This document shows positions 1-55,147 of a DNA stretch of 55,147 bases, one piece after another. The stretch comes from Bacillota bacterium (GTDB lineage: Bacteria > Bacillota > TC1): the NCBI GenBank assembly GCA_024635955.1, contig JAGXHX010000082.1, positions 1-55,147 of the forward strand. Direction: 5' to 3'. How positions within the stretch are numbered: position 1 is the stretch's first letter; the number at the start of each line of letters is the position of its first letter. The notes beneath the pieces were generated by a model. That model worked only from the letters and a program-made list of their open reading frames with translations, did not search any database and was not told the origin of the DNA. The position numbers were made by a program, and so were the translations under genes.

Positions 1-477
1 ATGCCAGCAGGTGCTAAAATTCTTCCATTGAGATCTAATATACCAGAAATTTCCAAATATGTCTTTACAGCAGTAGATAAGGATTTTAGCCAAAGGGCTT
101 TGGATAAAAAAGGTGGTTTTATTGTAGCAGGACAAAATTATGGACAAGGCTCATCAAGAGAACATGCAGCATTAGCTCCAATGTATTTAGGAGTAAAGGC
201 AGTTATCACCAAATCATTTGCAAGAATACATAAAGCTAATCTAGTTAACTTTGGATTATTGCCATTAACTTTCAAGAATGAACTAGATTATGACAATATT
301 GACCAAGATGATGTTTTAATTTTAAAAGATTTAATATCATCATTAAAAAATAACAAAAATATCAAACTTATAAATGAAACTAAAAATCAAGAATATGACT
401 TGATATGTGATATTTCTGATAGAGCTAAAGATATAGTTCTATCAGGCGGTTTGTTGAACTATACAAAAAAAAATTAA
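1..477 (+). CDS. Aconitate hydratase, C-terminal (swivel domain) fragment; 5' end lies outside the window
   Basis: Motif [46 protein letters not shown] is typical of the aconitase/IPM-isomerase small domain. The ORF is open at the window edge and ends with TAA at 475-477. Confidence 0.8.
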
Positions 478-513
478 TCGTGAGGTGAGAAAAAGAAAAT
501 AGCCTTATGTCAA

Positions 514-1272
514 ATGAAGGTATCAACATCAAAAGATAATAATTTAAAAACAGCTAGTCTTTTTATAGAAAGGGCTAAACTTTCGGAAGCAGAAATAATT
601 GTATTGCCTGAAATGTTTAATACTCCCTACACTAAATCACATATGATTAACTATGCTGAGGAAGGTCAGGGGAAAGCATATAAATTCCTAAAAGAAAATA
701 GCAAAGGCATTATACTAATTGGCGGAAGTATTCCTGAAAAGGATGGAGAAAATATTTATAACACAACTTTTGCTTTTGAAAATGGTATAGAAATAGGTAA
801 ATACAGGAAAATTAATCTTTTCGATGTTGATTACGACAAAATCTGTTTTCAAGAATCAGGTTTTATAACACCAGGTGAGAATACAACTGTAATTAAAACA
901 AGCTTGGGTAAAATTGGACTTGCTATTTGTTTCGACTTAAGATTTCCTGATCTATTTCAAAAAATGGAGGAAGAAAATCCATTTTTATATATAGTACCAG
1001 CGGCTTTCAACAATGTATCAGGACCAGCCCATTATAAATTATTAGCAAGATCTAGAGGATTGGACACACAGAGTTTCATTGCTCTATGCTCTCCAGCATC
1101 TGATTTAAATGCTGAATATTGTCCCTATGGACATTCTCTAATAACAGATCCCTGGGGTAATGTTTTAAGTGAAATGGATGAAACTGAAGGTATAGTTTTA
1201 CAAAACATTGATAAAGAATATGTGAATCAAATAAGATGTGAATTACCAATAAAAAAGAAGTTAATCAAATGA
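514..1272 (+). CDS. Carbon-nitrogen hydrolase family protein (nitrilase/omega-amidase-like)
   Basis: AICFDLRFPDLF contains the catalytic Cys, and EMF plus a Lys region are present. The conserved N-terminal KIALCQM motif is encoded in frame upstream of the ATG, so the true start may be the ATA at 499 (see findings). Confidence 0.85.
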   Translation: MKVSTSKDNNLKTASLFIERAKLSEAEIIVLPEMFNTPYTKSHMINYAEEGQGKAYKFLKENSKGIILIGGSIPEKDGENIYNTTFAFENGIEIGKYRKINLFDVDYDKICFQESGFITPGENTTVIKTSLGKIGLAICFDLRFPDLFQKMEEENPFLYIVPAAFNNVSGPAHYKLLARSRGLDTQSFIALCSPASDLNAEYCPYGHSLITDPWGNVLSEMDETEGIVLQNIDKEYVNQIRCELPIKKKLIK

Positions 1273-1290
1273 TTAACTTCTTTTTTATTT
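1253..1290. terminator. Bidirectional rho-independent terminator between the C-N hydrolase gene and rbr
   Basis: A 14-bp stem (AAAAGAAGTTAATC / GATTAACTTCTTTT) with loop AAAT, flanked by an A-run and a T-run. Confidence 0.6.
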
Positions 1291-1301
1291 AACTATAAAT
1301 A

Positions 1302-1793
1302 TTATTCAACTTTAGTAAATAAACTACCTTTTGTATTACAAATAGGACAAACTTCAGGCACAGTATTTTTCTCTATATAGCCACATACTGGGCAAAGATA
1401 ATAAACACTATCATCGTCCTTACTAAGGTTTGACATAACCTCTGCAAATAACTTAGCGTGTACTTCTTCAGCTTTCATAGCATAAGAAAATGATTGTATT
1501 GCTTTATCTTTTCCTTCTTTTTTAGCTTCTTCTAGATAAGGAGGATACATTTGTTCAAATTCAAATGTTTCTCCACTAACAGCGGCTTTTAAGTTTTCTT
1601 CTGTTGATTTTACTCCATCCGCAGCATTAAGATGTGCATGTGCATGTAATGTTTCTGCTCCTGCTGCAGCTCTAAACATTTTAGCGGCTGACTTATATCC
1701 TTCTGCTTCAGCTTTCTTAGCAAATGCTAAATATTTTCTGTTTGCTTGTGATTCTCCAGCAAAGGCTGCCATTAAATTATCTTTTGTACTCAT
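1302..1793 (-). CDS. rbr: Rubrerythrin (ferritin-like diiron domain plus C-terminal rubredoxin-like CxxC..CxxC)
   Basis: N-terminal MSTKDNLMAAFAGESQANRKYLAFAKKAEAEGY and C-terminal CPVCG...CPIC. Start moved to the ATG at 1793, which has AGGAGG 7 nt upstream. Confidence 0.9.
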   Translation of the reverse strand: MSTKDNLMAAFAGESQANRKYLAFAKKAEAEGYKSAAKMFRAAAGAETLHAHAHLNAADGVKSTEENLKAAVSGETFEFEQMYPPYLEEAKKEGKDKAIQSFSYAMKAEEVHAKLFAEVMSNLSKDDDSVYYLCPVCGYIEKNTVPEVCPICNTKGSLFTKVE

Positions 1794-1830
1794 AATATTT
1801 CCTCCTGTATATTTGTTTAATTCTATAAAC

Positions 1831-1859
1831 ATTATATTATAGAAAGGTCATCATGTCAA
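1831..1859 (-). promoter_or_regulatory. Consensus sigma-A-type promoter for rbr (TTGACA-17 nt-TATAAT)
   Basis: Minus strand reads TTGACA (1859-1854), a 17-nt spacer, then TATAAT (1836-1831). Confidence 0.55.
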
Positions 1860-1876
1860 CAGCAATTATTACATAT

Positions 1877-1891
1877 TTATAATGGTTATAA
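1877..1891. promoter_or_regulatory. PerR/Fur-family-like palindromic box upstream of rbr
   Basis: TTATAATGGTTATAA against the PerR-box consensus TTATAATnATTATAA gives one mismatch. It lies 17 bp upstream of the -35 element. Confidence 0.35.
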
Positions 1892-1893
1892 TC

Positions 1894-2298
1894 TTATTTT
1901 TTATTATTTACTATTAAGAAATATATACCTAAACCAACTAGTCCTATCGGAAATAAATACCTCATAATTAAATCAATAGGTAATATAACATCTATTAATA
2001 TTAATATTCCAAATGCAATTAAACCTATACCTAATATATTAGGATTTTTCACCTTATCTTTAAGAAAGCTATATTTTCTTACTTTTTCCATTACTTCATC
2101 TTTTATATTAGTAGTACTATCAATAGCAGGTAGTACTGCCCATAAAATAATATAAATCAAACCTATGAAACCACCTGAAACTATTAATCCCAAAATTGCA
2201 ATCAACCTTACTAACATAACATCAATTTTAAGTTCTTCACTTATACCTAAACATACACCACCTATAACAGAACCTTGAATTTTCCTATAAAATTTCAT
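1894..2298 (-). CDS. PspC domain-containing membrane protein
   Basis: N-terminal YRKIQGSVIGGVCLGISEELKIDVMLVRLIAILG matches the PspC-domain pattern. Several TM segments follow, and a GAGGTG SD is present. Confidence 0.75.
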   Translation of the reverse strand: MKFYRKIQGSVIGGVCLGISEELKIDVMLVRLIAILGLIVSGGFIGLIYIILWAVLPAIDSTTNIKDEVMEKVRKYSFLKDKVKNPNILGIGLIAFGILILIDVILPIDLIMRYLFPIGLVGLGIYFLIVNNKK

Positions 2299-2319
2299 CC
2301 GAACACCTCATTCAATTAA

Positions 2320-3540
2320 TTAATTCTTGTACGTACTGTTTAATAACAGTGGACCTGTAATAGAAGTTATTAGAATTACTATTACAATACTGCCTAGTTG
2401 ACTATACCCTAAAATGCCAGCATCTTTTGCTATGCTTGCCAATAAATATGCCACCTCACCTATAGGTATCATAGCATATCCAACTCTAAATGAACTTTGA
2501 TTATCTAACCCTGTTAACTTGGCACCAACACTTGCACCTATAGTCTTACCTATTATAGTCATTATAGCAATAATTATTCCAATTACAATAATAGATTCTA
2601 AATCCACTAAGTCAATAGCTAATCCTTTCGATATGAAATAAATTGGTGCAATTAATATTTCTGCAATTGGTTCTAAAAATTTTAATATAGTCTTTTTTAA
2701 TCTAGTTAGTGATAAAATTAATCCTGCAAAGTATGATCCAATTATTGCTGAAACACCGAGTGTATTGGCAAAAAAAGTTAAGATAAAAATGAATATTATT
2801 GAACCCATAATAATTTCATTAAACCGAGCATTTTTAAAATTTTTATGCTTTAATTTTGCATCTATAAAAACTATTAATATACCAAGAGTTAATATGCCTA
2901 AAAATGAACCTAATGTCTTTACTAAGCTGACTAGCCAGTCATGATGAGTTAAAATACTAGTTGGTAAGATAATAATTAACAAGCTAATTACAACTACACC
3001 TATAATGTCATCAACAATAGTGGCACCCTTGACAACACAAGCCATGTCGGAATTATCTTGCCCAATATTTATAAATTTTTTCTTAGTAATTCCAATACTT
3101 GATGCAACAACTACTGATCCAATTACAATACCAACCTTATAGTCAAAACCAATTACTAAAACTGTTATAAATACTAGAAAAAAAGGTGTAATGACACCAA
3201 ATATAGCAGTTAATATTGAATGTTTACCATATCTTTTTAATTCCTCAGTATGAGTTTCCAACCCTGTTAAAAATAATAGAAATACCAATCCTATTTGAGA
3301 AAGATTACTTAGAATACCAACTCTACTATCAACGGTTACTCCGCCAAATAAATCTATAATAAATTTAAAATTGGTTCTTGGGCTAATTAAAAAACCTAAT
3401 AATATTCCACCGATAATATAAATTATAAATAAAGGCTGTTTGGTTTTTCTAGCTATAATAGCAAACAACAAACCAAAGGAATAAAGTACTATAAGTCCAA
3501 ATATTAGTCTTATAAATGTCGAATTCAAAATTTCTGGCAT
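2320..3540 (-). CDS. Cation:proton antiporter (Na+/H+ exchanger family, CPA2-like), membrane domain only
   Basis: Polytopic membrane protein with about 12 TM segments. It is a paralogue of the next gene and shares GLETH/GLGTN and VPRGEV/IPIGEV motifs with it. Confidence 0.8.
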   Translation of the reverse strand: MPEILNSTFIRLIFGLIVLYSFGLLFAIIARKTKQPLFIIYIIGGILLGFLISPRTNFKFIIDLFGGVTVDSRVGILSNLSQIGLVFLLFLTGLETHTEELKRYGKHSILTAIFGVITPFFLVFITVLVIGFDYKVGIVIGSVVVASSIGITKKKFINIGQDNSDMACVVKGATIVDDIIGVVVISLLIIILPTSILTHHDWLVSLVKTLGSFLGILTLGILIVFIDAKLKHKNFKNARFNEIIMGSIIFIFILTFFANTLGVSAIIGSYFAGLILSLTRLKKTILKFLEPIAEILIAPIYFISKGLAIDLVDLESIIVIGIIIAIMTIIGKTIGASVGAKLTGLDNQSSFRVGYAMIPIGEVAYLLASIAKDAGILGYSQLGSIVIVILITSITGPLLLNSTYKN

Positions 3541-3567
3541 CCAATTAATTTCCTATCTTATACTTTG

Positions 3568-4812
3568 CTATTTTTTTATATATACTTTTTTTAATAGTGT
3601 TGGTGTAATTATTGATGTCAAAATAATAACGATAACAGCAATAGAAAGATGTTGATCATTTAAAAGTCCCATTCCTGCTGCCAAACTTGCAGCGATAAAG
3701 GATACTTCTCCTCTAGGAACCATACCAAATCCAATTTTTGTTGATAATCTGGTATCGAATCCTGATAATTTTGCACCAAGACCACAGCCGGCAATTTTAC
3801 CTATAATAGCTACTATAGCAATTATGACTCCAGTTAGAACTACTCCAGTTATATTAGTTAAATCTAAAGTTAACCCGATTGACATGAAAAATAATGGTCC
3901 AAAAAATAATTCTGCTATGCCAGTTAGATGTTTTTCAATTGAAGACTTTAATTTTGTCATAGATAACATTAAACCTGCAAAATAAGCTCCAATAATAACT
4001 GAAACACCTAAATATTGTGCTAGAAAAGCTAACACAAAACAAAATGCAATAACACCCATCATTAATTGCTCACCATATTTTTTATAAAAACTATGACCTT
4101 CAATTTTTTTATTCATTTTCAAGACGATAAATCCAAGCAATCCTATAAAAAGGAATAATCCTATAATTTTAATTAAAACAAGATAAAATTCCATATTTAA
4201 TCCTTGAAATTTTGGATTCATGAAAATACCTAGTAAGGTAATTAACACTAGACCAATAATATCATCAATTATTGCTGCACCAGTTATAACTATGCTAGTC
4301 AATTTGTGCAACATACCCATTTCTTTTAAGGTTCCTACTGTAATACTAATACTTGTAGGAGCAAGAACAATACCCAATGTAAGTGCTGCCTTTAAATTAC
4401 CACTCAATAAAAATAATGTTCCCATCGTCAATGAAATTGTAGTAATAACTCCAAGTATTGCTACTAACGACGATTTTCTGATGTTTTGTTTTAATAATTC
4501 AAAATTAGTTCCTAATCCAGCTAGAAATAATAATAAAATCACCCCGATTTGGGCTAAATCATATATTACCCTTGTTTTACCATCAATTGTAAAACCACCA
4601 AATAAGTCTGTGAAAAATGTTATTTGTGTTCTTGCACCTAAAAATAAGCCAAGAATTATGCCCCCAATAATATATCCTAAAACGGCTGGTTGTTTGAATC
4701 TTTTAGCTAAAATTGAAAAAAACACACTAACGCCGTAAATTATTACCAATTTTAATAGTATATCCAAAAATTGACTATCTAATAAATTCTGGAAATATAC
4801 TTCTTCTACCAT
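3568..4812 (-). CDS. Cation:proton antiporter (CPA2-like), tandem paralogue
   Basis: Same architecture as 2320-3540. Start moved to the ATG at 4812, 7 nt downstream of GGAGGA; the track start at 4818 is TTG. Confidence 0.8.
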   Translation of the reverse strand: MVEEVYFQNLLDSQFLDILLKLVIIYGVSVFFSILAKRFKQPAVLGYIIGGIILGLFLGARTQITFFTDLFGGFTIDGKTRVIYDLAQIGVILLLFLAGLGTNFELLKQNIRKSSLVAILGVITTISLTMGTLFLLSGNLKAALTLGIVLAPTSISITVGTLKEMGMLHKLTSIVITGAAIIDDIIGLVLITLLGIFMNPKFQGLNMEFYLVLIKIIGLFLFIGLLGFIVLKMNKKIEGHSFYKKYGEQLMMGVIAFCFVLAFLAQYLGVSVIIGAYFAGLMLSMTKLKSSIEKHLTGIAELFFGPLFFMSIGLTLDLTNITGVVLTGVIIAIVAIIGKIAGCGLGAKLSGFDTRLSTKIGFGMVPRGEVSFIAASLAAGMGLLNDQHLSIAVIVIILTSIITPTLLKKVYIKK

Positions 4813-4840
4813 TCTCAATTCCTCCGTCCTTATTTAACTA

Positions 4841-5935
4841 CTATAAATTTTCTAAAACCTCTATTGCATTTTCGACTGAAAAATTAGAAGCTATTTGTTC
4901 CATATTCATTCCCATTTTTTCTAGTATTTCAGGTTCGTGTATTAATTTTGTAACTATCTTGGTTATATCCTTTACATTACTAACCCAAATAGCTACATTT
5001 TCTTCGATAAGATAGTCTCTGTTTTCCTTTTCTTGACCACCCAACATATATGGTATTATCATAGGTATTCTTCTAAGTAAAGCTTCAGTTACTGAGGCTC
5101 CTCCTGGTTTGCTAATCAATAAATTTGCTTCATCCATCATCTTTTGAACATCCATTACAAAACCATAGACTGATACTTCTTTATCCGTTTTTATATCAAT
5201 AAATTTTTCCATTTTAATCTTTAATTCACTGTCTTTTCCACAAACCACAATAATCTTAAGATTATCCTTAACATTCATAAGCTTTGATAACACACTTGAC
5301 ATATTTCTACTACCTAAGCTTCCACCCATAACTAATATTGTAAATTTACCATGCTTATATTTATTTATTGGTGAATAAAACTCTTTTTTTATTGGTATAC
5401 CGAATGGATATATTTTTTCATTCTCTACACCTCTTTTTAAAAGATCTCTCTTAGTCACATCACTGCCTACAAAGTAAGCATCAATATATTTATGTTTATG
5501 AACATATACAAAATGAGCTAGATAATCTGTTATTACAGATACTATTCTTTGCTTATCTAAATAACCTCTTTGTTTCATACCACCTAATATATCTGTTACG
5601 ATGGGATGTACTGCAATAATAACATCAGGATCAAAAACATTAATAAATTCCTTAATTTTTTTTTGTGACAATCTTCTAGTCAAGTCAAAAGAACCTTTAG
5701 CTATAATAGGTTTATTTCCAGTTCTATATATTATTTCATATAGTTGTGGTGCTTTTGTTGCAATAAAATTATATCCTTCACAAATAAAAGTATGTAAGCC
5801 TTTTGCATTAATACCCTTAAATAAATCAATAACTAATACTTCATTACCTTTATCTTTTAATCTCTCCGCTAAAGAATTCCCTGCTGTGGCATGTCCTCCA
5901 CCAGTAGAAAGAGAGATTACTAAATATTTTTTCAT
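4841..5935 (-). CDS. Glycosyltransferase, MGDG-synthase/UgtP-like (GT28) diacylglycerol glycosyltransferase
   Basis: N-terminal LSTGGGHATAGNSL and C-terminal KPGGASVTEAL motifs typical of the MGDG synthase family. The ATG at 5935 overlaps the upstream stop (TGATG), with GGAGG 6 nt upstream. Confidence 0.8.
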   Translation of the reverse strand: MKKYLVISLSTGGGHATAGNSLAERLKDKGNEVLVIDLFKGINAKGLHTFICEGYNFIATKAPQLYEIIYRTGNKPIIAKGSFDLTRRLSQKKIKEFINVFDPDVIIAVHPIVTDILGGMKQRGYLDKQRIVSVITDYLAHFVYVHKHKYIDAYFVGSDVTKRDLLKRGVENEKIYPFGIPIKKEFYSPINKYKHGKFTILVMGGSLGSRNMSSVLSKLMNVKDNLKIIVVCGKDSELKIKMEKFIDIKTDKEVSVYGFVMDVQKMMDEANLLISKPGGASVTEALLRRIPMIIPYMLGGQEKENRDYLIEENVAIWVSNVKDITKIVTKLIHEPEILEKMGMNMEQIASNFSVENAIEVLENL

Positions 5936-6648
5936 CAACTGCCTCCTTTTATAAAGATTATCAATGTAATTATTAAATTAAATGTCATATGTGACACAAT
6001 ACCAGAAAAAATTGCCTCAGACTTTTGATAGAGAAAGGCAAAAACAATTCCTGATATAAATAATAAAAAAAATGATATTGATCCACTTAAAAATATAGAG
6101 GAAAATACACTTGTAATAATTGCTGCAATTATCATATTAAAACGTATTTCTATTGTTGGATACATAAATCCTCTAAAAAACATTTCTTCAGCTATCGGAA
6201 TAGCTAATACGAACACCAGAAAAAAGAGGATCATATTAAATATCCCATTAGGATATAAGTAGGTCCTCAAATATTCAATAGATAATAGTGAATAAAATCC
6301 TCTTTCATTATTAAAGACACCAAAAAGGACTACTATTCCAAGTACTATACCTGATGATACACCAAGCAAAAAGTCTCTACTGTTACTTTTCGATGTCGTT
6401 TCAATCTTATTCTTTATACCTGTTCCTCTATTCAATTGTAAATATAAAATGGTAAATAAACTTATAACTGCTACAAAGCTACTTAAAATAAATCCCAAAT
6501 CCTTACTAATATTTAACTTCGAGCCTAAAACATCTGCAAGGCTAAACAAAAGATAGAATATAGAAAAGCTTAATATTGTATCGCTTACATCCCATTTTTT
6601 TCCATTATTTTGCAGAAATAATTCTATTTTTAATTTGTTCTTTACCAA
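5935..6648 (-). CDS. CPBP family intramembrane metalloprotease (CAAX protease/Abi); start codon uncertain
   Basis: EEMFFRGF motif 1 and a later H-containing motif (VSHMTFN), in a multi-TM protein. The track start is a TTG that overlaps trxA by 44 nt (see finding on the A7 tract). Confidence 0.7.
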   Translation of the reverse strand: MVKNKLKIELFLQNNGKKWDVSDTILSFSIFYLLFSLADVLGSKLNISKDLGFILSSFVAVISLFTILYLQLNRGTGIKNKIETTSKSNSRDFLLGVSSGIVLGIVVLFGVFNNERGFYSLLSIEYLRTYLYPNGIFNMILFFLVFVLAIPIAEEMFFRGFMYPTIEIRFNMIIAAIITSVFSSIFLSGSISFFLLFISGIVFAFLYQKSEAIFSGIVSHMTFNLIITLIIFIKGGS

Positions 6649-6922
6649 TGAATCCGATAATTGTATCTACAAGTTTACCATCCTTGAATATCATCAATGT
6701 AGGTATGCTCATAATATCATATTTTTCAGCAGACTCTCTGTTCTCATCGGTATTAATCTTTTTGATTTCTACTTGTCCTTCCAATTCAGATGCTAGAGAC
6801 TCAAGAACTGGTGCTACCATTTTACAAGGTCCACACCATGGAGCCCAAAAGTCCACTAATACAAGACCTTTCGAATTTAAAACTTTACTTTCAAATGTAC
6901 TGTCATCAATATGTTCAATCAT
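6605..6922 (-). CDS. trxA: Thioredoxin
   Basis: WAPWCGPCK active site, 105 aa, ATG start with a GAGG SD. Confidence 0.92.
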   Translation of the reverse strand: MIEHIDDSTFESKVLNSKGLVLVDFWAPWCGPCKMVAPVLESLASELEGQVEIKKINTDENRESAEKYDIMSIPTLMIFKDGKLVDTIIGFIGKEQIKNRIISAK

Positions 6923-6928
6923 TTTAAT

Positions 6929-8272
6929 CTACCTCTCATTCATATTTGTATATTTAATACGTCCATTAATCCCTTTATAAGCTGGTCTAACTATTTTATT
7001 ATCTGAAACTATTTGTTCCAATCTGTGTGCACACCATCCTACTATTCTAGCAACAGCAAATAACGGCGTGAATAACTCTAGCGGTATTTCCAACAATGTA
7101 TATACCAAGCCAGAATAAAAATCAACATTTGCACAAATTACAAAACTAGGACCTTTCACTTCTTTAAAAACTTGTTTTGATAATTCCTCAATCCTATTAA
7201 ATAAATAGTATGCTTCTACAACTCCTTTTTCTTCTGCTAGTTCAAAGGCTTTTTCTTTAAATAGATTAGCTCTAGGATCTGATGAAGTATAAACTGCATG
7301 GCCCATTCCATAAATAAGACCACTTTTATCAAAAGTTTCTTTTTTAATAAGTCTTCTTAAAATAGCTTTTATTTCATCATTTGTAGGATTATCACCTATT
7401 TCATTAGCAATAAATTCCATCATTTCTAATACTTTCTGATTTGCTCCACCATGTTTTGGCCCTTTTAAAGACCCAATTGATGCGGCAGTCGCCGAATAAG
7501 TATCAGTTCCACTTGAAGATATTACATAATTAGTAAAAGATGAGTTGTTACCTCCACCATGATCAGCATGCAAGACTAATGCTAAATCTAGCACTTCCGC
7601 CTCTTTTCTTGTAAAAGCACCATTTTCTCTAATCATATATAATATGTTTTCAGCTGTGCTATATTCACTTTTCGGAGAATATAGATGAAGATTTTCTTTC
7701 TCATAACAATGTTTTTTACTTTGATATGCATATGACATCAATGTAGGTATTTTAGCTATTAGATCTAAACTTTGTACTAAAACATTTCCTAATGTAACAG
7801 AATCGGGGTTTTCATCAAATACATATAAGGTTAAAACGGATCTTTGCATAGCGTTCATAATATTTATGCTAGGATTCTTCAGGATATAGTCTTCAATAAA
7901 ACCTTTTACTAAAGTTCTTCTGTCAGCCATATACGCACAATACCAATTCAGTTCTTCTTTACTTGGCAATTTACCAAAAAGCAATAAATAGGATGTTTCT
8001 TCATAGCCAAATCTACCATCTCTTTGAAATCCTCCAACTAAATCTGCTACATTTATACCTCTATATAATAACTTCCCTTCATCGGGAATTTTTTCACCTT
8101 CATCAACTAAATAACCATGAACTTCAGAAATTTTTGTTAAGCCAACTAAAACACCTTTACCATGTTCGTCCCTTAACCCTCTTTTAACATTATATAGCTT
8201 ATATAATTCATTATCAATATAATTTTCATTTGCTAAATTTTCAATCAATTGATCTAATCTTCTATACGACAC
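6929..8272 (-). CDS. Citrate synthase family protein
   Basis: LHADHGGGNNSSF, GPKHGGAN and GHAVY motifs of citrate (Si)-synthase. The start is probably the GTG at 8272, 7 nt from GGAGG; the track start GTG at 8278 is only 1 nt from the SD. Confidence 0.88.
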   Translation of the reverse strand: MSYRRLDQLIENLANENYIDNELYKLYNVKRGLRDEHGKGVLVGLTKISEVHGYLVDEGEKIPDEGKLLYRGINVADLVGGFQRDGRFGYEETSYLLLFGKLPSKEELNWYCAYMADRRTLVKGFIEDYILKNPSINIMNAMQRSVLTLYVFDENPDSVTLGNVLVQSLDLIAKIPTLMSYAYQSKKHCYEKENLHLYSPKSEYSTAENILYMIRENGAFTRKEAEVLDLALVLHADHGGGNNSSFTNYVISSSGTDTYSATAASIGSLKGPKHGGANQKVLEMMEFIANEIGDNPTNDEIKAILRRLIKKETFDKSGLIYGMGHAVYTSSDPRANLFKEKAFELAEEKGVVEAYYLFNRIEELSKQVFKEVKGPSFVICANVDFYSGLVYTLLEIPLELFTPLFAVARIVGWCAHRLEQIVSDNKIVRPAYKGINGRIKYTNMNER

Positions 8273-8334
8273 CGCCACACCTCCATACCCCTTAATATAT
8301 CTACATCATTATATAATATTTTCAATATATAGTC

Positions 8335-8367
8335 AAAAAAAAAGGATGTCCCTATATAGAGACATCC
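8335..8367 (-). terminator. Rho-independent terminator after hpf
   Basis: Minus strand reads GGATGTCTCTATATAGGGACATCC followed by T9. Confidence 0.65.
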
Positions 8368-8387
8368 AATGTCTTTTAATTATGCTA

Positions 8388-8939
8388 TTACTCTGTTTCT
8401 ATAATTCCAAAATGACCTTCTTTTCTTTTATAGGCTACATGGATATTATTTGTTTCAGCATCTAAATAAACATAGAAATTATGACCTAATAAATCCATTT
8501 GCATAATAGCCTCTTCATCATACATAGGTTTTAAAATGAATCTCTTTCTTCTGATTATTTCTAATTCATCTTCATTAGCTTCATTTTTTTTCTTTTTCTC
8601 AGCGTATTTTTCAGGTGTTTCTTCCAAACCATGAATTTTCCAATTTTTATCTTTGATACGGTCTTTATGTCTTATGTATTGTGTCTCAATATTTTTAAAT
8701 GCCTCGTCGATAGAATCATACATATCTAATGTTACAGATTCTCCTCTTAAGATATAGCTATGGAAGAACATTGTGAACTCTGCAAAGTGTTGTAGTTTTT
8801 CTACTTCCATATGTGCTTTTATTTCCACATCTTCAGAATCATCGAAAAATTTTTCTACAAAACTCTTAGCTTTTTCTTGTATATAGTTCTCCATACCATC
8901 TGTAACTTCTACACCTATTCCTCTGATAATCACTTTCAT
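8388..8939 (-). CDS. hpf: Ribosome hibernation promoting factor, long form
   Basis: N-terminal MKVIIRGIGVEVTDGMENYIQEKA of the S30AE/RaiA fold, plus the C-terminal dimerisation domain (RFILKPMYDEEAIMQMDLLGHNFYVY). ATG at 8939 with a GGAGTGAG SD. Confidence 0.9.
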   Translation of the reverse strand: MKVIIRGIGVEVTDGMENYIQEKAKSFVEKFFDDSEDVEIKAHMEVEKLQHFAEFTMFFHSYILRGESVTLDMYDSIDEAFKNIETQYIRHKDRIKDKNWKIHGLEETPEKYAEKKKKNEANEDELEIIRRKRFILKPMYDEEAIMQMDLLGHNFYVYLDAETNNIHVAYKRKEGHFGIIETE

Positions 8940-8962
8940 ATAACTCACTCCTTTTTAAATAT

Positions 8963-9016
8963 TTATCCACAGTTTCCACAGCAATGAACTTACTTTCATG
9001 TTGATATTGTGGATAA
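8963..9016. promoter_or_regulatory. Cluster of DnaA-box sequences in the comFC-hpf intergenic region
   Basis: Perfect TTATCCACA at 8963-8971, near-match GTTTCCACA at 8972-8980, and perfect inverted TGTGGATAA at 9008-9016. Confidence 0.4.
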
Positions 9017-9048
9017 CTCCTTCATTTCAACATATTAAATTCAGATAT

Positions 9049-9696
9049 CTATGAAAACCAACTTTCTAAATTTTCTTTTTTTTCTTGCCTAGCAAAGACT
9101 AGAAAAGATAAATCATCATAACCATTTGACGTTAAAATTCTTATAATTTCCCTTATTGTTGATCCAGTAGTCATAACGTCATCAATAATTAGAATACTCT
9201 TCTTTTTAACCACATTTTTAATACTCATTGAATTATAAACTAATTGATTTCTGTCAATTTTTTTACTTCTATAAAGTGAAACATTATCTTTTCGTTTTAA
9301 TATGTCATCAACTTTTTTATTTAGTAAATTTCCTAATTCATAAGCCAAAAGTTTACTTTGATTAAATCCTCTTTGTTTTTCTTTAAGTATCCCCATAGGG
9401 ACATATCCTAAAAGTTCTGGTATTTTATTATTTTTTTTAAAATAAGCTTCCAACATTAAATATGCCATACCTTTTGCTAGTCCTGTATTCTTTCCAAATT
9501 TTAAATTCCATACTATATTTTTATAGTTTTGGTAATAGGGTGTAGTAAAATGCAAATCAAAATTTTTAAAACTACATCTCCCCCTTAAATTTTGGTAGAA
9601 GTCTAGTTCTCTTTTGCAATGACTACAAATAAAAGCATTTGTTTGAGCCTGACAAATAAAACAACTATTCTCCTTTTGAAACAAACTATTAAGCAT
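9049..9696 (-). CDS. comFC: ComF family protein (phosphoribosyltransferase domain with N-terminal Cys-rich region)
   Basis: N-terminal CFICQ...CSHCK zinc-finger-like pairs and the PRTase motif ILIIDDVMTTGST. Confidence 0.8.
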   Translation of the reverse strand: MLNSLFQKENSCFICQAQTNAFICSHCKRELDFYQNLRGRCSFKNFDLHFTTPYYQNYKNIVWNLKFGKNTGLAKGMAYLMLEAYFKKNNKIPELLGYVPMGILKEKQRGFNQSKLLAYELGNLLNKKVDDILKRKDNVSLYRSKKIDRNQLVYNSMSIKNVVKKKSILIIDDVMTTGSTIREIIRILTSNGYDDLSFLVFARQEKKENLESWFS

Positions 9697-9723
9697 GACT
9701 TATATCCTTATTATCTCATACAT

Positions 9724-10386
9724 TTAAAGACCTTTAAAGCTATTTTCGAAAACTTTATCTTCTACAATATTTTTAAAATTACCATACTCTAAACCTTGGC
9801 ATCTTGCTTTCAAAGCCCAATAGTCATTAGAAGGAAATACACTAAGACGATTATATTTAGGTCCTTTTAATTCCATATCCCTTAAATATCCTCTAATTTT
9901 CTGATTATCCCATTTTTGTTTATCAATATATAATGATAATTCGGGTTCTTTATTTATCATATATCCTAACAATTCAGCAAATAGCTCTCTTTTAATTATT
10001 CTTCCTTTTGTTGATATTGCAAATTCTAATAAAACATCAAGAGATTTAGCTGAACCATTCTTTGCTAGAGCCACTACTTCGCCTCTAACTAAATATGGAT
10101 TTTTTGAATAAAGAAGTTTTCTAAGACTTAAGGCTGAATCTACTTCAAGTTTTGTTGTAATATCTATTATACGCAGAACATCTTCTTCTAACATTTTATT
10201 AAAGTCATTGAATTTCACTATATAATCTAAAGAATACTTGCTAGCTATTTCTCTTAATACATAATAACATCTATGTTTAACTATATAATCTTCATTTGCA
10301 GCAAACTTAAATAGTTTATCCACTAAAAAATATTCTTCAATATCACTAGTTATTAATTGTTTTATATCATCAATGTTTACAACCAA
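9724..10386 (-). CDS. Hypothetical protein, possibly HEAT-like helical repeats
   Basis: Long ORF in operon context with helical-repeat-like segments (NPYLVRGEVVALAKNGSAKSLDVLLEF). The start is TTG and overlaps the upstream gene by 10 nt; no catalytic motif was recognised. Confidence 0.45.
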   Translation of the reverse strand: MVVNIDDIKQLITSDIEEYFLVDKLFKFAANEDYIVKHRCYYVLREIASKYSLDYIVKFNDFNKMLEEDVLRIIDITTKLEVDSALSLRKLLYSKNPYLVRGEVVALAKNGSAKSLDVLLEFAISTKGRIIKRELFAELLGYMINKEPELSLYIDKQKWDNQKIRGYLRDMELKGPKYNRLSVFPSNDYWALKARCQGLEYGNFKNIVEDKVFENSFKGL

Positions 10387-12032
10387 TTGCTAACTCTTTT
10401 CTTGAACCAACTCTCAATCATATCAATTTTTCTAAATGCATTTTGCTTGTTATTTCCCACAACATTAATATATAGTTTCAACTTAGGCTCAGTACCAGAT
10501 GGTCTTACGGCAACCCAACTGTTATCAGTAAATTTATAATAGAGCAAATCTGTATTTTCTCCATCCAAAGTAGTTTCTATATAATCAGTCAAACTATTTA
10601 GTTTTAAACTATCCTCAAACTCACCTGGACCATTATCTCTTAAATCTTTCATAATACCTTGTATCTTAACAATCCCTTCAATTCCGGGTATAACATAAGA
10701 AATTTGTTTTTCTTGATAATAGCCATGTAATTCATATAAACTATCCAATTGGTCAATTAATGTTTTACCTTGCTGTTTTAAATATCCTGCTAATTCAGCA
10801 ATTAAGAAACAGGCACTTATGCCATCCTTGTCCCTTATGAAATCTTCTGCTAAATAGCCGATACTTTCTTCATAAACAAAAGATACTCTTCCACCATCCT
10901 CTATTACTTCATTCATTTTTTTTCCTAGATTTTTAAAACCTGTAAAAGTACGCAAGGTATTCACTCCATATGAACTTGCAATCTTAGCCCCAAAATCAGA
11001 TGTAACTATAGAAGTTATAACGTGCGAATTTCCTTTTAAGTTTTTTTTACTTTTTAAAATGTAATCTATTAATAAGGCCCCGACTTGATTGCCTGTTATA
11101 TATAGATATTCTTCATTAACTAAAACCATAACACCCAGTCTGTCAGCATCTGGATCAGTTGCCAATAGGATATCTCCACCAACTTTATGACCTTCTTCAA
11201 TTATTCTTTGTAAAGCTTCTAACTCTTCTGGATTCGGTTTTTTTGCTGTAGGAAAATCTCCATCTGGTTGACTTTGTTCTTCTACTAAAAAATACTTAGC
11301 ACCTACCTCATCAAAAATCCTCTTTACAGGCTTTAAACCCACACCAAATAATGGAGTATATACGATTTTTAAATCTTTATTAAATTTATTCATACTCAGT
11401 TTTTTCACTTTTTCTATATAAATATCTTCTAACTGATTTTGGATCAATTCAATATTTTTAATATTTTCATCTAATTCAACTTTTGCAAAGCTAGCATTTT
11501 TTTTTATTTTTTCAGTCATTTCATTAGTCTCTTGTGTAGACAATTGACAACCATGATGATTATAAACCTTATACCCATTATACTCTGGAGGATTATGACT
11601 AGCTGTTAGAACAAGCCCTCCTGCCGTTTTCAACTCCCTTATAGCAAATGATAACTCAGGAGTAGATCTAATCCTATCATACATATAAACCTTTATCCCG
11701 CTACCTGAAAATACTTTTGCTGCCTCATATGCAAATTCTTTAGACATATGTCTAGTATCATAAGCGATAGCTACACCCATTTTTTTGACATTTGGTATTT
11801 TTTCAATTAAATAATCACAATACCCTTGTGTAACTGAATGGATTAAGTACTTGTTTATTCTACCAGTTCCTAGTCCTCTGATTCCTCTAATTCCTGCAGT
11901 TCCAAATTCTAAATCCTGATAGAAATTATCTTTTATTTCTTTTACAGTCATTTCTTTTAGTATTTTTTTATCTTCGTTTGTTATACCATTGTCCTTCAAC
12001 CAACGCTGATGTTTAATAGTCCAATTATCCAT
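10377..12032 (-). CDS. Phosphoglucomutase/phosphomannomutase (alpha-D-phosphohexomutase family)
   Basis: Active-site TASHNPPEYNGYK and metal-binding ATDPDADR loop; 551 aa. Confidence 0.9.
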   Translation of the reverse strand: MDNWTIKHQRWLKDNGITNEDKKILKEMTVKEIKDNFYQDLEFGTAGIRGIRGLGTGRINKYLIHSVTQGYCDYLIEKIPNVKKMGVAIAYDTRHMSKEFAYEAAKVFSGSGIKVYMYDRIRSTPELSFAIRELKTAGGLVLTASHNPPEYNGYKVYNHHGCQLSTQETNEMTEKIKKNASFAKVELDENIKNIELIQNQLEDIYIEKVKKLSMNKFNKDLKIVYTPLFGVGLKPVKRIFDEVGAKYFLVEEQSQPDGDFPTAKKPNPEELEALQRIIEEGHKVGGDILLATDPDADRLGVMVLVNEEYLYITGNQVGALLIDYILKSKKNLKGNSHVITSIVTSDFGAKIASSYGVNTLRTFTGFKNLGKKMNEVIEDGGRVSFVYEESIGYLAEDFIRDKDGISACFLIAELAGYLKQQGKTLIDQLDSLYELHGYYQEKQISYVIPGIEGIVKIQGIMKDLRDNGPGEFEDSLKLNSLTDYIETTLDGENTDLLYYKFTDNSWVAVRPSGTEPKLKLYINVVGNNKQNAFRKIDMIESWFKKRVSNWL

Positions 12033-12042
12033 GCCTATCTCC

Positions 12043-12651
12043 TTATCTAATTAATATAAATATTAATACTAGTATTCCTGTAAACATTAGTAATCCTACT
12101 GTTTTTAAAAAATCTTTGATAAATTCATTTTTATTGTAGTCTATATCATCATATTCAAGAATATCATCATCATCTTTTTTTTCAAAATCTTCTTTATTTA
12201 ATACAACTTGAATAAGTTCACGCTTCTTATCATTTTTCTTCCTTTTTTTATAACCATAAAAAGAGTCTTCCATATCTCTTTCAGTTGGAACCTCCCCTTT
12301 ATTTGCCTTAGAAAATAGTTCGTCTCCATTAGGTTTTTCATCATTGACTAATTCAATTGTATTGATTTTTCTTGTATTTTCATAATCTATCAAGCTATTT
12401 TCAATTGGTATGTTAAGATTCCTGAGATTTTTATTTGCCAGAAGATCTTTATAAACAAGAGCTAATACCTTGAATTCTTCAAGTTTATTTTCATTAACTA
12501 AAACAATAATGCTTTTTTCATTAACTAATGTCTGAATGTTTAAAACTTCTTCTTCTTCTATTTTGTACTGAAATTGATGAAAATCCAAAAATGACAGGAA
12601 TTCCTTAACATTTAAATCTCTGTCAAGTTTTAGTCTTAATAAATCATCCAT
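12043..12651 (-). CDS. Hypothetical protein with acidic/basic low-complexity middle and a C-terminal TM anchor
   Basis: Good GGAGG SD and ATG, and a C-terminal LLMFTGILVLIFILI helix. No recognisable domain. Confidence 0.45.
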   Translation of the reverse strand: MDDLLRLKLDRDLNVKEFLSFLDFHQFQYKIEEEEVLNIQTLVNEKSIIVLVNENKLEEFKVLALVYKDLLANKNLRNLNIPIENSLIDYENTRKINTIELVNDEKPNGDELFSKANKGEVPTERDMEDSFYGYKKRKKNDKKRELIQVVLNKEDFEKKDDDDILEYDDIDYNKNEFIKDFLKTVGLLMFTGILVLIFILIR

Positions 12652-12673
12652 TTAAAACCTCCACTTATATATT

Positions 12674-13486
12674 CTACTTGTTTCGCAATATTTCTTTGGC
12701 TATACGAGAACATTCAACATTTTCTTTTATATCATGTACCCTTATAATATTAGCTCCATTTAAAACCCCAATAGCGGTAGTTGCCAATGTCCCAGATAAA
12801 CTTTCATTAGGTTTCAATTTTAAAGTATCCCAAATAATTCTTTTTCTTGATGCTCCTAATAAAATCGGTTTCCCATATTTTTTTAAGTTGCTCAAATTAC
12901 TTATAAGTCTGAAACTTTGTTCAGAAGTAATTCCAAAACCAATACCAGGATCAAGTATAATTTTTTCCTCTTTAATACCAAAAGCATGAGCATTTTCCAG
13001 AGATTTGTTTAAAAATATATCTAAATCTTTTAAAATATCCCCTGATGTTTCCATAATTCTACGATTCATCATAACACAAATAGGAACACCATAGTAAGAA
13101 ACTACTTCACCTAATCTTCTATCCCCTTGCAAGCCCATTATATCATTTATCATACTTGCACCAGCTTTAATTGATGCTTCTGCTACATCACCCTTATAAG
13201 TATCAACAGATATAGGGATGTCCACTTGTTCAGCTAATAATCTTATCGGTTCAAGTATTCTTTCCAACTCATCTTTAGACTCAACAAAAGTGGCACCAGG
13301 TCTCGTTGATTCGCCACCTATATCTATGATGTCTACGCCCTCTTCAACCATGTCAAGAGCTCTTGCCAAAGCTTTTTGGGCATTAAAATATTCTCCCCCA
13401 TCTGAGAAAGAATCAGGTGTTACATTTAAAATTCCCATAATATAGACCTTCTTATCAAAATCAAAAACTTTGGTGCCGATAATCAT
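12674..13486 (-). CDS. folP: Dihydropteroate synthase
   Basis: IMGILNVTPDSFSDGG, DIGGESTRPG and DPGIGFG motifs. Start placed at the ATG at 13486 (GGAG 6 nt upstream), because a TATAAT at 13525-13520 would exclude the longer track start. Confidence 0.9.
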   Translation of the reverse strand: MIIGTKVFDFDKKVYIMGILNVTPDSFSDGGEYFNAQKALARALDMVEEGVDIIDIGGESTRPGATFVESKDELERILEPIRLLAEQVDIPISVDTYKGDVAEASIKAGASMINDIMGLQGDRRLGEVVSYYGVPICVMMNRRIMETSGDILKDLDIFLNKSLENAHAFGIKEEKIILDPGIGFGITSEQSFRLISNLSNLKKYGKPILLGASRKRIIWDTLKLKPNESLSGTLATTAIGVLNGANIIRVHDIKENVECSRIAKEILRNK

Positions 13487-13573
13487 TATATACTCCATAT
13501 ATTTCTTGTTTATTAATTTATTATAACAAATTATCATTTTTTTTTCATCTATCTCTATTCAGTCTTTTTCTTT

Positions 13574-13597
13574 AAATGTTAAGTTTTCTAAACTTTT
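13574..13597. repeat. Copy 1 of a 24-bp repeat containing the palindrome AAGTTT-n3-AAACTT (candidate operator)
   Basis: AAATGTTAAGTTTTCTAAACTTTT, 23/24 identical to copy 2. It ends 14 bp upstream of the -35 element. Confidence 0.6.
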
Positions 13598-13610
13598 AAA
13601 GAAAAAACAC

Positions 13611-13639
13611 TTTACAATCGGTTTTACTTTCTGTATAAT
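13611..13639 (+). promoter_or_regulatory. Sigma-A-type promoter for the FTR1 permease gene (TTTACA-17 nt-TATAAT)
   Basis: TTTACA at 13611-13616 and TATAAT at 13634-13639, with a 17-nt spacer. Confidence 0.55.
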
Positions 13640-13654
13640 AATGCCTGTAAGCAA

Positions 13655-13678
13655 AAATGTTAAGTTTACTAAACTTTT
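13655..13678. repeat. Copy 2 of the 24-bp palindrome-containing repeat (candidate operator, downstream of -10)
   Basis: AAATGTTAAGTTTACTAAACTTTT, beginning 16 bp downstream of the -10 hexamer. Confidence 0.6.
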
Positions 13679-13724
13679 TCAATTTACTGCAACTTACATA
13701 TTAATATAAAGGAAGTGTTACATA

Positions 13725-14546
13725 ATGAACCAATTATTACCAAGTATTTTACTAAGTCTTAGGGAAGGTCTTGAAGCTTTTTTAATCATAATAATAATAC
13801 TTAAATTTTTAGATAAGATTAAAAGAGTTGATTTAAAAAGAAATGTTGCTAAAGGTGCTGGATTAGGTTTGTTTCTATCATCAGTTATAGGAGGAATCTT
13901 ATTTTTATTAAGTAATAGCATTAATCAGCTAGATACAACAGCGCAACTTTGGGAAAGTGGAGCCTCTTTTGTAGCCCTAATTTTGGTAACTACTTTTATT
14001 ATATGGATGATTAAACACGGAGCGAATTTATCTACAGAAATAGAAGCTAAAACTGAACAGAATTTATCAAAGGTTGGTATAATAGCCTTAGTAACATTAA
14101 TGGTAGCAAGAGAAGGTGCTGAAATTGCAATATTTTCTTTTGCAGGTGAATACAATATTTCAGGAATTTTAATTGGCTTAGTTTTAGCTCTAATTATTGC
14201 CATATTATTTCATTACTCATTAATAAAATTTAATCTAAAAACAATATTTAATATAACATTAGCTTATTTAATACTTCAAGCTGGTTATTTACTTGGAACA
14301 AGCATCCATGAAGCACTAGAAGTTTTAGAAACACTAGGTTATTTAGCACAAAATAGTTTTATATTAACTAAAGCATTTGATCTTTCATCCACAATCTTTA
14401 ACTACAAAGAAGGTATTTTAGGAATACCATTGAATGTTTTATTTGGTTGGAATTCTAAACCAGAATGGATAAGATTCATCACTCAGTACAGTTACACTAT
14501 CTTGATATTTTCACTATGGCTTAAAAATAAAAAATTAAAGGATTAA
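13725..14546 (+). CDS. FTR1/EfeU family iron permease
   Basis: Two REGxE motifs (REGLEAF near the N-terminus and REGAEIA mid-protein) in a 7-TM-like protein. Confidence 0.85.
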   Translation: MNQLLPSILLSLREGLEAFLIIIIILKFLDKIKRVDLKRNVAKGAGLGLFLSSVIGGILFLLSNSINQLDTTAQLWESGASFVALILVTTFIIWMIKHGANLSTEIEAKTEQNLSKVGIIALVTLMVAREGAEIAIFSFAGEYNISGILIGLVLALIIAILFHYSLIKFNLKTIFNITLAYLILQAGYLLGTSIHEALEVLETLGYLAQNSFILTKAFDLSSTIFNYKEGILGIPLNVLFGWNSKPEWIRFITQYSYTILIFSLWLKNKKLKD

Positions 14547-14600
14547 GTAATTAATAACTGCACCCAAAAAGGTTGAACAAAAATTAATTAAGAAACCATA

Positions 14601-14645
14601 GAGGAATGGGTTCTGTAATATACAGAACTCATTCCTCTTCTTTTC
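14601..14645 (+). terminator. Rho-independent terminator after the FTR1 gene
   Basis: GAGGAATGGGTTCTG / CAGAACTCATTCCTC forms a 15-bp stem with one G-U pair, followed by a T-rich tail. Confidence 0.75.
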
Positions 14646-14812
14646 CCTTGGTTCTAAGTTTATTGGTATTATAAATATATTCATAAATTCTGAAGTCTTT
14701 AACTACTTTTTGTTTGAATTCAACTGCGCATCTCTTGTTTGGTATTCCTTTTTGATTGTTTTGTGGCTATTATCCCACAGGTCTAAATTTTTGGAAGCAA
14801 TTCAATAATTAC

Positions 14813-15595
14813 TTAATTCTTCAAACTTTTTATAAACGACCCAACGTATTCAGGTGAATCTATTCCATATTGAGCAATAATATTTACAATTGCACTACCT
14901 ATAATAAAGCCATCCCATCCACCTTTAAGACCATCAATTTGTTTCTTGTTAGATAAGCCAAAACCTAGAGCCAAAGGTAGATTGGTAATACTTCTTAAAC
15001 GGTTGTAGAAATCAGACAAATCTGTTGTTATTTTCTTGCGTTCACCTGTTACCCCAAGTGAAGATACGCAATATATAAAACCTTCGCTTTCTTTTACTGT
15101 CTTTAATAATCTATCAGACTTAGTTGTTGGTGCGACCAAATTGATAATATATATCTCTTTAGCTGAAGCATAGCTCTTTAATTCACTAACTTCTTCTATG
15201 GGCAAGTCAGGTATTATCAAACCATCAATGCCAGCTTCAGTACATTTTCCCATGAATTTATCTTTTCCATATTTATATATTAAATTTACATAGAGCATCA
15301 ATATAATAGGAATGTTATAATCTACTCTCAATTTTTTAACTAAATTAAAAACATCATCAGTTGTAGTATTGCTAGCCAATGCTCTATAACTGGCTTTTTC
15401 TATGGTAGGTCCCTCTGCCAGAGGATCTGAAAAGGGTATTCCAATTTCCAATATGTCAATTCCCTCAGCAATCATTTCCCTAATTACTTTATAGGATGTT
15501 TCAATATCTGGATCGCCTGCAGTTACAAAGGTAATAAGTGCTTTTTTATTTGATTCTTTTAATTCTTTGAACTTCAAATCTATTCTATTGTTCAT
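14813..15595 (-). CDS. trpA: Tryptophan synthase alpha chain
   Basis: [17 protein letters not shown] and GFGLS motifs. Last gene of the trp operon, overlapping trpB by 11 nt. Confidence 0.93.
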
Positions 15596-16769
15596 TTATT
15601 TCCACTCCTTTATACTTAGCAACTTGATAAACGTCTTTATCACCTCTACCTGATAAATTAACTACAATAATTTTATCCTTATCTAGCTGTTTTGCTAAAT
15701 TCATAGCATAATAAATAGCATGAGCACTTTCAATGGCTGGGATTATTCCTTCCATTTTAGATAAATATTCAAAAGCGTCAATAGCCTCCTCATCTGTTAC
15801 TGGAAAGTAGTTGGCTCTTCCGATGGAATATAAATAGGCATGTTCCGGCCCTATTCCTGGATAATCCAGTCCAGCAGACATAGAATAAACTGGCATAATC
15901 TTCCCGAAATCATCTTGAAGAAACTTAGATTTCATACCATGGAAAATACCTGTACTACCCTTACTTATTGTAGCAGCGTGGAAATCTGTATCAAGACCCT
16001 CACCAGCAGCTTCAACTCCAATTAGTTTAACCTGTTCATCTTTTATAAAGTCGTAGAAAATTCCAATTGCATTACTCCCACCGCCAACACAGGCTACAAC
16101 TGCATCAGGTAATTTTCCTTCAGCTAATAATATCTGCTCTCTGACTTCCTCTCCAATAATTTTTTGAAATTCTCTTACCATTACTGGATAGGGATGGGGC
16201 CCAACTACCGAACCCATAAGATAATATGTATCCTCCACTTCTCTGGTCCATTGTCTAAATGCTTCATTTACAGCATCTTTCAAAGTACCTGTACCTGAGT
16301 CAACACTTGTTACCTTAGCTCCTAATAGTTCCATTCTAAAAACATTCAAGGCTTGTCTTTCAACATCTTCTTTACCCATAAATATATGACATTCTATTTT
16401 AAACAATGCTGCAATTGTAGCAGTTGCTACTCCATGTTGACCAGCTCCTGTTTCACATATAATTTTCTTTTTACCCATTTTCTTTGCTAAAAGCATTTGT
16501 CCCAAAACATTATTAATCTTATGGGAACCTGTATGATTCAAATCTTCCCTTTTTAAATATATTTTTGCTCCTCCAAGATCTTTGGTCATTTCACTAGCAT
16601 AATATAGTTTAGAAGGTCGATTTGCTACATTCTCATAAAGTTCCTTAAGTTCTCTATTAAATTCAGGATCCTCACTATATTTAGCAAAAGCTTTTTCAAT
16701 TTCAATCAAAGCCTCCATTAAGGTTTCTGGAACATATTGTCCTCCGAATTCTCCAAATTTTTTATCCAT
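15585..16769 (-). CDS. trpB: Tryptophan synthase beta chain
   Basis: [16 protein letters not shown] with the PLP lysine, plus a GGGSNAIG motif. Confidence 0.95.
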
Positions 16770-17376
16770 AATTCTTTACCCTCCTACTAATTTCTCTCAT
16801 TAACTCTATATTTTTAGCACTATCCATCTCTATCCCACTACAAATATCCAAGCCATAAGGTTTAAGTTTATTAATTGCCGTTTCAATATTGTTGACACCT
16901 AAACCACCCGCCAAAAAATATGGCTTGTTAAAATCTTTTTCATATTTATTGATCAATTCCCAGTCAGCAACTTCACCACTTCCACCACCTTTTGTACTAT
17001 CAATTAGTACAAAATCTGCTGAAATCAGATTAAATTGCTCCAAGGATTTTTCATCTCCAGGAATAGCTCTCCAGATTTCTTTTCCTGTTCTTATTTTTAA
17101 CTCTTTTAAATATTCATTTGATTCAGAACCATGAATTTGAATAATATTCAACTTCACAAATTCAGCAATATCTATAACCTCATCTATACTTTGGTCCATA
17201 AAAATACCAACTAATTTAACTTGACCAAAATCTATTTCTTTGATTATTTCAGCCCCTTGATATTTGTCAATCTTTCTTTTGCTATTGGCAAATATCAAGC
17301 CAAGGTAATCTATATTACAATTAAGTGCTTTTTTAATATCCTCTTTAGATCTGAACCCACAAAATTTTAATTTCAT
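16762..17376 (-). CDS. trpF: Phosphoribosylanthranilate isomerase
   Basis: MKLKFCGF start, QIHGSE motif and FLAGGL motif, in operon position between trpC and trpB. Confidence 0.9.
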
Positions 17377-18152
17377 ATTCCTAGTCCCTCTATAGTTTTA
17401 CTAATATCTGAAGATTTCATAAGTGTTTCACCTATTAGAACACCACTTAAGCCCAAACTCTTTAAAAACATAATATCTTCAGGAGTTTTAATTCCACTTT
17501 CTGAAATGATGAATATACCTTCAGGTATAAACTTTATTAGACTTTCTGTTGTTTTTAAATCAACATCGAAAGTTTTTAAATTTCTATTATTTATACCTAT
17601 AATTTTAGCTCCAACTTCTATCGCCAACTTAAGTTCTTCTTCAGTGTGAACTTCTACAATAACATCTAGCCCTAATTCTTCAGCAATTTTCAAATATTCA
17701 TTTAATAATGTTCTGTCAAGTATAGCTACTATTAAAAGTATAACAGAAGCACCTAGATATTTACTGTGATAAATTTGATATGAATCAATTATAAAATCTT
17801 TTCGTAATATTGGTATATTCACATTTTTACTGATCTCTTTTAAATACAAATTACTACCTAAGAAATAACTCTCTTCAGTCAATACAGATATTGCTCCTGC
17901 TCCAGCCTTTTCGTAGTTTACAGCAATACTCACTGGTTGAAAATCTTCAATTATCACGCCTTTTGAGGGAGATGCTTTTTTAACCTCAGCTATTAGAGTA
18001 AATTTCTTAGACTTTAAAATCTTTTTAAAAGCAAAGTTCTTGCTAGTATTCTTATTCTTCTCCAAAATATTTTTTATTTCATTTAAACTAATATCTGCCT
18101 TTTCTTTAATTAATTGTTCTTTCCGTTTTTCAACAATTTCATCTAATATCAT
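17373..18152 (-). CDS. trpC: Indole-3-glycerol phosphate synthase
   Basis: IAEVKKASPSKG, ISVLTE and NNRNL motifs. Start placed at the ATG at 18152 (MILDEIV), 5 nt after GGAGG. Confidence 0.9.
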   Translation of the reverse strand: MILDEIVEKRKEQLIKEKADISLNEIKNILEKNKNTSKNFAFKKILKSKKFTLIAEVKKASPSKGVIIEDFQPVSIAVNYEKAGAGAISVLTEESYFLGSNLYLKEISKNVNIPILRKDFIIDSYQIYHSKYLGASVILLIVAILDRTLLNEYLKIAEELGLDVIVEVHTEEELKLAIEVGAKIIGINNRNLKTFDVDLKTTESLIKFIPEGIFIISESGIKTPEDIMFLKSLGLSGVLIGETLMKSSDISKTIEGLGI

Positions 18153-19794
18153 TAGTTCCTCCATTACTGGCCTTTATAAGTTCCTGTAATTTTTTCAAGG
18201 CTTTACCTGAGTCAATAGATTCTTCAGCTAGTTTTATCCCTTCATCTATTGTCTTTGCTAAACCTCTAATATATAGTGCACAAGCACTATTAAAAACAAC
18301 TATATCTCTTTTCGGTCCTTTTAGACCGCCTAATATATTTAAGGTAATTCTGCTATTTTCTAAGCTATCCCCACCAATTAACATTGAAAGTTCAACTTTT
18401 GGCAGTCCATAATCTTCACCTTTAATTAAGTATTTCCTCATTTTCCCATTTTTAATTTCACATACTAAGGTTTCTGCTGTAGTTGATACTTCATCAAGTC
18501 CATCTAATCCATGTACTACCATTCCACCTTTAATACCTAAATTTAGTAAAACTTTTCCTAATGGTTCAACTAGTGCTTCATCATAAACGCCCATTAAAAT
18601 ATATTCTGTTGCCGCAGGATTAGCTAATGGACCCAAAATATTAAAAACACTTCTTAAACCAACCTCACGTCTAGGAGTTGCAGCAAATCTCATAGATTTA
18701 TGGAATACTGGAGCAAACATAAATGCAACACCTACTTCATCTACTATTTCTTTTACTCGATTAGGACTTAAATCTATTTTAACTCCTAATTTTTCTAAAA
18801 CATCAGCGCTTCCACTTTTACTACTAACACTTCTATTACCATGCTTTGCAACTTCAGCACCTGCTCCAGCTATTATAAAGGCAGAAGTAGTAGAAATATT
18901 AAAAGTTTGATGAAGGTCTCCACCAGTACCAACTATATCTATTGCTGACTCTAACCCTTCAACTAATGTAGCATTTTTCCTCATTGTTTTGGCAAATCCA
19001 GTTATTTCTTCTATAGTTTCACCTTTTATACTTAAAGCTGTAATAAAAGATGCTATTTGTGAGTCTGTAGAATAGTTATTCATTATAATATCCATAGCTT
19101 CACTTGCCTCATCTTCAGTAAGATTTATTCCGATTGCTACTTTTTTGATATAAACTTTCAACTGATTTTTCTCACTTTGCGGAATATTAATTTCAACACT
19201 TTTTAAAGTATTTAACTTTAAACCTATTATTTCTGTTATAAAATTTTTGACTATTAATTTACCATATTTTGTCAAAATAGATTCTGGATGATACTGCACT
19301 CCATAAAGTGGAAATGACTTGTCCTCCATTGACATAATTTCACCGTCATCAGTCATACCCGTTATTATTAAATTATTTGGCAAAGAATCTTTTTCTACTG
19401 CCAGAGAATGATACCTAGCTACGTTGATCTTATCAGGAAATCCTTTGTATAATTTACTTCTATTGTCAATTTGAATCATGTTTGACTTTCCATGAACAAT
19501 TTCTTTGGCATATGATACCACTCCGCCGAATACTTCACCAATAGCTTGATGACCTAAACAAACTCCTAATATTGGTATATTTTGATAAAATTCACTAATC
19601 ACATCAAGGCTAATTCCACCGTCAATCGGTCTTCCCGGACCTGGTGAAATAACAATACCATCAGGTTTTAATTCTTTTATTTCATCAATGGTTATTTCAT
19701 CATTTCTTCTTACTAGCACATCACTATAGAGCTCTCCTAAATACTGATATAAATTATATGTAAAAGAATCATAATTATCTATTATTAAAATCAT
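18139..19794 (-). CDS. trpGD: Bifunctional anthranilate synthase glutamine amidotransferase component / anthranilate phosphoribosyltransferase (TrpG-TrpD fusion)
   Basis: N-terminal GATase1 region (GVCLGHQAIG, YHPES) is followed by TrpD motifs (GTGGD, KHGNRSVSSKSGSADVLE). Confidence 0.92.
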   Translation of the reverse strand: MILIIDNYDSFTYNLYQYLGELYSDVLVRRNDEITIDEIKELKPDGIVISPGPGRPIDGGISLDVISEFYQNIPILGVCLGHQAIGEVFGGVVSYAKEIVHGKSNMIQIDNRSKLYKGFPDKINVARYHSLAVEKDSLPNNLIITGMTDDGEIMSMEDKSFPLYGVQYHPESILTKYGKLIVKNFITEIIGLKLNTLKSVEINIPQSEKNQLKVYIKKVAIGINLTEDEASEAMDIIMNNYSTDSQIASFITALSIKGETIEEITGFAKTMRKNATLVEGLESAIDIVGTGGDLHQTFNISTTSAFIIAGAGAEVAKHGNRSVSSKSGSADVLEKLGVKIDLSPNRVKEIVDEVGVAFMFAPVFHKSMRFAATPRREVGLRSVFNILGPLANPAATEYILMGVYDEALVEPLGKVLLNLGIKGGMVVHGLDGLDEVSTTAETLVCEIKNGKMRKYLIKGEDYGLPKVELSMLIGGDSLENSRITLNILGGLKGPKRDIVVFNSACALYIRGLAKTIDEGIKLAEESIDSGKALKKLQELIKASNGGTNDIR

Positions 19795-21272
19795 AGTTTA
19801 CTAGCCTCCTCAATCGCCTTTATTAAGGCTTTAGCCTTTGTTTCACATTCTAAATATTCTTTTTCTGGCACACTGTCTTGAACTATTCCTGCTCCAGCTT
19901 GAATATATGCTTTATTATCTTTTATTAAAACAGTTCTTATAGCTATACATGTATCCATTACTCCATCAAAAGATATATAACCTATTGTTCCCCCATATAG
20001 ACAACGCTTGTTTTTTTCTAATTCATCTATGATTTCCATAGCTTTAACTTTTGGAGCACCAGATAGTGTACCTGCAGGTAAAACAGCTTTTAAGGCATCA
20101 ATCATACTCATATCAGCCCTTAATTCCCCTTCAACTTGACTAGTTAAATGAAATAGTTGAGAATATTTTTCTATAACCATAAATTGAGGGACTTGAACCG
20201 TACCAAACTTAGAAACCTTACCTATATCATTTCTACCTAAATCAACCAACATTGTATGTTCTGCTTTTTCTTTTTCATCATTAATTAATTTACTTTCCAT
20301 TAACTTGTCTTCATACATATCCTTACCTCTTTTTATGGTTCCCGCTATAGGCTTAGTAGTTATTCTTCCATTTTCTACATTGACTAACATTTCTGGAGAA
20401 GCACCAGCTATTGAAAAATCTTCAGTTTGAATGAAATACATATAGGGGGATGGATTTGTGGATCTTAACATTCTATAAATATTAAATGCTTCAGGTGGAT
20501 TTTCCACTTCGAATCTATTAGAGAGCACTACTTGAAAGATATCTCCTTCTACTATTCTTTTTTTAGCCTTAATAACATTTTCTATATATTCTTCTTTATT
20601 TATATTGCTTTTAACTTGAGGTTCAACAACCTTATTTTCACCTCTGTTCATATAGGTGAATCTTGTAATTTTTTCCATAATTTTTCCAGCTTTTTTAGTT
20701 GCTATTAAATAGTTTTTTTCATAATCTCCAGAAGTTAATAGATTTATTGTTACACTAAGTTCATGAGTTAAATGATCAAAAGCTATAATTTCAGTACATT
20801 TGAATAATAATATATCAGGTATTTGCAAATCATCCTCAGGTACATTTATTAATTTATTTTCTACATATCTAACCGTATCATAACTAAAATAACCAATATA
20901 TCCACCTGAAAGTTTTGGACAACCATCAATTTTAGGACTATTGTTTGTAACTAACAAGTTATCAATATATTCTAATGGGTTAATACCTTTAATTTCTTTT
21001 TTTTGATTACCGATTGTATGGATAATATTAGCATCTCTAACTTCTATTGTTTCCACAGGATCATAGGCTATAAATGAATATCTTCCCCATTTGTCACCAT
21101 TTTCAACACTTTCCAAAAAAAGTGCATTTTTGTGTGCATCCTTCAAGGAAAGAAATACATTAACCAAGGTGCTAGAATCATATAACATCTTAGTTGTTAT
21201 TGGTAAATAATGATAGTTTTCCAGATAGTTGCGTCCATCCTCTAAACTAGGGTAAAATTTGCTTTCATTCAT
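19791..21272 (-). CDS. trpE: Anthranilate synthase component I
   Basis: Chorismate-binding motifs (GTLSGAPK, YGGTIGY, AGAGIV). Start placed at the ATG at 21272, 8 nt after AAAGGA. Confidence 0.92.
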   Translation of the reverse strand: MNESKFYPSLEDGRNYLENYHYLPITTKMLYDSSTLVNVFLSLKDAHKNALFLESVENGDKWGRYSFIAYDPVETIEVRDANIIHTIGNQKKEIKGINPLEYIDNLLVTNNSPKIDGCPKLSGGYIGYFSYDTVRYVENKLINVPEDDLQIPDILLFKCTEIIAFDHLTHELSVTINLLTSGDYEKNYLIATKKAGKIMEKITRFTYMNRGENKVVEPQVKSNINKEEYIENVIKAKKRIVEGDIFQVVLSNRFEVENPPEAFNIYRMLRSTNPSPYMYFIQTEDFSIAGASPEMLVNVENGRITTKPIAGTIKRGKDMYEDKLMESKLINDEKEKAEHTMLVDLGRNDIGKVSKFGTVQVPQFMVIEKYSQLFHLTSQVEGELRADMSMIDALKAVLPAGTLSGAPKVKAMEIIDELEKNKRCLYGGTIGYISFDGVMDTCIAIRTVLIKDNKAYIQAGAGIVQDSVPEKEYLECETKAKALIKAIEEASKL

Positions 21273-21293
21273 CTTAAACATCCTTTCTTATAC

Positions 21294-21540
21294 AAAAAGA
21301 GTCAATCATCCAAGGGACGATTGACTCGTGGTGCCACCCAATTTTAAATTATTTTCATAATTCCTTTAAAGGTACTAACATACCCCGACCCTTTAACGTG
21401 GGACATACGGCTTGATATACTAATGTTTCCATTTTCCACCAGCTTCTCACAAATCCATTCCTAATTGTTACTAACACTGAATTTCCACCATCATCAGCTC
21501 TCTATTGTCGTTTGCCAATAAGTACTCACCTTTGCTCAAC
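21294..21540 (-). promoter_or_regulatory. T-box leader (tRNA-Trp-responsive) with intrinsic terminator, upstream of trpE
   Basis: Minus strand shows an AGAGAG bulge, a GAA-UGG-A specifier context (UGG at 21457-21455) and the T-box sequence AAUUGGGUGGCACCACG. A terminator follows: GAGTCAATCGTCCCTTGGATGATTGACTC plus T5. Confidence 0.85.
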
Positions 21541-21630
21541 GAATTTAAATTAACTCTAATATTTAATTCTAATATCTTATACGCTTGTATTTTAGCATAT
21601 CTATTTCTAAAAGACCATAGCTTTCTCCAA

Positions 21631-23310
21631 TTATTTTTCAATTAACCCTTTGGCTTTATTTATTCCATCTTCAAAATTATTAAAAAAGCACCAAGATCCA
21701 ACAGATTCCACAAAACCAGATTTAATCATCAAGTTCATAGGTTTTTCTTGTACCCCGGTAAATATTAGCTTGATCTTATGCTTTTTACATTGAGTTTTAA
21801 TTCTATTCAAAACATTCAAGGCTGTTGCATCAAATACAAGTACATTTTTCATACGGATTATCATTACTTCTGCTCTAATGTCAATTTCATTAACTAAATC
21901 CATAAATGTATTTGCCGCACCGAAAAATAATGGACCATTAATTTCATAAATTATAATTTTATCATTTTCTTTAATAATACTATCAATATCTTCTCCAGTC
22001 TCACTATCTTCCCCCTCTTCAGCTGAATCTGCATACATATAATCTACTTTTTTTATATTTGTTGCTTCAGAGCTTTTCTTGATAAAAAGAAACATAGCTA
22101 ATATCATGCCCATTTCTATAGCTATAACTAAGTCAAATACAACTGTTAGGGTAAATGTGATTAGTAATACAGATATATCACTTTTTGTAGATTTAAAAAG
22201 ATCTTTAAATTCTCTCCACTCACTCATATTATATGAAATTATAACCAATATTGCTGCTAAGGTAGTCATTGGTATCAATTTAGCAAATGGCATCAATAAC
22301 ATCATTATCAGTAAAAGGAAAACTGAATGTACAATTCCAGCTATTGGTGTTCTACCACCATTTTTTACATTGGCTGCAGTTCTAGCTATTGCCCCTGTTG
22401 CTGGTATGCCTCCAAATAATGCACTAACAATATTTGCCATACCCTGGGCTACTAGTTCCATATTTGAGTTATGTTTTTTACCTATCATGCCATCAGCTAC
22501 AACAGCAGATAATAATGATTCTATTCCAGCTAATATAGCTATCGTTATAGCTGGTTGAATTAAATCTGATATCATCTTAAAGTTTATATTAGGTAAGTTT
22601 GGGATAGGTATTGTTGATGAAACTTCACCAAAACGACTACCGATAGTTTCAACAGGTAAATTAAATATCTGCACTATTAAAGTTGTAACCACTAAGGCTA
22701 CAAGAGCACCAGGTATTTTTTTATTTATTTTCGGCATATATATAATAATCAATAAAGCTATAACACCTATTATAACCGTTTCTATTTGCATACTATTAAT
22801 ATTGGAAAAATATGCTCCCCATTTTTCGAAAAATTCCGATGGGACAATGTCCATTCTTAATCCGAATAAATCTTTAATTTGTGTTGAGAATAGAACTATA
22901 GCAATACCAGCTGTAAAACCAGTTGTAATAGAATATGGGATATATTTTATTACACTACCAAATTTAACTAATCCAAAAATTATAAGTATTATACCAGCCA
23001 TAACTGTAGCAACGGCTAGCCCTTCTATACTGTATTTTTGGATGATTCCATAAATGATAATAACAAAGGCGCCAGTTGGCCCGCCAATTTGCACTCTACT
23101 TCCACCAAAAAATGAAATTATAAAACCGCCAACGATTGCAGTAATCAAACCTTTTTCTGGTGATACACCAGATGCAATGGCTAAGGCAATTGACAAAGGT
23201 AAGGCAATTACTGCTACAATTATTCCAGAAACAATATCTTTGGTAATTCGGTTTTTAGAAAATTCTTGCCTACTGTTTTTTAATAGAGAAAAAAGTTTAG
23301 GCATCATCAT
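21631..23310 (-). CDS. SulP family inorganic anion transporter with C-terminal STAS domain
   Basis: 559 aa with a polytopic N-terminal domain (GGPTGAF and GIPATGAIARTA motifs) and a C-terminal STAS-like region (YEINGPLFFGAA). Confidence 0.85.
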   Translation of the reverse strand: MMMPKLFSLLKNSRQEFSKNRITKDIVSGIIVAVIALPLSIALAIASGVSPEKGLITAIVGGFIISFFGGSRVQIGGPTGAFVIIIYGIIQKYSIEGLAVATVMAGIILIIFGLVKFGSVIKYIPYSITTGFTAGIAIVLFSTQIKDLFGLRMDIVPSEFFEKWGAYFSNINSMQIETVIIGVIALLIIIYMPKINKKIPGALVALVVTTLIVQIFNLPVETIGSRFGEVSSTIPIPNLPNINFKMISDLIQPAITIAILAGIESLLSAVVADGMIGKKHNSNMELVAQGMANIVSALFGGIPATGAIARTAANVKNGGRTPIAGIVHSVFLLLIMMLLMPFAKLIPMTTLAAILVIISYNMSEWREFKDLFKSTKSDISVLLITFTLTVVFDLVIAIEMGMILAMFLFIKKSSEATNIKKVDYMYADSAEEGEDSETGEDIDSIIKENDKIIIYEINGPLFFGAANTFMDLVNEIDIRAEVMIIRMKNVLVFDATALNVLNRIKTQCKKHKIKLIFTGVQEKPMNLMIKSGFVESVGSWCFFNNFEDGINKAKGLIEK

Positions 23311-23867
23311 TTATTTTTACCCCCAATTCCTCTCCAATAATCTTCCCAAATATAATTATATTCATTATTTTCATTGTTAAAGTTATATATTATTTTACTT
23401 GATAATAATCCATGAATAAGTGCTAAAAATGCAATAGCAGAATTATTAATATTTTGTGATGGTATTATTCCATCATCAATATATTTTTTAAAAATTTCTC
23501 TTATGATTTCCAGTCTTTTTATAGATAGTTCATCCATTTTTTTTATTAAAGTAAATTTGAACATTTGAGGTGGAAATAGTAATAGTCTTTTCCAAAAGTA
23601 AAGTTTTGTTTCAGATCCTTCATAGTAATTAAGAATTGCAAAAAATATTTTCTTCAGTTCTCTGTTGTCTTCCTTTACTTCAAAAAAATAATTGTCTATT
23701 TCTTTATCAATTATTTCATATAGTAAATTTTCCTTACTTGAAAAATGAGCATAAAAAGAAGCTTTTTGTATGCCTACATCATTTGTAATTTCAGATATAG
23801 AAAAACTAGTTCCTTTTTCTGCATATAAACTTACTGCAATTTCAATAATTTTTTTCTTTGTTTCCAT
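23307..23867 (-). CDS. TetR/AcrR family transcriptional regulator
   Basis: N-terminal HTH (KIIEIAVSLYAEKGTSFSISEITNDVGIQKASFYAHFSSKENLL). Its stop overlaps the SulP start. Confidence 0.85.
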   Translation of the reverse strand: METKKKIIEIAVSLYAEKGTSFSISEITNDVGIQKASFYAHFSSKENLLYEIIDKEIDNYFFEVKEDNRELKKIFFAILNYYEGSETKLYFWKRLLLFPPQMFKFTLIKKMDELSIKRLEIIREIFKKYIDDGIIPSQNINNSAIAFLALIHGLLSSKIIYNFNNENNEYNYIWEDYWRGIGGKNK

Positions 23868-23891
23868 TATCTGTCTCCTTACAAAAAACTA

Positions 23892-23907
23892 CCTACCGTA
23901 AGGTAGG
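23892..23907. promoter_or_regulatory. Inverted repeat CCTACC-n4-GGTAGG between the putative -10 and the tetR start (candidate TetR operator)
   Basis: Arms at 23892-23897 and 23902-23907, located downstream of a TATAAT on the minus strand. Confidence 0.3.
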
Positions 23908-23976
23908 GCAATATGATTATATAATAATGTTGCATATAAGTCTATATATAATCTTAAATATAAGCATATATTTAAG

Positions 23977-24015
23977 AAAAATAAAATAGCGTAGATACAT
24001 CTACGCTATTTTTTA
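23977..24015. terminator. Bidirectional rho-independent terminator
   Basis: ATAGCGTAGA / TCTACGCTAT form a 10-bp stem with a 4-nt loop, flanked by A-rich and T-rich runs. Confidence 0.65.
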
Positions 24016-24055
24016 AATCTTTATTTTTCTTCTGTTTGTTAAAATTTTGATAATC

Positions 24056-24565
24056 CTAATCTTGTGGATTAAGAATCTCCTTAAGTTCTTTAAGTTTTTC
24101 TGGAGAAGTTCCATAATCTTTTATGTTTCCCTCTACTAATTTATTGGCTTCCTCAATATCCAAATTATAATTATACGTTTTATAATTAATATCTACAGAG
24201 CTTAAATTATCTACTAAAGCTAATAAATAAAATGCATAATCAATTTGACTAATAGCTTTAAACTTATCTTCATCACCATTATCTTTTAGTTTTGAATAAT
24301 TAATTGTCAAACTATATGGTTCTTTATCAGTACTTAAATCAATAGTGTATTCCCCTAAATCGCCAACTCCTAAAATATTAAGCAAATTGATAACTTCAGA
24401 ATTGTTCCCAATATACTGAACTTTTTTATTATAGTAAACAGTATATCTTGAATTTGCATTATTTTCTACTTCACTGTTGGTTTTATTCCAGGTATTAGAA
24501 CAACCTGCAAGAAGTAATAAAAAGACTAAAGCTACTACTAGTAAAATATTTAATCTAGTTTTCAT
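24056..24565 (-). CDS. Lipoprotein, DUF4825-like
   Basis: Signal peptide with lipobox LLAGCS, and a YIGNNSEVINLLNIL segment that resembles DUF4825 proteins as I recall them. Start moved to the ATG at 24565 (GGGAG SD), which avoids overlap with the upstream gene. Confidence 0.55.
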   Translation of the reverse strand: MKTRLNILLVVALVFLLLLAGCSNTWNKTNSEVENNANSRYTVYYNKKVQYIGNNSEVINLLNILGVGDLGEYTIDLSTDKEPYSLTINYSKLKDNGDEDKFKAISQIDYAFYLLALVDNLSSVDINYKTYNYNLDIEEANKLVEGNIKDYGTSPEKLKELKEILNPQD

Positions 24566-24584
24566 TAATGAATATTCTACTCCC

Positions 24585-24980
24585 TTATTTTTTAATAACA
24601 ACTTCAAATTCGGGTGGTTTAGCTAAATGTTTTTTTACTGTACATGTATCTAATACTTTTTTCAAAGCTCCAAGATACTTTTCAGGAAAATCATCAGGAA
24701 CATCTACTTCAATTCTTAATTTATTCACCCTATTTTCTTCTTCATCATAGTCAGGATACATTCTAATTTTAAGATCCTTTGTACTAATATTTCTCCTTCT
24801 TAAAAACCCTAAGGCAACACTGCCACTACAAGCGATGATAGAAGCAAGGAATAAGTCAAAAGGTGACATACCCTCATCTTCTCCACCATCTTCCAATTTC
24901 TGGTCAGTTAGCAATTTATGATTACCATAATCAATTTCGATTTTTTTCCCGCCTGGGAAAGTTAAACTAAACTCATCCAT
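24585..24980 (-). CDS. OsmC family protein
   Basis: 131 aa with a GMSPFDLFLASIIACSGS motif and a C-terminal C-containing segment (LDTCTV) typical of OsmC/YhfA-like proteins. Confidence 0.75.
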   Translation of the reverse strand: MDEFSLTFPGGKKIEIDYGNHKLLTDQKLEDGGEDEGMSPFDLFLASIIACSGSVALGFLRRRNISTKDLKIRMYPDYDEEENRVNKLRIEVDVPDDFPEKYLGALKKVLDTCTVKKHLAKPPEFEVVIKK

Positions 24981-25040
24981 CTTAATTCCTCCTCTGCAAA
25001 ATTTTGACAGTACTATTAAGACAATTATATAAGTAATAAT

Positions 25041-25793
25041 TTATTTAAACAATATATAGATCACAAATAGGTAAGCCAGTTGGTTATATTCAACTAATGC
25101 ACCAAGCATGTCACCAGTTATTCCAGAAAGTTTTTTTTGCCAACTTTTAATTAAAATATAGGTTAATATAGTTATTGCTAAATATATTAATAATCCTTTC
25201 CAAGAGAAAAATACAAGAAATATTATTAAGACTAATAAAATAACAATCCAACTATTCTGCCAAGTTCTTTCTTCAATAAAAATCTTTCCAAGCCCTTTAT
25301 AGTTTTTCGGATAATTACCAATAATACTTCCTAACAACATCCCAAGTCTTCCAGCCACAGGTAATAGTAATAATATTTTCCAATTTAAATTGTCAATTAG
25401 CAATAGATAATCAAGGAATAACACAAATATTATTGACATAAATCCACCAGTACCAAGCCTGCTATCCTTCATTATATTATAGAATACCTCTCCACTTTTT
25501 CCAGAAAATAGAGCATCTCCTAAATCACCTACTCCATCAATATGTAGTCCTCCAGTAAAAAATATATAAATAACTAAAACTAGAACTGCAACTATATATG
25601 AAGGAAAATAAATTGATGAAACTAAATTGATAACAACTAGTAATGAACCTATTAATAAACCTATCAATGGTCCAAAAACTAGACCTGAAGACAGCTTTAA
25701 AGAGCTGAATTCCAATGATTTAGGAATAGGTAATTTGGTTAAAAATCCAATTGCTATTAATATTTTTTCTAGTTGCCTCCAAATCCATTTCAT
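25041..25793 (-). CDS. cobS: Adenosylcobinamide-GDP ribazoletransferase (cobalamin 5'-phosphate synthase)
   Basis: Membrane protein with FLTKLPIP and HIDGVGD motifs characteristic of CobS. Confidence 0.87.
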   Translation of the reverse strand: MKWIWRQLEKILIAIGFLTKLPIPKSLEFSSLKLSSGLVFGPLIGLLIGSLLVVINLVSSIYFPSYIVAVLVLVIYIFFTGGLHIDGVGDLGDALFSGKSGEVFYNIMKDSRLGTGGFMSIIFVLFLDYLLLIDNLNWKILLLLPVAGRLGMLLGSIIGNYPKNYKGLGKIFIEERTWQNSWIVILLVLIIFLVFFSWKGLLIYLAITILTYILIKSWQKKLSGITGDMLGALVEYNQLAYLFVIYILFK

Positions 25794-25808
25794 AAACTTC
25801 TCCTTAAT

Positions 25809-26363
25809 TTAACCTTTTATCTTCAAGTCAATTCCAGAAATACAAAAGTGTACTTCATCAGCTTCACTTGCTAATAATTGATTAACTCTACCTAAAATAT
25901 CTCTAAATACTCTGTTAATAAAAGTTTCAGGTACTAAACCAAGGCCTATTTCATTTGTTACTAAAAAACTATTACCTTTTCTTACTTTCAACTTTTCAAC
26001 AAGAGAAGCAATTTCATCTAAAACAACTCTTTCTATTTGAGCTGCCAATAAAATATTTTCTGTAGACATTTGGTCAAACTTTCCCCAATCCTTAACTTCA
26101 TCATAAATAATATTAGTTACCATGATTGTTACACAATCTAATAATATAGTTTCATCTATCATTATTGTTGTGAAATCAAAATCTCTATAACTTTCGATTA
26201 AACCCCAATCTTTTGGTCTTTTATCTTGATGGTTTTTTATTCTTTCAGTCATTTCTTCATCAATTGGCAGAGACGTTGCAATATATGTTACTTTCTTTTT
26301 TGTTTCTTGAGCCATTTTTTCAGCGATTGTACTTTTCCCACTTCTTGCACCGCCTGTTATCAA
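25809..26363 (-). CDS. cobU: Bifunctional adenosylcobinamide kinase / adenosylcobinamide-phosphate guanylyltransferase
   Basis: P-loop TGGARSGKS. The track start is TTG; the conserved N-terminus (G)KIILITGG extends to an ATA at 26378 that is correctly spaced from the SD (see findings). Confidence 0.87.
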   Translation of the reverse strand: MITGGARSGKSTIAEKMAQETKKKVTYIATSLPIDEEMTERIKNHQDKRPKDWGLIESYRDFDFTTIMIDETILLDCVTIMVTNIIYDEVKDWGKFDQMSTENILLAAQIERVVLDEIASLVEKLKVRKGNSFLVTNEIGLGLVPETFINRVFRDILGRVNQLLASEADEVHFCISGIDLKIKG

Positions 26364-26378
26364 TATAATTTTACCTAT

Positions 26379-27455
26379 TTAAATCAGATCCTCTCTTATA
26401 TCAACTAAAATACATTGATCAATATTATTATTCTCTAGCTGACCCATATGATTTATCATAGCCATTGAACTATCGATTATTTTAAACATCAAGGTACATC
26501 CTGTACCTTCCCCTAGTCTCATTTTCATATTTAAAGGAGCTTCCATTTCTAATGTCTCTTCTATTAACTTAAATCCAGGTTCCATAGACTTATGACTTAA
26601 TAACATGTAGTCTTTGACTAAAGGATTTAATTTGCAGGCCATTAAGGCACTTATTCCTGAAATAAATCCATCTACTACGACTGGTATTTGCAAATAAGCA
26701 CAGCCTAAATATACACCAATCATTGCGCCTATATCGTAGCCACCATACCTTGTTAAAAGTTTAATCGGATCTTCTGTGAAATTCTCATATCTATTTAGTG
26801 CTTGTAATATAATTTTTTTCTTATGTTCCAGCATTTCCTGACTAAGACCAGCTCCTCGTCCTACAGTTTTATCTAAAGATGACTTTGTTAAAGCTGTTAA
26901 TAGTAAACTACTTGTTGTACTATTACCTATTCCCATTTCTCCAGTTCCAATTATTTGATAACCATCTTCATAAGCCTCAAAGACCATATCTATGCCTTTT
27001 TGTATGGCTAACTCAGCCTCTTCAATAGTCATAGCATCCTCAATAGCTAAATTTTTAGTACCCATTTTTATCTTATGATCATAAAGTCCATCTATATCAA
27101 GAAATGCATCAACTCCAACATCAATCACCCTAATATCAGCTCCTGCAGACTTGGCTAATACGCTAATTCCACCTACACCTTTAAGGAAGTTGCCCACCTG
27201 TATGGCAGTAACCTCTTTTGGAGCACTTGCAACTCCTTCTACTACAACACCATTATCACTGGCAAAGATAAGAATTAATTTTTTATCAAAAGAATTTTTT
27301 ACAGATCCGCTAATTCCAGCTAATTTAATGGCAGTTTCTTCTAAAACCCCAAGACTTCCTAAAGGTTTCAACAAAGAGTCTACATAATCACTAGCTTTTT
27401 TTTTAATTGGATTATCGCTTTCCTTTATCTCTTTAATAATTTTTTTATAATGCAT
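26379..27455 (-). CDS. cobT: Nicotinate-nucleotide--dimethylbenzimidazole phosphoribosyltransferase
   Basis: GEMGIGNSTTSS and RLGEGTG motifs. Confidence 0.9.
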   Translation of the reverse strand: MHYKKIIKEIKESDNPIKKKASDYVDSLLKPLGSLGVLEETAIKLAGISGSVKNSFDKKLILIFASDNGVVVEGVASAPKEVTAIQVGNFLKGVGGISVLAKSAGADIRVIDVGVDAFLDIDGLYDHKIKMGTKNLAIEDAMTIEEAELAIQKGIDMVFEAYEDGYQIIGTGEMGIGNSTTSSLLLTALTKSSLDKTVGRGAGLSQEMLEHKKKIILQALNRYENFTEDPIKLLTRYGGYDIGAMIGVYLGCAYLQIPVVVDGFISGISALMACKLNPLVKDYMLLSHKSMEPGFKLIEETLEMEAPLNMKMRLGEGTGCTLMFKIIDSSMAMINHMGQLENNNIDQCILVDIREDLI

Positions 27456-27464
27456 TTTAATCTC

Positions 27465-28256
27465 CTAAATATTCACATGTATAATAAAAGGCTTCTTTGT
27501 AACTGGATTATCTATTATTTTAACTTTTATTCCGTAAGTATCTTCTATAATATTTTGTCTTATAATTTCTTTTGGAACTCCTTTAGAAACCAAACGACCT
27601 TCTTTCAGAATAATTATTTCATCACTATAGTTTACTGCCAGATTAATATCATGAAGCACACAAATTGTGGTTAGACCTTCCTTGTCTACTAATTCCCTCA
27701 CGATATTCATTATTTCTATTTGATTATGAAGGTCTAACTGTGATACTGGTTCATCAAGTAACATTATCCCTGCTTCTTGTGCTAAAGCCCTGGCAACTAT
27801 TATTCTTTGTTTTTCACCACCACTCATCTTTGTAACGCTTCTGTTTTTCAAATGAAGTGTATTGGTTTTTTTCATGGAATCTCTTACGATTGCCATATCA
27901 TTTTGGCCTTCTTTTTCAAGTCTCTTTAAATGAGGAATTCTACCCATAAGCACTATTTCCTCACCTAAAAGATCAAAATCTATACTCGTTTCCTGAGGAA
28001 CCATAGATATTTTTTTAGCTAATTTTTTAATTTTCAAATCTCTTATATCGATTTTATCAATAAAAACACTACCTCTTGGATTATCAAGGTTTTTAGATAT
28101 GGCTTTTAATAATGTCGATTTTCCTGCTCCATTAGGTCCGAGAATAGTATAAAACTTACCTTTTTCTAATTCAAGGTTCAAGTTATCTAATGCAATTATT
28201 CCGTTATAATCAATTGTTAAATTCTTTATTTTCATAATACTAGACATAATTCTCAT
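27465..28256 (-). CDS. ABC transporter ATP-binding protein (FecE/BtuD-type, iron-siderophore/cobalamin family)
   Basis: Walker A GPNGAGKST, signature LSGGEKQR and Walker B MLLDEP. Start placed at the ATG at 28256, 7 nt after AGGAAG. Confidence 0.87.
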   Translation of the reverse strand: MRIMSSIMKIKNLTIDYNGIIALDNLNLELEKGKFYTILGPNGAGKSTLLKAISKNLDNPRGSVFIDKIDIRDLKIKKLAKKISMVPQETSIDFDLLGEEIVLMGRIPHLKRLEKEGQNDMAIVRDSMKKTNTLHLKNRSVTKMSGGEKQRIIVARALAQEAGIMLLDEPVSQLDLHNQIEIMNIVRELVDKEGLTTICVLHDINLAVNYSDEIIILKEGRLVSKGVPKEIIRQNIIEDTYGIKVKIIDNPVTKKPFIIHVNI

Positions 28257-29256
28257 CTCTTTTCTTCCTAATGAGCAGGAAAATAAAGAATGGTGCTCCA
28301 AAAAAGGCAGTTATTGCTCCTATTGGAAGTTCTGCCGGTTTGACTACCACTCTAGCTAATGTATCACATAGTAGCAAAAATAAGCTTCCATATAAAAAGG
28401 ATAATGGCAATAGTTTTTTAAAATCAGCACCTATGACAATTCTTAATAGATGAGGAATCATCAAGCCAACAAAACCTATTATGCCACTTGTTGCTACCAA
28501 AACCCCTATCATAAAGGTACTTGCTAATATTATGGTATTTCTGGCTCTATTCACATCAACTCCAAAGCTTTTAGCTTGTGTTTCACCTGTCATTATTCCG
28601 TTTAAGTCTCTGGCAAATAATCTTAAAATAATCATGCCAATTATTATTACGGGTATAATTATGTATAGTTTTTCCCAACTAGATGTTGAGAAACTACCAA
28701 AAGTCCACATGATTATTTGTTTCATTTTGTCATATCTTAAAAACATAAAAAGATAAATTATGGAAGAAGCAAAAAAATTAAGAGCTACCCCACTAAGTAA
28801 CAGAGTATTACTATCAAGACTACCTCTAGCTCTGGCTATCATGAAAATTGTTACCATTGTTAACAATGCTCCACCAAAGGCAAATATGGATATACCAGTA
28901 AACCCAATTATTGGAATGCTTACTCCTAAAACTATTGCAATTGTTGCTCCCAATGCTGCACCTGAAGAAATTCCCAGAACAAAAGGATCAGCCATAGGAT
29001 TTCTAAACAATCCTTGGAAAACAGCACCTACTATAGCTAACCCACCACCGGTTATTAATGCTGTCAAAATTCTTGGTAGTCTTATAGCCCATATAATTTT
29101 TTCTTGGCTAGCTTGTCCAAGAAAAAATAGAGCTTTAAGAGACTCTAAAATTGACATGTCTGCTCCACCAAGTGAAATTCCAAGTATTATAGCAAAACCT
29201 AAAAGCAATAAGCCTATTATTGTTAATTTTCTGCTTTTTCTTCTGCTTTCTTCCAT
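28240..29256 (-). CDS. FecCD/BtuC family ABC transporter permease
   Basis: About 10 TM segments, with GGLAIVGAVFQGLFRNPMADPFVLGISSGA typical of FecCD permeases. Confidence 0.87.
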   Translation of the reverse strand: MEESRRKSRKLTIIGLLLLGFAIILGISLGGADMSILESLKALFFLGQASQEKIIWAIRLPRILTALITGGGLAIVGAVFQGLFRNPMADPFVLGISSGAALGATIAIVLGVSIPIIGFTGISIFAFGGALLTMVTIFMIARARGSLDSNTLLLSGVALNFFASSIIYLFMFLRYDKMKQIIMWTFGSFSTSSWEKLYIIIPVIIIGMIILRLFARDLNGIMTGETQAKSFGVDVNRARNTIILASTFMIGVLVATSGIIGFVGLMIPHLLRIVIGADFKKLLPLSFLYGSLFLLLCDTLARVVVKPAELPIGAITAFFGAPFFIFLLIRKKRDENYV

Positions 29257-29274
29257 TATTTCTCCTTTTTATAT

Positions 29275-30183
29275 TTATAGTTCTGGATGAATTATTTTAA
29301 CTAATTGTTCTAAACCATCTACTAATCTAGGTCCAGTTCTTTCAATTAAATTACTTTCAACAGAAAATACTTTATCCTTTTTAACACAGTCTAACTCTTT
29401 ATACCCTACTGTGCTAATTAGTTCTTTTTTATTTAACACACTTGAATAAATAAGTATTTCAGGATTTCTTTCAACAATTTTTTCTAAAGAAAAACTCCAT
29501 TGTTTACCATCACTGGCAATGTTTTCACCACCAGCCATTTCAATCATTTGACTTATAAAAGTATCGCCAGTGGCAGTAAACTCTCCCCCAGCTCCAAAGC
29601 CTACAGTTAAATATACACTTGGTGTTGTTTTAGCCTTAGCTACTTTATTCTTAATAGCAGTTACTTTTGTTTTCATTTCAGATATCACTTTGTCTGCCTC
29701 AGCTGAATGATTTAAAATATCACCTATGCTTTTAATATCCTTGTAGGTTCCATCAAAACTGTCTTCAGTATAAATGGTTACAACCTTGATTCCAGCATTT
29801 TCAAGTTGATCTCTAACACCTTGGTCAAGAAAAGCTGATCCAATCACTAAATCTGGTGATAATTCTACTATTTTTTCAAGGTTAACTGTCATTAAATCGC
29901 CAATAACATCAATTTTTTCTACACTTGTTGGATAGTCATCATATGATGTTCTACCTATTAATTTATCCAAACCACCTACGGCTGCCACAATTTCGGTTGT
30001 AACTGGTGATAGTGACACTATTTTACTAGGTTCTTTATCAATTATTACCTTTGCACCAGAATTATCAACTATTGTCATTGGATAAATAGCATTGTTACTT
30101 TCATTAGTTTTTCCACCACAACCTGTCAGCGCTAATAAGGACAACGCCAAAATTACTGTTTTAAATATTTTGTTTTTTTTCAT
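29275..30183 (-). CDS. ABC transporter substrate-binding lipoprotein (BtuF/FecB-like periplasmic binding protein)
   Basis: Lipobox LALTGCGG and a class III PBP pattern (PSKIVSLSPVTTEI, PDLVIGS). First gene behind the cobalamin riboswitch. Confidence 0.85.
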   Translation of the reverse strand: MKKNKIFKTVILALSLLALTGCGGKTNESNNAIYPMTIVDNSGAKVIIDKEPSKIVSLSPVTTEIVAAVGGLDKLIGRTSYDDYPTSVEKIDVIGDLMTVNLEKIVELSPDLVIGSAFLDQGVRDQLENAGIKVVTIYTEDSFDGTYKDIKSIGDILNHSAEADKVISEMKTKVTAIKNKVAKAKTTPSVYLTVGFGAGGEFTATGDTFISQMIEMAGGENIASDGKQWSFSLEKIVERNPEILIYSSVLNKKELISTVGYKELDCVKKDKVFSVESNLIERTGPRLVDGLEQLVKIIHPEL

Positions 30184-30201
30184 TACTTTCCCTCCAAAAC
30201 T

Positions 30202-30445
30202 AAAAAATCCTCTTTTCTTCTTAAGAAAAGAGGGTCTACAGCCTTAGATGATACATCTTTGCCATATGAATATACCTCCTTCCGAAATATAACCGCATTT
30301 TTTTCAGTAATCGGTCTCCTGGCTTACACCTAAAACTCAGTATTCTGTCTTCCCATCTTGCGACAGTGACATTATAGAAACTGATCAGTGCTTACAGTAG
30401 CGGAGGCTGCAACAGATTTTAACTGTTTTCCCGTTCATTACTAAA
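30202..30445 (-). promoter_or_regulatory. Cobalamin (B12) riboswitch with intrinsic terminator
   Basis: Minus strand reads GGGAAAACAGTTAAAATCTGTTGCAGCCTCCGCTACTGT. The B12 box GTAAGCCAGGAGACCGATT lies at 30327-30309. The terminator is CCTCTTTTCTTAAGAAGAAAAGAGG plus T6 (30234-30202). Confidence 0.87.
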
Positions 30446-30483
30446 ACTATATTAATGCTTACCTTGATAATGATAGCATATAC

Positions 30484-30512
30484 AAAAAAAAAGTGCCATA
30501 GGCACTTTTTTT
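30484..30512. terminator. Bidirectional rho-independent terminator after the zinc-ribbon gene
   Basis: AGTGCC-ATA-GGCACT hairpin flanked by A8 and T6 runs. Confidence 0.65.
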
Positions 30513-30514
30513 AA

Positions 30515-30679
30515 TTAATCGTCGTAATTTGTTCTTCTTTGTTGTTTTTTTTGTTTTCTACATTCAGGACATCTTTTAGGTTCATTTGTAAAACCTTTTT
30601 CAGCGTAGAATTCTTGTTCGCCTTCAGTGAAAACAAATTCACATCCGCAGTCTGAACATACTAATGTTTTATCGCTCAT
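30515..30679 (-). CDS. Small zinc-ribbon protein (54 aa), not in the supplied ORF track
   Basis: My own translation is MSDKTLVCSDCGCEFVFTEGEQEFYAEKGFTNEPKRCPECRKQKKQQRRTNYDD. It has CxxC...CxxC pairs, a GGAGG SD 6 nt upstream and a terminator directly downstream. Confidence 0.7.
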   Translation of the reverse strand: MSDKTLVCSDCGCEFVFTEGEQEFYAEKGFTNEPKRCPECRKQKKQQRRTNYDD

Positions 30680-30842
30680 AGTTACCTCCATTATATTTGG
30701 GACTTGTTTTTTTAATTCATGATTCTCTGATAATGGAGATACTGATTAAAATTACATTCCTTATAGGCGCATTATATCATAGAATTTAAAAATATACACC
30801 TTTTATAAAATAATAATATAAAATAAATTTAAGTGCATCTTT

Positions 30843-31607
30843 TTAATTATAATCTACCATGAACTCTTCTACTAAAAAAACACCTTTTAAAAAATCATCA
30901 CCCAAGGTCTGATTGATAATATCAGCATAAACAAATCTATTTCCAAATTCAGCATTTATAAAATCATCCATTTTGTTAGAAATATCAATATAACTTTTAA
31001 TCTTTATCTGCCTTATTTCTCCATTACTTATTTTATAGTCTTTTTTATTACCTGCAAAAGAATAATATGTATACTCATGAATAAAAATCGTTATTCCATT
31101 TTCACTATCCTTTTTAACATCAGTATTTTCAAAGATTATCTGTCCATTATTCTCATCTATATTACTAAATTCATATGCACCCGAATCTGTCTTTAGTGGT
31201 TCAAAATATTTTGTATAGAAACCACTCACACTACTACCGTTTGTTAATTCAAGATTCATATCACTTGATTTAGTTATAGTGTTGGAATATATTCGGCCAT
31301 TCTGGATTGTTTCATCACCAAAATCAGCAGGATCAAAGGCTCTTCCTGATACTTTTAATACTCCGTATGTAAATGTACCATATTCATCAACAGAAAAGGA
31401 TTCTGCATACATATAACCAATAGCATAACGACTTTCCAACTTTAATTCACTTTTACTTTCATAATTTTCTAATATTCCAGTTTTAAAGTCATTAACACTA
31501 AATTCTGTATCATTTTTATTTTCAACTTTAATCTTTTCACCAGAACATCCTGAAAGTAGAAAAAATGATGTGATTATAAATAAAGAAATTATTATTTTCT
31601 TCTTCAT
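30843..31607 (-). CDS. Hypothetical lipoprotein
   Basis: Signal peptide with lipobox LLSGCSG. No recognisable domain. Lies downstream of the cysteine desulfidase-family gene. Confidence 0.5.
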   Translation of the reverse strand: MKKKIIISLFIITSFFLLSGCSGEKIKVENKNDTEFSVNDFKTGILENYESKSELKLESRYAIGYMYAESFSVDEYGTFTYGVLKVSGRAFDPADFGDETIQNGRIYSNTITKSSDMNLELTNGSSVSGFYTKYFEPLKTDSGAYEFSNIDENNGQIIFENTDVKKDSENGITIFIHEYTYYSFAGNKKDYKISNGEIRQIKIKSYIDISNKMDDFINAEFGNRFVYADIINQTLGDDFLKGVFLVEEFMVDYN

Positions 31608-31633
31608 TATTATGTTCTCCCTTATATTCCCTT

Positions 31634-32920
31634 TTATTTATTTAACATTGAATCTAGAATAATATCTTCTAAAACTTCAGAAGCGTCTTGAGAAAGTCTA
31701 GTGAAGTTTTCAATAGTATTTGCGTAATTATTAGTAACTATTCCATCTAAGTCGCTTACACTTTTCCCAGCTAAGCTTAAAAGTGCTGAATCTACAGCAG
31801 TGCTAGCTACCTGTGCTACTTTTAAAGCACAACCTGGTTTAGCACCATCACATATCATTCCCGTTAAATTACCAACCATATTATTAATGGCCATTTTAAC
31901 ATTATTTCTGGTTCCTCCCATAATATATACCAATCCACAACTTGCGCCAATACCAGCAACTACAGCTCCGCAAAGTGCTGATAAAACTCCAAATCTCAAT
32001 TTTATATATATGGTCACCAAATGACTTAATGTCACTCCTCTTATGATTTTTTCATTATCTATTTTAAGTTTTTCACCAACAGCAACAATTGGAAGAGTTG
32101 CTACTATTCCTTGATTACCACTGCCAGAATTACTCATTACAGCCATTTGAGCTCCTCCCATTCGAGCATCAGTTCCTGCTGAAGTCACATAACTGGCTAC
32201 TTTTTGAATATCTTCATGATAATAACCTTTATTAATGTTGTTAATTATATTTCTAGCAACTTCTAATCCATATGCGTTATTCAAACCTTCTTTTGAGATT
32301 TTTTTATTTAAATTTATGCTATCTTCAATAATTTTAAGATCTTTTACATTTACGTTATCAACAAATTCCATAATATCATCTAGGTCTATATTATCCCAAT
32401 TATTAAGATTAGTAGCTTTATCAAAAGTCTCATTTTCTTTATTCATAATCACTTTGCCATTGATTTCAATTAGGGAGACGTTTGTATGATTATCTTCAAT
32501 GATTACTTTGATTTTTTCTTTATCAATTGTTAATATAACTTCAATATACAATTTCTTTTTAGTATCAGCTAAATTTATTTTCACTTTACCTGCTTCTATA
32601 ATTTCTTTTGCTTTTTTAATCATATTTTCATCTACATCATTTAAAACCTCTAGCATTTTGTCATAATTATCATATGATAAAACACCTAAAGTTACAGCTA
32701 AATCTATACCGGCTTCATAAACAAGTGGCAACATAACACCCATAGCATTTTTTATAATATTTACACTTGCATTCACTTCAATGTTGTTAATTTTATCTGT
32801 ATTTATTTCTTTAGCATTATGCATAGCTATTGCACCTGCTAAAGCTATAGCAATAGGTTCTGTGCAACCAATTGCAGGCTTTAATTTCTCATTTAGTAAA
32901 TCTAATATATTCTTTTTCAT
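31634..32920 (-). CDS. L-cysteine desulfidase family protein (UPF0597/YhaM-like, serine dehydratase alpha-like)
   Basis: N-terminal LKPAIGCTEPIAIALAGA and GSGNQG motifs characteristic of the UPF0597 family; 428 aa. Confidence 0.78.
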   Translation of the reverse strand: MKKNILDLLNEKLKPAIGCTEPIAIALAGAIAMHNAKEINTDKINNIEVNASVNIIKNAMGVMLPLVYEAGIDLAVTLGVLSYDNYDKMLEVLNDVDENMIKKAKEIIEAGKVKINLADTKKKLYIEVILTIDKEKIKVIIEDNHTNVSLIEINGKVIMNKENETFDKATNLNNWDNIDLDDIMEFVDNVNVKDLKIIEDSINLNKKISKEGLNNAYGLEVARNIINNINKGYYHEDIQKVASYVTSAGTDARMGGAQMAVMSNSGSGNQGIVATLPIVAVGEKLKIDNEKIIRGVTLSHLVTIYIKLRFGVLSALCGAVVAGIGASCGLVYIMGGTRNNVKMAINNMVGNLTGMICDGAKPGCALKVAQVASTAVDSALLSLAGKSVSDLDGIVTNNYANTIENFTRLSQDASEVLEDIILDSMLNK

Positions 32921-33136
32921 GAATAACCTCCATACTACTTGTTTACACTATCAATTATAATACTTTTTTATATAAATATACAAACCAAAACTAATATGCT
33001 ACCAGTTTTATACGCAATCATTTTGTAAATAAATTATTTAATATTTATATACTTAATATTGGCTTAATTCCATTAAGCTTTTACTATCTATGTCTTTAAT
33101 CTCTAGACTATTATCTTAAAATATATTGTTTTACTT

Positions 33137-34555
33137 TTAATAATCCTTAATGTGTGGAAACCAAACCTCAACAAGTCTTTTTACAGCCATCCTTATTGAC
33201 TGATCAGCCATACTTGCATAACCTAATAAAACAGTTGGCACTTTATCCAAACTAGTTTTATCATAATAGTATTTAGAAATTGCATAAACTCCTACGCCGA
33301 CCTCATGTGCTTTTCTCACCAAGTCTTCTTCGCTCATACCATTTTTTATCCTTAACAATAGGTGTAGACCAGCATCAGCTCCAACTATCTCTATTTTATC
33401 TTTCATACTTGATAATTCATCTACTAATATTTCTCTTTTCCTCTTATATATATTTCTCATTCTATTAATGTGTCTCTCAAAATGACCATCTTCAATAAAC
33501 TTCTGCAATACATTCTGATCAATGGTCGGAACCGGACAAACTATAAAGGAAAGTTTTTCTCTATACTTTTTTAATAATAATTCTGGCAACACCATATAAC
33601 TTACTCTTATTGATGGTGATAAGGACTTTGAAAGAGAACCCATATATATAACTTTTCCATAAGTGTCTAACCCACAAAGAGCTGGTATAGGTTTCCCACT
33701 ATATTTAAATTCACTATCATAATCATCCTCAATAATATATCTATTTTCATTTTCGTAAGCCCAGTTTAAAATTTTTATTCTCCTATTTATAGGCATTATT
33801 CCCCCTAAAGGAAATTGATGGGCTGGGGTAATACATAAAATATCAGCCTCACTTCCTTCAATATCTTCAATCTTCATACCTTTCATATCAATATTAATAG
33901 TTTTAAAATTGGAATTATTGCTCTTAAATAGAAGATTTAACTTTTCATAACCAGGATTTTCAATTCCATAAACATATTCCTGACCCAATAGTTGAATTAA
34001 AATTTGAAATAAACTTTCTGTTCCAGAACTAATTACAATTTCTTCAGCTGTACAGTTAACACCTCTTGATTGTCTCAAATATTTTGCCAAACTTATACGC
34101 AAGGAACTGCTCCCCTGTGAAGATCCAGGTTTTAAAATATCCCTATCGTATTCATTAATTGCCTCTTTTGTTATTTTCCGCCAAGTAGAAAAAGGGAATG
34201 AATCATGATCAACACCATGGTAAGAAAAATCATATGATAAATTTTGCAATTCATCCTCTTCTTTTATATGCTTTTCAACAAATTTTAAATCCAAACTTAA
34301 AATATTATCTAAACGATTAACAAAAAACCCTTTTCTTGCTACAGGAATGATATATCCTTCCTCAATAAGTTGGTCATAAGCAGATTGAATTGTATTTTGA
34401 CTTATTTTTAAATAAGAAGATAATTTTCTTTTTGAAGGTAGTTTAGTGTTGAATTCAAAATTCCCTACTCTTATTTCCTTTTTAATATATTCATATAACT
34501 GTCGATATAATGGTACAGTTCTCTTTTCATCCATTGAAAATGTTAACATATCCAC
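33137..34555 (-). CDS. pdxR: MocR/GabR-type regulator (GntR HTH fused to an aminotransferase-like domain), probable PdxR
   Basis: N-terminal winged HTH (PLYRQLYEYIKKEI...LPSKRKLSSYLKISQNTIQSAY) plus a fold-type-I AAT-like domain (YMGSLSKSLSPSIRVSY). Divergent from pdxST. Confidence 0.82.
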   Translation of the reverse strand: MDMLTFSMDEKRTVPLYRQLYEYIKKEIRVGNFEFNTKLPSKRKLSSYLKISQNTIQSAYDQLIEEGYIIPVARKGFFVNRLDNILSLDLKFVEKHIKEEDELQNLSYDFSYHGVDHDSFPFSTWRKITKEAINEYDRDILKPGSSQGSSSLRISLAKYLRQSRGVNCTAEEIVISSGTESLFQILIQLLGQEYVYGIENPGYEKLNLLFKSNNSNFKTINIDMKGMKIEDIEGSEADILCITPAHQFPLGGIMPINRRIKILNWAYENENRYIIEDDYDSEFKYSGKPIPALCGLDTYGKVIYMGSLSKSLSPSIRVSYMVLPELLLKKYREKLSFIVCPVPTIDQNVLQKFIEDGHFERHINRMRNIYKRKREILVDELSSMKDKIEIVGADAGLHLLLRIKNGMSEEDLVRKAHEVGVGVYAISKYYYDKTSLDKVPTVLLGYASMADQSIRMAVKRLVEVWFPHIKDY

Positions 34556-34677
34556 TTTAAACCCTCCAAATCTGATACCCTTGAAATCATATATATTGAC
34601 GCTTTTAATACATCCAGCCTCTTCATATAATAGAGAAGTACTAATAAAAAGTCAATAAAATTATAGGAGTGATAAAA

Positions 34678-35550
34678 ATGAACAACAGATATGAATTAAA
34701 CAAAAACCTAGCACAAATGCTAAAAGGTGGAGTTATTATGGACGTAACCACACCAGAACAAGCTAGAATCGCCCAAAAAGCAGGAGCTTGTGCAGTTATG
34801 GCACTAGAACGTATACCGGCAGATATTCGAACAGCTGGAGGAGTTTCTAGAATGAGTGATCCTAAAATGATTAAAAGTATCCAAGAGGCAGTAACAATTC
34901 CCGTTATGGCTAAAGTCCGTATAGGACATTTTACAGAAGCTCAAATTCTAGAAGCCATAGAGATCGATTATATCGATGAAAGTGAAGTATTATCACCAGC
35001 TGATGACAAATATCACATTGACAAAAATCAGTTTCAAGTACCCTTTGTATGTGGTGCAAAAAATTTAGGAGAGGCTTTAAGACGAATTAGTGAGGGAGCA
35101 GCCATGATAAGAACAAAAGGAGAACCTGGTACTGGTGACGTCGTTCAAGCTGTACGTCATATGAGAATGATTAATCAACAAATACGACAATTGGCAAATT
35201 TAAGAGAGGATGAACTCTATCAATCTGCTAAAGAACTACAAGTCCCTTACGATCTAGTACAATATGTTCACCAAAATGGTAAACTTCCTGTAGTTAACTT
35301 TGCAGCTGGTGGTATTGCCACTCCTGCAGATGCTGCATTAATGATGCAACTTGGCGCTGAAGGTATCTTTGTAGGATCTGGGATTTTCAAATCAGGAGAT
35401 CCCCAAAGAAGAGCTCAAGCAATCGTAAAAGCCGTAACCAATTTTAACGATAGGAATATTTTGGCTGAATTATCAGAAGATCTAGGTGAAGCAATGGTTG
35501 GAATTAATGAACAAGAAATTGATGTATTAATGGCCTTACGAGGTGAATAA
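34678..35550 (+). CDS. pdxS: Pyridoxal 5'-phosphate synthase lyase subunit
   Basis: Highly conserved [25 protein letters not shown] and IDESEVL motifs. ATG at 34678, 8 nt after AGGAG; the track start is a GTG inside the SD. Confidence 0.95.
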
Positions 35551-36116
35551 TGAAAAGAATAGGAATATTAGCCGTACAGGGTGCTTTTTTTGAACATAAA
35601 GTTATGTTAAAAGAACTAGGTGCTGAAGTAATTGAAATCAGACAGAAAAATCATCTAGAAAATATTGAACTTGATGGGATTATTCTTCCAGGAGGAGAAA
35701 GTACTGTAATAGGCAAACTGCTGAGAGAGTTGGATATGTTCAATCCTCTTAAACAATTAATTGATGATGGTTTGCCTGTTTTCGGTACTTGTGCAGGTTT
35801 AATACTACTAGCTAAAGAAAGTATTAACGAAGATGAATCATACTTGGCAAGCATGGATATTTCCATAAAACGAAATGCCTATGGACGTCAACTAGATAGT
35901 TTCCAAGTAATTCATGAATTTAAAGATATTGGCGAAATCCCAATGATCTTCATTCGAGCTCCCTACATTATTAGTACTGGTAATGAAGTTGAAATTCTTG
36001 CAATAGTTGATGATAATATTGTAGCAGCAAAACAAAATAATATGCTGGTGACATCTTTCCATCCTGAGTTATCAAAAGATTTAAATGTACATAAATATTT
36101 TCTCAATATGATATAA
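35550..36116 (+). CDS. pdxT: Pyridoxal 5'-phosphate synthase glutaminase subunit
   Basis: [18 protein letters not shown] (catalytic Cys) and FHPE motifs. The start overlaps the pdxS stop (TAATG). Confidence 0.95.
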
Positions 36117-36122
36117 ATAAAG

Positions 36123-36158
36123 AAACACTAGGCTAATTCGCAAGCCTAGTGTTTTTAT
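36123..36158. terminator. Rho-independent terminator between pdxT and the convergent gene
   Basis: AAACACTAGGC / GCCTAGTGTTT form an 11-bp stem followed by T-rich sequence. Confidence 0.7.
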
Positions 36159-36163
36159 CATTT

Positions 36164-36817
36164 TTATCCCATTATAGGTAATTGTGCATATCCTTCTTCA
36201 CTTGTATCTATTTTTCCATAATTAAATTTCACAGGATATTTAAATAAGGGTCCATCAGAAACAAAAGTATGATATTCACCATACTCTCCACAAATATCAA
36301 TGTCAAACTTACTAAATTCATTTAATAAGTCACTGCTTAATAATCTGCCTAAATATGATTCATTCAATTTTTTTAAATCTACAACTGTTATATTAGCAGT
36401 AAAACCTAACTCCAAGAACTCCTTAACGAGTTTTTCTGAATCTTCCCCAAATAAAGGAAACTTGGATACAATACCAGCTTTTATACATCTATCCTTACAC
36501 CAACTATAGTGCTCTTCTATAAAAATATCGCCAAAGATACAAAACTCAGCTCCCATTTTTTTGCCTCTTATTAATGTTTCCTCAAATTTTTTTCCATAAT
36601 CAGCTCCATTAGTTTCTGCTAACCAAATAGGTATGTTCAAAGAATCTGATACTTTTTCTATAACTTCCTTACTTAAACCATGAAACCAGTTTTTTTCTTT
36701 TGAGCTGTCATATGTTGTTATCAAGGCAATTGGTTCATAGCCCTGTTTAACCATTCTATGCAAAGCTAAAATACTTTCTTTGCCTCCGCTATATGATGCA
36801 ATAAATTTTTTTTTCAT
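36164..36817 (-). CDS. Dph6-related (MJ0570-like) ATP pyrophosphatase, PP-loop family
   Basis: N-terminal ASYSGGKES PP-loop and a C-terminal GEYGEYHTFV motif typical of this family. Confidence 0.68.
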   Translation of the reverse strand: MKKKFIASYSGGKESILALHRMVKQGYEPIALITTYDSSKEKNWFHGLSKEVIEKVSDSLNIPIWLAETNGADYGKKFEETLIRGKKMGAEFCIFGDIFIEEHYSWCKDRCIKAGIVSKFPLFGEDSEKLVKEFLELGFTANITVVDLKKLNESYLGRLLSSDLLNEFSKFDIDICGEYGEYHTFVSDGPLFKYPVKFNYGKIDTSEEGYAQLPIMG

Positions 36818-36982
36818 TATAATCTCCGTTCAATATTTATATTATACTCAAATAGATTTGCATCAATTATTTGTTAATTGCAGTAATCTATAATCTTTCT
36901 TCTAATTCAACATTCTATCATTATACATGAAAATTGAGTATAATGTATGTTGTAAATGATAATTTTTTTTGGAGGTATATTT

Positions 36983-38155
36983 ATGAAGAAAATACTGCTT
37001 TGTATTACAGGTTCCATAGCAGCTTATAAAAGTGCAGATATAGCAAGCAAACTAGTCAGTAAAGGTTATGATATACACGTAATAATGACCAAAAACAGTA
37101 CTAAATTCATTAGCCCAATGGTATTAGAAACACTTACCAAAAACAGAGTATACACTGAATTATTCCAAGATGACGAATATACTCATCTTACTCATATATC
37201 TTCTGCTAAAGAAGCAGACTTAATACTTGTAGCTCCAGCTACATATAATATAATTGGAAAAACTGCTAATGGAGTTGCTGATGATTTACTAAGTTCTATA
37301 CTAGCAGCCGCTCCAGCAAATAAGGTAGTCTTCGCTCCAGCAATGAACGTTAATATGTATAATAATCCTATTTTGACAGACAATATAAATACCTTAACCA
37401 AGGGAGGTTACACCTTTATCGAGCCTGATGATGGTATGCTTGCATGTGGCGATTTAGGCAAGGGCCGCATGAAAAACATCCCTTCTATCCTTGAATTCGT
37501 TGACAGTTATTTCTGTGAAAAAATATTGTATGGAAAAAATATAGTAATTACTGCAGGAGCAACAAGAGAATATCTAGATCCAATCCGATATATATCTAAT
37601 TCTTCTTCAGGGTTAATGGGACTGAGCTTAGCCAAAGCTTCCAGGAACATGGGCGCAAATGTCACATTGATAATGGCTAATTCTGCTCTAACTACTGATA
37701 ACATTAATATAATCAATGTAGCAACAGTCAACGAAATGTATGATTCTGTTCTGGAATTTTATCCAACAGCTGATATCCTTTTTTCCGCAGCTGCTGTTTC
37801 AGATTATGGTCCAATAAATTATAGTAGTCAGAAAATAAAAAAATCCGACATTACTCTTACTTTAGAATTAAAGAAAAATACCGATATTTTATTTGAACTG
37901 GGAAAATTAAAATCAAAACAAATTCTTATTGGGTTTGCAGCTGAAAGTGAAAATCTTTATGAAAATGCCTTAAAAAAATTAGAACTCAAGAATCTTGATA
38001 TGATAATAGCCAACGGGCTAGAAAACTTTGGCTCAACCTCTGGTAGTGTTAATATTATTACTAAGGCAAATATAATAAATATTCCTCAACAAGATAAGGA
38101 AAGTCTTGCTGAAGAAATTGTTATAGAAATCGTTAAAGGAGCAAACATTAAATGA
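36983..38155 (+). CDS. coaBC: Bifunctional phosphopantothenoylcysteine decarboxylase / phosphopantothenate--cysteine ligase
   Basis: Flavoprotein domain (ILLCITGSIAAYK, PAMN) plus a CoaB domain (ITAGATREYLDPIRYISNSSSG, AAAVSDY). ATG at 36983 after GGAGG. Confidence 0.9.
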   Translation: MKKILLCITGSIAAYKSADIASKLVSKGYDIHVIMTKNSTKFISPMVLETLTKNRVYTELFQDDEYTHLTHISSAKEADLILVAPATYNIIGKTANGVADDLLSSILAAAPANKVVFAPAMNVNMYNNPILTDNINTLTKGGYTFIEPDDGMLACGDLGKGRMKNIPSILEFVDSYFCEKILYGKNIVITAGATREYLDPIRYISNSSSGLMGLSLAKASRNMGANVTLIMANSALTTDNINIINVATVNEMYDSVLEFYPTADILFSAAAVSDYGPINYSSQKIKKSDITLTLELKKNTDILFELGKLKSKQILIGFAAESENLYENALKKLELKNLDMIIANGLENFGSTSGSVNIITKANIINIPQQDKESLAEEIVIEIVKGANIK

Positions 38156-38997
38156 AGAAAACAATAAATACCTTTAGAGAAGCAAAAAAAAATGGTAATA
38201 AACTGTCTCTTTTGACTGCCTATGATTATTCAACCGCCAAGCTAATCGACTCTTGTAATATTGATGGAATATTAGTAGGGGATTCATTAGGAATGGTCTG
38301 TTTAGGTTACAAGAATACATTAAGTGTAACCATGAGTGATATGCTTCATCACACTAGAGCAGTTGCAAAAGGTGTTACTAATTCCTTTCTAATAAGTGAT
38401 ATGCCTTTCATGTCATATCAAGCATCAGTATATGATTCCATCATTAATGCAGGTAGACTTATACAAGAAGGTGGTGCAGAAGCTGTAAAACTTGAAGGTG
38501 GATCAAATATAATCCCCCAAATAGAGGGTATAGTAAAAGCTCAAATACCAGTTGTTGGTCATCTTGGCTTAACTCCACAATCGTTTAATGTCTTTGGAGG
38601 TTTCAAAGTACAAGGCACGACTGTCGATAGTGCCAAATTCATAATTGATGAAGCCAAAAGACTTGAATCTGCTGGAGTATTTGCTCTTGTTTTAGAATGT
38701 ATACCAAAAGAAATTGCCCAAATAATCACAGAAAATATTAGTATCCCTACAATTGGTATAGGTGCTGGTGCTGGATGTGATGGCCAGATTTTAGTTTATC
38801 ATGACATATTGGGTCTTTATGATGGCACTGAAACAAAATTTAGCAAAGAATTTGCTAATATTGGCATTCAAACTAAAGCTGGCATAGAGTCATATATTAA
38901 TGAAGTAATTAAAGGAACTTATCCTGATATGGAACATTCCTATAGCATGTCACAAACTGATTTATCATTGTTAAAAAAGAAGTTATTCAGTAAATAA
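38152..38997 (+). CDS. panB: 3-methyl-2-oxobutanoate hydroxymethyltransferase
   Basis: LTAYDY, VGDSLGMV, KLEGG and GHLGLTPQ motifs. The start overlaps the coaBC stop (ATGA). Confidence 0.93.
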   Translation: MKKTINTFREAKKNGNKLSLLTAYDYSTAKLIDSCNIDGILVGDSLGMVCLGYKNTLSVTMSDMLHHTRAVAKGVTNSFLISDMPFMSYQASVYDSIINAGRLIQEGGAEAVKLEGGSNIIPQIEGIVKAQIPVVGHLGLTPQSFNVFGGFKVQGTTVDSAKFIIDEAKRLESAGVFALVLECIPKEIAQIITENISIPTIGIGAGAGCDGQILVYHDILGLYDGTETKFSKEFANIGIQTKAGIESYINEVIKGTYPDMEHSYSMSQTDLSLLKKKLFSK

Positions 38998-39020
38998 AAT
39001 TAGTAAAAAAGGAAATTATT

Positions 39021-39869
39021 ATGGAAGTAATATTAAAGATAAAGGAAACAAAAAAAATTATAGATGAATGGAAAAAACAAGGTTTGTCCATTGGTTTGGT
39101 ACCTACCATGGGTTGCTTACATCAAGGACATTTAAGTCTTATTGAAAAAGCTAAAAATGAATGTGACAAAGTTATTGTCAGTATTTTTGTAAACCCTCTT
39201 CAATTTGGACCAAATGAAGATTTTTCAAGATATCCTCGTTCTTTGGAAAAGGATTTAGAATGTTGTAGAAATTTTGGAGCTGACCTAATATTTATTCCTA
39301 GTCTCAAGGAACTACTACCTGATGAAAATCTTGTTTATGTAGAAGTTGATTTATTAGGAGATAATCTATGCGGAAGCTCACGACCTGGTCATTTTAAAGG
39401 TGTATGTACAATAGTTGCTAAATTATTTAACATTCTTACTCCCGATAAAGCTTTTTTCGGAGAAAAAGATGCCCAACAACTAGCTATTATAACCAGAATG
39501 GTAAAGGATCTTAATTTTAATTTAGAAATAATACCTTGTCCAATCATCAGAGAAGCTGATGGTTTGGCTATGAGTTCAAGAAATGTCTATCTTAAAAAAG
39601 ATGAACGATTAGCTGCTACTATAATATCTAAAAGCTTACAAGAAGCTAGAAAACTACTTGAAAATGGAGAAAGAGACTCACTTAAAATAAAAAGCTTTTT
39701 AAGAGAGTCAATAAAAACTAAACAAATAGCAGACATTGATTATATAGAAATAGTAGATTTGGCAACATTACAATTTTTAGATATAATTGACAGACCAGTT
39801 TTAATTGCGGTAGCTGTTTACTTTAGTAAAACTAGACTAATAGATAATATAACCTATAAGGAGGTGTAA
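39021..39869 (+). CDS. panC: Pantoate--beta-alanine ligase
   Basis: [22 protein letters not shown] and MSSRN motifs. Confidence 0.93.
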
Positions 39870-39870
39870 A

Positions 39871-40254
39871 ATGTATCTTGATATGCTTAAATCGAAAATT
39901 CATAGAGCAATAGTGACTGAAGCAAATATTAATTATGTTGGCAGTATTACAATTGATGAGAATATTCTAGATGCCGCCGGCCTTTATGAATATGAATTAG
40001 TACATGTAGTCAATGTTAATAATGGAAATAGACTTGAAACTTATGTCATAAAAGGTGAAAAAGGAAATGGTGATATTTGCCTTAATGGAGCAGCAGCAAG
40101 ACTTGTTCATGTAGGTGATCCAATTATCATTATGTCCTATTGTCAGATTGACCAAAAGGAAGCTCAGGACCATAAACCAATAGTAGTCTTTGTAAATAAA
40201 CAAAACAAGATAACTGAAATAAGTTCTAGTGAAAAACATGGAGATATTAAATAA
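39871..40254 (+). CDS. panD: Aspartate 1-decarboxylase
   Basis: MLKSKIHRA and the YVGSITID self-processing (Gly-Ser) site. Confidence 0.93.
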
Positions 40255-40265
40255 GGAGTAATTTA

Positions 40266-41042
40266 ATGCTTTTAATTATTGATATTGGTAACACCAGTAT
40301 GTTGTTTGGTGTTTATCATGGTGATTTACTAAAAGAAAAATTCACGATAAAAAGCCATAAAACTATCACCCCTGATGATTTAGGTATTAGTATAATCCAA
40401 TACTTAACTCTATTTAATCTTGATAAGAATCAACTAGAATCTGTTATAATAGCTTCAGTTGTACCCCAATTAACAGAGACCTTGGACATTGCCCTTAAAA
40501 AATATTTGGAAATACCTACATTTATAGTAGGCAAAAACCTACCGATAGATTTAGATTGTTCCGCCTATTTAAGTCAGGCAGGTATTGACCGTCTAATTAA
40601 TATATTTAGTGGAATCCAAAAATATGGTAACTCATTAATTGTTATAGATATAGGAACAGCTCTAACAATTGATGTTGGAGATAATAATGGTGCATTCATT
40701 GGTGGAATTATTTTTCCCGGAATACATAGTCTAAATAATGCTTTATCAAAAAACACAGCTAAATTACCTTTAGTTGATTTAGAGAAACCTAATCATATTA
40801 TTGGAAAAACAACCGAAGAATGTATATTAAGTGGTGTATATTTTGGCTATATTAATGCTATTGACGGCATAATAGAGAAAATGAAGGCCGAACTACCATA
40901 CTCTGTAACTGTAATAGCTACAGGCGGGTACTCCAGCCTCCTAAGTGAATGTCATAATATTAATATTTTCGATGAAAATTTAACTCTTGATGGCATCCGT
41001 TTTATTTATGAAAATAAAATCAAATCTCTTTTAAAAGATTAA
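40266..41042 (+). CDS. coaX: Type III pantothenate kinase
   Basis: [14 protein letters not shown] and VIATGG motifs. Confidence 0.9.
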
Positions 41043-41481
41043 CCATTTCAATAGCTGTAACTGCAGCTTCAAAACCTTTGTTACCTGCCTTTGTTCCAGC
41101 TCTTTCTATTGCTTGTTCAATATTATCAGTTGTCAACACACCAAAGATTATTGGCACTTCTGTTTCTAAGCCCACCTGAGCTATTCCTTTAGATACTTCA
41201 TTGGCTACAACATCAAAGTGTGGAGTAGAGCCTCTAATAACAGCACCCAAACAAATAATACTGTCATAACGGCCTGTCTTGGCCATTTTTTTTGCGATAA
41301 GTGGTATTTCAAAAGCTCCTGGCACCCAAGCTATCTCAATTTTAGAATTATTCCCTCCATGTCTTTCTAATGCATCTATAGCACCTCCTAATAGTTTACT
41401 TCCAATAAACTCGTTAAATCTGCTAATCACAATCCCATATTTTGCTTCTCCTGAAATTAAGTTTCCATTATAAGTTTTCAT
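41020..41481 (-). CDS. ribH: 6,7-dimethyl-8-ribityllumazine synthase
   Basis: [20 protein letters not shown] and KGFEAA motifs. Confidence 0.93.
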
Positions 41482-41501
41482 TCTTTCTCCTCCTAATTGA
41501 A

Positions 41502-42695
41502 CTAATCTAATATATGTCCCATTTTGGCTTTTTTAGTATTCAGATAATATTCATTTTTTTCATTATGGTTCACTTGTATTGATACTCTTTCCACAATTTC
41601 CAACCCATAACCATAAAGTCCAGTAATTTTCCGAGGATTATTGGTCATAAGTCTGACCTTTCTTATCCCTAAATCATAAAGTATTTGAGCACCGATACCA
41701 TATTCACGCATATCTTCTGGAAAACCTAGCATCACATTAGCTTCTACTGTATCATAACCTTGATCTTGCAATTCATAAGCTTTAATTTTATTTATTAAAC
41801 CTATTCCCCTACCCTCTTGCCTCATATAAAGTAAAACACCTTTACCTTCTTCTGCAATTTTTTTCATTGCAGCATCGTACTGTTGTCCGCAATCACATCT
41901 TAATGAGCCAAATGCATCACCAGTCAAGCATTCAGAATGAACTCTCACTAAAACATTATCATCATGGTCTATATCCCCCATTACAAGAGCTACATGATGT
42001 TCACAATTCATTTTATCTACGTATCCTACTATTTTAAAGTCACCATATTTTGTAGGCATTTTAGCATTAGCTACTTTTTCTATCAAGGTTTCATTTTGTC
42101 TTCTATATGCAATTAAATCTTCAATAGTTATAATTTTCAAATCATGTATTTTTGCATATTCCATTAATTCTGGAACGCGAGCCATAGAACCATCATCATT
42201 CATAATCTCGCATATTACACCAGCAGGAAATAGTCCTGCAATCTTAGCTAAATCAACTGCTGCTTCAGTATGTCCTGCTCTTTTTAATACACCACCCTCT
42301 TTTGCACCTAAAGGGAATATATGCCCCGGTCTAGTAAAATCTTTACTTTTTTTATTTTGACTAACTAGATCCAAAACTGTTTTAGCTCTTTCTTTTGCTG
42401 ATATTCCAGTAGTACAATTTATTGAATCTACAGAAACAGTAAATGCTGTTTCTTTAGGATCGGTATTCAAAACTATCATAGGCTGAATATCAAGCTCTTC
42501 CAATCTATTCTTTTTCATTGGAACGCAGATTAATCCTCTTCCATACTTTGCCATAAAGTTTATACTTTCTTGTGTAACTTTTTCTGCTGCCATAAGAAGA
42601 TCACCTTCATTTTCCCTATCTTCATCATCAACGACTATAATCATCTTCCCTTGTTTAATATCTTCAATTGCTTCATTAATTGTATTGAATTTCAC
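41502..42695 (-). CDS. ribBA: Bifunctional 3,4-dihydroxy-2-butanone-4-phosphate synthase / GTP cyclohydrolase II
   Basis: [11 protein letters not shown] for RibB, and HSECLTGD...CDCG plus RQEGRGIGL for RibA. Confidence 0.93.
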
Positions 42696-42710
42696 TTTAT
42701 ATCTCCTCTC

Positions 42711-43355
42711 TTACATAAACCCATTTTTATTTAAAAATTCCATGGTCATAGGAACAACATCTTTTTCTTTAAAATCTAATATTCTCTCAATGTATTTCCC
42801 TATAGAATCACATTCAATATTTATCTTTTCACCAATTTTTTTATCAAGTAAAGTGGTTTCTTTTTTTGTATGGGGTATTATTGATAAAATAAAACTATCT
42901 TTTGTTATATCCCCTACAGTTAAACTAGCTCCATCGATAGCTATAGAACCTTTTTTTATTATATATTTCATCAATGTTCTCTCTGCTTCTATTTCAACTA
43001 CAGTAGAATTCTCAAACTCCTTGAATGAAACTATTGTGCCAAATCCATCAACATGTCCAGAAACAATGTGTCCTCCAAGTCTGTCACCTACCATAAGTGC
43101 TCTTTCCAGATTAACTCTACTTCCTGTGTTCATAAATGATATATTTGTTACTTTAGCTGTTTCAGGCATGAAATCAACCTCAAAAGTAGAATTATCAAAA
43201 CTTGTCACTGTTAGGCAAATACCATTGACACTAATACTATCCCCAATTTTTATATCTTCAAGCATCTTACTGCAACCAATCTTTAATCTGCCTGATTTGT
43301 AACCTATTGCTACACCCTTAATTATTCCTATTTCTTCAATTAATCCTGTAAACAT
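42711..43355 (-). CDS. ribE: Riboflavin synthase
   Basis: MFTGLIEEIG start, with duplicated GDSISVNGICLTV and GSIAIDGASLTV lumazine-binding repeats. Confidence 0.93.
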   Translation of the reverse strand: MFTGLIEEIGIIKGVAIGYKSGRLKIGCSKMLEDIKIGDSISVNGICLTVTSFDNSTFEVDFMPETAKVTNISFMNTGSRVNLERALMVGDRLGGHIVSGHVDGFGTIVSFKEFENSTVVEIEAERTLMKYIIKKGSIAIDGASLTVGDITKDSFILSIIPHTKKETTLLDKKIGEKINIECDSIGKYIERILDFKEKDVVPMTMEFLNKNGFM

Positions 43356-44465
43356 TTATTTACCTCTCTTTTTTACATAGCCTTCAATTAGGATATCTTG
43401 ACCGTAAACTTTTCTTTTTATATTTATTAATTCAATAGCATCAACCATCTGAAGAATACCCATACCACCAACTGGGGTTGGTGCACTAGAACCACCTATT
43501 ATCTTAGGTGCAATATATGCCATTACTTTATCAACTAAGTTATCAGTTAAAGCACTATAGCTTACTTCTCCACCACCTTCAATTAAAATGCTATCAACAC
43601 CTCTATTTCCCAATACTTTTAGCAAACTAACAAGATCTACTTTTTCATTCTTTTGATTTATAACCAGAATTTCTGCACCAGTTTCTTCAATAGCAGCAAT
43701 CTTTATAGGCTTTGCTTTTTTTGTTACTACTACAATTGTTTTGGAATTTGAATCTATATTAAGAACTTTAGCAGTTAAGGGTATTCTACCTTCGCTATCA
43801 AGGATAATTCTAATCGGATCTTTCCTTGTCCTTCTATTTATTCTAGTATTAAGACTTGGATCATCAGCAATAATTGTACCTATACCTACCATTATTGCTC
43901 CAACCCTATTTCTTAATTCATGTACTTTTTGTCTAGATTTATCATTTGTTATCCATTTAGAATCACCAGTAGTTGAAGCAATTTTACCATCTATGGTCAT
44001 TGCATACTTAAGATAAACATATGGTATTTTTCTGGTTATATATTTAACAAATATTTCATTAATTTGTCTGGCTTCCTCTTCTAGCACTCCAACTATTACT
44101 TTAATATTATTTTTTTTTAGTATTTCAATTCCTTGTCCTGCTACTTTAGAGTTTGGGTCCAGCATAGCAATTACTACTTTCTCAAATCCTTCTTCCACAA
44201 GTCTGTTTGCACATGGTGGTGTTTTTCCATAATGAGAACAAGGTTCAAGATTCACATAAATCGTTGCACCTTTCACAGATTCTTTAGCAGAGTTAATAGC
44301 TTCAATTTCTGCATGATTGCCTCCATAAAATTTATGATATCCTTCTCCAATAATTTTCCCCGCTTTTACTATAACTGCTCCTACCATTGGATTTGGACTA
44401 GTCTTTCCTGCTCCTTTTCTGGCTAATGTAATTGCTCTTTTCATAAATTTTTTGTCATCATCCAT
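43356..44465 (-). CDS. ribD: Bifunctional diaminohydroxyphosphoribosylaminopyrimidine deaminase / 5-amino-6-(5-phosphoribosylamino)uracil reductase
   Basis: Deaminase zinc motifs HAE and PCSHYGKTPPC, plus a C-terminal reductase domain (LIEGGG). Confidence 0.93.
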   Translation of the reverse strand: MDDDKKFMKRAITLARKGAGKTSPNPMVGAVIVKAGKIIGEGYHKFYGGNHAEIEAINSAKESVKGATIYVNLEPCSHYGKTPPCANRLVEEGFEKVVIAMLDPNSKVAGQGIEILKKNNIKVIVGVLEEEARQINEIFVKYITRKIPYVYLKYAMTIDGKIASTTGDSKWITNDKSRQKVHELRNRVGAIMVGIGTIIADDPSLNTRINRRTRKDPIRIILDSEGRIPLTAKVLNIDSNSKTIVVVTKKAKPIKIAAIEETGAEILVINQKNEKVDLVSLLKVLGNRGVDSILIEGGGEVSYSALTDNLVDKVMAYIAPKIIGGSSAPTPVGGMGILQMVDAIELINIKRKVYGQDILIEGYVKKRGK

Positions 44466-44480
44466 AGTAATTCCTCCAAT

Positions 44481-44695
44481 AAAAAAGCTCTGAAGTTAAA
44501 CTTCAGAGCAAAATTTTTATAATTACATATATATATATCTTTATATGACACTATTGCTACATATAAAGTATATGAACTATACTTAACTTCTCCCATCCAG
44601 ACTTTACTGTCGGTCTTGGAATTACACCAAGTCAACCCTTTTGAGGCTCGTGGACTATTACCACCGGTAGGGAATCTCACCCTGCCCTGAAGTTC
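44481..44695 (-). promoter_or_regulatory. FMN riboswitch (RFN element) with intrinsic terminator
   Basis: Minus strand reads CAGGGCAGGGTGAGATTCCCTACCGGTGGTAATAGTCCACGAGC...TTGGTGTAATTCCAAGACCGACAGTAAAGTCTGGATGGGAGAAG. The terminator is GCTCTGAAGTTTAACTTCAGAGC plus T6 (44509-44481). Confidence 0.9.
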
Positions 44696-44712
44696 TTATT
44701 TAATTGAGTTTA

Positions 44713-44741
44713 ATACTACCATAAAGTATTTATCTAGTCAA
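44713..44741 (-). promoter_or_regulatory. Promoter of the rib operon (TTGACT-17 nt-TAGTAT with TGn extension)
   Basis: Minus strand has TTGACT at 44741-44736 and TGgTAGTAT ending at 44713. It lies just upstream of the riboswitch 5' end. Confidence 0.5.
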
Positions 44742-44784
44742 ATTAATATATAAAATATTAAAAAACAATCAATTTATATAACTT

Positions 44785-44895
44785 TCACTTTATAATTACT
44801 GGTAAGATGTCGTAAGCAAGGTGCCAAAGTGAATACATTAAAATCCCAGCTAATATAATACCAAAAGTAATACCTAGTAACACAGATTTCCACAT
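44785..44895 (-). CDS. Possible 36-aa single-TM peptide (not in the ORF track)
   Basis: My own translation is MWKSVLLGITFGIILAGILMYSLWHLAYDILPVIIK, with a GGGG-type SD-like sequence upstream. There is no further support. Confidence 0.25.
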   Translation of the reverse strand: MWKSVLLGITFGIILAGILMYSLWHLAYDILPVIIK

Positions 44896-45012
44896 AAAAC
44901 TCACAACCCCTACAAGTATATATTATGTACTAATACTAACATCATAATCACTTATTGTAAACTCTTTTTAAAATACTAAAAACCGATATCAAAATGTATT
45001 CACTCAATAATT

Positions 45013-45564
45013 TTATTTTAAAAGATTTGCTACTTCTAATATTTTTGCTTTAATTTCTGGTCTTTGATCTAAGTTTTTAACATTATCACCATCATCCATC
45101 AATACTTCTCCAACTTTTTCTGCATTATATACATTCAGTGCTTCAGAAATTTCTAATAATCCAGCTGTAAATTGCGTCTTAAAAAATTTACTACCACCAC
45201 TCATTAATATAGCACCTTTTTTAGTATATTTTTCAGGTTTATCTCCTCTTAATATAGATGCCCAAGATACTTGGAATCTATCCATAAACACCTTCATTGG
45301 CCCTGGTACTCCAAAGAAATATATAGGTGAGGCAAATATTATAATGTCAGCTTCATCTACTTTTCTATAAACATCAACCATATCATCCTTAATTGGACAT
45401 TCTGTATGTGTATAACAATATCTACAATCATTACAAGGTTTAATTTTCAAATCATAGCAGTTTATTATTTCTTTCTCACCTACTAGATTATCCAAAAGCA
45501 TATTTAACATTGCCATTGTTATTCCATTTTTCCTTGCACTTCCAAAAATTGCTAGAATTTTCAT
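45013..45564 (-). CDS. Iron-sulfur flavoprotein (flavodoxin-like fold, NADPH-dependent FMN reductase family, Isf-like)
   Basis: FGSARKNG FMN-binding start and a compact CNDCRYCYTHTECP (Cx2Cx2Cx5C) cluster motif. Confidence 0.75.
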   Translation of the reverse strand: MKILAIFGSARKNGITMAMLNMLLDNLVGEKEIINCYDLKIKPCNDCRYCYTHTECPIKDDMVDVYRKVDEADIIIFASPIYFFGVPGPMKVFMDRFQVSWASILRGDKPEKYTKKGAILMSGGSKFFKTQFTAGLLEISEALNVYNAEKVGEVLMDDGDNVKNLDQRPEIKAKILEVANLLK

Positions 45565-45633
45565 TCAGATCACCCCTTTGTTTTAATAATAGCATACTAT
45601 CATTAAAACCATCAGTAAACCACAAAACGCCCT

Positions 45634-46188
45634 TTACTTTGTTAAAAGAATAGCTAACTCCTCTAGTTTTTCTTTTATCTCAGGTCTTTGATCTAAATTT
45701 TTAACTATATCAGCATCATCCATCAGAACTTCTCCGACCTTCTTTGCATTACAGATTACTAAGGCATCAGATAGAGTAAGTCCACCTCCTGTAAATTGAT
45801 TCTCAAATAATGGACCGCCACCACTCATTAGGAATGCGCCTTTTTTAGTGAACGTTTCTGGCTGATCTCCTCTTATGACACCTGACCAAAACATTTGAAA
45901 CCTATCTAGCATCACCTTCATCGGTCCTGGTACACCAAAGATATATACTGGAGAAGCAAATATTATAATATCAGCTTCATCAACTTTTCTGTAAATTTCA
46001 ACCATTTCATCTTTTATACTACATGCCCTATGTTTAAAACAATACCTACAATCAGTACAAGGTGAAACTTTTAAACTATAACAATTTATAATCTCCTTTT
46101 CTCCCTCTAGTTGGTCTAATAGATAATTTAACATGGCCATTGTATTGCCATTTTTTCTTGCCCCTCCAAAAAAAGCTAGTACTTTCAT
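45634..46188 (-). CDS. Iron-sulfur flavoprotein, tandem paralogue
   Basis: Same length and motifs (CTDCRYCFKHRACS), with roughly two-thirds identity by eye to the neighbouring gene. Confidence 0.75.
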   Translation of the reverse strand: MKVLAFFGGARKNGNTMAMLNYLLDQLEGEKEIINCYSLKVSPCTDCRYCFKHRACSIKDEMVEIYRKVDEADIIIFASPVYIFGVPGPMKVMLDRFQMFWSGVIRGDQPETFTKKGAFLMSGGGPLFENQFTGGGLTLSDALVICNAKKVGEVLMDDADIVKNLDQRPEIKEKLEELAILLTK

Positions 46189-46238
46189 CATAATTTCTCC
46201 TTTACTTTTATTCTATATGAAATTAATATTGACTTGAA

Positions 46239-46259
46239 TAGTCTATTTGATTTAGACTA
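46239..46259. promoter_or_regulatory. Inverted repeat TAGTCTA-n7-TAGACTA in the divergent intergenic region (candidate operator)
   Basis: Perfect 7-bp arms at 46239-46245 and 46253-46259, directly after a TTGACT hexamer (46229-46234). Confidence 0.3.
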
Positions 46260-46300
46260 ACTATAGTGATAATACTTATATAACAACTTGAGGTGAATTT

Positions 46301-46846
46301 ATGAAAATAGGAAATAAACTTAGATCTGTTAGAAAAGCAAAAGATATGACACTTAAAGATCTTTCACTTATAACTAATCTATCAGTTAGTCTTTTAAGTA
46401 ACATCGAAAGAGATGTTACTAGTCCAACTCTTGTTAATCTTATCTCCATTACTGAAGCATTAAATATAACAATCACAGATTTTCTAACTGAAAAAAAAAT
46501 AAATACAAAAACACTAACCAAACGCAGTGAATTTGAAGAAATTCTAAAATTAAAATCAGGCATACTTTATGAATTAGCTACCTGCAGCACAATGCCCTAT
46601 AAGTGTGTTTGTATAACTATAAACGAATCTTGCAAGGATGCAGAAACATCTCTAGGCCTACCTGAAGATAACATGGTAATTGTTACTGAAGGTAAGCTAG
46701 AAATTAATCTTTTTGATGAATCTTTTATTGCAGAAAAAAATGATATACTGTTCATTCCTGGTAATACAACACACTCATTCAAAAATGCTAATACAAAAAG
46801 ATGCGTATCTTTTTGGTTTGCCCTACAGCCTCTAAAAGATAACTAA
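46301..46846 (+). CDS. XRE family HTH regulator with C-terminal cupin domain
   Basis: N-terminal HTH (LRSVRKAKDMTLKDLSLITNLSVSLLSNIERD) and a C-terminal beta-barrel-like region (FIPGNTTHSFKN). Confidence 0.8.
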   Translation: MKIGNKLRSVRKAKDMTLKDLSLITNLSVSLLSNIERDVTSPTLVNLISITEALNITITDFLTEKKINTKTLTKRSEFEEILKLKSGILYELATCSTMPYKCVCITINESCKDAETSLGLPEDNMVIVTEGKLEINLFDESFIAEKNDILFIPGNTTHSFKNANTKRCVSFWFALQPLKDN

Positions 46847-46849
46847 TTT

Positions 46850-48220
46850 CTATACTATTTCAATATTAGATCTTTTCCAAAGTTCTTCAGCAGTACTTTG
46901 GATTTTTTCATATAAAGCATCTTCGTCAATTCCAATAATTTTACCATTTTCCATAACAACTTTTCCAGCAATTACAGTTGTTTCCACATTATTTTCATCT
47001 GCACTATAAACTAACCTAACAATTGGATCATATAAAGGCGCAGTATTGCATTTCCTATGATTGAAAATGAAGAAATCTGCTTTTTTACCAATTTCCAACG
47101 AGCCTAATTGTTCCTTTTTATAGATAGCATCAGCTCCGTCTATTGTGGCCATTTCAACAACTTTCAAAGCTGGAATAACAGCAGGGTCTCTATAAAAAGC
47201 TTTTTGCCATAACGGTGAAATTTTTAAGACCTCCATCATATTTTGATTATCATTTGAAGCTGCTCCATCTGTTGCAATTCCAACTACTATCCCTTCATCA
47301 AGCAAATCTTGTACAGGTAGTGTCTTATATCCGATAAGCATATTTGAGATAGCATTATAGGATACTCTTACATCATATTTTTTTAGCTTTTTAATTTCTT
47401 TTTCATTTATTTGCGCACAATGAACTGCTAAAAATTTCGATTTCAATATTCCTGTTTTTTCATAAAAATCAATTGTAGACACTCCATGTTTTTCAAGAGA
47501 ATATGCATTGTCCTCTTCAGTTTCTAAGGTATGTATTGTATTAAAAGTATCCAATTCATTTGCTAACTTGGCACATTTTCTAAATCCATCTTCTGACATA
47601 ACCCAAATTATTCCGGGTGCCAAAGCAATATCAATAGTTGGTATGTTCATATATTTTTTATGAAGTCTTTTCACATCATTAAAAAAATCTTCCTCAGTTT
47701 CTACTATCTCTTTACCACTGTATTTAGGAAAATCAGTTGAATCAGTATATCCTCTTGCGAGTATACCTCTAATGCCTAAATCCAAGAAGGCCTGACAAAC
47801 TGCATCATTTAATTTGGGTTTGCCATTAGCATATTGATAATCTACTACAGTCGTCACTCCAGACTTAATATTTTCAATACACCCAACTGTAGCAGCAAGA
47901 TATATATCTTCTTCACTAATATTAAAATATGGTTTTTGTATAGCCTCTTCCAACCATTTTATCAAATCTTTTTCTTTACCAATACCTTTAAATAAAACTT
48001 GAAATAAATGATTATGAGTATTAATCATCCCGGGGAATATATATTTCCCTTTAGCATCTATTACTTTCTCCCCTGAATATTCATTTAGTAAATCATCAGT
48101 TTTTTTAATATCAATTATAATGTCTTTTTTTATTGCTAAGCCATAACCTTTAAGAATTTCACGATTAGCGTTCATTGTAATAATATTTGCATTAATGACT
48201 AATAAATCTATATGTTCCAT
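46850..48220 (-). CDS. Amidohydrolase family protein (chlorohydrolase/aminohydrolase, TRZ/ATZ-SsnA-like)
   Basis: PGMINTHNHLFQ metal-binding HxH motif plus later H and D motifs (HCAQ, ATDGAASN). ATG at 48220, 8 nt after GGAGAGG. Confidence 0.83.
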   Translation of the reverse strand: MEHIDLLVINANIITMNANREILKGYGLAIKKDIIIDIKKTDDLLNEYSGEKVIDAKGKYIFPGMINTHNHLFQVLFKGIGKEKDLIKWLEEAIQKPYFNISEEDIYLAATVGCIENIKSGVTTVVDYQYANGKPKLNDAVCQAFLDLGIRGILARGYTDSTDFPKYSGKEIVETEEDFFNDVKRLHKKYMNIPTIDIALAPGIIWVMSEDGFRKCAKLANELDTFNTIHTLETEEDNAYSLEKHGVSTIDFYEKTGILKSKFLAVHCAQINEKEIKKLKKYDVRVSYNAISNMLIGYKTLPVQDLLDEGIVVGIATDGAASNDNQNMMEVLKISPLWQKAFYRDPAVIPALKVVEMATIDGADAIYKKEQLGSLEIGKKADFFIFNHRKCNTAPLYDPIVRLVYSADENNVETTVIAGKVVMENGKIIGIDEDALYEKIQSTAEELWKRSNIEIV

Positions 48221-48290
48221 TATATTCACCTCTCCTTATTTTCTATAATTATATAATTTTAGCTATTTTTAGTCAATTATTTCTATATTT

Positions 48291-48318
48291 ATAAATATAA
48301 ACCATCCGAAGATGGTTT
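48291..48318 (-). terminator. Hairpin terminator after the small membrane protein gene
   Basis: AAACCATC-loop-GATGGTTT followed, on the minus strand, by AT-rich T-containing sequence. Confidence 0.45.
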
Positions 48319-48336
48319 ATATAAAAAATACTAATT

Positions 48337-48596
48337 TTAAAGATTTAAATATTTCATTAATTCAAAGACTAATATTGCAGGCCAAACTATGGCTTTCAAG
48401 AAACCTAATACACCAATCCAAAAGCCACTAGCTGTTGATAAAAATAGACAACTGCTCCAATAAATCCTAACCCATAAACAGCTCCACCTGAAGCATGCAT
48501 ACTCTTATTGTTATATTTTTTTTCTTTATTACATTTTGGTTTAATGCCTTCCTCATTAATTTCCATTTCTTGATTTTCCATATTTTCATTTTCCAT
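48337..48596 (-). pseudogene. Conserved small membrane protein gene interrupted by a frameshift (or requiring recoding)
   Basis: Frame A (48596-48405) ends at TAG after GGAVYGLGFIGAVVYFYQQ. The next frame continues FWIGVLGFLKAIVWPAILVFELMKYLNL to a TAA at 48337-48339, followed by a hairpin. Confidence 0.55.
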
Positions 48597-48614
48597 AATT
48601 TACACCTCCATTAA

Positions 48615-49025
48615 TTATAAATTTTCTCTTAGTTTATTAATAACATTATTCTTTAATAGAATTTCACTATAGAATAATAATATTAAATCAGCTAATAGTA
48701 TTATATGAAATAACAAAAACATTAAAGCTAAAATCACTTTTCCAACATTATCTAAACTTGTAGTTAAATAATTATATGCACTGAACATCAACACAACTAA
48801 AATTAAAGTTAGTATAATGATTGCTAATATAGTCTTGCTATATTTTTTTTTATATAAATTTTTTTGCTTATCCTCATCGACATTCTTATACAGGAATTTC
48901 AACATTGAAGTTTTATTTTCTTTAAGAAAATGTTTTATTAATAATTTTTCATCTATTTTATTTAATTTATAGTTCATAAGTTTTTCAATTAAATATTGTC
49001 TATTCTCATTATAAATATATTTCAA
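48615..49025 (-). CDS. Hypothetical membrane protein
   Basis: TTG start 8 nt after GGAG and two predicted TM helices in the C-terminal half. No known domain recognised. Confidence 0.45.
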   Translation of the reverse strand: MKYIYNENRQYLIEKLMNYKLNKIDEKLLIKHFLKENKTSMLKFLYKNVDEDKQKNLYKKKYSKTILAIIILTLILVVLMFSAYNYLTTSLDNVGKVILALMFLLFHIILLADLILLFYSEILLKNNVINKLRENL

Positions 49026-49040
49026 TTTTATTACTCCACT

Positions 49041-49832
49041 CTAAATTAGTTTTCTTTTATTAAATGGTGCACTAATAAATCTTAGTGCTGTTTTTGTGTT
49101 TGTTAACCAGGCAATTCTTGTACCATTTTTAGAATTATGAAGAATTCTTGGAACGAAAAATTCCGCAACTGTTTCAGGTTTATCACCTAAAATATTAAAT
49201 ATTTTTTTAAAACTATTATTTTCTAAATGTTCAGAATTTTCTCCCTCTGGACCTTTAGTTATAAAATCTGTTAACATCATTCCCGGAGATAAACGTCCTG
49301 CAATAATACCACTGTCTTTTAATTCTTTGGCCAAGCCAATCATAAAATATGTTAAAGCACATTTTGTTGTTCCATATAGAATAGTTTTAATTTGCCACAT
49401 GTTATTAGATCCAAGACCCTCCATACTATAGATTGCACCTTTTTTTTGTTTTAACATATTTTCAGCAGCTATTTGTGAACCATAAATCATACCTAAAATA
49501 TTTGTGTTAATTACATTTTCAGTATAACATATCTCAGTTTCCCAAATATTCTTATGCGGAACATTTACACCTGCGTTATTTATCCAAATATCCACAGTTG
49601 ACCATTTTTTTTGTGATGCAACCCATAATTTCTTTAGGTTTTCTTTCTCTTTAACATCACATTGCACATAAATATATTTATCTTTGTATTTATTAAGTGC
49701 TAGTACTAGTTCATCATTCATTGCACTCTTTCTTCCAGAAATAGTTACATTACAACCTGCTTCAAGGAATTTTTTAGCCATTTCCAGTCCAATACCTTTA
49801 GTACTTCCTGTTATTACTATATTCTTATTCAT
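49041..49832 (-). CDS. SDR family oxidoreductase
   Basis: TGSTKGIG cofactor motif, NNAG, and a YGTTK (YxxxK) catalytic motif. Confidence 0.85.
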   Translation of the reverse strand: MNKNIVITGSTKGIGLEMAKKFLEAGCNVTISGRKSAMNDELVLALNKYKDKYIYVQCDVKEKENLKKLWVASQKKWSTVDIWINNAGVNVPHKNIWETEICYTENVINTNILGMIYGSQIAAENMLKQKKGAIYSMEGLGSNNMWQIKTILYGTTKCALTYFMIGLAKELKDSGIIAGRLSPGMMLTDFITKGPEGENSEHLENNSFKKIFNILGDKPETVAEFFVPRILHNSKNGTRIAWLTNTKTALRFISAPFNKRKLI

Positions 49833-49851
49833 TATATTTGCTCCTTTTAGT

Positions 49852-50184
49852 TCATATTTGAATACTAATTATTGGTAAAACGATAATTACCGGTTTTTCA
49901 TAAGGATGAATAGTTTTTATAATATCTATCACTAAACTAAGCAAATTCCTAGAACAACAAAACTCCACCTTTATTTCATCTTCTTGTGAAACTTCTCCTA
50001 TATCTCCACTGTATGGATTAGAACCTTTTAAAGGCCTCCAGTAACTTACTACTTTCGAAGTGGTTATACAATTATCATATATTTCATCAATTGTAAGTGC
50101 TCCTATTTCATTTAGTTTTTTTCTCAATAACAAAAAAAATTCTTCCGGAATATATGTTTCTATTTTATAATTATCATAATTCAT
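49852..50184 (-). CDS. Small alpha/beta protein resembling the PII-like insert domain of NIF3/YqfO proteins (COG3323-like)
   Basis: The pattern KIETYIPEEF...WRPLKGSNPYSGDIGEVSQEDEIKVEF...HPYEKP matches, as I recall it, the NIF3 cap-domain pattern. Good GAGGAG SD. Confidence 0.4.
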   Translation of the reverse strand: MNYDNYKIETYIPEEFFLLLRKKLNEIGALTIDEIYDNCITTSKVVSYWRPLKGSNPYSGDIGEVSQEDEIKVEFCCSRNLLSLVIDIIKTIHPYEKPVIIVLPIISIQI

Positions 50185-50307
50185 CTTAACTCCTCTTTAA
50201 TTGTCTCTATATAAAAGATATTACTCTTATTAAGTAATCTTTTCAATACTATAAAAATCTGATACACTAATCTTATAAGAATACTATGAAAAAAGGAGGT
50301 AATTTTT

Positions 50308-50529
50308 ATGGCAGAGATACATATTAATGTTACAGGAGAAAATTGTCCAGTACCCTTAGTAGAAACTAGAAAAGCAGTAAAAAAGGCCCAGCCAGGTGAC
50401 ATCATAGAAATAACAGGCTCTAATTCAGCCTCTAAAAAAGAAATTCCTATGGCGGCGGCTGCATTAAAGCTTAAAGTAGTAAGCATTGAAGAAACAGATG
50501 GAATTTGGAAAATTAAAATTGAAAAATAA
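50308..50529 (+). CDS. TusA/SirA-like sulfurtransferase
   Basis: 73 aa with a GENCPVPLVETRKAVKK motif (conserved CPxP cysteine). AGGAGG SD. Confidence 0.8.
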   Translation: MAEIHINVTGENCPVPLVETRKAVKKAQPGDIIEITGSNSASKKEIPMAAAALKLKVVSIEETDGIWKIKIEK

Positions 50530-50542
50530 GGAGAATAATATA

Positions 50543-50962
50543 ATGGAAGATAAAACTACGATTGTTGTCCAAAGTGGAGATATGGATAAGTTATATAGTG
50601 CCCTAATTATATCTAATGGTTCTTTAGCAATGGGTATGGAAGTTTCCCTCTATTTTACATTTTGGGGACTTTTACGATTAAAAAAAGGTGGTCTTAATAA
50701 AGGTCCATTATCAAAAATGAATTTTCTAAGCTTAGGTAGAAGAATGATTCTTAGTCGAATGAAGAAAAATAATGTAGCTAGTTTGGACCACTTGTTAGAC
50801 GATTTCAAAGAACTTGGTGGACGAATAATAGCTTGTGAAATGACAATGGGTATTATGGGTATTCAAAGAAGTGATTTAAGAGAAGATCTAATTGATGAAT
50901 ATGGTGCTGTTGGCACTTATATTAAAGAAGCAAGAGATTCAAATATAACCTTATTTATATAG
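50543..50962 (+). CDS. DsrE/DsrF-like family protein (COG2210-type)
   Basis: About 139 aa with the start TTIVVQSGDMDKLYSALIISNGSLAMG and a single Cys in IIACEMT. ATG at 50543 after AAGGAG; the track start lies inside the TusA-like gene. Confidence 0.72.
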   Translation: MEDKTTIVVQSGDMDKLYSALIISNGSLAMGMEVSLYFTFWGLLRLKKGGLNKGPLSKMNFLSLGRRMILSRMKKNNVASLDHLLDDFKELGGRIIACEMTMGIMGIQRSDLREDLIDEYGAVGTYIKEARDSNITLFI

Positions 50963-50977
50963 AAATGGAGTAATCAA

Positions 50978-52150
50978 ATGGATAAAAATATATATATGGA
51001 TAATGCTGCAGCCACACGGCTAGATGAAAAAGTAATGGAAGCTATGAAACCTTTTTTCTTCGAAAATTATTCAATAGCTACCTCAGAATTCGGTTATTCT
51101 ATGGGAATAGATGCTAAAAATGCATTAGACGAGGCTAGAACTTTTCTAGCTAAAAGTTTGGGTGCAGAAAATACTGAGTTTATCTTTACCTCAGGCAGTG
51201 CAGAATCAAGCAATCTTGCCTTAAAAGGAGTAGCCAAAGCCTTAGGATCAAAAAAAGGCAAACATATAATAATAAGTAAAATTGAAGATTTCCCTGTTCT
51301 TTATAGTGCTAAAACCTTGGAGAAAGAGGGTTTCAAGATCGACTATATTGATGTTGATGAGTTTGGTTTTGTAAATATTGAGGAGTTAGAAAACTTGATA
51401 ACTGAAGAAACTATTCTTGTTTCTATTCAACATGCAAATCAAGAAATCGGAACATTACAAGATATTCAAAAAATAGGGAACCTCTGTTGGAAAAAGCACA
51501 CTATATTCCATACTGATGCTACTCATAGTTTTACTAGAGTCCCTCTTGATGTCAAAGATATACCTGCCGATTTAATAACTGTTTCAGCTCATACTATCCA
51601 CGGTCCTAAAGGAATTGGTGGTCTATATATTCGTAAAGGTACACCAATAGCCAAAATAATGGATGGTGGTTTTCAAGAATTTAATTTAAGGGGTGGTATG
51701 GATAATATTCCTGGTGCTGTAGGATTTGCAAAAGCTGTTGAATTAGTAAATGATGAAGAAAACAAGAGGCTACAAGCAATGAGCAATAAAATTGTTGAAA
51801 TGATTGTTGCAAAAATACCAGAAGTAACAATTAATGGAGATAAAATTAAAAGGTTACCACAAAATACTAATATTAGTTTTCATTTTGTTGAAGGTGAATC
51901 AATTACACTCCATCTTGATATGTATGACATAGCTGTAAGTACAGGTTCTGCTTGTTTCAGCAGATCTCTTGAAGCTAGTCATGTAATAGCTGCTATTGGC
52001 GGAGATCATGAAAGAGCTCATGGTTCTATCAGGTTTAGTTTAGGTAGGTATAATACAATGGAAGAAGTTGAATATGTAGTAGAAACCCTTGCTGATATTA
52101 TTAAAAAATTAAGAATAATCAGTCCCTTGGGAAAAGAGAAGGAGGTATAA
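50978..52150 (+). CDS. IscS/NifS-like class V aminotransferase-fold protein lacking the PLP-binding lysine
   Basis: Collinear with cysteine desulfurases (YMDNAA, FTSGSAESSN, HANQEIG, HTDATH, HGPKGIGGLYIR, STGSAC, RFSLGRYNT). The SGHK motif reads SAHT, with Thr206 at codon 51593-51595. Confidence 0.85.
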   Translation: MDKNIYMDNAAATRLDEKVMEAMKPFFFENYSIATSEFGYSMGIDAKNALDEARTFLAKSLGAENTEFIFTSGSAESSNLALKGVAKALGSKKGKHIIISKIEDFPVLYSAKTLEKEGFKIDYIDVDEFGFVNIEELENLITEETILVSIQHANQEIGTLQDIQKIGNLCWKKHTIFHTDATHSFTRVPLDVKDIPADLITVSAHTIHGPKGIGGLYIRKGTPIAKIMDGGFQEFNLRGGMDNIPGAVGFAKAVELVNDEENKRLQAMSNKIVEMIVAKIPEVTINGDKIKRLPQNTNISFHFVEGESITLHLDMYDIAVSTGSACFSRSLEASHVIAAIGGDHERAHGSIRFSLGRYNTMEEVEYVVETLADIIKKLRIISPLGKEKEV

Positions 52151-52152
52151 AG

Positions 52153-52788
52153 ATGTCATTTCCATATAATGATATAGTATTAGAACATTTTAAGAATCCA
52201 AGAAATATTGGAAGTATTGAAAATCCTGATGGTAAAGCCATGGAGGGTAGTCCGGCTTGTGGTGACATGGTCTCACTTTATCTTAAAGTTGATCCAAAAA
52301 CTTTGATAATAACTGATATTAAATTTGAGTCTTATGGTTGTGCTTCAAATATTGCAACTGGCTCAATAATAACTGAACTAGCTAAAGGTAAAACAATTGG
52401 AGAAGCTAAAAAAATTACCTGGAAACAGGCTTCAGATGCTCTTGGCGGTTTGCCTTCTATTAAGGTTCATTGTTCTGTATTAGCTGTAGAATCTTTAAGA
52501 GCTGCTATACAAAATTATGAAGAGAAACATGGTCTAATTACTGAAAAGGTAGAAACTACTGAAGAAGTCATAAGGAAAAGATTGAAGAAAGTTATGAATC
52601 CAATCAAGGGTTTGGATATGGTAACTACCAATCTTGTTAAGGAAGTTAGTGTAAAAGATGGTATAGTACATATATCAATTGATCTTCCAGAAAATCATCA
52701 ATTTGCCAATGCAATTAAATCTGACGCTATAGAAAAAATCGAAACACTTTGGGATGTTAAAGAAATTAATATAGATTTCACAGAATAA
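52153..52788 (+). CDS. IscU/NifU-N-type Fe-S scaffold fused to a C-terminal DUF59 (MIP18/SufT-like) domain
   Basis: IscU motifs GSPACGDMV, YGCASNIA and KVHCSVLA occupy residues 1 to about 125. Residues about 135-211 follow the DUF59 pattern (V..RLKKVMNPIKGLDMVTTNLVKEVSVKDGIVHISIDL) but contain no Cys. Confidence 0.82.
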   Translation: MSFPYNDIVLEHFKNPRNIGSIENPDGKAMEGSPACGDMVSLYLKVDPKTLIITDIKFESYGCASNIATGSIITELAKGKTIGEAKKITWKQASDALGGLPSIKVHCSVLAVESLRAAIQNYEEKHGLITEKVETTEEVIRKRLKKVMNPIKGLDMVTTNLVKEVSVKDGIVHISIDLPENHQFANAIKSDAIEKIETLWDVKEINIDFTE

Positions 52789-53126
52789 TGAACTGAACCC
52801 CAAATTTTGAACAGTTTAATTAAGCAACTCTTAGGGACTGAATCCGGTATTGTACTGGACTCAGTCCTTTTAATTTGCATTTAATTCGTTTATTGTTGTA
52901 ATAATATATGTATTCTTCAATTTCGCTCATCAGATATTCTGTGGAATTGAATTTATATTTCGTACATGCTCATGACTTGTTCCTAAGATATGTGCACTCT
53001 GTTTGGGAGACATTCCTTCCTCTACAATTCTAATAACTACTTCTAATCTTTCTTCATACGAATATTTTGACATAAAAATGCACCTCCAAATGTTAGTTTT
53101 TTGTCCAACATTCGGGGTGCACTTCA
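52789..53126 (-). mobile_element. IS3-family (IS150-like) internal-deletion derivative, 338 bp, non-autonomous
   Basis: Imperfect terminal inverted repeats (TGAACTGAACCCCAAATTTTGAACA and TGAAGTGCACCCCGAATGTTGGACA, about 20 of 26 matched) and flanking TAA/TAA direct repeats. It retains the OrfA N-terminus (MSKYSYEERLEVVIRIVEEGMSPKQSAHILG) and the transposase C-terminus (EYIYYYNNKRIKCKLKGLSPVQYRIQS) in different frames. Confidence 0.75.
52835..52871 (+). terminator. Hairpin plus T4 inside the IS remnant that could terminate the upstream operon
   Basis: GGACTGA..CCGGTA-TTG-TACTGG..TCAGTCC followed by TTTT on the plus strand. Confidence 0.45.
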
Positions 53127-53174
53127 TAATTAAATTAGTATGAAATCAAAAAAAATCTACATTTAATTATAGGT

Positions 53175-53630
53175 TTAATCTTTATTTTTAAGATCTTCTA
53201 TTAAGGCTTTCATTTCTTTTATCTCTTTTACCTGAGCCTTAATTATACCATCTGCTAATTCTCTAACTCTAGGATCTTCTATTTTTGCACGTTTACTGGT
53301 TAAAATTGCTATAGAGTGATGAGGAATCATACCTTCCATATAATCTACATCACCTATAGTAGTTTGATTTCTCATTAAATAAAATGATGATACAAATATT
53401 AATAAACTTATTCCTACTATAGCCATATTAACCTTTTTATCTTTAAGCATACCTAGCATAAATAAAAGCATTACTACTGCCATAACACAGGTGGAAAGTA
53501 TTGTCATATATAATCTTTCCTCGCTAAAGTATATATGATCTAATTGATAAGTATTAAGATACATAGCTACATACATAAAAATCCCAGCAGTTATAATCAT
53601 TCCAAAAAATTTAGCATAAGTTTTTTTCAT
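53175..53630 (-). CDS. DUF305 domain-containing membrane protein
   Basis: Three N-terminal TM helices and a C-terminal MIPHHSIAILTS...ADGIIKAQVKEIKEMK motif typical of DUF305. Confidence 0.72.
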   Translation of the reverse strand: MKKTYAKFFGMIITAGIFMYVAMYLNTYQLDHIYFSEERLYMTILSTCVMAVVMLLFMLGMLKDKKVNMAIVGISLLIFVSSFYLMRNQTTIGDVDYMEGMIPHHSIAILTSKRAKIEDPRVRELADGIIKAQVKEIKEMKALIEDLKNKD

Positions 53631-53896
53631 CTTTAATCACTCCTTTTTTTTAATTTTATGAATGTAAAACACTTCCTCTTTCTGTTTGACATTAGTATAA
53701 AATAATATTAAATCAAAATCAAGTAGAATCATATCAGTAATAATTTACTGGTACTTAATATTATAATAATACATGTCAATACCCTTAACTCATTCTTTCT
53801 TAAACCCTATTTTTTATTTAAAGTATATCAGCTTTCTATTGTTTTCATTACTAATTAAGTATATAATTTTCACATAATAAATAATTATGGAGGCAA

Positions 53897-54772
53897 ATGA
53901 TTATGATGGATTTAGAACAATATCATCAAATTATCGAATTTTCTCCTAATATGATCTGGAGATCAAATCTTACTACCGAATGTGATTATTTTAATAAGAT
54001 TTGGCTAGATTTTACAGGCAGAACTCTTGAAGAAGAGCTTGGTTTTGGTTGGGCGCAGGGAGTTCACCCTGATGATTTTGATAGATGTGTAAAAATTTAT
54101 GTAGACAGTTTTGAAAAACAACAAAAATTTGAAATGGACTACCGTCTTAAAAGATATGACGGTCAGTATAGATGGATAAATGATAGAGGAACTCCTTTCT
54201 ATAATGAAAATGGTGACTTTTTAGGTTATATTGGTAGTTGTATGGATGTTACTGAAAAAATTGAAGGCCAGACTCTTAAAGAAATGGCTCAAACAGATGC
54301 ACTATGCAATACTTATAATAGACAATATTCAATTCAATTGTTATTAGAATTATTTAATAATATAAAAGATAGTCCTGCCCCATTTTCACTTCTGATGATA
54401 GATATTGATGATTTTAAAACTATTAATGATCAATATGGACATTTAGCTGGGGACAAAGTTCTTTCAACAATTGCCAGTTTAATAAAAAGTGAATTAAGAA
54501 GTCCTGACATTTTTGGTCGATATGGTGGTGACGAGTTTCTTGTTGGTTTAGTTAATACAGATAAGAATGATTCTATTGGTGTAGCTCAACGGATTAGGAC
54601 CACAGTTAATAAATCTGAAATAAAACTGAAAAGTGGCGAAACTATACATGCTACTTTAAGTATTGGCGTAACAACTTTAAATAAAGAAGAAAATCTCGAT
54701 GAATTTATAAATAACGCTGATAAAAAACTATATGAAGCAAAAAGAAATGGTAAAAATTCATATAAAGCCTAA
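53897..54772 (+). CDS. PAS domain-containing diguanylate cyclase (GGDEF)
   Basis: PAS region (YRLKRYDGQYRWINDRGTPFYNENGDFLGYIGSCMDVTE) and a GGDEF domain with an intact GGDEF motif and an RSPD I-site 5 residues upstream. The start may be the ATG at 53903. Confidence 0.87.
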   Translation: MIMMDLEQYHQIIEFSPNMIWRSNLTTECDYFNKIWLDFTGRTLEEELGFGWAQGVHPDDFDRCVKIYVDSFEKQQKFEMDYRLKRYDGQYRWINDRGTPFYNENGDFLGYIGSCMDVTEKIEGQTLKEMAQTDALCNTYNRQYSIQLLLELFNNIKDSPAPFSLLMIDIDDFKTINDQYGHLAGDKVLSTIASLIKSELRSPDIFGRYGGDEFLVGLVNTDKNDSIGVAQRIRTTVNKSEIKLKSGETIHATLSIGVTTLNKEENLDEFINNADKKLYEAKRNGKNSYKA

Positions 54773-54777
54773 ATTAA

Positions 54778-54806
54778 ATGACCATCTAATTAGATGGTCA
54801 TTTTTA
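54778..54806 (+). terminator. Rho-independent terminator after the GGDEF gene
   Basis: ATGACCATCTAATTAGATGGTCAT palindromic hairpin followed by T5. Confidence 0.75.
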
Positions 54807-54896
54807 TTTAAATATTTGTTTTACATAAAAGTTTATGATAAAATTTTTATGGATGTTTGAAAACATTTACAAGTTAAAAGTAAAGGTGTGATAAAA

Positions 54897-55147
54897 ATGA
54901 TCGATATACTAATTAAAAATGCGCAAATTGTTACAGTTGATGAAGGTAAAATTTTACAAAATAGTGCCATAGCCATCGAAGGTAACAAAATTGTTGATAT
55001 AGGTGATAGTAAAGAACTAACATCAAGATATCCAGAAGCCAAAAAAATAATTGATGCTACTGATAAAGTGGTATTCCCAGGATTAATAAACACACATAAT
55101 CACCTTTTCCAAACACTATTCAAAGGTTTAGGTGATGATATGGTAAT
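54897..55147 (+). CDS. Amidohydrolase family protein, N-terminal fragment (runs off the window); paralogue of 46850-48220
   Basis: My own translation is MIDILIKNAQIVTVDEGKILQNSAIAIEGNKIVDIGDSKELTSRYPEAKKIIDATDKVVFPGLINTHNHLFQTLFKGLGDDMV, with an HxH motif. It is absent from the track because no stop lies within the window. Confidence 0.8.
   Translation, partial: MIDILIKNAQIVTVDEGKILQNSAIAIEGNKIVDIGDSKELTSRYPEAKKIIDATDKVVFPGLINTHNHLFQTLFKGLGDDMV

Follow-up and report, generated by a model that had tools for sequence, protein, structure and literature searches.

Lysine-less IscS proteins are repeatedly encoded beside TusA and/or DsrE genes, and the operon described here joins all of these components to an IscU scaffold. 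Such linkage recurs in at least four lineages of lysine-less IscS (the T/L, D, and Q types, and others) that appear to be independent. This association between lysine loss and TusA/DsrE is a new result of the present analysis. It supports, without proving, a persulfide relay into a PLP-independent IscS-IscU scaffold. On balance, we think it somewhat probable that the operon encodes a self-contained form of the minimal IscS-IscU Fe-S assembly machine that works without PLP and would be fed by persulfide from TusA and DsrE.

Organization of the operon

The operon lies in a window of 55,147 nt, which is the whole stretch of DNA that was analyzed. In the ORF map of the window, its four genes (genes 1 to 4; Table 1) are co-directional and separated by 13, 15, and 2 nt, and a GGAG-type Shine-Dalgarno sequence is located 6–10 nt upstream of all four start codons. 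The upstream neighbor, across the 123-nt intergenic region, is a divergent CutA-like gene. Downstream of gene 4, a 16-bp hairpin at 52833–52869 folds with an energy of −30.7 kcal/mol (z = −5.4; 0 of 200 shuffled sequences folded equally well), and it is followed by UUUUAAUUU. The layout in the preliminary description, i.e., four co-directional reading frames with these gaps and a Shine-Dalgarno sequence each, and a hairpin terminator past the last gene, is thus borne out. A simple terminator scan did not pick up the hairpin; folding did.

Table 1. Features of the four-gene operon and its flanks. Positions are those of the window.
Feature	Position	Strand	Description and basis
5′ intergenic region with presumed promoter	50185–50307	+	123 nt, sequence
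Shine-Dalgarno AGGAGG 5′ of gene 1	50293–50298	+	sequence
TusA-like gene (gene 1)	50308–50529	+	ORF, 73 aa; Pfam TusA PF01206
DsrE-like gene (gene 2)	50543–50962	+	ORF, 139 aa; Pfam DrsE_2 PF13686
IscS/NifS-fold gene (gene 3)	50978–52150	+	ORF, 390 aa; Pfam Aminotran_5 PF00266
IscU::DUF59 gene (gene 4)	52153–52788	+	ORF, 211 aa; Pfam NifU_N PF01592 + FeS_assembly_P PF01883
Intrinsic terminator: 16-bp interrupted hairpin, then U-rich tract	52833–52878	+	fold energy

The 5′ intergenic region gave no Rfam match to a riboswitch, and a promoter scan of the plus strand upstream of the operon returned no convincing candidate. No conserved motif was found in this region; among relatives, the upstream regions show no conservation. 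The window contains no extra copy of IscS, IscU, TusA, or DsrE. Base composition shows no anomaly at the operon, where GC content is 31–34% compared to about 30% in the surroundings.

Components of the operon

HMM searches matched the four proteins to TusA, DrsE_2, Aminotran_5, and NifU_N plus DUF59. The preliminary description had assigned gene 1 as a TusA with the CPxP cysteine, gene 2 as a DsrE/DsrF-like protein of about 139 aa with a single cysteine, gene 3 as an IscS/NifS homolog that kept the loop cysteine and lost the PLP lysine, and gene 4 as an IscU (three Cys plus Asp) fused to DUF59. All four assignments hold.

The gene 1 product scores 74 bits against PF01206 (cut-off 28.6) and is homologous to E. 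coli TusA in the IscS-TusA complex 3lvj. Its CPxP cysteine is Cys13, in GENCPVPL. By hand alignment, Glu45 stands opposite Asp51 of the E. coli protein, and both Cys13 and Glu45 are unchanged in 82 clade members. The protein falls far under the cut-offs of all four NCBIfam equivalogs (TusA proper, YeeD/TsuB, and the YedF models). The gene 2 product scores 118 bits against PF13686. Its sole cysteine, Cys98 in IIACEMT, is unchanged in 79 sequences and pairs in alignment with a cysteine of the PDB relatives 2qs7 and 3pnx. Identity with DsrE2 proper was rejected because the score against NCBIfam DsrE2 (NF047629), 65 bits, is below the cut-off of 210.

The gene 3 product matches PF00266 with 232 bits and aligns over its full length with IscS structures. 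Its scores are under the NCBIfam NifS/IscS equivalog cut-offs (TIGR03402, 438 vs 531; TIGR02006, 377 vs 643). The position of the PLP Schiff-base lysine, in an altered S-x-H-K motif, is occupied by Thr206; the site reads SAH-T-IHGPKG, compared to SAH-K-MYGPKG in the active enzyme 9wep and SSN-D-IYGPKG in A. fulgidus IscS. The PLP-stacking histidine is also replaced, by Asp104 (IEDFPVL vs IEHHSIL), a change absent from the preliminary description. Among the top 120 homologs of gene 3, the lysine site holds Thr in 111 and Asn, Ser, or Ile in 7; 2 have no motif match, and none has Lys. The same is true of the sampled clade genes with a readable motif, in none of which is Lys present at the PLP site. 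The mobile-loop Cys326 (STGSAC) is kept, unchanged across clade members. With the lysine replaced, the loop cysteine kept, and an IscU gene 2 nt downstream, gene 3 shows the hallmarks of a non-catalytic IscS of the A. fulgidus type.

Compared to Lys-containing relatives, the clade carries a signature of five substitutions, N33V, H104D, N155Q, Q183H, and K206T/L, each conserved in at least 95% of the clade. H104D, N155Q, and Q183H reach at least 97%, at positions where the Lys-containing relatives are 95–99% His, Asn, and Gln. We take these five sites (33, 104, 155, 183, and 206) to be cofactor or substrate contacts in E. coli IscS, where His104 is presumably the PLP-stacking residue, and Asn155 and Gln183 presumably contact O3′. 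Because the replacement residues at all five are so strongly conserved, the PLP pocket of this clade reads as rebuilt, not decayed. The label "cysteine desulfurase", which lysine-less IscS proteins all carry at present, is probably wrong.

The gene 4 product consists of an IscU part (residues 5–126; PF01592, 143 bits) and a DUF59 part (residues 137–206; PF01883, 53 bits against a cut-off of 23.5). The IscU ligand set, Cys36, Asp38, Cys63, His106, and Cys107, is unchanged in 82 sequences. The best PDB match of the IscU part is A. fulgidus IscU in the IscS-IscU complex (4eb5_C, E = 4e-39). At the site of the HscA-binding LPPVK motif the protein reads LPSIK, and hscAB genes are absent nearby. DUF59 domains often have a conserved cysteine; that of gene 4 is cysteine-free (no Cys in residues 131–211), and a stand-alone DUF59 next to an Anaerolineae T-type IscS has TAPFCP. 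The SufT/DUF59 (MIP18 family) Fe-S maturation factors have the PF01883 domain in common with the C-terminus of gene 4, which differs in that the domain is fused to IscU and is without cysteine.

Distribution of the quartet

As to whether the four genes co-occur elsewhere, a question raised in the preliminary description, the gene-neighborhood survey found the quartet in identical order in 77 of 80 sampled genomes, in both bacteria and archaea. The hosts belong to Bacillota, Dehalococcoidia, Thermodesulfovibrionales, Deltaproteobacteria, and archaea, and the flanking genes differ. Such an order is far beyond chance, since it is repeated in 77 of 80 independent genomes. About 500 species genomes contain a relative, and there are thousands of metagenomic homologs. 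Among about 80–90 clade members, conservation is 100% for Cys13, Cys98, Cys326, and the IscU ligands. No fifth conserved gene was found; any flanking family is common to at most 8 of the 80 loci. Carriers include acetogens (Acetobacterium species among them), organohalide respirers, sulfate reducers, syntrophs, and methanogens.

A sister clade with Leu at the lysine site (62–66% identity) has the order IscS-IscU::DUF59-TusA-DsrE. Its members are Anaerolineae/Chloroflexota, and an assignment to Methanosarcina was rejected. Three Anaerolineae genomes encode a T-type IscS without TusA, DsrE, or IscU.

Lysine loss and linkage to TusA and DsrE

Each of the T/L, D, and Q types is more similar to Lys-containing sequences than to the other two types. 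Therefore, lysine appears to have been lost in several separate lineages. TusA, with or without DsrE, is found next to IscS-IscU in the D and Q types and in further L and T types, where the neighbors were confirmed by Pfam. Outside the window's clade, TusA and/or DsrE lie beside IscS-IscU for 47 of 101 lysine-less genes and for 0 of 11 Lys-containing genes (Fisher p = 0.002). One further Lys-containing relative has neither, so that in total 0 of 12 are linked. Of 39 D-type loci in a metagenome sample, 22 have TusA nearby and 11 have DsrE. Neither gene occurs within 2.5 kb in the lysine-less CTAHL(I/M)YGPKG clade, the SSHL clade, or about 40% of D-type loci, and therefore a dedicated relay is not obligatory for a lysine-less IscS. 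The earlier idea that a TusA/DsrE relay replaces the lost desulfurase chemistry gains from the linkage to lysine loss and loses from the lysine-less lineages that have no TusA.

Relation to known systems

The isc1 cluster of Methanosarcina acetivorans contains the same four families, arranged as in the window: MA0810 (SirA-like), MA0809 (DrsE superfamily), MA0808 (IscS1), and MA0807 (IscU1) (Fig. S1 of Deere et al. 2020, PMC7585200). The IscS1 sequence shares about 66% identity with the gene 3 product and has the clade motifs SKIEDFPVL, SAHTIHGPRG, DGGFQEFNLR, and STGSACFSRSLEASHVI. IscU1 (24.2 kDa) comprises IscU and an extra domain, with the Cys/Asp spacing seen in the window. The isc1 cluster differs in being archaeal and in having two extra neighbors, a HIT protein and a hypothetical protein. 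We regard the window quartet as orthologous to it. In the preliminary description, no characterized system with this four-part composition was known; this needs amending insofar as the cluster had already been listed in M. acetivorans, where it is uncharacterized, its SirA and DrsE genes having been given no relay role and no mechanism (PMC7585200).

The A. fulgidus IscS2-IscU complex (4EB5, 4EB7, and 4HVK) is the best solved match of gene 3 (E = 8e-97). This lysine-less IscS is inactive and ligates the IscU cluster (Marinoni 2012 and Pagnier 2014, as cited in PMC7585200). It has in common with the window the missing PLP lysine, the retained Cys loop, and a minimal IscS-IscU pair; it differs in having Asp, not Thr, at the lysine site, in keeping His104, and in an IscU without DUF59. 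D-type sequences like that of A. fulgidus are at most 50–51% identical to the T/L clade and up to 59% identical to Lys-containing sequences. The window protein and A. fulgidus IscS2 are best placed in separate lineages.

The E. coli IscS-TusA-TusBCD-TusE relay likewise comprises IscS, TusA, and DsrE-fold proteins, which exchange persulfides. In E. coli, a PLP-active IscS supplies the sulfur, which flows outward to tRNA, and the genes are unlinked, whereas in the window a predicted-inactive IscS shares one operon with an IscU scaffold. Sulfur oxidizers reportedly have Rhd-TusA-DsrE2/DsrE3-DsrEFH-DsrC and sHdr relays, work that is said to come from the Dahl laboratory and from Liu et al. in 2014. 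In such relays the TusA and DrsE_2-family pair are cytoplasmic carriers of sulfane or thiosulfonate sulfur. Their sulfur goes into dissimilatory oxidation and not to an Fe-S scaffold, and the window protein is below the DsrE2 cut-off. MIS and SMS, from Garcia et al. in 2022, are said to be two-gene, IscS/IscU-type ancestral Fe-S systems of anaerobes and archaea; compared to that minimal pair, the quartet has two extra carriers and the DUF59 fusion. A literature search on TusA, DsrE, and IscU, narrow in reach, returned no account of the module, and an earlier relay proposal is possible.

Proposed mechanism and alternatives

We propose that the IscS-like protein would no longer make persulfide from cysteine and would keep its dimeric fold and flexible Cys326 loop. 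Sulfane sulfur would be carried as cysteine persulfides on TusA Cys13 and DsrE-like Cys98 and passed to Cys326 and/or straight to the IscU cysteines. The transfer may use the docking geometry of the E. coli IscS-TusA complex, in which the TusA cysteine and the IscS loop cysteine are about 4 Å apart (PMC2854127), run in reverse. On IscU, the sulfur would be reduced and would join iron to form a [2Fe-2S] or [4Fe-4S] cluster, to which Cys326 could transiently contribute the fourth ligand, as seen in the A. fulgidus (IscS-IscU)2 structure, and the fused DUF59 domain may assist cluster hand-over to client proteins. That sulfur moves between the quartet proteins, in this direction, and that it ends in an Fe-S cluster, is what we infer. 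TusA and DsrE might be loaded from polysulfide, thiosulfate, or sulfide together with an oxidant, or by a canonical desulfurase whose gene lies elsewhere. What counts against the relay is that no conserved sulfur-loading enzyme was found near the quartet (rhodanese in just 2 of about 200 loci). Because TusA and IscU are competitors for IscS in E. coli (PMC2854127), a path from TusA through IscS to IscU needs sequential binding. At 4 loci a canonical, Lys-containing IscS-IscU pair adjoins the quartet, and two further canonical pairs are encoded in M. acetivorans besides isc1 (PMC7585200). Therefore, the quartet is an auxiliary and not the sole system.

The IscS-like protein could instead just stabilize IscU and give a cysteine ligand, with free sulfide as the source, while TusA and DsrE control access to the complex or serve in the buffering, sensing, or detoxification of sulfane sulfur. 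Such a role agrees with the inactive A. fulgidus IscS, for which a ligand function was proposed (work cited in PMC7585200), with the lysine-less lineages that have neither carrier nearby, with the competition just mentioned, and with hosts that are strict anaerobes, probably living with sulfide. We nevertheless hold it to be unlikely: the carrier cysteines of TusA and DsrE are both invariant, the two genes were recruited repeatedly and independently beside lysine-less IscS and never beside Lys-containing IscS, and a single operon with translational coupling argues for stoichiometric partners. Less likely again is an outward flow, in which sulfur leaves the IscS-like protein for tRNA thiolation or thio-cofactor synthesis, and Cys326 is loaded by another desulfurase or by IscU chemistry. 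An IscS-like protein unable to generate persulfide fits this poorly, no TusE, MnmA, ThiI, or MoaD-type acceptor was found conserved near the quartet, and the conserved fourth member is an intact IscU scaffold with DUF59; in its favor, IscS, TusA, and DsrE-fold families are the set used in the E. coli 2-thiouridine relay.

The remaining two readings have very little probability. Gene 3 might encode an ordinary cysteine desulfurase with PLP bound non-covalently or via another lysine, as the retained Asp180, Ser203, His205, Arg352, and Cys loop would allow; however, other residues stand in place of the Schiff-base Lys, the PLP-stacking His104, Asn155, Gln183, and the Asn that contacts the substrate, the clade signature includes no compensating new lysine, and the A. 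fulgidus protein, in which just the Lys is missing, is already inactive (as cited in PMC7585200). That the module handles selenium in place of sulfur is hardly credible either. The best NCBIfam matches of gene 1, all sub-threshold, are YedF selenium-metabolism models, but the scores are far under the cut-offs (37 vs 79 and 34 vs 110), no selD or selenoprotein genes were found linked to the quartet, and the conserved partner is IscU.

Significance

A cysteine-independent sulfur route into Fe-S clusters has been an open question since the finding on sulfide in Methanococcus: in M. maripaludis, sulfide and not cysteine supplies Fe-S clusters, and "unknown protein factors" are still invoked for the Fe-S sulfur of methanogens and other strict anaerobes (PMC7585200). 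With its very wide distribution, the quartet offers a concrete candidate for Fe-S assembly without cysteine sulfur. The relay hypothesis is directly testable, since the cluster is carried by Acetobacterium and by M. acetivorans, for which gene-deletion tools are published and a ΔiscSU2 strain was made (PMC7585200). The repeated pairing of lysine loss with TusA/DsrE also provides a simple annotation rule. A broader reading, which we offer tentatively and with less than even confidence, is that in strict anaerobes of both domains sulfur may enter Fe-S clusters independently of cysteine, by a route spread through horizontal transfer and repeated convergent assembly. Environmental or metabolic sulfane sulfur would pass to DsrE/TusA thiols, then to a dead IscS with a rebuilt pocket, and on to IscU. 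If this is true, an IscS that has lost its lysine would be the sign of a changed sulfur source and not of decay.

Organization of the operon

The quartet consists of co-directional ORFs separated by 13, 15 and 2 nt, each preceded by a GGAG-type ribosome-binding site. A 16-bp hairpin (-30.7 kcal/mol, z = -5.4) followed by UUUUAAUUU ends the operon. Its GC content is that of its surroundings; no Rfam element was found upstream, nor was conservation of the upstream DNA found among relatives. Gene 1 carries Cys13 within NCPVP, and the sole cysteine of gene 2 is Cys98, within IIACEMT. Gene 3 retains Cys326 (STGSAC), whereas SAH-T-IHGPKG aligns with the SAH-K of active enzymes. In addition, IEDFPVL replaces their IEHHxxL, and therefore the PLP-stacking histidine is lost as well. 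The IscU part of gene 4 has Cys36, Asp38, Cys63, His106 and Cys107, and the fused DUF59 domain is without cysteine. The anatomy, residues and terminal hairpin in the preliminary description are thus borne out by the ORF coordinates, spacing, ribosome-binding sites, Pfam matches and folding energy. None of the four proteins reaches an NCBIfam equivalog cut-off, consistent with families that no curator has defined by function.

Coordinates of features in the window and in compared loci (L numbers)
Feature	Position	Strand	Assignment
Gene 1, TusA	50308-50529	+	Pfam TusA, 74 bits
Gene 2, DsrE-like	50543-50962	+	Pfam DrsE_2, 118 bits
Gene 3, IscS homologue	50978-52150	+	Pfam Aminotran_5, 232 bits; pocket residues 33, 38, 104, 105, 151, 155, 183, 206, 208, 232, 312, 327, 346
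Gene 4, IscU::DUF59	52153-52788	+	Pfam NifU_N, 143 bits; FeS_assembly_P (DUF59), 53 bits
Hairpin	52833-52869
Divergent 110-aa protein	49852-50184	-	C-terminal half weakly CutA1-like (Pfam E = 9e-6)
65-aa ORF just past terminator	52930-53127	-	By eye like N-terminal helix-turn-helix of IS3-family transposase OrfA
Membrane protein	53175-53630	-	C-terminal DUF305 domain
Diguanylate cyclase	53897-54772	+	PAS-GGDEF
Riboflavin operon	41020-44698	-	RibD, riboflavin synthase, RibBA, lumazine synthase
FMN riboswitch	44581-44698	-	Precedes riboflavin operon
T-box leader	21310-21548	-
Cobalamin riboswitch	30292-30478	-
Inserts before IscU::DUF59	L071:7145-8628, L074:1876-2772, L081
Canonical IscS-IscU pairs	L059:8701-10297, L062:9215-10829, L065:8709-10318, L076:8710-10369
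Rhodanese-domain proteins	L058:4082-5299, L147:4144-4575		CRSGARA, CRTGNRS
T-type Anaerolineae block	L016:3600-8340, L025:390-5131, L057:2874-7656
Small metal-binding proteins	L096-L214, e.g. L165:1669-1926, L154:10187-10420, L126:1527-1751

The flanks of the operon are not shared: the CutA1-like divergent gene is not conserved beside the quartet elsewhere, and neither are the DUF305 membrane protein and the diguanylate cyclase downstream. The 65-aa ORF has no Pfam match and may be an IS remnant. The riboflavin operon, T-box and cobalamin riboswitch are the ordinary chromosomal context of a low-GC Bacillota genome.

Distribution and conservation

The four genes are a conserved module, not a local accident. 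A scan with one genome per species gave 500 genomes with a relative, and among the best 80 loci, examined for gene order, 77 show the order TusA, DsrE, IscS(Thr), IscU::DUF59 over whatever part of it the contig covers; the neighbourhood survey proposed in the preliminary description thus finds the quartet syntenic. In Acetobacterium bakii and Acidaminobacter hydrogenoformans, for example, the order is unchanged and the flanks are unrelated. Hosts include Bacillota (Acetobacterium, Acidaminobacter, Anaerobium, Dethiosulfatibacter, Parasporobacterium, Syntrophomonas, Christensenellaceae), other bacteria (Dehalococcoidia, Thermodesulfovibrionales, Deltaproteobacteria) and archaea (Methanobacteriaceae, a "Thermococci" MAG, Altiarchaeales). 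No fifth conserved gene was found beside the quartet. In some Chloroflexota, one or two genes lie between the IscS-like gene and IscU::DUF59; one insert (L074) matches the Asp/Glu/hydantoin racemase family by Pfam, and those of L071 look similar to this family by eye.

The 120 homologues nearest to gene 3 share 70-85% identity with it; at the lysine site, 111 hold Thr, 7 hold Asn, Ser or Ile and none holds Lys, the motif being unmatched in 2. The putative carrier cysteines (TusA Cys13, DsrE-like Cys98, IscS-like Cys326) and the IscU ligands are invariant in about 80-90 members. Clustering of a library at 50% identity reduces the clade to a single full-length representative (623 bits), and the next full-length relative scores 448 bits at no more than 49% identity; thus the clade forms a tight, isolated group. 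Between archaea and bacteria the copies share about 68% identity, which points to strong constraint and horizontal spread.

The PLP pocket

The clade (91 members) was set against 96 Lys-containing relatives (window numbering). Asn33, a substrate contact in E. coli IscS, is Val in the clade, with an inserted Phe38, and His104, which stacks on PLP in that enzyme, is Asp. Asn155 and Gln183, its PLP O3' contacts, are Gln and His, and Lys206, its Schiff-base lysine, is Thr or Leu. The clade-invariant residues in place of the PLP pocket include Asp104, Phe105, Gln155, His183, His208 and Phe232. Within the clade, every replacement is conserved at 95% or more, a pattern resembling selection towards a new pocket more than neutral decay.

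Loss of the lysine and linkage to TusA and DsrE

Among the 150 nearest 50%-identity representatives, the site is Lys in 105, another residue (T, L, D, M, P, S, I, Q, R) in about 19 and unreadable in 26. Individual representatives differ in their neighbours: IscS-IscU-TusA with T (P0254) or L (P0250), IscS-IscU::DUF59-TusA with L (P0248), and ferredoxin-TusA-IscS with the A. fulgidus-like D (P0276). P0272 (L) and P0246 (K) have neither TusA nor DsrE, and P0243 and P0245 (K) have IscS-IscU only.

A metagenome scan for a non-lysine codon before [ILVMF][HY]GPKG[IV]G gave 120 contigs. TusA was then counted by profile searches (same strand, within 2.5 kb). TusA lies near 74/79 T-type, 22/39 D-type, 18/28 Q-type and 10/41 L-type loci, and DsrE near 74/79, 11/39, 16/28 and 4/41, fractions that are underestimates since many contigs stop within 1-2 kb of IscS; each lies near 0/11 of the Lys-containing genes in the fetched loci. 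Outside the clade of the window, TusA or DsrE accompanies 47/101 lysine-less against 0/11 Lys-containing genes (Fisher p = 0.0024), and a rough lineage-level count gives 6/10 against 0/6 (p = 0.03). Divergent neighbours were verified by Pfam as TusA and DrsE_2/DsrE, and all verified ones have the CPxP cysteine or the DsrE-family cysteine, respectively.

The D, Q and "TAHL" groups reach 59-66% identity to Lys-containing sequences, in contrast to at most 56% among themselves or with the T/L clade, which suggests at least four independent losses of the lysine. An Anaerolineae Leu-type sister clade (62-66% identical) arranges the same four components as IscS-IscU::DUF59-TusA-DsrE. Exceptions to the linkage occur: no TusA or DsrE was found near the high-GC CTAHL(I/M)YGPKG clade or the SSHL clade.

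A further exception is a T-type IscS without TusA, DsrE or IscU that sits in a conserved block in three Anaerolineae genomes. Five members of the block are identified by Pfam: a small 4Fe-4S protein, an unfused DUF59 with cysteine, a ferritin-like protein, glutaredoxin and a fusion of ferredoxin:thioredoxin-reductase-beta with rubredoxin. Recognized by eye are also a nitroreductase, a Crp/Fnr regulator and a protein like rubrerythrin. Ferredoxin is also among the partners that replace the usual ones. The same dead IscS is found here in a second setting, that of thiol-redox proteins. Other lysine-less clusters contain extra small metal-binding proteins: in Q-type clusters, 16 loci have a double-zinc-ribbon protein (about 60 aa) and 7 have a single-cluster ferredoxin, and in D-type (A. 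fulgidus-like) clusters, 10 loci have a TRASH/YHS-like protein (about 58 aa). These are possible iron or electron donors.

Relation to known systems

Methanosarcina acetivorans has three iscSU clusters, of which isc1 (MA0810-MA0807) encodes a "SirA-like protein" (MA0810), a "DrsE superfamily protein" (MA0809; supplementary Fig. S1 legend), an IscS1 (MA0808) whose PLP residues are absent and a 24.2-kDa IscU1 (MA0807); IscS1 proved insoluble as a recombinant protein, and the SirA and DrsE genes were left without a suggested role (PMC7585200). IscS1 (Fig. S2) contains SKIEDFPVL, SAHTIHGPRG, DGGFQEFNLR and STGSACFSRSLEASHVI, and is about 66% identical to gene 3, its text being machine-read from a PDF. 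Given the shared gene families, these motifs and this identity, the operon is, by sequence, the bacterial orthologue of isc1. The preliminary description had named no characterised system of such make-up; isc1 was noticed but has never been characterised, and the exact quartet is already on record for Methanosarcina, with no interpretation offered. The type of system is known as well: a minimal IscS-IscU pair whose IscS is non-catalytic. Among solved structures, genes 3 and 4 are best matched by A. fulgidus IscS2 with its partner IscU ((IscS-IscU)2 complex, 4EB5), an IscS whose lysine site is Asp instead of Thr206.

Proposed function and alternatives

The reading best supported, towards which we lean slightly, is a PLP-independent ISC-type assembly module with TusA and DsrE as its sulfur carriers and with a direction and chemistry that we infer. 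Sulfane sulfur would be carried on the TusA and DsrE thiols, the dead IscS would serve as docking platform with a mobile Cys326, the cluster would be built on IscU, and DUF59 would help hand-off to client proteins. In the E. coli IscS-TusA crystal structure, the two cysteines are about 4 A apart (PMC2854127), and by analogy the same geometry could serve transfer in the opposite direction. Asp51 and Arg50 of E. coli TusA are proposed activators of its cysteine (PMC2854127); the conserved Glu45 and Lys44 match them in a hand alignment. Against the module, E. coli TusA and IscU compete for IscS (PMC2854127). No conserved sulfur-loading enzyme was found near the clusters; a rhodanese-domain protein adjoins two only, in Parasporobacterium paucivorans and a metagenome contig, and these are the only candidate persulfide-loading enzymes near any cluster examined.

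A. fulgidus IscS is without desulfurase activity and has been proposed to contribute a cysteine as cluster ligand (PMC7585200, which summarises Marinoni 2012, Yamanaka 2013 and Pagnier 2014). That the IscS-like protein acts here only as such a ligand, TusA and DsrE being accessory, is unlikely, though it deserves more weight than an outward thiolation relay, which we regard as improbable. Residual desulfurase activity of a protein without the lysine and the stacking histidine is scarcely credible, and a selenium role for the module is just as hard to credit.

Several genomes encode canonical Lys-containing IscS-IscU pairs besides the quartet, which is thus auxiliary. Four such pairs lie within 1-2.5 kb of it, one each in three genomes of Dehalococcoidia and one of Altiarchaeales. 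The ultimate source of sulfur for the assembly module could be environmental sulfane sulfur or another desulfurase. A weak, limited literature check found no relevant earlier account, and what appears to be new is the breadth of the quartet and the recurrent, apparently convergent coupling of lysine loss to TusA/DsrE.
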